From contig DF237009.1 in assembly GCA_000708835.1 (NCBI GenBank), positions 1 through 64,000 on the forward strand: a stretch of DNA of 64,000 nt, written 5' to 3'. Position 1 is the stretch's first letter; every line of letters begins with the position of its first letter. This document shows positions 1 to 64,000 of this stretch, piece after piece. Under the pieces are notes generated by a model. That model saw only the letters and a program-made list of their open reading frames with translations. It had not been told where the DNA came from and searched no databases. A program made the translations under genes and the position numbers. This DNA comes from Klebsormidium nitens. Its lineage: Eukaryota > Plantae > Klebsormidiophyceae.

Positions 1-165
1 TCCACCCTGCGTCACCACTGAGGCCTCGAGCCCCCCCCCCCTAGATAAAAAATGGGGGGGTACCAGGTACAAAATGACGGTACCCTAACCGATCATGAGC
101 CAACAGTATTACATTGTGATCAAGAATCTCGCAAAGCTTGGACGAAAGAAGCTGACGAATGTCAA

Positions 166-986
166 TACTGGCACGCTATTAAATCTAGTCCACAGGGGAG
201 ATTTCAAGCTTTCCGTTCCTAGCGCCGTTCCGCCCCAGTCACCGTCTCCCAAGTGCCAACCCTGGCCGGACCAGGCGGACCGACCGACCGCCAGACCGGA
301 CAATCAGGTTCTAGCTGCCGGACCGGGCGGACCGACCGACCGTCGGACTGCATCATATCATGTCGTGGCTGCCGGACCAGGCAGACTGACCGACCGCCGG
401 ACCACATGTCCGACCCCGCGATCCTGGTCGGACCAGGCGGACCGACTGCCGGACCGCAAGTACCATACTGCCCCGGTCCGGCAGTCGGTCGGTCCGGGAA
501 GATTTCACCTTTGGTCTCGTCCATTGGGTCGGCCTGCCGGTACTGCTTGTACTGGAGGTCGCAAGGACCAGGCGGACCGACCGAGCGCTCGACCGAGGAA
601 AACACAGGGTTCAAGGTTACTACATAACCCTAACACGTTCCGCCAAGGCCGTACCCGAACCCACCCTAACCGCCAAGCTAACCCCACCAAGGTCACTAGG
701 AGGCTTAAGACAAACTAAAAACCTAAAGAAAAGTGACTAACCCCAACCCTAATTTGTCCCGCCGTGGGCTCACCCATACCCACCCTAACCCCCCTCCTAA
801 CCCCACCAAAGTCACTCGGGCGGTCGGTCGGTCCGTCGACTCCCCGGAGTCCAGCCACTGCTAAAACTCACCAATTATACTACGAATTAAATACTCAATT
901 AATTCAAGGTTCCGCCGCCGGTAAAGCACCGGAACAGGAGACCGGAGCTTAAAATCTCCCCTGTGGACCAGATTAGCGGGCCCCTA
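166..986. mobile_element. Non-autonomous hAT-like TIR element (MITE, 821 bp) with 8-bp TSD, GC-rich subterminal repeats and telomere-like core
   Basis: Perfect direct repeat AATGTCAA at 158-165 and 987-994. Left end TACTGGCACGCTATTAAATCTAGTCCACAGGGGAGATTTCAAGCT matches the reverse complement of the right end, TAGGGGCCCGCTA---ATCTGGTCCACAGGGGAGATTTTAAGCT. An 8-bp TSD with TA-starting TIRs is typical of hAT elements. No transposase ORF inside. Confidence 0.8.
263..835. repeat. Subterminal GCCGGACCAGGCGGACCGACCGACCG-type repeats inside the MITE
   Basis: About 5 direct degenerate copies (263-299, 314-350, 367-404, 425-456, 564-598) and inverted copies (468-499, 817-835). Spacing is irregular. 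Confidence 0.85.
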
Positions 987-1473
987 AATGTCAAGTGATT
1001 AAAGCCCCGCGATGGGGGTCAGAGCTCGGCGCATCTGAGGATTCATCTTCAGGATCTGTACTGACGTTAAAGATTTTCGGCTCAGAAATGAGCAAAACAA
1101 TACAATCGACTCTGTAAATTGCGCTAGACACTCTGGCCAATAAACGTGCATGCGCACCAAGTGCAGCTAACTCCAATTAGGATCCCGGGGGTTCAGATCT
1201 TCAGATTAATAATCCATCTTACAGCACTTCAGGATAGGTAGGACTCCAGCGCATGCGAGCTCCCCTGTGAAAAGCTCTGGCGCAGCAGATCTGTATTATG
1301 ACCCTTTGTGAGACAAAGTCAGCGGCGCGGGCGCTCTGATTATTCTTGCATATCGCACGATCCGCCTGCGACACCAAGACTTCGTGCTGCAAGAAGAGCT
1401 TTCTTCGTGACATCCATACAGGCCGTTGATATTTGAAGTTAACTGGGGCTATTTCGACCAGCGGGCCAGCTCT

Positions 1474-2509
1474 ATGGACGCCGACGAAACCTTTGAAAAG
1501 CAAGACGACGAGCTGATCTGCTTCATCCTGGACAAGCTCTTTCCTCTCGAATCGGACCTTTTGGAATGTCATGCCTCCCAGGGCGTGCAAGGCTTGGCCA
1601 GCTTCGCGCGCGCGTCGGGCCGCTGCGCGCGGTTTGTGAGGGAGCGCGCGTGGGAGGCGGCTTGCAGAAGGATCGCTCCGGAGGTCTGCGCGCAAATTGT
1701 GCAGCTCGGTGGGGAAAAGAGCAGCCCGAGAGACGCTGGCTGGATGAGCTTCGCTAAGCTGCTGACGTGGTGTCCCGGGGGCCAGGAATCCCCCGAGGGA
1801 ATGGAAGGTCATCCAGGCGATTCCGGAGAACAGCTTTCGAGCGCGGGAATGCAGGCTTGGTTGCAAGAATTAGGGAGCACTGGAGAGAAGGACGATTCCA
1901 GGAGCGTAAATGTTGTGACGGAAAGAGAACCGTTGGAAAGGTCTAGCAGCGCGCAGAAGATACATGATGCAGCTGACAGTGTTGGTGTCAGACCGCACCT
2001 GTATTGTCGCGGTCCATTCCCCCTAGAAATCCTTCAAAGCGTCTCCCTGGAGGAAGTCAAAGAGGTTTTCGGGGGCCAATTTTTTGCGGGCCCAGCAGAC
2101 CGGGGGCCTTTGTACATGGTGTGCTGCTCTCATGTGATCCCCCCTGGAGAAAGTTTCTACGATGGGGGCCGGACGGCTGATCAACAGGATCATTTATCGG
2201 GGCTTCATTGCTTCTGACGAGCTGTGGAAGAGCGCCCGAGGGGTGTACGCCCCGGGCGCCTGCCACTTCTGCGCGGGCCCCCGACGCGGACTACCGGTCG
2301 ACGAACCGGTGGATACGGCGGTGGATTTCAGGGTGTGCAGCTCGGGGCACGTGGTCGGTGTCGTCGAGCGCGCGCGCGAGGGGCGCCATCGAGCACCTTT
2401 CGGACGCTGGGGCTATTCGTTTTCAGAGAGCGAAGCAGAGGAGAACGGTTCTGAATGGAGCAGTGATGAGGACTATAGTGATCTTCCGCTAGTAGCGACT
2501 GGAGAATGA
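1474..2509 (+). pseudogene. EID1/EDL-like F-box protein, intronless, split by a +1 frameshift (pseudogene or assembly indel)
   Basis: Frame 1474-2217 encodes AWEAACRRIAP...AGWMSFAKLLTWCPG and LYMVCCSH. The +1 frame (2162-2509) continues IYRGF...CHFCAG...FRVCSSGHVVG plus an acidic tail. These match, in order, the EID1-like motifs LW..C..RAP, GW.AL.KL...C.G, LY.SDPCEH, G.FRG.F, CP.C, F.VC.NGH. Confidence 0.75.
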
Positions 2510-3394
2510 TCAATACTTGTCGAAAAATGGTGCGACGCTGATCAGTCGAGAAGAACTTGGCGAGTCTTGAGCAAGGAGGCCTACGTAGGATGAGCTGCGC
2601 TTAGGAGTTCTACTACATAACGAAGTCAACACGTACTATGTGGACCAATTTAGCGATACAGATATCATCAGCGGCCATTCTACTCGGGGCCAATCACTTG
2701 AGCTTTTGATCCATGAAGTCCACGTTTGATGCTCGATAACGAATGTGAGACTTGCCTTGAATGCTCTGAATACAAGAATCGAACTTCGAACCTGACCGTG
2801 GCCTTTCTACCGAGGCCAAACTTGTTAAGATTGAAGCGCGGCTTTGAGGGCTGAAGCTGGTTTGGTATCTACGTTTGAAACAAGTTAGGGCTTGTAATGC
2901 TATGCTTGTAACTTGCACATGCATTGTTAATCTCCGATCGCCGTCACGGTACCATGATGATGCTCATTGATGCCTCAAACAGCAGAATACTATCGAATCC
3001 ATAAACAACTATGAGACACCTGGAAAATTGCGAAACTCTCAATTGGAATACACCCGTGATGCTGATGGAGCCGTACAATCCCTTTGAATCTTTCTTGGCC
3101 ACGTCGAGCTGGCACAACTTTTCAGCCAGGCAAGGTTAAAGCCAATGTTACTACGTAGTGATCTGCGAGGGCGTCGCTCTCGGAGCCCGCGCGGGCGGCG
3201 GTACTTTATACTACTAAAGCGCGCGGTACGGTCGTGGGAACAGGCTGGGCGGAGGCCGCGCCGCGCATCCCTTTTTGTAAAACCCCGCAGCGCCGCGCGC
3301 GCGGCCGCCAGGCGCGCTCGCCCCCAGACCCAGATTATCTGGTTGTGACTGTTGTCCTCTTTCTGCTAATTCAAGCTCTCCCTTGCAAACAAGA

Positions 3395-4738
3395 ATGACG
3401 CTCTTTGACAAGCTGCCAGAAGAGATCAGCAGCCTAATCTGTGGCTTCATTTTTGCCTTCGACCTAGAGGTCGACGAACTCTGGCGCCTGCGGTGCGTAA
3501 CAACAGCGTGGAAGGAGGCGGTAGAAGAAGGAAGATTGGGAAATGCAGGCTCTTTCCTCAAGGCAGGGTTGCTCAAGTTTGCCTGACGCGTGTTTGATAG
3601 CCAGCAAAAAAACACGTACGCTAGCCTAGGGTTTATGAACGAAGCCAGATCGGTACTGTATGTACATCCTTTCGTGACAGGCAGGTATGGAAGGGGTCGG
3701 GAAGATTTGCAGTCAGGAGAGGAGTGGATTGACATTCCAGAGAGCCTGGTGGTACTCAACGACACGGTTTACGTGCTCAGCGAGCCAAAGCTGCCTCCTG
3801 GAAGTGGAGAGCATCTGCAACATGTGAACAAGATGCGGCTCCGGTCATATTCTACAAGAGAAAGCTGCTAGACTGAGCGGAGAGCCTTAGAGTTCGGGGA
3901 AGGAGAGGCTCCCGTGTCGCCAACGGCAGAGGGCCTTGTTCTTGGCGACAAGTTCTGCCCCGTCGAGAGCAGCTTCGTAGTGCAGGCTGCTTCAGGACGG
4001 TACATACTCGTCTTACATTATGCAGTCTGCGTTCGAGGAATCCCAGTACTCAACCACGAGGAACTTTGGATCAAGTCTCTGCATGCAAATCTGTACGACA
4101 CTCTGACTGACTCCTGGAGTCCCTTTGGGTTGCCAGAAACTATTCAGAGCACAGCTCCAAGCGGGCCATACGTCGATTTTCGTAATGGTGGAGGCAAGCT
4201 GGGGGACGTGCCTTGCGCTGCTAGTAGCGACGCCGTGTTCCTTCGAGAAGGCGCTGGGCCCCTCTTCATGCATCCTCTCAAAGCTGAGGAGCTTCAGAAG
4301 CCTTGGAAGTCCGTTCTCCTGAAGACCACGGCTGAGCTAGCAGATTTTCCAATCGTCGCTTCTGGTGGCAGCAGAGGAACCATTTTACAAGTACCTCACT
4401 GGACAGGAACTGGCAACGTCGGATTGAAGTGGAGCATCTTCAGACATACCCCTGACCAGGGACTGGTCAACTCAGACAGCTCCGAGAGTGCGACATTCAA
4501 CATGGTGGAAGAGCGCGAGTGGCACTTTCCACGGTGCCAGCCATACGAAATGTTTTCGGACATTCACGTGCACCTGCATCCTGTAGACAATGACCTGCTC
4601 ATCACTACCAAAGTAGAAGGCATGTGGCAAGGGACTCGACAACGGGTGGAGCTGGTAGTAGGGCCCTCCAAAAGCTTTCATGACAGCGAGGGGTTAGTCG
4701 TATGGTCCCGCCTGCTTCCCAATTTTGGTTTGAAATAA
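3395..4738 (+). pseudogene. F-box protein with a Kelch-like/beta-propeller-type C-terminal region, two in-frame stops
   Basis: ORFs 3383-3586, 3590-3871 and 3914-4738 share one frame and are separated only by TGA (3584-3586) and TAG (3869-3871). N-terminal F-box pattern LPEEI...LWRLRCVTTAWK. Kelch-like segments YSTRESC*TERRAL and LYDTLTDSWSPF. The Kelch assignment is tentative. Confidence 0.7.
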
Positions 4739-5798
4739 GACGGAAAAATATAGCGAACACGTTTTCGGTGTTCCTGGCTAAGTAATATTCAGATATTAAG
4801 ATGAGTATAATTGCTGACATACACGATGACAGAAGGAGAAACCTCGAAGCAGCTCAAAGTTGCGCCGGGTTGCATTGCCGTCCAAATCTGTTTCCCAATC
4901 ACAAAGAATAGCTTGATAATTCCTAAGTAACCCTCGGCCGATCTTCGCATGGACCGTACGTGATTAATGATTGCGATACTCTGGCTCACAATGTCCATGC
5001 ACAGATCCTGGAAGCCATTGGACACGCTGCACGGCAATGATTGACTGCCGCGAGCTGCACCATGCGCCGAAGCATGGAATTAAGAACGCCGGAGGTCAAT
5101 GCGTTAAAGGCACTTTCGATCATCCTACATAGAGTGACGGTGCATGGCCCGCCCTTTGATTGGCGGCCGGGGACACGTGTGAAGCAATTCCGTCTGAATC
5201 ACCTCAATATGGCGATCGTGTTTATATCCTCCTGCGCGTTAATGCATGTAGGTCTTTATCGGAGGCGTTTCTCTGAAGATCTCGCGTTGAATCTGCACAT
5301 CACGCTTGACGCCCATGTAGGGGTCGGGGGGCTCAATCATGGCGGATGTCAAATTTTGCAGGGCAACACTATCGTCATGATCGGAACCCAAAATTTTAGC
5401 ACACAGTGTCTCTAATCGTATCTAGCTCTTCGTTGATTGCAAAAAGTTGCTAGAAGAGCCGCCAACGTGTAGCGGCTTCAAATGAGCAGCAAGAGGCTCA
5501 ATATGCTCCGCTTACAATGTTGAATCAAGCGGTCCAGAGCGAATCATCTTATAAGCGTGCCAACGTTGGCTTCGTCGACAAGTGAGTAACCACAAGCGAG
5601 CTCATAGGTCAAGAAAGCAGTCCACGGGGAACATGGTGGCCGGGTATCATTCATCTCAAAGCGCCAAGCTTTGTCCAGATTCCAGCCATCCAACCACGTG
5701 GCCGTTTTGCAAACGCGTCTTGAGTACATCCCACTTTGAAAAATGCCTACCTAGCCCAACTACCTTTAACGGAAGAATGTTGTACAAGCGACGTGGCT

Positions 5799-8700
5799 TC
5801 ACTTAGACTCAGCAGCGCCCGCCGCCACTGGGGCGGGCATCGCCATCGCCTTCGTGGCAACGGCAGAGGCCGACTCTAGCGTCCGTTGTTTCTTGACGAC
5901 GTTGAATGCTTGTATCGTGTCCCCTACCGCCCACTCATTAAACCCGGAGACGTTCGCCCCGCACTCGTTGCCTTGCTCGACCTGCGACAGTTTCAGACAC
6001 AGCGAGTCAGGCAATCGATCCTCAACTGGAAGAAGTCGTTCACACCTTCGCAAGTGTGCTGTGACCGTCCGTCAAAACTAATCTTAAGATTGACCAAAAG
6101 TCCCCTGTGCTTATTTCCAAGAAAGTAGAGCTGGATCTTTGAATTCTACAGTTGTCTAATGCTTCGCAACAACAGAATAGGTCCCTCAATATTTTGAGAC
6201 CCCTTGAATCAAAGCGGCAGACAGCAAGGTCAACATTCCGCTCTGAAACCGTCCCAATCTGCAAAATAAACCCCAACAACAACCAAGTCCTTTCGTCCCT
6301 TAAACCCCTCTCGTAGAACTTTGACTCCAAACCCCTGACCCAAATGAACACCCTCACCTGTTTTGCCAACTCCTTGACCCGCCGCAAACTGTCCAGCTTT
6401 CCGAAGTAGACCTCCTTCTTCTTCCGGATCACCGCAATCGTGCAACCCTTAACTAGCTTTCCCTCCGTCACGATGCATCCGGCCGCCTTACCACTCCCGG
6501 CGGGGAACACGGCCTTCACTTCGGCAGTCCCAATGGGAATGCGCTCCTGCAGGAGATTGAACTTCATTGTCAGACGCGCATACGAGATACAGAGGTTAAA
6601 TTTAGTTGATTCGTCAGACGGGCATACGATAGTTGTACGATTGCTGTGCGAGAAGTGCGAGGGGCTATTTAAACGACCAATCGCACAGGCGTGCACGAGG
6701 CGTGTACGAGCTGGAAGGGTCGCCAACCGGTTGGCGAGGTGATGAAAAGAAGAGACTTGGAACTTTAGCATTGAGGCAGCACGACCGTGTGCAGTGTGCA
6801 CTTAATGTAATCGCAACTAGGCGAGCGTTTTTCTGTGGAGCGTGAAGCAGCAGTAGACTTTTTTGGCATTGTTGTGGGGTGAGGGGGTGAATCCCACGGA
6901 GATCGTTCACCGGATTGCGCGAGACTCTTCTGGTTCCGACTAAACTGTATCGCCTTCTCAAACGACAGGCTTGGACATCAGTGAACGCTCTCAACTTGCA
7001 TCAAAACGAAATCAACGTCAGAGACTCAGAATCACGTTCAAACAGGATCACCGAACAAGGGATGAACATTGCCGCACCTCCTCCGGTTCCATCATCCCCT
7101 CCATCGCCTTCCGAATATCGTCTACCAGATCGTAGATGACGTTGTACTGCTTCACCTCAATGCCCGTCTCCTTAGAGTGCGCTTCGGCGGCCGGCGGCAC
7201 CTGTCCGAGGCACGCTCTGAGCCGTCAGATGCCGCCTCTGGACGGTCCCGAAAGCATGTCGATGCGTTCGAGGGCCCCATTCAAATGTCTCTTCAATTTA
7301 GCAATAGTAAGGGCAAGCAATAGTAAGCTCCAATACTAACACTAAAACCTAACCTATAAAATCACCCGCTCCGCACCCGAACCCACCCTAACCCCCAAAA
7401 TAACCCTACCCGTCCCAGGCTGGTGAGCTTACTATTGCTAAAGCTTACTATTGCTAAGTTGAAGATTCTTCCCATTCAAGGGCAGCAACCAGCTCCGCGT
7501 TCACGAAACGCCTCTCTCAAGTGCATATGCAAAGCTCCCTGATGTAGGAGAGCGCCATTTTCTACTTCCTTAGATAGAAGATTCTCGGAACACGCCCACT
7601 GGCTAACAGGAGGAGCGTTGTGCGGAATTGGGTCCAAGGCCTGTCCTCAACCAATATGCAGAGTCCGGGCTAACAAGCGCGACTCCTTGTGCGGATTCCG
7701 GCTCGACAGAATAGCTGCCAAAGTTGCTTTCGTTCGAAAAGGCGCGTCCCCCTTACCTGCACGTTGAAGCCGAGCACGACCGCCTCGCTCGCCTGCGCTA
7801 GGTCGATGTCGCTTATGCTCACGTCACCGGTCATCGACAGCAGGAAGCGCAATCCGATCGTGTCCTGCGGCAACGCCTGCAGAAGGAAAGGACGTGGAGA
7901 GTGTTGTACCGCCACCTCAAAATTTGGACTCTGCAAGCACCAACAGCTCGTGCAATTCCCTTTACTTTCTGAACACAAAGCAGCAACAAAAGGAGGCGAG
8001 AGACTTGTCACCAGGACCAGACACACTCTTAAATTACGCACGAGATAGCTTAGGAGAAAAGCAAAAAAAATGCCACGGAAATGCACGACGAGCAGACGAA
8101 ACCCAAGCGGCAGCGCTCGATGCCGCGAGTCCCTTACTCTTAAGCCCAACGTTACCAAATTCCAGCAACTCAGACATCCCATCCCCTCGCCTCCAAGAGC
8201 TCTCTCAAGTCGCTTCCGCATCATCCCTGCCACATCACCCCTCAAACTTCCAGGACAGCCGTCGCCCCAAATCTAAGAAACACTGTCTGTCTGAAATCCT
8301 ACAAAAAAACCAAAAGCTCACCTCCAAAGCACTCCGGATCGCCTCCGCCGAGCCCGCCACGTCGACCTTCAGGATCAGGTTCAGCCGCCCAAACTCGAGC
8401 CCCTCCTCCGCGACCGCGGCTGCTGCCGCCAGCGATTGTAAAGTGATTTTGCCCTCGCCGGCCAGGTTAGCCAACCGCTGCGTCCGCTGTGTATACCCGC
8501 GCTCCTCCGCTTTTGAGCGAGCATCGTCTAGGTCGGGCCGGATCTCGAACACTTCACCCGCCGCAGGGACGCCGCTCAGGCCCATCACCTGGAAAGCACA
8601 AGCGTGTGTGTATGTCAATCTGTTCACTCTGCTGTGTCTCAGTTCAAAGGCGGGTGAGTCGCTTATCGGGATGCAACTAAAAGGTTTGTTGGGACGCAGA

Positions 8701-11700
8701 CTTGAAGAGCTCACCCGCCGCAGGAACGCCGCTCAGGCCCATCACCTGATACGAGATGGCGGGAGCACGTCCTTATAGGCCGAAAGCGTATGTTTCGTGA
8801 GATCGTGAATGCAAGGCGGAAATTCGATTCTTGGATGTTACAAACGAAATCAAGAAGAGACGGATAAACAGTTCACCCGCCGCAGGAACGCCGCTCAGGC
8901 CCATCACCTGAAAAGAGCACGCGTCTGTATATGTCGGACGCTCATTCAATCGTCGTGGCTTGACTGCGCATATCCATTCCCAGACAATACAATGAGACAA
9001 TACAATGAGACAATACGATCAAAGTCGGTAACAACTTGAAGAGCGCGCCAACAATGTGGAACTCTGAACAGGCCGACAGAGAAATAGGCACAGTAAACTC
9101 AGACACTGGTCCTGTCGAAGGAATCATCGATTTGAACGGACTCGATCCGAACCATCTCGTGTCCTTCGTCCTTGATTTCCGAGCCTGTCCCCGCACCAAC
9201 TTCTCACCTCATTCCCAAAATCTTCCAAGCCTTTCCTTTTTACGAGAAACTGTTAGCTCCCCAAAAACTTCCAAGCCTTTCCTTGTTACAAGAAACTGTT
9301 AGCTCCCATTTCTCCAACCTCTCACTTGATTCCCAAAGCATTCGAGCCTTTATTTTCTGGATTTTCACTTCATTCTCGGAACCTCCAAGCCTTTCGTTTT
9401 CCCCGAAATCTTTCCCAACTCCCAAGTTCCAAAAGATTCAAAAGACTAAGAGATTGCAGAACCCGCTCACCTGCACCGCCTCTGACGGCCCCGCCTCCTT
9501 CAGGCTCTTCCCCGTGTGGTCCAGCAACGCCCGCACCTTCCCGAACGCGTCCCCGCACAGCATGACGTCACCCCGCCGCAGCGTCCCGCACTGCACCACC
9601 ACCGTCGCGAGCGGGCCGCGCTTGCGATCCAGCGTCGCCTCGATGACCGTGCCCTTCGCCTCACGGTCCGGGTTCGCTGAGAACTCGGACACCTGTCCGA
9701 AAGTGGAAAAGATGGTTAAAAGTGTCCCGAATTTGTCCGAAAATTGTCCGAAAGTTGTCCGAAAGTTCTCCACAGCTTCGGAAACATGGTTAACCTGTCC
9801 GAAAACGAAGATAGATAACCGGTCCAGCGTTGCCTCGATCATTGTGCCCTTGGCCTCACGGTCCGACTTCATCAAGAACTCGGACACCTGTTCGGTTGTC
9901 GAGGAGATGGATTGATCTGTCCAATAGTTGAAAAACATGGACCTCTATTCAAGAATTGAGATAGACAAGCTATCCAGCGTCGCCTCAATCACCGTGCCCT
10001 TGGCCTCAAGGTCCGGATCGCAGATAGATTCGCCGACAACTCGGACACCTGTCCGAGAGTCACGAAGGTGGTTGACTTGTTCGAAACGTCAAAAAGATGG
10101 TTGACCTGTTCGAAAGTTAAGGTAGATATCCTGTCAAGCGTCGCCTCAATCACTGTGCTTTTGCCCTCGCGGTCTGGGCTCCCCAAGAACTCGGTTACAT
10201 AACCGAAAGTTGCAAAGGAAGTCGTTACGTGGTATCCGGACCCTTCAGAGAGACCCGAAGGACGGAGAGGAGATCAGGTTGAGCGCAAAACCACATGCTT
10301 AGATACAAGATAAACTGCGAGCTCAAGACTTATGACGAGCAATGCTCTATCTAACTAGTTTGCACACGTCCGCGATCGTCCGGGAATCACACCTCACCAA
10401 CGACAGCGACTCACAGCAACGGTGCACTAAAGACGAACAGAGAGGTTGTGAATGACCTCACCTCTGCAACTAGCATGATGGCCTCCAGTATTCACAGAAA
10501 AAACAATCCTAAGATAGAGAAGTCTTTCTCATATTTGAGAGCTCCCCGAACCCGACAAAGACGGTGTGAACGCCTTCACCTCCGCAACTAGCATGATGGC
10601 CTCCAGTGATCAGTGGGAAATAATTTCCTAGGATAGAGAAGCGTTCTTCGTGAACCCCGGAACTCGAACAACGAAGGTGTGAATGCCCTCACCTCCGCAA
10701 CTAGCATGATGGCCTCCAGCAGCTCGTCGACCCCGGTCCCCTTCTTCGCACTAACGGGCACCATCGCCACGTCACCACCCCACTCCTCGGGGTACAGCTG
10801 CGCCTGCGCCGACAGCTCCTGCAAACGCCACGTGGCTTGTGAGCAACGCATGTTTCATATCAAGTCGTCTTCTCCGGCTTTTCTCCGCATCTGTTTGGGC
10901 GTCGCAGCGTTCTTGCAGCCGTTATTGGGGCCCTCCCAATGACCGACTGACATTCCTAAGGGCTTTATTAGGGCGGGTTCCAATCGACAAACACAAGTCC
11001 CTCCGAATCTGAAATCTCCTGTTGTGTCCAAAGGATACATGCGTCCAGCTTAACGCAGCTTGAAGCTCCAGAAAACTCTACAGTGTTTAAGGCTCTGCTT
11101 TATTCACAAACCCGCTTCTTGCATACCGAATCTCCGACCTGAACAATGTCCAACCTCTGGAGTCAACGCCTGCCGAGGGTTTCGTAAGAAGGAAAGATCT
11201 TCGTAAGAAGGAACAACACTCCCCGAACACTGGAACCCTTCACCCCGACGCCCCTGCATGCCGCCTCACCTACGCGATCTCTCTGCCGGAATCGCTGAAA
11301 ACCAGGAAAGCTCTCAAAAGGCCCAATAAACGCCGAGCACGCATGAACCCCAAAACTTTCGGAGTGGACACCCCTGCAATCCCCTGAAAAGAAATGCAAA
11401 CCCTTGGGGTAACGCACTGCAAACCCTCCTCACCTGCATGACCTTCTCCACGCTCGCCCCGTCCTTGTCCACCTTGTTGATCGCCACCACGATCGGCACC
11501 TCCGCCGCCTTGGCGTGCGAGATCGCCTCCAGCGTCTGCGGCCGAACGCCGTCGTCCGCCGCAACCACAATAACGGCGATGTCCGTCACTTTCGCGCCCC
11601 GGGCGCGCATCGCGGAGAAGGCCTCGTGGCCCGGGGTGTCGAGGAACACGCACGTGTGCGTCTCGCCCTCCACCTCGACGGGGACGCGGTACGCGCCGAT

Positions 11701-14700
11701 CGCCTGAGTGATCCCCCCGGCCTCGCCGGCCGCCACCTGGGGATGGCAAAAGCCGAGGGATGTTAGCGTTTCTTGTCCTGCTCGAGACGCGTAAGTGGCC
11801 TGGTGTCACAGGCTGTAGGCAAAAACTTGGCAAATGAACTATGAAGCATGAAGCTCTAAGGCCAAAAGAAAGCGTGTTGATCCCGACATCCGAGTAGACA
11901 GGCTTGACGCAGCTCAATGCCGTATGGGTCAGCGGAAGTGTTAGCAGATGGAGCACAGCCCTGGCATTGCCAAAGCATATTTGAGACTCAGCAAGGGCCG
12001 TCAGTAATCGCGAATGAGAGAGGGAGCAGCGTTCGCATATTACCTTCCTACTGGCATAACGTAGTCCTTCCTACTTCCTACCAAACCATTCTTCAGCAAA
12101 CAATATTGAGGGGCCCCTCACCTTCTCCTTCCGGATGTAATCTAGCAACGACGTCTTGCCGTGATCGACGTGGCCCATGATTGTGACAACGGGGGGTCGT
12201 GGTTTCAGCTTCTCTAGGTCTGACTCGGAAATGAACTCGTTCGTTTTCTTGGCCATCGTTTCGATTTGCTCGTCTTCCACTTCAAGCACCTGAATGGGAG
12301 AGGCACAGCAAATCTTGAGAAAAACGCTTTGGAGATAATCTGGCCAAACGAAAGCGCTGATTACAGATACCCGGGGAAGCAAAACTCCCCGATATCATTG
12401 GCAAGATTCTTCGGAACACGAAGATTGACTAACAAGCTGTGCAACCAGGCCCATTTAGAACCGAGACACGAGCAACGGCGCGCTTAGGAGAGAAAGTTAC
12501 TGGCTGAAAAGTATGAATTGTCCAGATTGAACCACACAAAGCAACAGATGAGACTGCAAAGGAGGCAAGCTGAGCCAGACTACCTGACAAGAGTGGTTCC
12601 AACCGAGACAATCAAGCCATCCTTGCGTTTCATATATGACCTCTCAGACAAAGTAACTCTCTTTAACCCTTGTCAAAGAACGACATTGAGCCTTAGTGAG
12701 CCCTCTAGTCAAAAAGCATTCCTGCGCAGCTTCATCAACTGCTTTGTAGTGCACCCGTGCTTCGCATTTGAGAGAGCAGCAACCCCCTCCCCCACATAAG
12801 CATAAATCATGAGCCCCTCAAATGAAGCCACTCCTGTGTCCTAAAGGTGGAGCCCACAACGTGCCTCCAAAGCTGCCATAGGATCAAGCTCGTTCAAGAA
12901 CTACATGCCCCATGTATGCTGCTTGCTAAAATCACTGAAAGAGGCAGAAGCATCATCCTCCTCACCTCAACTTCAAACTGCTCACAAACCAGCTTCACAG
13001 CGTCCCGACTCAGCGTTTCATTCACGGTCGCCATGATGCCTGAGGAAGAGAAGAGCACAGCATGAGCATGAACGTCATTCATAAAGAACATCGCAACAGA
13101 GACGCTGTCTAACATTGCCGTAATCAGGCCACGACAGCCACAGAACTTTGGCAATGAATGCCTTTTCAAGATCTTGAAGAGGTTGGTATTATGTAAAAGA
13201 TCCTTTGCTAGTGGCAATAAACCACAATCAGGACGTAATCACACAGAACTGTTTAGCACCACTGCCTCAGTGAAGTTCTGAACGACGCCACCGACTGGTT
13301 TTTGCTGGTGGTCAAGAGCCCTGACCAGAACCCGACGCTCTCGAAATGGCGAAAAGAGCAACATCAGGCCAAGATCTCTAGAGCGCAGGCGTTTGATGCA
13401 ACGCCTTTCGACAAAAAAAAAGACCTGCAGAACCCTACTCTTTTCAAAAGCTTCTTAATGCCTCCTGCACCACTAAAAACTCTACACGACAAATAACCAA
13501 AAAGTTTCTCACAACCGCGCATCATCAACACCACCAGCAACCGCGGGAGACAAACACAACACCGTAAAGCGGAGGAGCCTAGGTCCAATCGACCACTGCC
13601 AAGCTCCTGGAACTATAGGGATGATACCGTGCAACTTTCCTCAGCTGACATCCACCTGAACCTTATAAGCAACTAGATAAGCTGACACTCTTGACTTTTA
13701 GATCTGATTTATGCAAAAGGGGTCATTGTGCAGGTTTTCACTGCTTGAGTAGTATCAAGCGATGGAATCTAAAAACGCTTCACAAGCATTGGCTTCAATA
13801 AAGTACAAAATCTCCGGAAGGACAATGCCCTGGGTCTGTAGGTGCATATGCACATGGTTCAGGCCTACTTTGAGCAGAACCCTAGCACTGATACAAGGGG
13901 AGATGCAATCATGTTGGATACAGGAGCATACTTAGCCTCCTTTTGCAGAATGCTGCAGGCCAACTGGACGACGACAAGTGACTCCCAAAATCAGACCATA
14001 TTTCAGTAGAATAGCAGCTAACAGAACAGCACCGCGCACATATGAACAGCGAAGTATAGAGCTGCACCACTACAGACGTTGAACATTCCACCACTGCACA
14101 GAAGGAATCGAAAACAAAAGCCAACAAGGAAGCAACAACGCACCTTTCATAAACAGTGCACTGACAACCTCCGCTTCATTCACGACCAGCAACTCTGCAA
14201 GCTCCGACACCGGGAGCCCCTCCTCTCCAACTTCGATTATCTCCGCCCGAACCGGCTGCCCCGTCTTGTCCCGCAGCGCGCGCATCCGCGCCTTGTAAGC
14301 GCGCCCCTTCCGCCGCCGCCGCTTCACGATCCGCTTCTGCGGCATCCCTGGAATCACAATCTGGTTGTCCGCGATAAACCGCTGGTTCTCGTCCTCCTCC
14401 CCGCGCCGCCCCGCGCCCCCCGTCTTGCGCACCGCGCGCTTCTTCGCGGGGGCCTTATCCCCCCCGGGAGGACCAACCAAGCGCGGGGGCGGGCGCCGTG
14501 ACAGAAGGCTAGGGTCGTCGAGAACCTGGTCGGGGAATGCTCCACCCCCTCCACCCCCCCGCCGGGGGGGTGGCGGTTGCCCCCCTCCTTCGGGGCCGCC
14601 CAACTGCCCCTGCCCGGGGCGCCAAACCTGCACTTCTGCGCTAGCCGCCGGCGACCGAGCGGGGGTCTCCGCTCGTAGCGACCTCCGGGGGGGGCTCTGA

Positions 14701-15476
14701 TATTCGTCGTCCAGATCTTGCCGGCTGACGGCAGGCCGCTCGGCAGCGGGAGACGGACGATCGAACCCAGGGTCGGACGAGGAAGGGGACGCCGGAGTGA
14801 ACCCAGTCACGCGCTTGCCTGTTTTAGGGGTCCAGACTTCCTTGGCTTCTGCCTGGCCCCCCCGGGGCGGTTGCGGTCTCGCTGCCGCTGGTCTCGACGG
14901 CGGGTCGCCCCTCTTCCAGGCCCCCCTAGGAGCGGGAGCAGCTGCTTGAGAACCCCCCCGGGGAGGAGCGGTCGCGGCCCCCTCAGCATTTCTCTGCCCC
15001 GAAAGCGTCTTCTTCTTCCGCTCCAGGGGGGGTGCCGCGGCACCGTTCGCTGGCGGCAACACCTCTTCTACCGCCTCGGTAATGGTCTCGCTTGCACTTT
15101 CGCTGTCGCTGGCTGCATTTGACCCGTTCTGAGCTTTCCCATTCGCATACCGGTTGCTAGATGCATTCTTGTACTTGTTTGCTGGCGGCGCCGCCCCCCC
15201 GGGTGCATCAACAACCCCGGCATTTTCCGCTGCTTCTACGGTCTCGACCTCGACCCCTGCCGCCCTAACCCGCAACCTTCCCACAGAGACCCTGTTTTCC
15301 GCTCCTTTACCCACCAGCGCACTCAAGGGCCTCCCCAAATGACCAGCCCGGAAAGGAACGATGCCCCCGAGAGGAACTTTCTGAACTATGGTCGTATTTC
15401 TCTGTGTGTTCAAAGAGCAGGCACAGCACGTGGAGAATGCTGGCTGCAGGAGCGCGTTTGCAGCGCAATGAGCCAT
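5799..15476 (-). CDS. infB: Translation initiation factor IF-2, chloroplast (11 exons, ~1035 aa)
   Basis: Exons 15476-14144, 13039-12966, 12289-12122, 11736-11434, 10818-10693, 9692-9471, 8588-8322, 7876-7757, 7200-7078, 6546-6358, 5981-5799. All introns are GT-AG with consistent phases. G-domain motifs [43 protein letters not shown]. Long transit-peptide-like and low-complexity N-terminus. Confidence 0.96.
7285..7470. mobile_element. Fold-back MITE in IF2 intron 8 with 41-bp inverted arms, telomere-like core and probable 9-bp TSD
   Basis: Arm 7290-7330 matches the reverse complement of 7425-7465 at 36/41. Each arm has two AGCAATAGTAAG units. Direct repeat CCCATTCAA at 7276-7284 and 7471-7479, each 5 bp outside an arm. 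Confidence 0.75.
8711..8940 (-). repeat. Two degenerate copies of the IF2 exon-7 acceptor plus first ~35 nt
   Basis: CAG|GTGATGGGCCTGAGCGGCGTTCCTGCGGCGGGTGA at 8748-8711 and 8910-8872. The real acceptor precedes 8588. Confidence 0.9.
9823..10610 (-). repeat. Three echoes of the IF2 exon-6 5' end and two echoes of the exon-5 3' end plus donor in intron 5
   Basis: Exon-6-like units at 9823-9890, 9973-10051 and 10134-10207 (VSEF...DREAKGT.IEATLDR). Exon-5 end CTGGAGGCCATCATGCTAGTTGCxGAG|GTGA at 10445-10488 and 10563-10606. Confidence 0.9.
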
Positions 15477-15742
15477 GGCCAAAGATGGCCAGAAACGGAA
15501 GGGGACGCCAGCTGAGAGCTGCTTTGTGTGTCCTATTGAAGAGCGCTGTTCAGACAATCCAGAATTTGAAAGAGACGATTTGAATCTTGCAAGCTGCCTA
15601 CGGTATGTGCACAGTCCAAGACTGCACTGTATGATGGATATCAAATGTTCACGTGGCCTCAAATTGAACCGTCGATAAGAGCAGTCTGAAAGTAGCAGCA
15701 TTCTGAAACCGTCCGATAAGGGTAAAGCTAGATCTGCTGAGC

Positions 15743-15798
15743 AAACCCTAGTCTTGAATTTGTAGCATCGCCCATCTACCTAATAGGAATTTAGGGTT
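15743..15798. promoter_or_regulatory. Two telo-box motifs in the divergent promoter between IF2 and the 16009 gene
   Basis: AAACCCTAG at 15743-15751 and TTAGGGTT at 15791-15798, within a 532-bp head-to-head spacer. Telo-boxes are known upstream of plant translation-machinery genes. Function here is inferred. Confidence 0.45.
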
Positions 15799-16008
15799 CA
15801 ACCTTCTCTTCCAATTTTGAGATCGCTCAGCCTCGCTGGCATTGCAAACTAACTAATATGCAAAAGGAGAAAAGCGGCAAAGAAAAGTTTCTAGCATGTC
15901 TGGCATTAGGTCACGGTGCTTCTGATGAAAGAGCAGGTGCTTCTGATTCCTTTGTACCACCACTGATATCTAAAGTTGCCCAATTGTTTCGAGTAGCCCC
16001 TCCATCTG

Positions 16009-19000
16009 ATGAAGCGAAAACTGTTTGGATCTCGGCCTCAAGATGACTTTGGGGACGTGTTCGCTGACCTCAGCGAGGACGAGTTGCTTGACCATGGCAC
16101 AAGCTCTGGGAAATTCTTGGACTTCTTCACAGAGGCTGACGTCAGACGGTTGCTTCAAGCTTCTGAAGTGTTTCAGACGATTGAAAGAAAGAGGGGCCAT
16201 GCTGACCTCACACTGTCGCTTGACCTGAGCGACTCATTTGTGCATAAAGTGAGATATCATTTGTGGCTGATTCGTTTGCACTCAATTGATGGCAGATTGA
16301 TCGAGCTAGGCTATGACTTTTAGGTAGGTTTATCTGGTCAGGCGTGACATTCAGGATTTTCAACCTTTTTATCATTGTGGATGAAAGAGAGGTGCCTTTG
16401 CAGAAGGGTTTGCGTCGTTTCAAACACCGGGGGGGAATACATATCAAGCACATGAGCCGTGTCAATTACTCTTAGAACCTCTGACAACTCCGGTATGCAA
16501 TTGGAGCTATGCAATGCTAGGCGTTCAAATACCACTAGCTAGACCAATGCGGTGTGGGCTCCTTCCCTAAACGAGGAAGGCAAACGTATGAAAGAAAGCA
16601 GATCAAGCACTGTGCTTTGTATTCTATCGGCTCGGAATAGCAGTCAGCAATATGGAAACAAATTCTGTGGAATAGTGGTCAGCGATTTGAGGTTCCAGTG
16701 CTGACTTTAAGAAGCACAACTGATTAGCTTGCTTTTGCCCCTGCCTGCAGCTGTATCTGCATAGTCCAAAGACTGAGGAGGCGCTCTGTGAGCTGTTTTT
16801 GCGGGTCACAAAAAGTACAGACAATTTCAAGGTGCGTGCACGGTGGCCAGATGGACCCAATCAAAGCATCTGAGGCTTTATGGTTAGTTCTTTCCAAGAG
16901 GAGCGCCCGCCCCTGTCAACTCAGAGGGGCTTGAGGAAAAACAAGCATAGGGGTTAAAGATGAGGTTTTGCAAGGGTCGGTCTGAAGGGTCTACAATCTT
17001 GGATTAAAGGGAATTACTGATGTTGTACTGTTTAGACTCTTGCTTCTGAAATTGGAGCAAAGAAATTCGAGGTCAACTCTCTGAGACAGTCAAGTCACTA
17101 GTCCCTCATCATATCCAAGGGCAACAAGGCAGGACTGGAAGTCGACTTATAGATTAGCCAGCCTTTCTCCAATACAGCCAGCCTTTACCCCCCAGCTCAC
17201 CTCTTCATGTTGCTATAGGCTCTTGATGACAGCGCCCGATCGGCAGTGGCGGCGGGCGCGAGCTTCGTCAAGGGCTGGGCCAAAACGCACGGCCCGCTGC
17301 GCATGCTGGCGATCGAGTGGATGCTGTTACAGGACCCCTTCAAGAGCGCTGCGGGTGGGTTTCGGAAACCTATGGTATGAGAGTTTCATGATATTGCGGC
17401 TTGAGGCTTTCCAGACCTCTCAAGATGTTTTGATTGTTGATCAACTCCTTGGAGCTTGTGTCAAACTGTTGATTTGTTTGGGTGACATGACAGCACTTTT
17501 TGTTAAGCTCTGCTGGCGGCCCTCTCGACTTATGGCGGTTAGAGTATGCGTAGAACATGCATGCTTATTCAAATCGTCAAGAATCCTTGCCAGATCAAAG
17601 CTGACGCCGCTGGCTTTCCATGTGACGTCCAATTACTATGGTAGACGTCCAACCTAACGCCCGCTCTCAGGTTCTTCTCTATTGTTGCTTCTCAGACGCT
17701 GGGCCAGCTTTGCTTAGCTCATCACAGGCCTGGTCTTTTGCCCCTGCATTTGATTGATCAATTTTAATGTCTATCTTTTCGCCTGTTCCAAGAACATCTG
17801 CATTCGATCTTTCCCAGGAGTCAAGCTGCTGCCAGGCCAGAAGATGATTGGGCTGGGCTGCGCGCAAGAAGTCGTGACCTTCATTCGCATGCTGGTAAGA
17901 ACTCCACAACAAGCCTGGCTTCTGAAATCTACACACGGGACGGAGGACGAGACGCGACTTTAAATGGAAAGAGGATTGAAAGGTCAATAATGAGAAAAGT
18001 TGTCGGAAGAGAAAACAGCAGAGGAGAAGAAGCGGATAGAAAAGAAAAATGTATGTGAATCTCTGGACAAATGTAAATGAGTATCTGGCGACTGCGCCCT
18101 CCTCGACCTTTTCCAATCAGGAGCTCGCTCAACGAATTCCTCGGATCCTGAATGTTGATTATTGTGTTGTCACTTGAGCGGAGGGGCTAGAAGTCTGGCC
18201 CCGGGAAGTCAGATTGCGTTTAGCCTGCTTTAGCCTCAACGTATGTGCCCACCTCAGACTGATCACCTCTTCCACACAAACAATAACATTCCGCGATGTG
18301 ATGCAACAAGTGGTCGGCACATGCAGGCGGAGGAGCTGGGCGTCGACGGGCTTATGAACAAGCCGCTATACTTCCACAACGCATTTTTGTACTCGCCGTT
18401 CTACACCTTCATTAACCCGGAGGTAGGTTCTTGCGGTGTTCACAAAAGACGAAGTATTTGGCAAAGACGGTTCAAAAGCTGGACAGTAGTTAGGGACAAT
18501 TCAACTTCAAGCCTCAGAGGGAGTTAATTATTGCTCTGAAGCTGCTTGCAATTGCGAAGGGTCACGTACCGGCTTTTCAAACCGGGCCCTTCAAAATGAC
18601 CTCTTGTGCTATTCTGAGTAGGCAGGGGAGTACTGCGTGCACAGAGTAGTCCATCTCTAGCAAGGGTATTACAATCCTGTACGAGTTTTACTCGGCTCGT
18701 TTGGGCATAACGTTACTTCACCTGTATCTCATGCACGCTTTATAGTCCGGCGCCCTTCGAGAAATTTGCCGCCCGCTCAAGGAGCTGTTGCTTTTCTTCC
18801 AGATTGAAGGGGCGTTTCGGATACTGGTTACTGACTTGGAAGACGACATTCGGGAACGCGGACCAGGGACCGTGTCGCACGCAATCAACTACGGGGTAAG
18901 CAGACCGGTTGCTGCTCAAGTGCGTGAGTTGCAGCCGGGGCCTAGAGGTCACGAAGCGTTGCTTGAATTGATGTTTCCGACTCTTGTCCAGTTTGATCTT

Positions 19001-20640
19001 TCTGATTCTTGCCCCACTATTGGATTAGGGCAGGGCGCTAAGCCCTGCAGGTCCTAGGTTGACAAGCTGTGCATTTGAGCCTCTTATTCCGCGCAGGAAT
19101 AACGGACTGCTGGCCGCTCGGCCAGGTTTTCTATCATGTCCCGTGATCCGCCAGCGCCAGGTTCATTACATTTTCAGAGTTGACCGCGCATTGCTCTGGT
19201 AGTGACCATGACGGTGTTGGGGGATCATGCTGAAGCGATATGGTTCCTGATCTATTCTTCGTGTATTGATCCATTTCAGGTTCCTAGATTTTGAGTAGCA
19301 AAACGTCCCTACTTGGGCAGCGATTGGAGTTCAGGGTAGCACCAGGTGGGTTTGGGTTCAGAATGCTGGTGCAGGCGTGACAAAGGGACTGAACCTTAAT
19401 TCAAGATTCGAATGAGAAAGAGTGGCTCTGGATAGATAAGATTAGTTGAATACAGACAAATGAAGGTCACGACCAACAAACCAGGTTCAAAGATACACAC
19501 AAAAACATTACACCCACTGATGAAACAAGGTACGACTAACAAGAAACTTATGCACTTTTTCCAGGCGCTTAAGCACCGACCGAGCGGGGCGGTCGTGGCG
19601 TGGACGCACGAAGAGCAGGTTCGGCCGCTCGGATCAAAGTACGCGCTTTGGAAGTCTAATCTCCAAAGCGTTTGCCTCGAGCGAGAAAACTCCTTTAGTT
19701 CCGCAGCCTCTAATCCGGTGCCAAGACTACGGCAAGCGTGCACAATCGCCTCGCATCCCTGAGAGTCTCTTTACTACTGGCGACTGGAATTCGGAAACTT
19801 CACGTCTGCAGCGAGTTGTACCATCTTGTGTAGAATTTAGAGACTTGTACGCGAATGGACGTTCTTAATTTGCAGCGAGTTGCTTCATGTGTCGAACGAC
19901 TCTGTAAAACAACTGCACAAACGAGCAAAGCTGGCTATCTGCTAAAGCCATCGAAGTAGATCCACGTAGATAACCCATTGAAGGCTCTTGGTCGTAACAT
20001 AGGTCAATCCGAGTTTGTTGCTCTTAGCTGAATCCGGTCAAAATTGTGTACTGTTTGACGTACTCAATGATGCTTCTGATGCTTCCCCGTCAAATTGTGT
20101 CGGTTTGAATGTTCACATCTCGTGGGCAGGTTGGAAGACCTGTTCTCTTCGCCGGCGTTCGACTCCCTCCTCAAAAGTCGCACGAGCGAAGCGGAGACCG
20201 CTCAAGGCGACGCTGGACCTAGCGACAGGGGAAAGGAAGCGAAAACGGAAAGGGAATCGGACTCTGGAGGGCCACATGCCTCTCAAGAGGGGCATGTAGA
20301 ATCGGATGGGAATTCAGGAAGGCACCTTGGGGATGGAACGGAAACGGACTCCGGTAGAGAAGCGGAACTGCTAGCGGCGGAAGGCATGGCACTGCAGAAC
20401 GGCAGGGGAGGGTCGGAGGACGATTTGCAGGGAAGGGCGACCAGCACGACCTCGCGGGAGCCTTCCTTGTCGCTTTTTAAGGCGGTCCTCGACGAGTTTC
20501 GAGCCAAGAAACGGGAACCTCGGCATCGAGAGCCAGTGTTTATCATTGATTGGGATTTGACCGTTGAAGATAGGACGTCCGTTGAGGACAGATTAAAGGG
20601 CGCCCTTTCATTCAAAGAAGTTTGCGGGCTGACTCATTGA
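16009..20640 (+). CDS. Uncharacterised protein (8 exons, ~435 aa) resembling a bacterial domain of unknown function
   Basis: Exons 16009-16248, 16751-16831, 17219-17354, 17818-17894, 18327-18422, 18803-18895, 19565-19638, 20130-20640. All GT-AG and phase-consistent. Motifs GKFLDFFT, LDLSDSFVHKLYL, IEWMLLQDP, LLPGQKMIGLG, GVDGLMNKPLYFHNAFLY, FINPE. The exact 3' end is less certain. Confidence 0.8.
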
Positions 20641-21452
20641 GGTGTTGATGCACTCGAGGGTGCTCATTTTTGTACGATACTCGCTGCTGAGACAATAGTA
20701 TCTGAGTTGCTTACGTGAATCAACATTTGCCGGGATTATGTTGTTGTCTGCAGCGCGCATGCACATGCAGTGACTATGCTATGCTTATCATGCATAGCTT
20801 TACGCATGCTGGGTATCCGAGTCATAGACGTCCAATGTAGTATGCTGTTGATCGCTCTACAGTACACCACAGATCGACTAGCGCGGACATATGGTATAAT
20901 CGAACAAATATAGCTTTGACTTTGCTGCAGTTACTCGGATTATAGTTGCGCGACCATGAGATGTACTAACTCAGTAAATCTAGGATTCATGCTCGTAGCT
21001 GCGAGTGTCAGTCAAGCCGCCCCTAAATGTGCAGCATCATGCACAATTCCACCAATTTGACGCGAAGTGTTCAGCTGTTGCTAGGCTAGGCTCCCGGCTC
21101 TTTCACGCTGTCGCAACTATCAGGAGAACGATTCATGGTCGCATGCGGCCAGGCGTCAGTGCTTCCAATACGTGCATGCACGCGCCGGCGAGTGTGGGCC
21201 CGACTGCCACAAATGAATTTGAAGTCTATTGCGCAAGTTGGTCCGCTTCTTGCATGCTTGACTGCATCAGATCGTGATGTATTCGTCTTTGCCTCACTGG
21301 AGTTAGAAAAGACAGGCGTTTCGGGTGCCTAAAAGAGCCACCCCGCCTGCCCCTCACACAGCCAACCAGATTCGTACGGTAGCTTGCGTAGAGTCACTTC
21401 TGCAGTGAAAGCCTAGATTCCGAGGAGTACGAATCCACCCGACGATTGCACA

Positions 21453-24400
21453 TCACGGATCCGGAGGCACGACGAACTTTTCGAAGTCCGCACCAAGTGA
21501 CGGTGACGGTTTTCTCACGCGTACCAACTCCATTATCTGTACGGTCAAGTCAAGCAACTCCTCGTCCCAGCCACGTGGCCCGATGATCCCGAGGCCCACG
21601 GGACAGCCGTCCACTTCAGCAATGGGGAGGTTTACCTGACAGGAGCGAAAAAGCGTTTGATTGTGACTGCGAAGCCGGCTTGAGGAAGCTAAATTCAAAA
21701 GCTACATTCTGCCTAAGTTGGATCTGGGTTCTTAAGGGAGGTGGAAAAGCAAAATCCGACCAGGAGGAAAGATCAACGGACGGTGACGGACCGAGCAGAC
21801 CGGAAAGAAGGCAGGCAGATAGGCAAGTATTCGAATGATTCGCGATGCAAAGCCGCCTTGAAAGAAGGATTAGAAGAAGGCTACATCTTGCCTCTATTCT
21901 GGATTGAATGAAAGCTGGAGAAGCAGGGCCGAGCAAAACGAATGTGAGATCAGCGGCCTTCACAATCGACCCGAGCACCGGGTAAGAGGCAGACAGACAG
22001 GCAAGCATCCGGTCGTACTCCCTTGAAACGTCAAGAACGAAATCACGGTTGTTTTCGACTTCGTCATTTCAAGATAGTGGCGTCATCCGGTCCGCTCACC
22101 TGCGGCAAACCGGACGGCCCCGCGATGACGGACAGCTGCAGAATGCGGCTCCGGTACGCCTCTAGTTCTTCTGCGTGCGCTTTTTTCAAGGGGGCGATGC
22201 CCGGGGCGCTGGGCACCATCAGGACGGCGCCGTCCGCGAGCAGCGTCCGCATGTGGTCCGAGAACCTGCGCCGTCCAGAGAAGGGCGCTGGTGCGTATGG
22301 GGAAGTTGTTCGAAAGTTGAGACTTGATCTGTTCCACTGACCGACGGAGCAAACCTTTTGTCTTTGGAAATTTCTTGCGCGCCAACCTTTCCTTCGTCGC
22401 CGTCGCCTCCCGCCACAGCCTTTCGGACACTTCGGACGGTCACGGATAGATAGTCCGGATGACGCTTTCCTGACGCCAGTATTTGAAAGATGCTTTGGAC
22501 TGGGAACTTTGGGGCGCCCACCTTTTCCTCGCTGCTGTCGCCTCTCGCCACTGCTCCTCGGCGCTTCGGACGGTCACGAATAGATAGTCCGGACGACGCT
22601 TTCCTAACGCGTAACGGTCCCCGCCAATATTTGAAACATGCTTTTGACTGGGATCTTTGGGGCGCCCCCCTTTTCCTCGCTGTTGTCGCCTCTCGCCACT
22701 GCTCGGACAAGTCGGACGGTATATATATTGTGCGGACGATGCTTTCCGTCCGCCAATACAAGTAATTCTGCTTTAAGTGGGCTCTCTGGGCGCCCACCTT
22801 TCCCTGGCAGCCGTCGCTTCCCGCCACTGCTCCTCGGACACTTCGGACGCGGCCGCAAAGCGTTCCCGGACGCCCGGGCCCAGCTTCGGGTCCTCCGTCC
22901 GAATCCACTCCCCGTGCTGCTGCCAGGCCTCGTACAGCTGCGGGAGAGCCATTGTGTGGGGGCGAAGCACAGTTGTTGAGGAGCAGGGTCGGTCAAACAG
23001 GGCCCCCGCTTAGACTACCGCAGACTTTCTTCCTCATTGTTTGTCAACATCTTCGATTAATCGCTCTCCATTTACAAATGGGAAGTGAATGTACGGGATC
23101 CAATACTGAAGCAACAGTAAAGCCAAGTGCGGGTGCCCTTCCGTCTCTGTCAGATGCCTCAAAGATGCTTGGAACATGGGAAAAAACTGCAGACGTGTTC
23201 TTGGCGCGTCCTGTCTTCCCCAAATCTTCCCATACCATGGCTCCTATTTTCAGTTCAGTTTGAAGAGTTATCTTTGAGGTCGAAGTTGCTAACCTCTGCC
23301 ATTGGCCCACTTAAGCGAACTTCTCATGGCGCATTCCATTCATCTCTTCTCGGCGCTTGTTAAGGCTTTCTGCGCTCTGTTACGTGGAGGAAAAGTTGCA
23401 GGTCTTCAGTTGTCCGTTCGTTTCTCATTCTCAAGCTCCCCTGAACGCTCGGCAGAAATCTCAAAAACACTCGGACCCCCAACGTACAGCTCACCTGTAT
23501 CGTCCGTGCGTGCTCCATCCACTTTGCCAAGCCCCCCTCTTCCGTCGCTACCGTAATCTCCTCCGGAGAACTCAGCATCTCGCAAAGCGCGCTCATATGC
23601 GGCAACAGTTCGTCGTAGATTGCCTTCGCAGCTGCTTCGTCTGCCAGTGTGAATGCGTCCGTGGCTACCAGCCACCGTTTCAGCTTCCGTTCCGGCCGGG
23701 GCTTTCCGTTGCCTGACGTTCCGGCCGGAGAGCTTGTAGGTTCCGCCGAGTTCCGCTCCTCCAGTAGGCACGTTCCGCTCAGGAGGACCTCTCCGACGGA
23801 ACGGAAGATGTGGGGGTCATTTGCGAACCAGCCAACTAGAAGGAGAAGTGAAGTAAGGTGAGGAAGCAAAAGAAAACGAGGCGCAGAATGTGGATCGTAA
23901 CGGATATTGTAGAGCCTTTTACGAGGTGCATTGGAGGGTCCCTTTCTTGGAACTTCGCTGTGTCGAGCTGGAATGATCTATACACCTGGGACGTTTCACC
24001 GAGCACCGTCGTCCTCGTTTTGTGCAAGTAAACCAGCAAAGGCGACTTTGACACTACTTGCTGGCTTACTCGTCAGAGCTCAGCTTTCACACCGGTTACC
24101 ACAAAAAATTGGAGAAGGCAGAGCGGCACAAAATTTCCACAACTATCGCAGAACGTGGTTCAAATCACGTTCTGTTCTTCAGAAATCTCAAAAGAGTAAG
24201 AAGCTTCTATGAACATTGCGTCTGAAAACCGACAATTGTCAGAGACTCAGCCGCCTCGCAAGCTCCCCGTCGGCGTTGACCAATCTCACAGAGTTCGAGG
24301 AAGAACGTGCATCGTACCTGCATCTAGAGTAGGCTGGAGGGGTCGCGCCCCTTCCATCGAAATACGCCCATGGCTCGGCCGCATTCCCAGGACGCCGCAG

Positions 24401-25658
24401 TGGCTGGCGGGCACTCTGATCGAACCTGCCGTGTCGCTGCCAATTGCAAAGTCCACCAGCTTTGCTGCCACCTGAGAGCGGGCGGCAACTCAGCTTCGAG
24501 ATTCGCCGCGATCTAAAAAGCGCGCGAAGTGGGGCGTAGGGCGTCATGCTGGCGGCGTTGTCGGAGAGTGATGATGGCACGACGTAACAAGCTGAGTATC
24601 GTTCAGTAGATTCGACTCATGCGTCCTGAATCAGAACTAAGGTGCGCGTGCACGGGTAGACACTCAGTTCAAGATCATTTGATGCTAACCAGCTTTATTG
24701 TTGATCAATGGGTCGACCCAAATCGAGCCTTCCATATCTTCAATTGCAGATGAAGGCCAGACTAGAATATGAGTTGAGAATGGGGAGTGGAGCTTACGGC
24801 TGCGGCAGAGCCTGAGGACGAACCCCCTGGAATTCTCCCAGGCGCCGCAGGGTTAACTGGAGTGCCGTAGTGGGCGTTCACACCAGTGAGGCTGAAGGCC
24901 ATTTCGTCCATCACTGTCTTGCCGAGGAGGGTCGCACCCGCATTCAAGAGTGCCTGTGAAAAGCCGAATTTGGGGTGAAGATCTCTTTGGCAGGCTGTGA
25001 GATGTGTTCTCTATGGGGTCTAAGATCGACCACTTAGATCAGTAGAAGGCCCCCCAAATGGGGGCGGCAACAAAGGACTGATGGACATCACATGGTGAAG
25101 AGAAGTGATTAGGACCTGTCTGAAAACATTGACGGACAAGAACGAACTTGCAGAGGGAAGGATACTGCTCAGCGCTGGCCTTGTGAACCAGAGTTGGTAT
25201 CAGCAGCCGAACAATGTGTGCTGTTAGGCCCTGTTTGTGCAGGTTAAGCATCTGATACCCCCTGACACCGATGCTGATGAGAGACTACACAAACACCAAC
25301 GCAGCGCTTTCGTCGATATCGGGGCCGCCTTTCTTGACATCGGTCTGCCAAACCCGGTCTCCCCAACCTAAGCATCTGCTGGCTTCAACATGATACCAAG
25401 AAAGGATACGCACAGTATGTCAACGGCAGTGCTCACGTCAACAATTGGGGCCGACTTTTTCGGCACCGCGTGCGTCTTGCGCCACGTCGGGCTGCCGAAC
25501 CCGGTCGGTACGCCCTGGACATCGTACATGTCCTTAAGCGCAAAAGTTAGGCCCCAGAGAGGACCCGTGTCTGCTCCACACACCCAGCAGTCATCGTCGC
25601 TGTGCCGAATGAAGATGTTGTCCTGGAGGCCCTTCAGCTGCGCTGTGGCCATCCCCAT
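21453..25658 (-). CDS. Amidase signature family protein, AMI1/Toc64-amidase-like (7 exons, ~453 aa)
   Basis: Exons 25658-25437, 24953-24798, 24471-24318, 23835-23495, 22937-22798, 22265-22100, 21635-21453. Motifs [59 protein letters not shown]. The Lys-Ser-Ser triad residues are present. Confidence 0.92.
22380..22830 (-). repeat. Tandem ~130-bp array echoing the amidase exon-5 3' end and donor
   Basis: GxGGCGxGAxGCGACxxCxGCxAGGxAAAG|GTxGGCG copies with donors at 22797 (real), 22521 and 22386. A third echo near 22670 has lost its GT. Confidence 0.85.
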
Positions 25659-26614
25659 CACCCGGCAGATTATGCTCCCGCGTCTAATTGCGGCTCTGGA
25701 GTGTCTGGGAGTGGGACTGGAGAAGGGAGAGGCGTCCCTCTCTCTAGATGTGGCATCGGATTGAGGAATGGATGAGGGGGAAGCGATGGTGTCATAAGAG
25801 TGTGCTCTAATAGAAGCGCAAACATGGCGCCGCGTAGTGGCAGAAAAGTTGCTGAGGTCATCTGAGGGAGCAGAATATGCTGGCCGCTTCAAGACTCTTT
25901 CATGTCCTGGACGCTTTGCATTTGGATTTCGGCCCTGGAAGAGAGGGGATCCAGGAAGGAACGTCGACTGGAAGCCCGAGAGTCCACCAGATTGGCTGCT
26001 GCGAAACGATTCTCTTAGCAAGCTCCCGTTTGTGCAAGAATGTATCGTGCAAGAGCTCGTCGCCATTATGAGGGCTCTGTTGAAAAAACTTTCAATGCAC
26101 CGTCAGATCATCTTGGATGCTACTTCTTCTATGTGAATCACCGTTCTTGCATAGGTGGGCTTGCTGTCCTAGGACGTTATGTAGCAAAGCGATCTAGATG
26201 CTCAATTGCCACAGCATTGAATGATCCTCCATGCCAGCTTGCGCTCCACTTTCTGAGTTTCTCCATGTTGGTTCATGCCACAGGAGCTCTAGCTCTAGCT
26301 GTGAATTTTGGAAAAACCAATTTCAGCAATTTGACGCGCCATTGCAGGCCTCGTATACGGTGCTCGGAAGGGACAAACCGGGGCCTCGCAAGCGACCATT
26401 GAAGGGCCTCAAAATATCAAGTGTCGCTGTAAACATGCCCGGTAGAAACGGGTTTACTCATGTTATGAGCAGTTTCAGGAGCAGATTACCTGAGCAAAAT
26501 TTCCAATTCTAAGTTTTAAAGTTTAATACCATCCTGCTGCCAGTGCTGGAAAAGCTGGAACGCGGTGGTGCCAAATGGTGGTGCAAGAGCAAGGGTCCAA
26601 CGCATCAAGTGGAG

Positions 26615-29600
26615 ATGCAGGCGGAAGACGGGCCTGAAAACCTGAGCATCTACAAGCTCTCGAGGCTGATCAAGCGGGAGCAGAACGACTTGTACAACAG
26701 CCTGCGAAGCATCTATGCGGATTCTCTCTTTGTTTCAGAGATCCGCAGGCAAGTCTAAACTCTCTCTTTAATCTTCAACGCATTTGCAATATAACTTCTA
26801 AGGTGGCTGAAGATCTCGTCTGTGCTGTCAACCGGTTACATCTTCAATAGGTGAACAACGATGTGACTTCAGGAACCAGGTACTTTGTAGGCCTCATTCT
26901 CAACCAAGCCAATCATTTCACCACTTTTCACTGCAAATCTCTAGAGTTGGCCATCCGGTGTGATCTTCAGTATATGATGCAGTATCATACTGCACCACCG
27001 CATACATTTAAACGGTCAAAGTATAAGTTGATAAGTCGTCTATCCAGATGGTGATCATCAGAAATGTCAGCGGCAAGCTCCAAGCTCATTGTATGAACCA
27101 TTTGCCTGCACCACCCTGTCGCACAATCTCCTTTAAACAAAGCCTATCTTGTTTGGCAGGGGTATCAGCTTGAAGGTTTCAGGCTGTGTAAAAGCCTTCA
27201 GCTCTTTCATTTTCTTTTTCACGAACATCAGCGCTGTAGCTCTAGAACGACTTCTGACTGTCGGCCCTTAGAACGACGTCTCTCCCTCCGTCACGAGCGT
27301 CTCTAAGTTCTGCACCAATAGCCAAATGCAAGACTTTTCGCTGTTTGGCAGGCTCTACCCCTCCTTGCCCCTCCTCGCCAACCTACGCTGCGGCATCTGG
27401 TACTCCCCCCACTTCGACGGGAGCTGCTACTTCAAGTCCACAGATGGCCACACCGGCAACTGGTCTTTCAGCTGCACGCGCCTCAACATCCACGTGGCAG
27501 AGCTCGCTGCACGGCATGGGGGGTGCATAATCGTGGACGCAACTCGGAGGGGAAAGAGGTATCCGGATAGCTTATCAAAGACTGTCCCAATATGGTGCTG
27601 CGTTCTCAACCGAGCTCTTGAGGAGATCAGGAGAGAGGAAGGGAGGGGAAGCGAAGCAAAGGCGGGTCCAAAGGGCTTAGCAGAAAGGGGTTTGATTAGA
27701 GAAAGTGGAGAGAGTGAGGAACTGAGGAGAGATACTGGGGGCCGGAGGAGGAGTTTGAGGGAAGATGAAGGAGGGGTGCGAAGCCAAAATGATGAAAGTG
27801 GGGGCCAAAGCGAAGCAAATGAATCAGCGGCGGCTGGTTTCGTTGTCAGCCTGGGCGGGCCCGCGACTACTAATACAGATAGAGACAGGTGCCTTCAGTT
27901 TGGAAGTCAACAGGATAATTCACGGGGGAGGGGGCAGGATCACAAGAAGCAACAAGATGACGCCGGTGAAGACGTCAGCTTGGCTGTCCTTTCCGATAAG
28001 AATCTCGAGGGGAGTGAGCTGGAAGCAGGGTCGGAGGGTGGAATCGCTTCTGGGGCAGTTGAAACGGAGACCGAAACGGGGGAAGAGGCAGAGAAGGTCG
28101 AGGACTGGATGACGTTGCGCCTGCCACTGTGGCTGTCCCCAACCGAAAAGGCGGCGATCGAGAGTCGGGTTGAGGGATGGGTCGAAATCTTGAAAGTGAG
28201 CCGACTGGTTTTCTGCGACGTATACTTGATTGTGCTGGTTTCCATGGTTGCTCGCTTGTACTGTGGCTACCCAGCTGTGGCCGCAGCCACGAGATTGGTG
28301 GCGTTAAAGTCCAACACTGCAGCTGAAAATCTAGCCCGTCAAGGCCCAACCCACAGAACCACTTTCTTCCACCTTCGAATCCTCGTGATCTCAATGACTA
28401 CGAACCTGCGCAGTGGAAAAGTCTGGTTGAGATCCCACACAATTGTGAAGGATTGTTTAAAGTTCGCGAATAAGATTTCGCGAATAAGAGTCCTTGAGAT
28501 CAGGATCCCTAAACCCCAAAACGTCCTGCAGACCTCCGGCGCCGACCTCCGCCCCCTCGCCGGCGCCCTGCGCAAGCCGCTGCGCCCGCTGTGGGTCTCG
28601 CAGCGCACAGTCATCTGGCTCAACGAGGTCGCTGACGTCAGCACGCTGCCCTTCACGCCCGTCATCTGCCTGTCGTCGTCAGACCCGGTGGCACTTCCTG
28701 GCCACGTGGCAGGGGGGGGCTCCGGTTGGAGCTATGTTCCTGGGGCGGGGGACGACGAGGAAAGCTGGTCTCGAGTGAGCGGACTACGTCTGACTTGTAT
28801 CTTTGAATCGACAGAAGATACAAGGCTATCCCGTTTGAGTCGTTGGTAGACACAATTGTCTGCGTTTTGTTGCTTCTGAGTCGCCAGGTGGATCGAATCT
28901 CGGGTTGTTGCTTTTTGAACCGTTGGCGTGTAAGAGCAGCTCGTATTGGGAGCTTCGGAATCGGGAAGCTGCGCCAAAGTGGGTCTACCCTAAAGAAGGA
29001 CGCAAAGGCTTTTCGTGTTCGGGAGCAGATGCCAACGGTGTACAGCGTTCGGGGAACTGGTGACTGGGTCAACGTTTCCTTGGACAGCCGGAATTGCAAT
29101 CAGAAAAATAAAGACTTATAGGATAGGACTGCACTTGCACTCGTATCTCCATGATTGCGCTCAAAGAGGAAGACTCCCGTTCCGCAGGGCCTCAGTCCGG
29201 CGGCATTCTGGCGGAACGTCCACCACATCCTCGACGCGGGGCCGTCCGGATGCAAGGGTGCCGTGGCGCGCCTGGTCGAGGAAGAGCGCGTGCGTGTGGC
29301 GCTGCGCAGCACGGGATTCGGGCCGGTGGCGGAATCCGCGCGAGAGGGTCACCGAGCGGAACGGAAGCTGGACGGAACGGGTGGGGAGAGAGTGCCGGAC
29401 GGCTCGCACGGAGATCCGTACGGAGGGAACAGCATAGGAAGGGAAGGCAGGGAAGGGACGAGAAGAGTTCCGGACCGGAAGAATGGAGTGGCTGGAACGG
29501 AAGAATCTACTGGCGAGGTGGAGAGGCTCTCCGATGAGCCAGGTGGGCGCTCGACAGAGGCGTCGAGAAATGAAAGGGCAGCGCCATCGGTCCGAGGGGA

Positions 29601-32033
29601 GTCAGCGGAGGATGATGTCAGCACGGAAAGGGGCCCATCGCAGAATGCGGGGAGGACGGGAAGCGCCGCGGAGGCGGAGTCCGTACTCAGTCGTTCGGAC
29701 GGGGTTCTGACCGAATCAGTGGGTTCGTACGAGCTGAGTGCGGGTCACCGGTTCCCGCGTCCATCCAGAGATGAAGCACATGCAGATGACGAGAGGAGGG
29801 GTGGTGCCGTGGAATGTTATCCGTACGATGACCGAGGAATGCGTCAATCGGACGGTATCGGACGCGGGGAGCTTGGAGAGGCGGTCGAAGGAAGCTGCGG
29901 ACGGCTGAGCTTCATCGGAAGTACCGGGTTGGCAGTTGGAGGCGCCGCTTGCTGTGAGCGACGTTCTCGAGCACTCTGTTGGCAAATTAGCTTCTTTTGA
30001 CTTTCCTTCTTGCGGGTCGGTTGTTTCTGCTTCAGTTCAGGGGCTCTGAGTCCTTCTGCCACGAGGATAAAGCAACTATGCTTGCCAGTATATCTGCGAA
30101 ATAATCACAGTGTTGGTGAACAAGGCGGCCAGACCGGGGCCGCCGAAGGTATCATGTCCTTCTTTCGTAGCACAGCTTTCGTCTTAAAAATGTTGCTCCT
30201 TTCCATAAAGCTGCAGAATGGCTCGCTGTGTTAGGTTATAAGAACCTGTTGTTCAAGCTGGTAGCTCACAGGCATCCGCTGACGTCGGCTCCGTTGATTT
30301 TCCGAAGCAAGGTCGCCTTGAATTGCTGACGTGGCACCACACCTTCTTTTCAGGCGAAGATCCGGAGGTGTGGCGATTTGTTGACGCCATCCTAGACTGC
30401 TCCCCGGCACCGCACCGTGGGTGCGCAGAAAGAAAGGGGCAGTACGTGCACCTGCCGATTCAGGTGACGGTCATTTCTTCGACCTGATTTTCGCTTCGCG
30501 GGTTGTCAAGGTTCCCTGTGATTTTTATCGGAAGTTGCGGTTAACTTTTTGTTGTCGTGTGGAGTACGGAATCTGATCACGGGTTCATCAGCTAAAGCGC
30601 CGTTACTGACACCAGCTCTGGAAAGCGACATTCTGTCTAAGGGGTAACACATTCTGTTTGGCTCCTTCTTTTGATCAGAAAAGAACCGCTGCTTTAGTGA
30701 GGTACTTCAGGAAGCCCTTCGACCGGATTGATTCCGGTTGACAACCGACTTGTCAACTGCCCTGAAATCTATCGGGTCTTTCTTGTTGCAGGGGTCCAAG
30801 TTCGACCGCCGCTCCCTGGAGCGACACCTCCCGGACGCCGTACGCTTCTGCCGGACGCAATTCGACGTCCAAAACAAAGTGATCATCGTTTGCAAGGACG
30901 GTAAACTTCTGCTTTAACCACATGCGCTCTCCTGCTGAAGCTGATCAAAGCTTTTGGTTCGTGCTTGGTTATTGTTCTGGGGTGGACTCTCGATTTCGGT
31001 GTTTTCGTTCCGGTGTGGTCTGGTGTTTTCGTTCCGATGTCTCCGTGCCGTGTGGGTCGAATTCCGGCCTGTGGTGCTTTGAATTCGGCAGAGTGATCAA
31101 GAGCGAAGATGAGAGGCGACTGTGACTTTGCAAACGGACTCGGCAGATAGGAGAGATTCAAAGGCGGGAAAGTCCTCGGAGTGCAAGAGAGACGTCGCCT
31201 CGTGGGCGGTCCCCTTATGGGCAACAGCAGTCATTGAATGGGCGACGTCAGCCTATTTGTTAATCTGATGTGAAGTCTTTGTCTAGTACCCGGGAGTCTC
31301 CAAAACCAGGAGTTTGAGTGGCGACTCAAGCAGGGGTTGCCACGTGTTTCCAACTCGTTAACTAGGGGAAGTCGTGACCAGGACACCCTTTGTAGGGAGG
31401 CGGAGTCTCTTTCAAAGAGCCTCTTAAAGCTGTGCCTCCTCCCTCATTCGGGCCGGGACAGCTGTACTCTTCGTCGACACCTTGAACAATCCTCTCTGAT
31501 TGGATGCCCGGTCTTGCAGGATATGACGTCAGCGTCTGCGTGTGCCTGGCTGTCCTCTTGTCGTGCTTCGACACGCGAGGTAGATTCACTATCTCGCCTT
31601 TCTTTCGCTACTTCATCTGCATCTCGTTGATTGAAGCACTTCGAGCAAAGGTGAATTGGGCAAGCAGTCTCAGAAGGAAAAAGCTGTTTCCGTTTTGCCG
31701 AGATCCTATGGGCGCTCAACGCGGAAAGCTCAATTCAGAAAGCCGTCTGCATGCGTTCCCGGCTTTTTTGCGGCAACCCTCTACGTTCTTGAAACTGGAA
31801 GTTCTTTTGGGTACCCGACCTTCTACCGAGTTCGATTCCACCGAAAGCTGACCCTGTCCTGTCTGGTGTGTCATCCAGGCAACTACGCACGTGATTGCGA
31901 ACTCAGGCACGTGACAAAGTCTATGGTCCGGCAAGGGCTTGCCTTCCTCTCGTCGTACTATTCCGATGCGCGGCCCTCGAGGGGCAACTTAAAGCAGGTT
32001 TTTCACTTCGTCAATGAGAGCACTGATCTGTAG
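26615..32033 (+). CDS. RIT1: tRNA A64-2'-O-ribosylphosphate transferase (8 exons, ~806 aa)
   Basis: Exons 26615-26748, 27352-28195, 28532-28774, 29188-29953, 30354-30463, 30792-30900, 31520-31579, 31879-32033. Motifs LYNSLRSIYADS, LLANLRCGIWY, YFKSTDGH, IVDATRRGKRYPDSLSKTVPIWCCVLN, YVPGAGDDEESW, ARPSRGNLKQV. Intron 1 is GC-AG. Confidence 0.92.
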
Positions 32034-34842
32034 ATCGACAGGATAGGGGAGAGTCGGAGACTGTACAAACTTCAATCGAGTTCGTACGTAACATTGATAC
32101 CGTTGCTTTCATAAATAGCAGGTGTCAAGTATCAAGTCCCAAATCGATAAATGTTTGCCGCGTCGATGAAATGTGACCAATGGGGCGCGCGATCTGGTTC
32201 AATGCCTTGGATGATTGTCTCATTAGTTTTGAGTCGGACTATGGAAAACGCCTTTGAATGCATGCATGCCCGGCAGCTAGGACTCTTGCTTTATCACGTA
32301 ATAAGCCCTCAGTGCTCCGAGTCACCGCCATCAGTTTTGGCACATGTTTAATATGCACCTGCGCGTGAAGAATGAGGCACATTAGATCAACAATCTCAGT
32401 GCGCTCCGCGACATAAAAAACTAATTCTTAGATTGTGCAGTCAATTCTTACATGTGCGTAAGCGTCCACCTAATTGTGCACATCTGGGCAGTAACCTCTG
32501 AAAATTCGGTGGTCACAGTTGCCACAGATTCTTTTCAAATCAGTCGATTCGATTAGATCATGGGCATGTAGAAGCGGAACCATCGCGCGTTTCGGATGGC
32601 GGCAAAATATATGCCATGCATGGTTGTTGACCGGAAACTAGCTTGATGAACGCAGCTTGCAAAAGCTACATCACTGTCACTGCAGCATCATTGCATGAAG
32701 AGATAACTTCTGAACCACTTGTAATCGAAGCACTGACTGCCGAGTAGTGAAGACATACTACTTCCGGCCCAGACTGTCAACAAAACCATGACCGGCCTTT
32801 ATCAAAAGGCTTCAGTGTGATCGAAGGCCTTCAGGACTTCATCTCCGTAAGCAAGTACAACGTTGCCTGGTTTAGAAGACTAGGACTTGAAACAGGCTTT
32901 TTTTGCATCGGCATGGTTAGCAAGACTATGCCAAGCTTAGAGTTAATTTCAACCATGGCATCCGTGATTGAAGTGCACTTAAACTCGCCTCAATCGTCTT
33001 CTGTTAGTTTTGGCAGACGGAAAGTATAGCCAGACTTGATAGGCTCCTCGGGTGCGTAGGCCAGGATAGATGTACAGATTTTATGCGCTTCTGGTTTATG
33101 TTTTTCGTGTTACTGAATAGTAGATCTGACCAACTGCAGCTGTACCAATCAGAAACAGAAGCGTCAGCTTTCTGGAAAGGCACAAAATTTCATTGACTTT
33201 TGGAGGCCACCCCGCCAGTAGGGGGTTGTTCTGTAGGTACAGGCAAATTATCATGGATTACAACTTAGACTCCAAACCATGTGCTCACACCATCCTTTCT
33301 GATACATTCGCACGCTTTGTAATCAGTTTCCGGTGGTCAAGCACTTCAGCTGAACCAGCTGAATCTCCAACAATCTCCAATCTGCATCTCGCACAGCAGA
33401 AGACCGGTCTCACGCAGGAGAAAGAGGGTCTCAAAGAAAGTCACAGCACTTACATGCAATGACAACCGCTTTCAACCCCAACCCGAAAGTTTTCATGGTG
33501 GTCACGCCCTCATGAGAGCCCTGAAAGTTCTTCAATGCTGCATCCTCTTCAAGAAGCTGCAACAACAAAACTTTAATCATCAGTGCCTTAATCCTGGCCC
33601 GACCATACCCAACATTGAGCCTTGCTGTTCCAAAGATTATTGAGGGCACTGCATCCCGAAGAAGACATCGAACTGAGTAGAGTGCTGGAGACAAGAGTGC
33701 TAAGCAGGACTTGTAGGAACCACGTCAATAGAATAGGTACACCTTGATGCCACCCTCTGATAGTCCGCCTGACTCTCCTTTGTCAATCAAGATGGAGAAG
33801 TCGGTGCAGTAAAACTTGGTATTGTCGAAGCCTGTGATGGGAGAGACCTTGCAAACATGCATTTGAGTGTCCTAAATCCACCAATTGTCAACTGGTGATG
33901 AAGCTCACTATCTGCTCTCTTGCACCATTTGCTTGCATCACTGGTGAGGTTGAAACGCGCCTCCGTGCGACCAATTCCCAGCACCGAGCCCTGGCCAAAC
34001 GGGAGATCACCGGCTGAACAGCCTGCATCGTCGCCTTGTTTCTTGCTTAAGCTCAGCAGTATTTCTGCCACCTAAAAATTCAAAAACTTCAAGATGGGCG
34101 ATGAGAGCACTCAGCAAAGTGCACCGTTCAGCTTTCAATTCATCAAGTGTTTGGGAGCGTTTCAAGAATTCGTTTGCACTCGTTTGCATGCCAGGTACTT
34201 GTATTGCGTTCAGACGCAATCCTACAGAGCTGAGGTTTGCCAAGGTGGGGTTTGTCTGCGTTTGAATGTTGGCCGGACAGGCTGCGCTTTGTTCACTCTC
34301 CTCTCTGTGCGCTGGACATGAACTGTGAAATTTGAATCAGAACAGATGATGGATCAATCTGATCAAGGTGCCAGAACTGGTTCATGATAGGGAACTTTCT
34401 CAAAATTTGCCTGACGGTACTATTCGGAAAATCCGGAATATCATCAAGGTTTACGGCATTTGGATGGGCAAATTTCAATCCCAGACCTCTCTGAAATTGT
34501 ACAGCTGACTTTATAATATCTGTATAAAACTCCTCTGTCTTATAACACAGGATCTGCGCGCAGGTTGTATCTTCAAATTGCTGATTTATTAGCTTTCGTC
34601 GGAAACCTTGGTCCTCCTACAAGATGTCCTTCGATCAACTTCATGTCGACAATTGTTCATGCATGGCATCATGCTCATCGTGGCGTGGGCGCCCCGGCCC
34701 CGTCGGGCCCTGGCCCAAGCAGACTGAATCAGTGAATGGAATGCAGCTGAGAATCAGAGCTGCATTGACCAGCAGTGAAGGATTCAGAGGGGCACTCCTT
34801 TCATAATACCCCATTTTTGCGCTCTTGCGTTTTCAACCGCAG

Positions 34843-39983
<5,141 letters not shown>

Positions 39984-40525
39984 GCCTTGCCATCACGTTC
40001 GCGAATGACTGATTGTGGTTGCAACCGTCGACTATCCTTCGATATTGATTTCCTTGGTCGTATACGCCGTCGCTGGTGAAATAAGCACAATCAAGGATCT
40101 TATTGGTCAGGTAGCCCCGCTGCAAAATGAGTGTACAAATGATAATACAGAGGTCACGGTCTTTTTGACATTCGGAATTGGAGTCTGGATCCATAAATTG
40201 TTTTGGTCAACTGGTATTTCAAGCAATGATCACGCGTTAAACGAGAGCCTATAAAAACGACGTATACCAGACTTGAAATGAATTAGATACGATTAATGGA
40301 CGATCAGTCAGAGTCTCAGTCCCTGCAAGTTATCAGCAACTTACACCAATAATTGCATGCCACGTGCACGCACATCTGTGCATGGGACGTCACATGATCT
40401 TGCACCGTTCGATCACCTAGCTGTTGGGCCGCCATATTTCAAATTATTGTCATTCACTGGCGCATTTTCAACATGCAAATTGCACATGCATACCGGTAGG
40501 TATTCAGTGCAGATCGATCCTCGAT

Positions 40526-41291
40526 ACGCACAAGCAACCTATGGTGGGTATCGGCGGTCTCGATCGCGCGACGATCCGGTCACAAATTTGAATCACCGGT
40601 GTGTCGAGTCGCGACAATTACTGTACGCGGTACTGACGACCGTGCAGACCGGTACTTGAGAATCCGGTCCGAGTTCATAAATTAGAATCTGTCTGACAAG
40701 CCGATCGTCAGAAACTTCCGGAGTTTCCGGCGGTACGGTACCGATCAAGTCTGACCGTACGTGAAATTTGAAAATCATGGTTTCGATCGGAAGTTCCGAC
40801 TCGAACCACCCTAGAGTACCGCGGTACCTAACTTGAAAGGAGAGTGCAGAAGATGGAAACGGGAGTGTAGGGAATGGCGCTTTTTAGAAGCAAGCAATGG
40901 CGGCCAACTTTGCAGCCACGATGGTGCTTCTTCCGATTTGTCCTCAACATAACAAGATGTTGGAGCTTCGAAGGAGCCTTCATGACGCTCTCCCAACATT
41001 TTTTTCTGCTTGTCAGAGGTTTTTATAAGCTGCATATGGCTCTTCTTTGCGTGCCAATTTGATGCTCCTCTCAAAGTGTAAAACCTGACACTGTCTAAGA
41101 ATCTCCTCACACTTACTTACGGCCCGGCAAAATTTTTCTGAGTATTTGTACCGCCCGAGTAACATAAACCTGAGTAGCCGTGACGCGAACCGCCGGTAAC
41201 ACTGACGATATTCGATACGCGCTAAATCGATTTTGTGGCGGCCGGAGTCGGAATCGACTCGGCCGGTACCCACCGTAGGTAGCTTGTGCGT
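40526..41291. repeat. Inverted-repeat-bounded segment, possibly a decayed TIR/fold-back element
   Basis: ACGCACAAGCAACCTATGGTGGGTATCGGC (40526-40555) matches the reverse complement of 41262-41291 at 27/30, with weaker similarity continuing inward. No TSD found. Confidence 0.55.
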
Positions 41292-41956
41292 TGCATGCGA
41301 GAATTGAACGTACCCACATGTTATACCGTCGTTTGTGTTTGAAAACCGTTCGAGCTAGCGCGCCATGCTTTTGAGGCCGCTAAAATGGCCATGTTGGGCT
41401 GGATTTGTAGCTACTTGATTACTAGGCATAATGAGTATGCACGTCATAATCCGGCTGCATGCAACTTCACGTCGTCATGCACATGCATGTGCTGATTGAT
41501 ATTGTAACTTATTAAGCGAAAGCTTGACCTTGTCGAATCTGCACACTGAATCCTTATACACGCGAGTGATAAATCGTTCGCATCATTGTTCTAGCTATAC
41601 GTACGTAGTCAACTTTAGGGATTGACTAAATTCTTCCCGGCACCTGAACTCCAGTTTGGGCGCAGCTATTCTCGTGGCCTCCTAATGCTGTTTTCCAGTT
41701 GAACACTAATGGTTCTGGTACACACCAAGCGCATATTTGACAACCCATTGGATGAAGGCAGAGGCGCACTCTACCAGTCCGAGGCTGTTGATGAACACAG
41801 CTGAAGCCTGATTCAAGCTTGCAATTTAGATCGTCTGAGTATCTTAGGTTCTAACGCGATCTGTGTCTATTGTACGAGCGACAGTCCTATTCACACATGC
41901 GCCACGCGCATCACACCAATCAATGCACCCCCCAGTTATGACGGAGGTTTTGTAAG

Positions 41957-44900
41957 TCAGCGGACGTTCAACCGCGCAAAGTCGTTCATCGTTTCCTGCT
42001 GGATGTTGGGGATCGGGTGCACGCTGCTGAGGTTGTGGTGGATGCTTGCAAACTTCTCTTGGAGCTTCTCGACCTGCAACGCGCAAGGACAACTATGTTA
42101 GAAACTGCAGGTACGCTGCTCCTTGCCGGGAACTAGGGATGGGGTACTGGAGATGAGGATGTTAGAGTGGCTACTTTGAATGGATGCCCAGAAGATTCTG
42201 ACGAAACAAGCAACGAAAAGCCGAGGATCACCAAAACCAAGAATAAAAGATAAGAACCGGTTCCACACGCTCACCCTACGCTCGTCCTTTTGCGCTTCAA
42301 CACGGCGCGCACTCAGCTTTCCGCCCAGTAGAGAACGGGGACAAATAAATTTTGAGACGAGGAATTGTACTAAAAAGAAAATTTGAGGCCCCATGCTTAC
42401 CCTGCGCAGCTCGTGTTCAAGCTTGTCCTTATGCGCCTCATGCGCGGCGCGCACCTGAAAATCTACCTTCCTCCGCGCGCTCTCCAAAAGGAAAGAATGT
42501 GAAAATCTGGGTCGAAGGATTGAGACACAGAAAGAACTTCGCGGCGTGCTCACCCTGCGCAGCTCGTGATCGAGCTCGTCCTTTTGCGCCTCGAGCGCGG
42601 CGCGCACGGTGCCGACGTCGAAGACGTTGTCGAGGTCCTCCTCGTAGGCGACCTCGAGGCGCTCCCGCAGCAGGCCGGGGAATCTGTCGATCATGGGCAT
42701 CAGGAAGAAGCAGTTGAACTGCGGAGAAAACAGGTTGACCAAGGGGGTTAGCTTGAGGAAATTACGGACATCAGCAGGAAGCAGTCATACTGCGGGGAAA
42801 CGGGTCAGCTTAGCACGGGGTTAGGAAACATCAGAAAGAAACAAGAAGTGCGGAACGCCGGTTATCGAAGGGGTTAGCTTGAGGAAGTTGGTGAGAAGGT
42901 TGGGCGTCGATCATGGGCACAAGGAAGAAGCAGCTGAATTGCGGGGTAACGGGTCTACCGAGTAAGCTGGTGAGTCGGTCAAGGGCCCCCAAGAGAGACT
43001 GAAGCCGAAAAGTTGAACGAGTCAATCTGCTTTAGAAACTCAGGGTGAGAGTCAATTAAGAGCAACATGAAGCAGCAGTCGAAGTACGGGAAGCAGGTCA
43101 ACGAACTAGAAGCCTGTCAACGGCGTGCCAGGGAGGAGACCACGGGGCAGGATGCGCAAGAGAAAAGCCGAAGAGCGTGGGAGTCCGCTCTTAAAACAGC
43201 GATGACGCCATGCTTTCTTGTACCTCATTACAGACACAGCGACCCGCTCTTCCTCAGACTACCTACTTACGCCTTCCAAGCGTTCCTTAATAAGAGAGTT
43301 CAACAGAGACGACGCTGTGGCGGAGTGCGGAGTAGTCTCGATTCTATGTTGAGTTAGGTCAGGCCCGGGGGACGGTTAGGGTTGGGTTGGGGGATTAGGG
43401 TGGGTACAGGTGCGGAGCATGTAACTTTGGGTTTAGGTTTTTAGTTAGTTTGCGCCCGGGATACTGATCTAACTCAACATACACCTAACCTCAACATAAA
43501 ATTGAGACTTATGGAGGTTCTCACCTTGAGCTCGGCAGACTGGACGAAGTAGTCGCGGATGCCTTGGAAGATCTGGGACACCAGCGCGTTCACGATGTCC
43601 TGCCAGTCGCACGCGAGCTGGGAAGAGAAGAGCGGGCGTCAGAAAGGAGCACCGGTACTTTGGAAGGGCTCGGACGACGACTGTAGGAAGCTTTGTTTGA
43701 GCTTCTAAAAGAACGATTGGTCACATGCGGGCAGAGATATAAGATGCTATGCTGTTCTGGACGAGTGGATGTCTGGTGGCATTGCTCATTTGCTGCAACA
43801 AAGACAAACTGAGACGGCCTCTTCACGAATCCTTCAGACACGCCCTAAATAGTCGGTTCTGATCTTCTCGTCACCTTCGACACGACGGCGTCACGCCTGA
43901 ACCCCTGAATCACTTACAAACCTGCTCCGTACATCTTTCCTTCAACGAACTTAAAGACACCTCCCCTTAATTTCCTTATAAGCACGTAATCATCTCTTTT
44001 CTTGGTTAGATACGGAGGTCTTTGCGTATCGAGCTTCAGAAAGAATTGACGGGTTCTGACCCCCTACCCCCTGCCCTAGTCTTCTCAAATTTACCCACAA
44101 TTCACTCAAAGTCAAGCCTCAAGTTTAACGTCTTGAAACCCATGACTCCCTCACCTCGGAGCTGGGCGCGAGCCGCCGGTTCCACAGCGTGCTCTCCAGG
44201 AGGTCCACCAGGCGCGCCTGGGACTGTTCTTTGCGGACGCTCTCGTCGGCGTCCGGCGCGGCCGGCTTGCGGACGGGCCGGACGTTCTCCTGCTGGTTGG
44301 AGATGTCGGCCAGGGGCTCCAGCACGGAAGCGGCCTTGTTGCTGCACATGTTGTCCAGGAACGCCCGCAGGCCGCCGCGGTTCTGGGGGAAGGAGGAAGG
44401 AACGGGGCCTTTTAGAAGGTAACTGGATGTCAATATGAGACTCGGCCCTTCACTTGGTTGATTGAGGATTGCTCTGTAACTGAGGCGCTTCTTTTATCTG
44501 GCAGAAAGGGTGTGTATTGCTCCGCCTTTCAGAGAGGCTTACTGTAGTCTAGCAGAAAGAAGTACGTCTGAAGGCGCGTACTCGAGGAACGTCGCGATGT
44601 GAACATGGAAGAAGGGGAGGAAAGAAGCACGCTTGGGAGCGTCGATCACACGGCATCCTCACCTTGTGGTGCAACGCCCACGTCACGTAGCGGGTCGTAC
44701 TGAGAAGGTCCTCCAAGCACCTGAAACAAAAAAAGATGCTTAAGAGCCGAGTCCTCGTACGTTATCCATAAAAAGCAAGCATTGCTGCTGTATAAATGGG
44801 GCTATCGGAGCTCAGAAAGCATAAAAAAGTCACAAATTCAAACGAGCAGAAAAGTTGGCCTGTCAGCGTACCAGCTTCAATAGGCCTCACTTCTCGCATA

Positions 44901-47900
44901 AAACGGGAAAAGAAGGTCCGGAGTCAGGATCCTTGGGTCTAGCAACAATGTTGAATGTAAGGGCAACAACAGGTCAAAAGAGCTGCTCAAAAAGCGTTTG
45001 TTGTGCGTCTGAAGCTCCTCTCTGAGAGGACTCTGCTGTAATCACTGCCGCGAGTAGAAAATACGCTCTTAAGAAACGGCCAAAAGCCGAAAGGCCGGTC
45101 AGGAACTGGAGAGGGCGAAGGCTTACTTGTCCTTGCACGAGCGCTCCGTGTCCTCGACGAAGCTCTCAAACGTCGTCGCGATGCGCTTCATGAATACCTC
45201 GTGGCCCGTCAGGAACTCGCCGTCCCGCTGAACGCAGAACACGTGTCGCATCACAATTCAGCAAAGATGCTTCTCTGAGTCCATTTTGAGGTTGAGATTA
45301 TTTTTGAGTCCAAGTTCTTCGGCAGATGACAAGGCCTTTCGATGAAGCAGCCATCAAAATGGCGAAGTTCAACTAGATGACCGTTTGCTGGTCACAGAAT
45401 GCAGAAAGCGAGTCCATGCTGACAATCGAGGGTTTGCAAGAGCAAGGTCCAAAACAAGATTGCAAATAGTTGTCCCACTGAACCATAGCCCGCAGAATCT
45501 TGTGGGATCTCAACGCTTGTAAGGGACTCGGGTCCATACTGCTTAGGAGAGGAGCTTGAATTCCTCCCAATCGCGCAGCCACTCTCACCTGTTGCCCAGG
45601 ATACTAGGTAGCCGGGATCTAATGATTGGGTTCAAAGAGAAAGGAAACAGAAGCTCACCTGGAGAAGATACATGGCGATGGGCATGACCCTCCTGAGGAT
45701 GTGGCTCAGGCGAGACCCAAGCTGCAAGAGTACAAAAATCATATAAATGTCACTGGATTTGACATGAGTTTTACTACAGACAGGAGAAACGTCCTGCTTT
45801 CCAGACCCGTAACCCTAAATGAGTCTGCATCTTCTCAGGTGGGATATCCGAAGCGGATACGCTTTCAGTCGGATCGAAGAAGCTTCTGGACCATCTCTGA
45901 GAACTGATGGCTTGGTCGCACGTTTCTCTTCATGAAAGGACAAACACCACAAGCCCGCGACTCACATCCAGAATGTTAAAAAGGCTGCCAAATTGAGAGG
46001 CAATACGGTCTTGGTTCTCAATCTCTGTACCGCAGAAGCGTTAAGGGTTGCTCATCCTGCATCAGGGGGGGGTTTGCATGGCAGTAAACAAGCTTCTGCT
46101 TACCTGGTGGAGGAAGGGCTCAAAAACGTCCTTGGCCTTCGCCACCGCAATGACGCAGGCAGTCCTATAAGTGGAAATGGTAACATCGTCAGCCTTGAAC
46201 ACGATATTGACGTCAGCCACTGGCTCAGGCGATCGAGCGAGAGCAACCCTCGCATGGTTATGCATCTGACGGACCTTGTGCAAGATCCTGGACACCTCTT
46301 TCACACCAGAAAGACAGCACGAGTTGCCTGGGATTGGCCAACCTTTATTGAATCAGATTCTACGGCTCAAGAAGCCCATTTGAACAAGCACACAGTTCTG
46401 TACCGCGCTCAAAGAATGTGGCGACTGAGCGACTTAAACTATACGGGATCGAGGCACTTGCAGAAGTTCAAGCTGTTGAGCCGCGTGTGGATTCGCACTT
46501 CCTTCTTCATCTAGGTAGTACCGAAACAGGACGCTTGCAGCGATGCAACTTGGCTCTCATCCTGTATTGTTTTGCCGTGGCAGCTAGACCAAGAGAAGTG
46601 CTCCAAACCTGAAGTAGTTGGTTCCGTCGTGGATGTCCTCTACTCCGCACGCGTTCACAATCTCCTCCCGGTTGACGATCGGGCACTTCATGCTGCCCAC
46701 GATGGTCCGGAACTCGTGCATCGCGCGGTGGTATTGCGCGCCTCCGTAAAGCCGCATATTGGCGTTCTGCAGCATAGGACAGGTTATGTTTACAGTCTGC
46801 ATCGACCGGCGTCCTTGAAAGAGAATTTTGCGCAGACCCTGACTGACGAATTTAGCACTTCATGCGACCTCGAGGACCGCTGATCTTGTCTGTTGACAGC
46901 GAACCGTACCGTATACAACTCTTGCTTCGCAAGTAATTATGCCCCTCTACGGAAATTCGCAAGCTCAGCCCTGACTGCTGAGACTTACAGATTGTTGTAG
47001 GTTCAGCGGAAACGATGCGGGCATGTTGGTATCCAGCCCCATGCCTACGTGTTCAAGGCGCTTCGAGTGCAATCAGCCCCTTTGTGGGGGGTAAAGAAGC
47101 AGAGAAGGAACAATCTTGCCGTTGAAAATTTCAAAGCTGTGCATTCATCTCCAGGCCAAACAATGTAAGCAGCTGAGAAGAGGTGAGGAAGTCTGACCGG
47201 GATGAACTTCTGGGGGAGCTGGTTGCCATCGAAGCCGGAGAATGCGCCTCCAATGATCCGCTCATCTTGAAGCGCCTCACCTGGAAAAGAGAGTAATCGA
47301 GCATGAAAACTTGAACGATCCACCTCGATTATGCTGAGGGGATAAACATGAACCAGCCACGGCCGCCGCTTGGCAAAGGTCTGACCGTACGCTACACAAC
47401 CGTTTAGATAGCTTCACATGGCCAAGGATGAGGAGTAGTACTTACCGAACCTTTCGGTGGGGGCTGCCACGGTTCCTTTCAGGATGACGGAGAGCTGCGT
47501 CCAGACAGAGTGGAAGTTTGAGTCACTGTTGTCGCATACTTACCTCTGAAGAAAGCGCCGTCAAAGTTTGCATTTGGGGATGGGTACTTTCAACACCAAT
47601 CTTTGCAGCGCTTGAATGATCTTCCAGCTTCTTCTCGCACGAGTTAAAGAGCTGACTTTAGCGTATTCTGTATGATGAAGGCGACGAGACCTTACCTTCT
47701 TAAGGTACTGATCCCGGAATATCCTGCCCCGCTCCTTCAGCTTTGCACCGTCCAGATTGCTGCAGAAGTCAGTGGCCACCATTAAGACAATCTCTCTGAT
47801 TTCTGAACTCAAGCGGGCAAACCGAATTTAGAGAGACTACCAAATATTGTATGCGTATCACACTGGCTTACATCAATGAAGATCCAAGCGGGAAAGTTGG

Positions 47901-50900
47901 TCGAGGGTGTTCGGAAAATACACCTCTCTCAAGCTTTTGCAAGTACGAAATGTAGGAGCAAGATAATGGTCTTGATCTCCTAATGATCCTCTCACTCACC
48001 TTAGCTCTCGAATCGTTGCGTTGAGCCTGACGGCTGCCCCCCTGTACTCCCTGTCCAGCAAAGGCACAATAGACGGAACGCTCTCCATGTATCTGGAAGC
48101 AATCCGCGCGAGCATGTCAGTAACTTCTGCTTGAAGGAGGAAATTAGATTCGTTAAGTATCTCTCTAGATTCTAGAATTGGTTCGAAGTTTGCGTGTCAT
48201 GTTTCAAGTTCAAGCATGCGACTTCCTTAGCCTTCTAGGCTGTTTCCTCAAACGCAGAGAGGACCTTCGAACCGACTCGGAGTCTGAAAATCCGACCACA
48301 AATTGTCCTGAAGCGGTCGCACTAGCATTCCCTAACTGCATGGCGTGAGCGGTTGATCACATCTTCAAAATCTCGCAGCATAGCCCCTTCCTTGGGGCAT
48401 TCGAAGAGTGCCACAGCGCAACATAGCATTTCCAGTCCTGCTCGTTCAGCAGCGACTGAAACTTGATCAAAATAGTCGACAGGAAACATTCTGCCGCAAG
48501 CTCACCGCCTCTGCAGAAGCTGCTCCAAGAACAGCCGCAGCCTGCTGACGCCAATCCGTGCCCTCTCTGCCGCATGGAGCGGCCTGTCCAGCTTCTCCTC
48601 CAACATAGCCACATCCCGAGCCTCGCGCATTGCGACCGCCTGGTCAAGCAAAGCGGATTTGTCTTGCTCAGCTTTGCGAAGCTCTCCGCCATTTATCGGA
48701 TGCTGACTGAATTACGTACATTCCCTTTGCCAAAGAACTTCATTTGCGGTGTGTTGTTGTACTCGAATCGACCACCATTTGGAAATGAGAAGGCAAACAA
48801 GCTTCGAAGATGAACAACAGGTATAGGGATTGCCGGTTTTGCCGGAAGCTTAATTCCGTTTGCTTACAAGGGAGAAGGCTTACCTCTCTGAACTGATCAT
48901 TTGTCCTCAACACGGAGTCCCGATCGTTCCCAACTCTGTCAGACGGCACGGACCTGAACGAGGCGAGTTGCTGTTGTCAGCAGTTATGACTCCACTTCGC
49001 TCAGCGTCCGCACTGACTTGGTGAAGAGGTCTTACTCTCTGATCTCACAAAGTTGGAGTGACAAGCTTCTGAGCAGAAATTGTGCAAAAATGGCTCTTGG
49101 CAAGAAAGTCGGAAAATGGGCTCCTCACGAGAAGAAAGGAGTATTTCCAAGGATGTCCCCATCCAGCAGGCGGGATGGGGGCCGGAGGAAGAGCTCCACG
49201 TCAGCAGCCCGTCCGAATTGGGGAATCCTTGTGTCTAGCTTTGTGGACACCACAACAGTCCGCGTCAGCTCGGGATCCATCTGCAAAGACGAGTTGCACA
49301 AGATGAAGTCCCCTGGTGATTTTTCTTCCCAAGCAACAACTTCCAAGAAGCATGCTACTGACAATTGTCAAACTTCCTAGCAAATGCATACAAGATCTTT
49401 GTAGAGGACAGGAATGTTAGTTGCCTCTGAAAGAAGACGTCACAGATGATTTGGTACCAGTGGAATCGACCTTTCAGCTCAATGAAGGCTTGAAGATCCT
49501 CAAACAGTTGAGGAGGCAAGCAGCTTATCGCCACAGTAGAGTAAAAGGCTTGCTGAATGAGTACCTTGCCACATGAGCGATCTTCGAAGATCTCAACCTA
49601 CATCAATCTCACCTGCATGACTACCCGGCGCGTCGTGGCGTTGCTCCAATCGCTGCAGTCCTCCAAGCAGAGAATGATGAATTCCCGCTGCTTCATCTTG
49701 TTGAGCACTAGTTGCTCCACCGCCCTGGCCTGGGCCTGAAGCTGGTGGTTCTTTTTGCCAGGCGCTGCGGCAATCAGGCCCGGCGTGTCTATGATGGTCA
49801 GGTTGGGGCAGTACTTGTACTCGATGCGCACAACAATCTCTTTGGCCCAGAACTGCAGTGCCTCTTGCTCCAGTCGGTGGTTCTCAGACTCGATGTGGTC
49901 CTGCAAGTGTCGGAAGCAGTGAGTAAGGACCCTCTTCGTGTGAAAGCATCAGGCAAATCCTGACCGAAAGAATCGTTTTTGAGCAAGCACAGTGGGAAGT
50001 TCAGGTGTCCCTTTAAAATGAGCATTCACCTAAGGCTCTGAGCATTCACCTAAGGCTCTGCAGGGATTTTGACCTCTGTCGATGCCTATGAGACAAACTT
50101 GCAAATATACTACCTCGAGCCAAGAAACAAATCGGAACAACAGAGACTGATGAGTCACCAGATTGATTACGTTCTCACTCTCGCAGCTCAAGGACTAGTT
50201 GGCCCCACATCCAAAGATTCGCCCCACCAATAGGAAAGGTCTGCAGGGTTTTGATCTGTGTAGGTCTAGCTTCGTGTCAAGCAGAATAATAAAAGATTTT
50301 CGAAGCTCTTCTGCACTCAATGTTAGAATGTCTTTTAGAGAGATGCTCACAGCTCCGTAGGAAAAAAGCTGCAGCACGTCCCCAAAGCTGCTTACCTGCA
50401 GCTCCTCCAGGGTTCTCTCCTCTTCTTTCATCCTCCTATCGTCTGTGATCAAGTAGCATCGTGGCTCGATGCATTCAGGGTTGTACTTCATGTGGAGTGT
50501 GATTGGTCGCCTTGTCTTTGTTCCACCCCCAACATGATTGAACCTGCACCAGTCAAGGGTGCATCAGAAACCCTATGTGGCTTACTTGCTTGCATGTCCT
50601 TCCCTCAGACAGTAAGCAAACATCATTGCCACACTCAAATGTATTCACTCAAATGTATTCATGCAGGCAGATTTAACGTTAAAGCTGCACACTGGTCGTG
50701 CATATTGTGAAATGACGCCGACGTCAAGGAAGTTTTGGCTTTTGAGCATAGAGAGCGAGTTTGGAAGTTGTGTCAAGTTGAAGGCACAGAAGACTTTTTC
50801 TGGGAAAGGAATGACACTTACTGGAATCCCATGAGTGCCTCCACAAGTGCACTCTTCCCATCCGTCTGGTGACCAACAACAAGTATTGCAGGAGCGTCAA

Positions 50901-51726
50901 AAGGCTTCTGGAAGTCTTGGGCCAAGCTGCAAAAGAATGCAGTTTTTGTCAGTGTCTTGAATTTGTTTGATTCGGCGAAAGTAGTCCGTCTGCTGCACTG
51001 AAAAAGATTTTTCTTCAAGGTGCTGTTCAGAGAGGCCAGGTTAAGGCCAGGTCCAATGCCTTAATATAACATTGCACTCCATTTGAGAAGGTGCACTTCA
51101 TTGTATGGGCAAACATTTTGTTGAAGATGGGCGGACCAAAGCAACCTTTGACAGAGCGTACAGAGCAAAGAGACTAATAAACATGAGCAGTACGGAGACT
51201 GATGACCATATCTTTGAACCTCCTGCAAACAGTAGCCAAGATAAGATCTTGCAAAGAGTTCGCAAAAGCTAAACTCCGTGGCTCACCTGTGCAGATCATT
51301 GTAAGCTTCGTAAAGCTTCTCGTTCCCGTTTGCAAGTGACGAGCTGAATAGTTTGGAAGGCGAACTGTGCCCAGCATCCTTTGCCCGTTGCGGAGATGTC
51401 ATCTGGCCCGTAGCTTGTGAGCGCATGCGGGGATTTGGGAACTGCTGCAAGAGCTTGGGGTCTGGTTGGGGAGCCGACTGAAGAGTACCGCGGAACGTGA
51501 CTGGTGTTACGGGTATAGCACCTGCTGCAATCCTGTTGTATGAATCAATGCCTTCATCTGACGAAGCCTTCTTGCTGTCATCAGATGCAGACCTTGAGGA
51601 GTCCTTAGACTGATCTGAGCTCCGCCCGTCGACAGGCGAAGTCCCTGCATGGGATGCTAGCCACTTCTCAGCTACCCCTGCGCGAACCTCCTTAAAGTGG
51701 TTGGCGCCTCCCATGTTGCTTTGCAT
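41957..51726 (-). CDS. ARC5: Dynamin-related plastid division protein ARC5/DRP5B (20 exons, ~883 aa)
   Basis: Exons 51726-51287, 50926-50822, 50543-50396, 49900-49613, 49280-49129, 48953-48884, 48639-48506, 48092-48000, 47759-47696, 47494-47446, 47280-47198, 46766-46609, 46164-46104, 45721-45659, 45227-45127, 44720-44663, 44382-44155, 43599-43525, 42718-42554, 42073-41957. Motifs LYEAYNDLH, VGHQTDGKSALVEALMGFQFNHVGGGTKTRRP, IIDTPG, STKLD, RLYGGAQYHRAM. Confidence 0.96.
43334..43509. mobile_element. Fold-back MITE in ARC5 intron 18 with inverted arms and telomere-like core
   Basis: Left AGTCTCGATTCTATGTTGAGTTAGGTCAGGCCCGGG pairs with two right segments: CCCGGGATACTGATCTAACTCAACATA (43455-43481) and CCTAACCTCAACATAAAATTGAGACT (43484-43509). 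The core 43370-43454 is the reverse complement of the core at 7331-7424. TSD not convincing. Confidence 0.7.
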
Positions 51727-52280
51727 TTAACAGAGACTAGATTCACTGCATGGATGTGCAGAGAAAGTTAAGGATCTTAGCTATAGCTTTCTGCTCCACA
51801 ACTGGCTTGAGCCTGCTAAAGATTTGGTCTGGCTTCCAAAAACCTCACCCTTACTTGTTGAGCGCTACTGAGGGAATGGCCTGCAAACTCGAAGAACTGG
51901 CTTGGATTTGAAAGACTTGGCAAGCTCTCTGTAAGCTTCACTTTCGACACTGTTCAGGGTGGCGGAGAATCTCCTTCGCTTGGGACTGCGGTGCCGTCCC
52001 AACGTTGATGGCAGGATCGGAAGGACCTCTGTTGAGTTGAGAGGGTGCAAACCGGCTGAACGTCCTGCTCTTTGTTTCACTGGGAAAGACGCTGCGGAAT
52101 GCAGGTTTCTGAAGCAAGGATCGCTGTTGTAGCGCCTCAGCAATTGGCAATTGCTCTTTTAGAAAGTGTAAGGCTAGAGTGTACACTGTTCACGCGGTAC
52201 CACCTAGAGCTGTAGGATATGTGGCCCTTAGCCTACCGGTAGTCGTGTCAAGTCCAAATTTCAAATTTGAACTTGCATTC

Positions 52281-52493
52281 TTGGGCCCAATCGGACGGTA
52301 GGGACGGCTTTAAAATTGCAAGGTCCAGGTTTCACCGAGCGCGACAGCGTACCGCGGCCGCGACCTTCGCTAGAGCGGCCGCGCGCTTCAAATTGACATA
52401 CTGGTCTGCTGGTAAGTAGCTCTTGTGTGCCCTAACAGCTGTGTGCCCTAGCTTTGGTACATCCCGAGCAACCTCTGCAACTAGAAACCCTAA
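52281..52493. promoter_or_regulatory. Site II-like (TGGGCCCA) and telo-box (AAACCCTAA) motifs upstream of ARC5
   Basis: TTGGGCCCAA near 52281-52290 and AAACCCTAA at 52485-52493. This motif pairing is known from plant housekeeping promoters. The transcription start is not determined. Confidence 0.35.
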
Positions 52494-52991
52494 CCCAAAA
52501 GCTTACGCGTGCACCGGCACCAGCACCGTCATTGACAATGATGCCTTCGAGGGGGCCTCGAGGCTGGTCTCCTTGCGTGCAACACGCTCGGCGGGACAAT
52601 CACGCCGACATGCCCCCGCAAGCAGGGACCGCGGCGGCGTCTTCAGGGCCACGCGGTACACAAAAGCAAGACAAACGGCTGCCCGGTCCCCGCCCGGTCA
52701 CGATCCGACTCGCTGCCGGCGCGAGCGGAACTTGACCGGTCGTATGCGACCGATGCAACGGCGCCGGGGGATACATGTGGCTCCTCAGGCTCCGGCGCGC
52801 GGCGCGATTGTAGACGGGCCAACGCTCAAGGTCACTGATTCAGGAGGATCGTCGGGGCTTATATCTCGTGGACTTTTCCAGTGACCTGGGAATCATAGCT
52901 AGAACGCAGAAGTAGAGAGAGCAAAGAGAACAAAGTTTGGGGCCAGCTTGGTAATATGTTAGCCGCATGGCGCACGCGCGTGCGAGTATTA

Positions 52992-53052
52992 TTCTAAGCT
53001 AGCCGCCGGCAGGCCGGCAGGCCGCTGTTCTAAGCTAGCCGCCGGCAGGCCG
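52992..53052 (+). repeat. 25-bp direct repeat
   Basis: TTCTAAGCTAGCCGCCGGCAGGCCG at 52992-53016 and 53028-53052. Confidence 0.85.
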
Positions 53053-53688
53053 CTCGAGCTCTTGGGTGCTTGTGTCAGCCTGCAGTCTTAGACGCATATT
53101 CAAAAGGACACTTGCAGAGACGACGGTATTAACCTGCTCACGCTAAGTTCTCGGCTCAATGGGACGTATCGTGAGATGCACGCATCCGCCTCAAAAGTAG
53201 TACGGTCTAATGCAAGCTCTCAGATCATTCCACGGCCATCTTATCCGGAGACTTTTGAGGTAACAATGCACAAGCTGCAATATACGAGCACTGAGCGATG
53301 GTGTTCAAGCTTACCACATGCACACAAAAGTTTAGTTTTTGTTGTAAATCCACCGTCAAGCAGTTGGTGATTTTCATAGGTTTGAAGAGACGGTGACCCA
53401 AATCAACTCATGATTGTTCCAATAGCAGTTAAATCGTATTTAGCTCGATCTTTTTCCCTCATCGTAACCATCGAACCGTCGTACTTCTTGCGGAAGGTGA
53501 TCATGCACCTTTATCATGCCATCCAATCCAGTTATGCAGGATGCCAGCACTAACCACACATACCATCACGCCAGACACGCCCTTGGAACGCCTGACATCA
53601 AAAAGCGACATGCTCAAAGTCTCGATACATCGTGTGAACGATCATACCGGCGTTCGTTCTCAACAGCCATGAAACAAGACCCGTCGAT

Positions 53689-56600
53689 TCAGTTTGTCCT
53701 CGACTTGTCTGCAGGATGCATGGGCCCAATATACTGTTCGAGCGACCTGGAGAATACCTCGTAGATCAGAGTCAACGGCCTTCCGTCATGGTAGAATACA
53801 TAGTGCCGGCTCCAGAAAGGCCCAGGAACCCCGAAAGCCCTGCACAACATTTCCTTACATCAGTTTGAATACGAAGAGGAAAACCTCAGCCAAACAGGAC
53901 GTGCTCATCTGAACCAAGGTATAGCTTTTGGAAAGCTCGTGTCAACTTCGTACGGGCATCGCAGAAGAGGCCCAAAATCTGGAGGCCATCCTGGGACGTC
54001 TGTCGCGAAACAGGTTCATACGGCAGTTTTGGAGGGCACCTCGGTGTTAAAGCTCTTCCGAAATTGTGAGTCAGATCAACGTGCGCTTCAGTCAGCTCCT
54101 TTCGTGGAAAACTCTTCCCTTGGAGTGTATTCTTACCGGATTCCGGTTCTTATGCAAGCGAGCGAGTCCTCACCTCTCTAGTTCGTCCGAAAATCCGAGA
54201 TACAGCCGCTGCACGTCCCGGTAGAGCTCCGCCCGCGTCTCGCTCAGGTTAACCCAGATGGGTTTCTGCACTTCCTTCAAATAACCCCGCACCTCCCGGG
54301 CGGACCACCAGGACGCCGCGTACACTAGGGGCTGCCCGTCCGCCGTCCGCAGCCAGACCTGCGAATGCGGGACTGGGTTTCTGAACGGAGACTACAATAA
54401 GCCGCAACAATGGCCCATTCGCGCCCCAAAGGCTTCTTTCCGACAGTTCATTGAGATGTATAAGCAGGATACATTATTTCCGTTAAAACTGAGACAGCTA
54501 TTTTAGGATGTTTCGAAGACAACTCTTGTCCCCTTCTCATGTCAGGCCGTCCGTGCACGAAGCAGGTTCAGGCCGGGCTCGCTGAAACCAATGACGGCCA
54601 TTGAGGTCTTCTTATTTGAGGAAGAAGGCTCTGAAGACGACGTTCGGCCCTATGTCGGAATAGTCAAGCCCATGAAGACGGCACATTTCCAGGTGGTTAG
54701 TGCGACTAGCGTCAGTGGGAGGGTTTTACGAGCAAACACTTCTCACCTGTCGCTGCACCCGCGGGCCCGGCACGAGCTCCGCTCCCGGCGGCAGGCCTGC
54801 GAGGTCGTCCCCGATCTCCGCCATCTGGAAGCAGTCCGCGGTCACGGAGCCAAAGTCGGACAGCAGCTGCAGGCAACGGAAGGCAGAGGTGTCACACTCA
54901 GAAACAATCTTTGCAGTTGGCTTGCAGTGGGTCAAAATATTGCAATACCCGTACCCTCGTGACGCCTGGGCAGATTTTTGCCCAATAATTATTTTCATCC
55001 ACTTTGCGAATGGGGCACACGATTTTACCAATTTCCCGATGTTCGGAGAATTGGGCAAAAGTAATTTTTTTGTCATTTCTGCTGCTTTGAAGCAGGAAAA
55101 CAGGCTTAAAAGGCTTGTAAAAGGAGGCAGATAATTTTCTAAATTTTGAAAACACTGGGCAAATTTTGGCCAAGACTTTCAAAATTTTGGGCACATCTCG
55201 AAATACCTATTTTCTGCCCAAGCGTCGCGGGGGTACGGTAGCTGTGTGGCGTAAGCATAGAAAGCCGGATGTTCAAAGCGTCAGTGTCGGAAGCAGTCCG
55301 CGGTTACGGAGCCAAAGTCGGACAGCAGCTGCGGGCAACACATGGCACATTTGTTGCAGTGACAGATGCTCATTGCAGTGGTTGGGAGATTGCAGAACCG
55401 CGGTTCAGGTCACGAGAAGCCCCGACAGTCGGATCTATAGTGCTGAAAGCAGCAAGAGACGGTCCTGACTGCCAGACGGCAGACCGGAGAGCCGAAGCTT
55501 TGCAGAGGGTAAGAAGTCGCCAAAACAGCCCGGCCAAGTTCGGTCGGAGTAAAAGCCCGGAGTTTAGAAAGAACGTGTGCTTTCAAAAATCAGTTGAATT
55601 TTAGAGCGGGAGACGAAAGTCTTCCAGTCACTCCCGCCTAAGAGAGAACAGAATAAAATGAGGGGCGCTAAAAACGCGGCAGACAGCAGAATCAAACAAT
55701 CCGTTTTATAAAGCCGTACAGCACAGGTGTTGGCTTGCCCCCCTTGTTAAAGTTGCCCGTGCTCTTTCCTGTTTACACCCTTCTCCCGGGGGCGACCCAG
55801 GGCACAGAATCTCTTCCCGGGTTAGAGCGCCATGACGTGTCAGCCTCCTTACTTTTCCTTGACCTTAGTTTAGCTGCATACTTACCGACTTATCCCCGAA
55901 GCGTTTCACGGCAAAAGTCGCATAGCATCACGCCCAGGTTTCACGGGCGACTCGTACTGTGTGTCTCAAGAGCTTCGGATCGCCCTGACTTGAAGAACAC
56001 GTGCTCAACGGGTTTACCTGTAGGTGCCGTGTGACAGAGCCGTCGCTGAGCAGAAGCACGCGCCATGCAGGCGCCAGCATGCGGCGGAGGTGCTCGTCAC
56101 GGAGTGCGTCCTGCTCCGAGGCCTGCAGAGAACAAGCGGGAGAGGTGGTCGAAGTTGCCTCGGAAGTATAGATCGATATAATTCTGCATAACTGACCACA
56201 AGACTGTCGAAATCTGCGACAAGGCATGAGTATGCGCCATGAAGGCGCCAGCGGCGGAGGTGCTCGTCGTGCAGGGCGTCCTGCTCCGAGGCCTGCAGGT
56301 CCAACCGCAATCAGAGAACGATTGTTGGTAGGACTGTGCAATTTCGAAAAGTTGTTTGCAGACCTGTTCACAAGGCAGGAGCTGCGGGAGGCCCAAGAAG
56401 GTGCTTGGCGCAAAAAGTATTCTGCTAGAAAAGCTTACGACGAGTATGCAATATTTATCGAGTGCTTGTTGCAAATCGGAAAGTGACCTCGTGCGACATT
56501 CTTGGACCCGTGCGAAGAACGTGTGGAGGCACGTGAATCGTAAAGGAACTCGTGCAAGATGTACGTGTATGTAGCAAGAGACGCAATTGAGCGAGAAGCA

Positions 56601-58086
56601 GACCTCAAAAACCCAGCCTATGTAAGAAGACTCTTGTCTGCACACCACGAATGCAGGCGAGTTCACTAACTTGACAACAGAGAGTTTATTGAAAAGTTAG
56701 TTGATCAAAAAAGCTGTCGAAGGAATCAGTCCTTGCTGCGCACACTACATAGGCAGCAAATGATGGTGGGGAATACGGTATCTGGATCAGTTCCTATCTT
56801 GACCTTTCTGAGAGGACTAACTGACAAGTAACCAGGCTTTCAGAAAGTCACCTTCTCCAGTGTCCAATACTAGACTCAAGCCAGACTCAGGGGATGGCTC
56901 TCAACAAAAGCCTTGGGATGCCGCGCTTTGCACCTTGAGAACGTAAATCGGAGTACCTAAAGTATCTTGGAAGCTCTTGAAAGCTCGTCACCAAGCTGTT
57001 CAGTAAACAAGGGAGCTCCACGTCACGTTTCTTTTCAGATTAAAGACACACACGTCCTACCAGCTTGCTCAACTGCGGCACAAGTCTGGAGATTGAAAAA
57101 TGTCTTTGGAGTTGGACAGATTCAGGGTGTTTGAGGTCTGACTACTTTCACTGGCAGCCAGGGCTGGTCTATGTGAGGTGTTAAGTGTGTCAGACACCAT
57201 TTGAACTTCTAAAGTAGAGCTAGTGTGATGTTGTGAGGAGGAGGAGCAGAAAAGGCCTATTCAGTAACAGTATTGATACTTCTTGTTAAAAGCGGTCTGC
57301 CTTACATAGATGGCTTAGAGATCTAATCGAAACCAACCAGCGATTTTTGAGTAGCCCAAGGCTTGTTGCTTTGAACACGAGTGGTTGACCCAGAGCAGTC
57401 TTTATAGCTGAACAAGAGAAGGAGGGCAACCCGACTGTTGTGCCTCAAGCTGTCTTCTGTGAACCAAACGGGGTGCAGGCGACGAGACTTACCTGCCAGA
57501 TAGGTTCCACTGGAAACCAGGGTGCCGCTCGTCTGCCTTCTGCCATCTCAAGCAGTGTCTCCTTCTCCGTTTCGCTACTTCCTCCTGATTGCCATCGTCC
57601 ATTCTCCTCATTCTGTGCTTGATAGCTTGTTCCAACTTCTGAAGGATCTGGAGTACTCGGGCGACGAGCCAACCCCTCTAAGTCATTGCTTGTTCCATTA
57701 TCTGCTTCTGGAGGATTTTTCAGCGAAGAAGTAGATCCACTCTCCAGGCCCATGCACATCACCACCCCAAACCTCTCCATTGCATCAGTTTTTGACCTCT
57801 TGAGCACCTCGTTGTTTTTGATGATGGGGCTGTGAAATGCAGTGAGACCAGTCTGTTTACCAGAAAATTGCTTAGCGCTATCAACGCCGCTTAAAGGATC
57901 AGCATGTAGTCGGCCCTTGCCTGGCATTACAGCTTGCCTACGCGCCATTCCAAATGCGTCGCTCTGAATGGAGAGGATTCCGAGCCTTGGGCCCCCATGT
58001 GTCTGATGGAGGTGGTGGTCGATTGAACAAAGCTGCGAGTTGACTCTGTCAATTACTTGCTGAAAGCCAAGCCCTGCTTTTGCCAT
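53689..58086 (-). CDS. DUF98/Ycf21-type chorismate pyruvate-lyase-like protein with long N-terminal (transit-peptide-like) extension (5 exons, ~384 aa)
   Basis: Exons 58086-57493, 56122-56018, 54866-54747, 54358-54174, 53839-53689. Motifs PAWRVLLLSDGSVTRHLQLL, RQVWLRTADGQPLVYAASWW, PIW..L...RAELYRDV, GPFWSRHYVFYHDGRPLTLIYEVFS follow the cyanobacterial DUF98 pattern. The start codon is the first in-frame ATG and is provisional. Confidence 0.88.
54948..55238. mobile_element. Tc1/mariner-type (pogo/Tc2-like) MITE, 291 bp, TA target duplication, in intron 2 of the DUF98 gene
   Basis: TA at 54946-54947 and 55239-55240. TIRs (C)CCGTACCCTCGTGACGCCTGGGCAGA versus reverse complement CCGTACCCCCGCGACGCTTGGGCAGA match at 23/26. 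AT-rich interior with repeated TGGGCA motifs. Confidence 0.8.
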
Positions 58087-58880
58087 CGCTGGTTGCAATT
58101 CAAAACAATTGGCGGCGCGCGGCACCCGGCAGCACTCAAGCACTCAAGCATTCAAGCACGATCAGGCGTGCAATCGACCACTTGCCTTCGAACCTTAGCA
58201 TACTGCTTCAGAGCCAACTGGTTGTTTGTCGCTGCGCATATGATGCTCTTAGCTGGAAAAGAGGCTACGCAACCCTGATCAGCAGCTGCTGCGCTATAGT
58301 GCTGCTGGCACTGCTGATCAGCCATTCTGCACTGACAGCATGACGGTGATGCATTGATGGACAGAGAGAGAGTCTTGCAAGTTGTGAAGGGCTTTCTCCG
58401 CAAGTTGACACCATACTATGCGAACCCTTTCCCAGGGAGCTGTTAGGAAGACCCTGAGGACAGCCGGTTCGTTTGGTGTATATTTGACTTCAATAACGTT
58501 TCATCTACAGGACAGACATTGAATGCAGCGTTCCCTGCAGAAGCCGGCACAAGACGTTCTCCGCTTCTTCACACGGCACTAAGTGCCCGAGCGACCTAAT
58601 CCAAGAGTGTCAAAGGGCGCAGCTGGGGAAGCTCTAGCACGAACTTTGAAGATACATGTGTTCTGTCAAATCTGAACAGCATGTTTGCAGCATTCATAGA
58701 GTTGACCATCTGAAGAGGCAGCTGCTAGTAGTAGTGCTGGCGCATCCGTTATAAGACTGCTCACGCTGCTGGATTGCCTACAGGTGGTTGTCGCCTGCGA
58801 AAGCAAGGTGTTTTAACAATCTGCATCTTGCTTGCAATCACATTGGGCGCAAATTCAAGCAGAGGGCGGGGACAGCAAAG

Positions 58881-60199
58881 ATGCAGAGGGCAGCGGTGCA
58901 GAGGTGCCCGAAGGGCAATAGCTTGGGAGCATCGCTTGACACAGGGCTGCAACCAGTGCCTCGAAGCCATTGTGGCGCCACCTTGAGCGGATGCAAAGTC
59001 TGGTCGTCACATCCTCGGTGCTTGAGACAGAAGAAGCGTTTGAGCCTTGTCTCTCATGGAGTCAGGGAGGACAACACCACATTTTCTTTCACAGGTCAAG
59101 CTAAGCACCCGTCGCGCAAAGCACAGGTCACAGCAACAGGGGAAGAGACGAGCAACGGTTATGTGTCTTCGGAAGTTCGTCACAACGTGTTGAACCAGTC
59201 AAATGGAGGCAATCGGCCGGGCGGCCCCGGCTCGTCTAGTGGAGAAGTAGAGGTAGAGGGGGCGCAAAAAGCAGCCTCTAGGGGGACAGCAGGAGACTTG
59301 ACAGCAGAGCAAAAGGCTGCTCTTCAAGCGCTGGATGCGCAGCTGAATACGCTATCGGATAGCGACCCAAAGGCTGGGCAACTGAGTGCCCGGAGGAAGT
59401 TCGCAGAGGATTTGGCTAGGAAAAGTGGTAAGCCTCTATGCCTCTGTGATTGGTGTGAGTGTTCTGAATCATCAGGTCGTAAAAATCCCCATTCCCTATG
59501 TGTATATCTGCAATGAATCAGCCATGCCATGCTTCCAAGCAGAAATCAAGGAGAGTCGATTTGTGGTTATGCATGTACGAGGCGCAGTGAGGACGCCGAG
59601 AGTAGCCGGCCTTCAGCGTTCTGGAAAATCGTTTTCTTGATTGAAATCAAGATAGTATGGTGTAGCTTTGATCACTTAGCAAAGTCGAATCATCAAGGCC
59701 TGTCACAGAAACCACCAAGTAGTCATGTTCAGAGTTCAGATTATGTTGCATTCACAAAGCAAAGAAGCACATTGGCACGTGAGTCAGCACCTCTCTTTGT
59801 TGTCGACATGGGGGGTGGCAATTGCTACAAGAGGCGCGGCCACGCAGCAAACTCTGGAGTATGATTTTGGAGTATGATTTTGCAGGTAGAGCAGTCCCTT
59901 CGGAGTCCCCCCCATCCAAACGAACGCTAGCTGGGGACTACCTTGATAGCGCTGCCTGGGATCAGAAAGTGGCGGCTGACAAAGGTTTCGAATTAGACGA
60001 CAGTTTCTTGGCCTACACGGGAGCTGCCCTGCTGGTCCTCACCGTCGTGACGAATCTTTTCTTGAATAAGTTCTTCCCTCTTCCGACCAAGGCACAGGTT
60101 AAGGAGATGCGAAGAAAAGATGAGGCCATGATGTCTCGTGGAAGGTTTGACACCCAAGACACAGACCTGAGTTCAGCACCTCCTTTACGAGACTCATAG
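58881..60199 (+). CDS. Uncharacterised protein with one C-terminal transmembrane segment, possibly plastid-targeted (2 exons, ~286 aa)
   Basis: Exons 58881-59427 and 59886-60199 (GTAAGC...TTTTGCAG, phase 1). S/R/K-rich N-terminus. Hydrophobic segment FLAYTGAALLVLTVVTNLFL. Confidence 0.7.
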
Positions 60200-61140
60200 A
60201 GTTCCAATCTCTGACAAGTTTGTCGAGCGGGGCAGCGTTGATTTGTAGACTAGAGTGAATCTGAAGAGTACAACCAATCCTTTGCACAAACGACAGTCTT
60301 CTTTGGATTGCGTTATGATCGCAGATGAGGAGCTGAGCGCTTGCTTTGAATCGTCATGGGGTGCGCACCATTGCAGGCTGGACTTCAAGTTGTCGTAATG
60401 GAATGATGGCGGTAGTGCATAAATACTATTGAATCGTCGCACTGAACCGCATCGCGTGATCACATTTTGTGCATGTGTATCAATGCACAGATTGCATGGC
60501 CTGATCTATAATGTCATATACGTGTCACTGCTTGGCCGGGCCGGCATCGCAACCCAGCGGCCGCCGCACAGCTGCATATATATCATATGCGATCATATGC
60601 AACCATGAACAATTATGAAGAAATGGTGCGCTAGAATGATGTTTGCCATGGCTATTCGATGACTTGATAAAGATGTAACTGAATGACCATGCATGCATGA
60701 CAGCTTGCGCGCGGCTTCAGCACTATGCATATATGCAGCCGCCAGCATTATTGATAATCGCGATGCATCATGTCGACTTAAGCATGACCCGGCACGTCGG
60801 ACCATGAGGGACAGCATGCTTCATGTACCAAGGCCGCCAGCTCTTAAGCATAAACTTAAGCAATCAGTGCCTGGCCGCAGCAATCATAGATGATACCAGA
60901 CGTGATTACATATACTAGGTAGCCTGATTGACAGATGGAAAGGACAGGCACTGCACGTGAAAATGATTGAAGCAATCTAGCTATACCCTGCATGTATATA
61001 AAAATCTACGATCTTGTGGCGTCAATCAAATATGGGCATGCATATCTGGCTTGCAGGCATGCTGTTATCGCAGAACAATCACCAATCTCATAGAAAGCCC
61101 CAGCAGAGACAAACCGGCATAAGATACAACAACTGGAGCC

Positions 61141-64000
61141 TTAGACGTTGACGACATCGTTTGTCTGTGGCGGCATGTTGTCCAGGATCCTTCTCTGCAC
61201 GCTCTTTGCTACCTCCACAATACTGCGAGATGCTTTCTCTGTGGCAGTCTCGGCGAGCTTGATCATGCGCGTGACTACACTGATGGCGAGCCGTGTCCTA
61301 CGAGAGCTGACAAAGATACTGCAAAGCGCTTCGTCGCGTTGTACCAGGGAGGCCAAGAGAGAGCATGCCTCCCCTCGAAGGGCCGCCCTGCAAAAAAAAG
61401 TAAGGCGAGTGTTAGGTAAAGTCATGCTAAAGCCATGTCGTCCTTTGGCAGACCAACGCTGCAATCAAACGAGAAAGAAACATCCCGACTCAAGGATGAA
61501 ATGTGTGACGCTCTCGAACAGATGGAGCGAGCCTGCACAACGTTCCGAATGAAAGCACTCAAAGGGTCGAGAAGTACTCAAGGAGCCCTACAACGAGAAT
61601 GAGAACTGACTAAATCCATAGAAAGGCCTTTTGGTATATATGGCGTTGAATGGATGGAGCCAGACTCAAAAGGGCCCAGAAGGGCAAGTACCACGCTCAG
61701 ATGACGAAACGCAATGCAGAACGCCAGTGTACAGTTTCCAGGGTCACAGGGGGATTGTCCAATCAGACTCAAATCGGCCAAGCTGACGTCACCTCTCGTC
61801 GCCACTGCAGTCCGCCCCCTCCGCTTCTCCGCGCAGCTCCTCGTCGAGCACGTCCAACAGCCGGGCCACGATCGGCGGCTCAGCTTTGTCTACGTCACCC
61901 GACACGTGCCTGGCCTCCGCGTCCGGCCCGGCGTCCGTCGCCCCGGGCCCCAGCTGCGGCGTCGGTTCCCGCACGTCAGACTCGTTTCTCCCCAAACTAG
62001 TTAGCAGCCCCGCACAGTTGTCGGACAACCCGTGGACGAATGCCAGGAGCTGCACGGCGGCGTGTTTGAGAACCGGGTCCTTGGTTTCCGGCCCCAGGCA
62101 TGCGGCCACAGCCGAAAAGAGGCTCGTCGCGCCGCCCGGGGAATCGCCCGGTCCGCTCGTGCTCGGGTCCGTCTCCGGCCGCTTGCTGGTCGCTTCGGAC
62201 GCCCGAGTGCCATCCGAAACTTTGCCGCCACCGTCCGAAACCTTCCCGGGACCGTCCGAAACTTTTCCGCCGCCGTCCGAAGGTTTTCCGCCCTCGTCCG
62301 AAAATACGAAACTCACCAACGGCGGCGACTCGCAGAGAAGGTGCACTACGTGTAAGGCGACCCCCCGCACAGGGGGCGGCGACTCCAGTCCTATGAGAGG
62401 CTCAAGTTTCCGTTCCGTTACAAGGAACGCTAGTTCCGTCCATTGCGTCGCCGGTACGTGCGCAACGAGCAGACCTAGCGTCGAAGCGGCCTCAAACTGC
62501 GCGCGGGGGTCCTCGGCTTCGACGGCCAATTCGATCAGCCGGTCAAAGAAGGCGCAGTCGATCGGGGCGCCATCGCGGCCGCTGCCACTGGCGGCGAACC
62601 TCGATGCGACACGTGTCCCTAACTCGGTGACTCCACTCGGCCCTGGATCGGACTCCACAGTGGCTTTGCCTTTGCCATTCCTCTGACGGCCGCTGACGTC
62701 AGCAGAGGAAGCGGCAGCGTGCGCCTTGCTTGCGGGTCCTATTTTTACTCTACTTGACAAGCGGGCTTGTGAATTGACGCTGCTAAGTGGTACATGAGAA
62801 TCTGATCCTATCTGTGCCGTTGCCTGTGTGGTGGGAGTGCTAGGTTGAATTGGAACCCAGTTTGCCCCCAGGGGAGTCGCGGCTGCTGACCCAAGAACCG
62901 TGAATCGGGTTGTCGCGTCCAGCCGCAAGAGAACTCGCAAGACTCGTAGGGAAGCGTACACGCTTGTCGGCTGCAAAAGTACAACAGCATTAATCAGAAG
63001 TTCTTCGCGAACCTGAACTGTTCGTTGATGCCCGCACCTGCACCCGCTGATGCTCTCGCACGTTGCGTGTACTTCCAGGTTCCTTTGAACGACACGACAC
63101 CGATAAAAAAAGCAGTCCCTTTCCAGCATACTTTTCGACGTGTTTTTGCGATCTGTAGTTTGCCGCAACCTGATACTTTCTAGGCAGCGCTAAGGAACTT
63201 CCTAACGAGCTACGTGAGATATACTGAAGTTTCCGGCTGATTATATCCGTTGAGCGAAAGGATCCAGTACGGACAACTCTGAACCGTTGATTCTAGTGAG
63301 AATAAGGATCATGTATTGGACGAGAAAAGAGTGAAGATGCTCGTAAGCAGCTACGCCGCAGCCTCCGAAATATTTGGTGCTTCACCTTCTTGGAGTCCAG
63401 CGCTGCTCTCAGTGGAGAGAAGAGCGTTGCGACGGGTTTAAGGCCGTTCATAACCTGCGCGCAGAAACAGAAAAGTGTTGATCAGTTTGTAAGCGTCCAA
63501 CGGAGTCAATAACAGACGGAGTCAGCGCAAACAGTACCCTCCAAGACGTTATGAACAGCGTGCCATCGCAATTTTGCGTGGAGTCGTCAAAAGATCTTTC
63601 CGGAAGTTCAAGGTGATACGAACACCTGGTCAGGTGCAGATCCCAGCCTCTATGATTGGATGCAACTAATTGCCATGAACCCTCGTGAACCCTCGTGCTG
63701 TTCGAGAGAGGCTTGAGCCCCATCAAAGCAGGACCTTCAAGACAGCCTTTCTCGCAAACCTCAAGTCTTCCAGCTCAAAATCCTAGGCGCACATGTCACA
63801 CCTCGTCCTTACCTTCACAAAAGCATCACGAAAGGCCTCCCTCTCGCTGACCACATCCACATCCATCGCCTGCCCTTCGCCCGACGATTCCGCCAAAACC
63901 CCCATCAAGCTCGACGCAGCTTTCCGTCCATCCGCTGCAACCCCGTTCCGCTCCGCCCCATCCCCCCCGGAAACCAACCCGAACACGTCCCCCGCCGCAA
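61141..64000 (-). CDS. 3' part of a large helical-repeat (ARM/HEAT-like) protein; gene continues beyond the window
   Basis: Last exon 61387-61141, large exon 62970-61793 (phase-2 join gives ...GDE-R-AALRGEAC...), and exon from beyond 64000 to 63813. Helical L/V/A-rich segments such as PPVRGVALHVVHLLC and DPVLKHAAVQLLAFV. Small exons between 63813 and 62970 are unresolved. Confidence 0.65.
62211..62303 (-). repeat. Coding 21-bp minisatellite (GGKVSDG-type units)
   Basis: Translates as KPSDGGGKVSDGPGKVSDGGGKVSDG within the large exon. Confidence 0.85.

Follow-up and report, generated by a model that had tools for sequence, protein, structure and literature searches.

The ends of a transposon are what defines its family and what leads to its detection; MITE-finding tools, for example, depend on shared TIRs. 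Among the closest described systems, the Tm1 elements of root-knot nematodes (Meloidogyne) belong to the Mutator/Foldback family and combine 9-bp target-site duplications (TSDs) and asymmetric short outer motifs with TIRs built of 13-15-bp tandem sub-repeats; they include MITE-like members and have a motif conserved at the centre (PMC3169594). In Tm1, as in Drosophila FB and Arabidopsis FARE, the family is defined by arm motifs that every member carries.

Here we describe three foldback elements, A, B and C, in a window of 64,000 nucleotides of Klebsormidium nitens (GCA_000708835.1, contig DF237009.1, positions 1 to 64,000). They resemble FB, Tm1 (PMC3169594) and FARE in their 9-bp TSD (9/9 in A, 8/9 in C), in composite arms where a short, partly asymmetric outer end is followed by a variable number of 12-15 nt tandem sub-repeats, and in being MITE-like and non-coding. 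Like Tm1, in which the conserved motif between the arms is a histone hairpin, they also have a conserved centre. In contrast to all three systems, however, their arms cannot be aligned with one another and it is the centre that is shared. The three elements are probably members of one family of small, non-autonomous, MITE-like foldback DNA transposons, putatively of the Mutator/Foldback type. New here are an IF-2 intron that lacks the element in one relative, a homologue of the core with other arms in a second relative, and the location of three of the four G-quadruplex (G4) motifs of the window within the cores.

Anatomy of the three elements

Element A is a 186-bp foldback (7285..7470) within the intron at 7201-7752 of a chloroplast-type IF-2 gene on the minus strand, an intron bounded by mapped flanking exons of that gene. 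Its inverted repeat pairs 7290-7330 with 7425-7465 at 88%, and its single-strand DNA fold has an energy of -30 kcal/mol (z = -7.3). The left arm (7285..7330, plus strand) consists of a 15-nt outer end followed by two copies of the 12-mer AGCAATAGTAAG (7300-7311 and 7316-7327; 16-nt period), and the right arm (7425..7470, minus strand) holds 12-mers at 7428-7439 and 7444-7455. The core between them (7331..7424, plus strand) is C-rich on the plus strand, and the opposite strand carries a G4 motif at 7376-7416. A perfect 9/9 direct repeat, CCCATTCAA, abuts both ends of the 41-46-nt inverted repeat (7276..7284 and 7471..7479) and forms the TSD of A. The left and right arms do not agree in their outer 5 nt. 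Because all four 12-mers are perfect and their spacers differ at 4/4 positions (GGCA versus CTTT), the 12-mers look like protein-binding sites, which would be awkward for a single transposase if they differ between elements.

Element B is a 176-bp foldback (43334..43509) in an intron of a dynamin-like gene (minus strand); the intron spans ~800 nt, with its 5' splice site 15 nt away from the element. A and B are oppositely oriented relative to their host genes. The genes of the window also include a Rit1 ORF, whose product is 100% identical to a K. nitens protein. The left arm of B (43334..43362, plus strand) comprises AGTCTCGATTC and then a single copy of TATGTTGAGTTAG; the right arm (43464..43509, minus strand) comprises two copies of the 13/14-mer and then AAATTGAGACT. 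One sub-repeat on the left against two on the right points to slippage within the arms. The core (43363..43463, minus strand) is G-rich on the plus strand and carries its G4 motif at 43367-43404. B has no detectable TSD: none of 7-11 bp with at most one mismatch was found within ±14 nt of its ends.

Element C is an 821-bp composite foldback (166..986) at the left end of the scaffold, enclosed by outer TIRs of ~45 bp at 166-210 and 946-986. Inside these, a sub-repeat array (265..598, plus strand) contains 52-56-bp units with CGGACCGACCGACCG at 265-459; one more copy in direct orientation is at 562-598, and one in inverted orientation at 471-497. Two tandem cores follow (600..820, plus strand), C1 at 600-700 and C2 at 719-820 (119-bp period), and their G4 motif occupies 773-804 of the minus strand. 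An inverted sub-repeat (813..835, minus strand) closes the inner foldback. The initial annotation had read CGGACCGACCG as arms, but they are sub-repeats of the 52-56-bp tandem array with its inverted copies; likewise, the duplication AATGTCAA, which it had placed around the TATGTTGAGTTAG element, flanks the outer 45-bp TIRs of C (158-165 / 987-994), where it is perfect over 8 bp or 8/9 as 9 bp. With several nested or tandem inverted-repeat units inside its outer TIRs, C may be likened to MULEs with multiple long TIRs (PMC3310237).

One plan runs through all three elements: an outer end and direct sub-repeats lead up to the core, and inverted sub-repeats and a second outer end follow it. In A and B an outer end of 11-15 nt precedes sub-repeats of 12-13 nt with a 16-nt period, and C is a larger-scale version of the same arrangement. 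Coding capacity is negligible, since ORFs starting inside A and B reach at most 39 aa and C overlaps only spurious ORFs without a Pfam match. Pfam scans detected no transposase gene in the window.

A core conserved among unrelated arms

The shared middle is a C/G-rich, non-coding block of ~50-90 letters present in four copies in the three elements. A core profile search of the window returned exactly four copies, at 600-700, 719-820, 7319-7423 and 43364-43465. Cores A and B are identical at 70/89 positions (score 73, 18 bits), a score reached by 0/1000 shuffles. The best-kept block is CCGCACCCGnACCCACCCTnAC, with the G-quadruplex motif on the opposite strand. The 19-mer ACCCGAACCCACCCTAACC, for which zero occurrences are expected in shuffles, is found without mismatch at 653-671 and 7375-7393, with two mismatches at 772-790 and with three at 43393-43411 (minus strand). 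The recurrence of a core of ~85 bp in three foldback elements, as originally proposed, is thus confirmed at a level far above shuffles.

As telomere-like controls we used 22 metagenome contigs that hold the identical 19-mer; each consists of a degenerate CCCTAA array from a marine eukaryote, is unrelated to the elements and was rejected as a copy of the family. Their best local score was 48, and matched to the A, C1 or C2 core individually they gave no more than ~8 bits; the similarity of A and B (73) lies well above these arrays. The controls were exceeded narrowly by core A versus C1 (score 55, 11.6 bits) and by core A versus the copy in a relative described below (score 49). A core 22-mer gave only chance matches in high-GC bacteria, or none, among bacterial and archaeal genomes and viral contigs, and a protein search of ORF-called assemblies with the ORF running through the core yielded zero candidates.

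The arms behave in the opposite way. Within A, B and C the two arms match each other (0/500 shuffles reach the score), and between the three elements arm similarity is no better than in shuffles (p >= 0.1). The arms are therefore real inverted repeats that are unrelated from element to element, as had been claimed. The arm 12-mer of A was not found elsewhere in the 64-kb window, nor did the window contain a core-less element with any of the arms of A, B or C. Two candidate sources of similarity were discarded: outer ends common to A and B (TCAATTT / GTCTC) were not significant (p about 0.1), and a derivation of arm units from the core edge was rejected, the best matches being no better than shuffled units.

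A conserved middle between unrelated arms inverts what is usual in MITEs, and on this point too the earlier description holds. The elements share with plant MITEs (Tourist, Stowaway, mPing-type) a small size, the lack of coding sequence, inverted repeats, intronic sites and, in A and C but not in B, a TSD. They differ in that their TSD is 9 bp, not TA or TWA, and in that their arms are long and internally repeated, with the centre conserved and the ends not. MITE copies are expected to share TIRs, and in the window no two elements have common arms.

Insertion sites and related algae

A duplication of 9 bp (range 8-11 bp) is typical of Mutator/Foldback elements but not exclusive to them. The proposal that the TSDs differ between elements (9 bp, 8 bp and one unclear) does not really hold for the clean duplications: A has a perfect 9-bp TSD, and the 8-bp duplication of C also matches at 8/9 as 9 bp and is therefore compatible with that of A. 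B has none. The perfect 9-bp TSD of A lies outside its arms, which indicates that the arms came in with the element. The core itself is not bordered by direct repeats.

In a related alga (Logan SRR20627847), the IF-2 gene is interrupted at the same position by an intron of 599 nt that contains neither core nor arms. The flanking exons align with those of K. nitens and the intron does not; it is too diverged to give an exact empty site. Element A is an insertion into a pre-existing intron. Introner elements, which are likewise short inverted-repeat elements with TSDs in introns of algal housekeeping genes, were accordingly rejected as an identity: A fills only 186/552 nt of an intron that exists without it in the relative, B lies inside an intron of ~800 nt, and neither A nor B supplies splice sites.

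A second relative (Logan SRR23617307), whose coding DNA is 76-83% identical to that of the window (about 78%), carries a match to core A at L024:5543-5595. The match is identical at 42/53 positions (blastn E = 2e-6 in 89 kb; nhmmer profile E = 0.0025), a moderate significance given that it is short (53 nt) and G/C-rich. The arms of this foreign element are weak and unlike those of A, B and C. In 75 kb from the JGI relatives (L025, L026, L028 and L029) the core was absent, and other foldback hairpins were present. Across the three elements and the one foreign copy compared, the core has been kept between elements and between species, and the arms have not.

Telomere-like and G-quadruplex features

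The core had been described as telomere-like. Every K. nitens core indeed resembles interstitial telomeric repeats and the plant telo-box (AAACCCTAA) in carrying one or more AACCCTA heptamers together with several C3 tracts. The resemblance is superficial, however: K. nitens telomerase makes TTTTAGGG (PMC3622300), and the cores contain no array of this unit. No CCCTAAAA dimer with up to three mismatches was found in any core, and the copy of the core in the second relative differs from a telo-box in lacking the AACCCTA heptamer. The suggestion of a G-quadruplex fares better at the level of motifs. Canonical motifs, (G3+ N1-7)x3 G3+, lie in cores A, B and C2, which account for 3/4 of those in the window and would fit a G4 role; in core C1 one G-tract is broken.

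Discussion

The K. nitens elements are an unusual variant of foldback (Mutator-like) mini-transposons; they are neither a telomere structure nor a new kind of system. The initial annotation had suggested that several transposon families may reuse the core. Since every readable TSD fits 9 bp, A and B are of the same size (186 and 176 bp) and all elements follow one modular plan, it is simpler to assume a single superfamily, and probably a single family whose arms have diverged. Such elements would most likely move by cut-and-paste, depending on a trans-acting transposase that would cut with a 9-bp stagger and whose closest type would be Mutator/Foldback. Selection across the family would apparently preserve the core, and the arms would be free to change provided that both arms of one element stay complementary. 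Arm turnover probably proceeds through sub-repeat slippage and copying between the two arms.

A more radical arrangement, which we consider unlikely but worth stating, is an 'inside-out' transposon. Its mobility signal would be the central core, acting as a binding site for a transposase or host factor or as a G4 driving hairpin extrusion. The ends would need only self-complementarity and a set distance (~175-190 bp), so that the arms could be replaced freely and the core kept even between species.

We regard it as improbable that the core is a portable cis-module, whether a protein-binding site or a G4, captured independently by several unrelated transposon families. The unalignable arms would follow naturally from such captures, and so would the 45-bp outer TIRs of C, which are unlike the ends of A or B. 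However, the captures would have to be repeated, independent gains of the same 90 nt, always in a central position, by elements whose readable TSDs all fit 9 bp and of which two have the same size and arm plan; moreover, the window contains no core-less element bearing these arms.

Hairpin RNA genes (small-RNA precursors), or structured RNAs with a conserved loop, offer a very improbable account. In plants, small RNAs are known to arise from MITE-derived hairpins, and the foldback potential of A is strong (z = -7.3). Yet the loop between the arms, 94-101 nt in the folds of A and B, is unstructured, no Rfam 15 covariance model matched at the cores at either threshold, A and B have opposite orientations relative to their host genes, and a TSD implies insertion as DNA.

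Slightly less probable again is a core that forms the mobile unit by itself and, on insertion, builds or templates inverted repeats from local DNA, as had also been suggested. Arms that vary between elements and match within one are what this process would produce, but the position of A's TSD outside the arms contradicts it, as do the uniqueness of A's 12-mer in the 64 kb, the lack of a direct repeat at the core and the arm units, whose likeness to the core of their own element is not significant. Least probable of all is that the cores resemble each other by chance, as stretches of C-rich, low-complexity DNA of telomere-like composition: the same 19-mer does occur by chance in the 22 unrelated marine contigs, and the 22-mer pattern matches high-GC bacteria, but four of four window copies sit centrally in inverted repeats, and for A versus B the control comparison (at most 48 and ~8 bits against 73 and 18 bits) largely refutes it.

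For the preferred reading, one foldback family with diverged arms, the consequences are both practical and biological. A family whose ends can change while its centre is kept, even in a related species, would be missed, or split, by tools that rely on shared TIRs. A conserved centre with free ends also poses the question of what the transposase must recognise. If the core is the recognition signal, the elements would represent a new organisation for a cut-and-paste element; if it is not, they would illustrate how fast foldback arms can evolve in concert. Finally, the introns that host the elements belong to housekeeping genes, and most of the local G4 motifs are found within the elements, which could therefore affect the replication or transcription of their host genes.

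Genomic setting and common plan of the elements

The three inverted-repeat elements studied here, A, B and C, lie in the nuclear genome of Klebsormidium nitens, a charophyte green alga, within the first 64 kb of scaffold DF237009.1 (257,406 bp). The ORF at 27326-28849 matches a K. nitens Rit1-family protein at 100% identity, and the coordinates in its gene record are those of the window. Scanning all 64 kb revealed no tRNA, and no Rfam family was found in the window at the gathering threshold. Elements A and B both sit in introns of minus-strand genes. Element A occupies an intron (7201-7752) of the gene for chloroplast-type IF-2; the host of element B is a dynamin-like gene, in which it lies 15 nt away from the 5' splice site of a roughly 800-nt intron. 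Their orientation is not consistent, the transcribed strand being G-rich in A and C-rich in B.

Element A (7285-7470) comprises a 15-nt outer end, AGCAATAGTAAG, a 4-nt spacer, a second AGCAATAGTAAG, 3 nt and a 94-nt core, followed by the mirror image of this order. The 12-mer is perfect in all four copies, whereas the two spacers agree at none of their 4 positions and the outermost 5 nt differ at three. The inverted arms reported around the core in the initial annotation were confirmed, and A is predicted to fold far better than its shuffles (z = -7.3). Element B (43334-43509) has an 11-nt outer end, AGTCTC(G/A)ATT(C/T), then the sub-repeat TATGTTGAGTTAG with a period of 16-17 nt, and a 101-nt core. 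The left arm carries a single sub-repeat and the right arm two, and this inequality shows that units are gained or lost in single arms. No ORF longer than 39 aa starts within A or B.

Element C, at the left end of the scaffold, enlarges the same plan: 45-bp outer terminal inverted repeats (166-210 and 946-986), a sub-repeat array, two cores (C1 and C2) that form a 119-bp tandem duplication, and an inverted sub-repeat. The CGGACCGACCG array covers 265-459 in tandem units of 52-56 bp, with inverted copies at 471-497 and 813-835 and a further direct copy at 562-598; what had been taken for CGGACCGACCG arms are thus sub-repeats of this array. A, B and C are all built on one plan. The claim that their arms are unrelated was borne out: arms from different elements resemble one another no more than shuffled controls do (p >= 0.1 in all pairwise comparisons).

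The target-site duplications (TSDs) required revision. A is flanked by a perfect 9-bp duplication, CCCATTCAA (7276-7284 and 7471-7479). The duplication AATGTCAA, previously assigned to the TATGTTGAGTTAG element, in fact flanks C at 158-165 and 987-994, outside the 45-bp repeats; read as 9 bp (GAATGTCAA / AAATGTCAA) it matches at 8 of 9 positions. The two TSDs that can be read thus share a length of 9 bp, contrary to the difference first noted. For B, a search allowing lengths of 7-11 bp, a single mismatch and positions up to 14 nt from each end found no TSD; the uneven arms and most diverged core of B indicate that it is probably the oldest copy. Both clean TSDs end in TCAA; with two cases, this could be coincidence or reflect a weakly preferred target.

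Recurrence of the core

The 19-mer ACCCGAACCCACCCTAACC occurs exactly at 653 and 7375, with two mismatches at 772 and with three at 43393 on the opposite strand, and is absent from shuffled controls. A profile built from the four core copies matched only those four in the 64 kb searched, confirming that the core recurs. Searched singly, core A retrieved B (E = 3e-4 over 72 nt) and C1 (E = 0.04); the cores of A and B are identical at 70 of 89 positions in local alignment, a score reached by none of 1000 shuffles.

For the CCCTAA-rich controls proposed in the initial annotation, metagenomes were screened for perfect matches to the 19-mer; this gave 22 contigs from unrelated marine organisms, made up of degenerate telomere-like arrays. 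Despite the identical 19-mer, these scored at most 48 against core A, compared with 73 for B and 55 for C1. The A-B similarity is well above telomere-like background, and chance similarity is excluded for this pair; A versus C1 exceeds the background by a narrow margin only, as does A versus the copy from a related alga described below. In the control contigs, which are unrelated to the Klebsormidium family, the 19-mer sits in degenerate CCCTAA/CCCGAA hexamer arrays of marine eukaryotes that often adjoin apparent coding regions and may be interesting in themselves.

"Telomere-like" proved a loose label. The K. nitens telomerase product is TTTTAGGG (PMC3622300), and no dimer of this unit was found in any core, even allowing three mismatches. 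The best-conserved core block is CCGCACCCGnACCCACCCTnAC. On the opposite strand, A, B and C2 each carry a canonical G-quadruplex motif, accounting for three of the four in the window (1.2 expected under a first-order Markov model); C1 has one broken tract.

Conservation in related algae

A contig from a relative (L024, Logan SRR23617307) is collinear with window positions 58.8-64.0 kb, its coding parts being 76-83% identical. At L024:5543-5595 it carries a core homologue identical to A at 42 of 53 positions (blastn E = 2e-6 in 89 kb), including the 22-nt block; another partial core lies at a distance of 130 bp. The match is good but not conclusive, being short and G/C-rich with a profile E of 0.0025. 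The arms of this copy are weak (5516-5540 / 5779-5803, 72% complementary) and unlike all K. nitens arms, so the pattern of same core and other arms appears to hold in a second species. Core identity in L024 is close to that of coding DNA; the sole comparable orthologous intron, from another relative, cannot be aligned.

That intron was reached through a full HMMER search whose query was the ORF containing the exon beside A's intron; the search led to three orthologous IF-2 loci. In L027 (Logan SRR20627847), identity to K. nitens is 88% and 79% in the exons on either side. Between them, at exactly the position of the K. nitens intron, lies an intron of 599 nt (433-1031) that has neither core nor arm sequence and cannot be aligned with its K. 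nitens counterpart. A is therefore an insertion into a pre-existing intron, and an introner reading is excluded. The more distant L028 and L029 (JGI 3300060284; 9957-10207 in each) have no intron at this point of the IF-2 gene, the protein being continuous through GFNVQVPPAADAH. The intron, which follows ...GFNVQ at a CAG|GT site, is thus present in K. nitens and L027 and absent from L028 and L029, a pattern that may reflect either gain in the Klebsormidium lineage or loss in the others.

The more distant JGI relatives (metagenome 3300060284) yielded no core in 75 kb. Their contigs do carry other foldback hairpins, near-perfect and 150-280 bp long, that are devoid of the K. nitens core (L028:694-954, L025:12343-12494 and L029:185-465), indicating that foldback elements as such are common in this algal group.

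Other repeats in the window

Several genes contain tandem units of 115-195 bp, each consisting of a 3' splice site and the first 10-15 exon codons (8460-8944, 9600-10233, 10437-10725, 22376-22849, 37186-37696 and 42394-43094). In the IF-2 gene, three such units begin ...CAG|GTGATGGGCCTGAGCGGCGT, and the real exon continues from the most downstream unit only. A like duplication including a 3' splice site adjoins the core copy of the related alga (L024:5574-5837). These units may serve as decoy or alternative acceptors, or they may be left over from a process of local duplication. Separately, a 30-nt inverted repeat, ACGCACAAGC(A/T)ACCTA(T/C)GGTGGGTA(T/C)CGGC, spans 40526-41291 with its arms 766 bp apart; it has no obvious TSD and no core, and may be another non-autonomous element.

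Identity of the family

Based on three K. nitens elements and one foreign core copy, A, B and C are most likely a family of non-autonomous foldback DNA transposons. That one module was captured by several unrelated transposon families is less likely: the readable TSDs agree in length, the elements also agree in size and in the plan of their arms, and the window holds no core-less element with the arms of A, B or C. The proposal that the core is itself the mobile unit and builds its arms out of local DNA is contradicted on three counts: the TSD lies outside the arms, the arm sequence does not occur in the surroundings, and the arm units do not resemble the core. A hairpin RNA gene finds no support from either Rfam or orientation.

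For such a foldback family, we infer the type of transposase, selection on the core and the mode of arm turnover. In the simplest mechanism, a transposase supplied in trans would cut the element ends with a 9-bp stagger, and family-level constraint would sit on the core. The arms would drift fast by sub-repeat slippage, as B's uneven arms show, while arm-to-arm copying would keep the two arms complementary. A purely structural role of the arms does not fit A's perfect 12-mers amid wholly differing spacers, which look like binding sites; arms acting in this way would require recognition proteins that change along with them.

The 9-bp TSD fits the Mutator/Foldback group, as do the composite arms, in which 12-15-nt tandem sub-repeats, variable in number, follow an outer end that is short and partly asymmetric. 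Tm1 of root-knot nematodes likewise combines a 9-bp TSD with composite arms, includes MITE-like members and has a conserved central motif in one group (PMC3169594). In Tm1, FB and ordinary MITEs, however, arm motifs are common to the whole family, whereas the K. nitens elements share the centre and not the arms. The family is not described for Klebsormidium in the literature searched. It is real, and it departs in an unusual way from a type of element that is already known.
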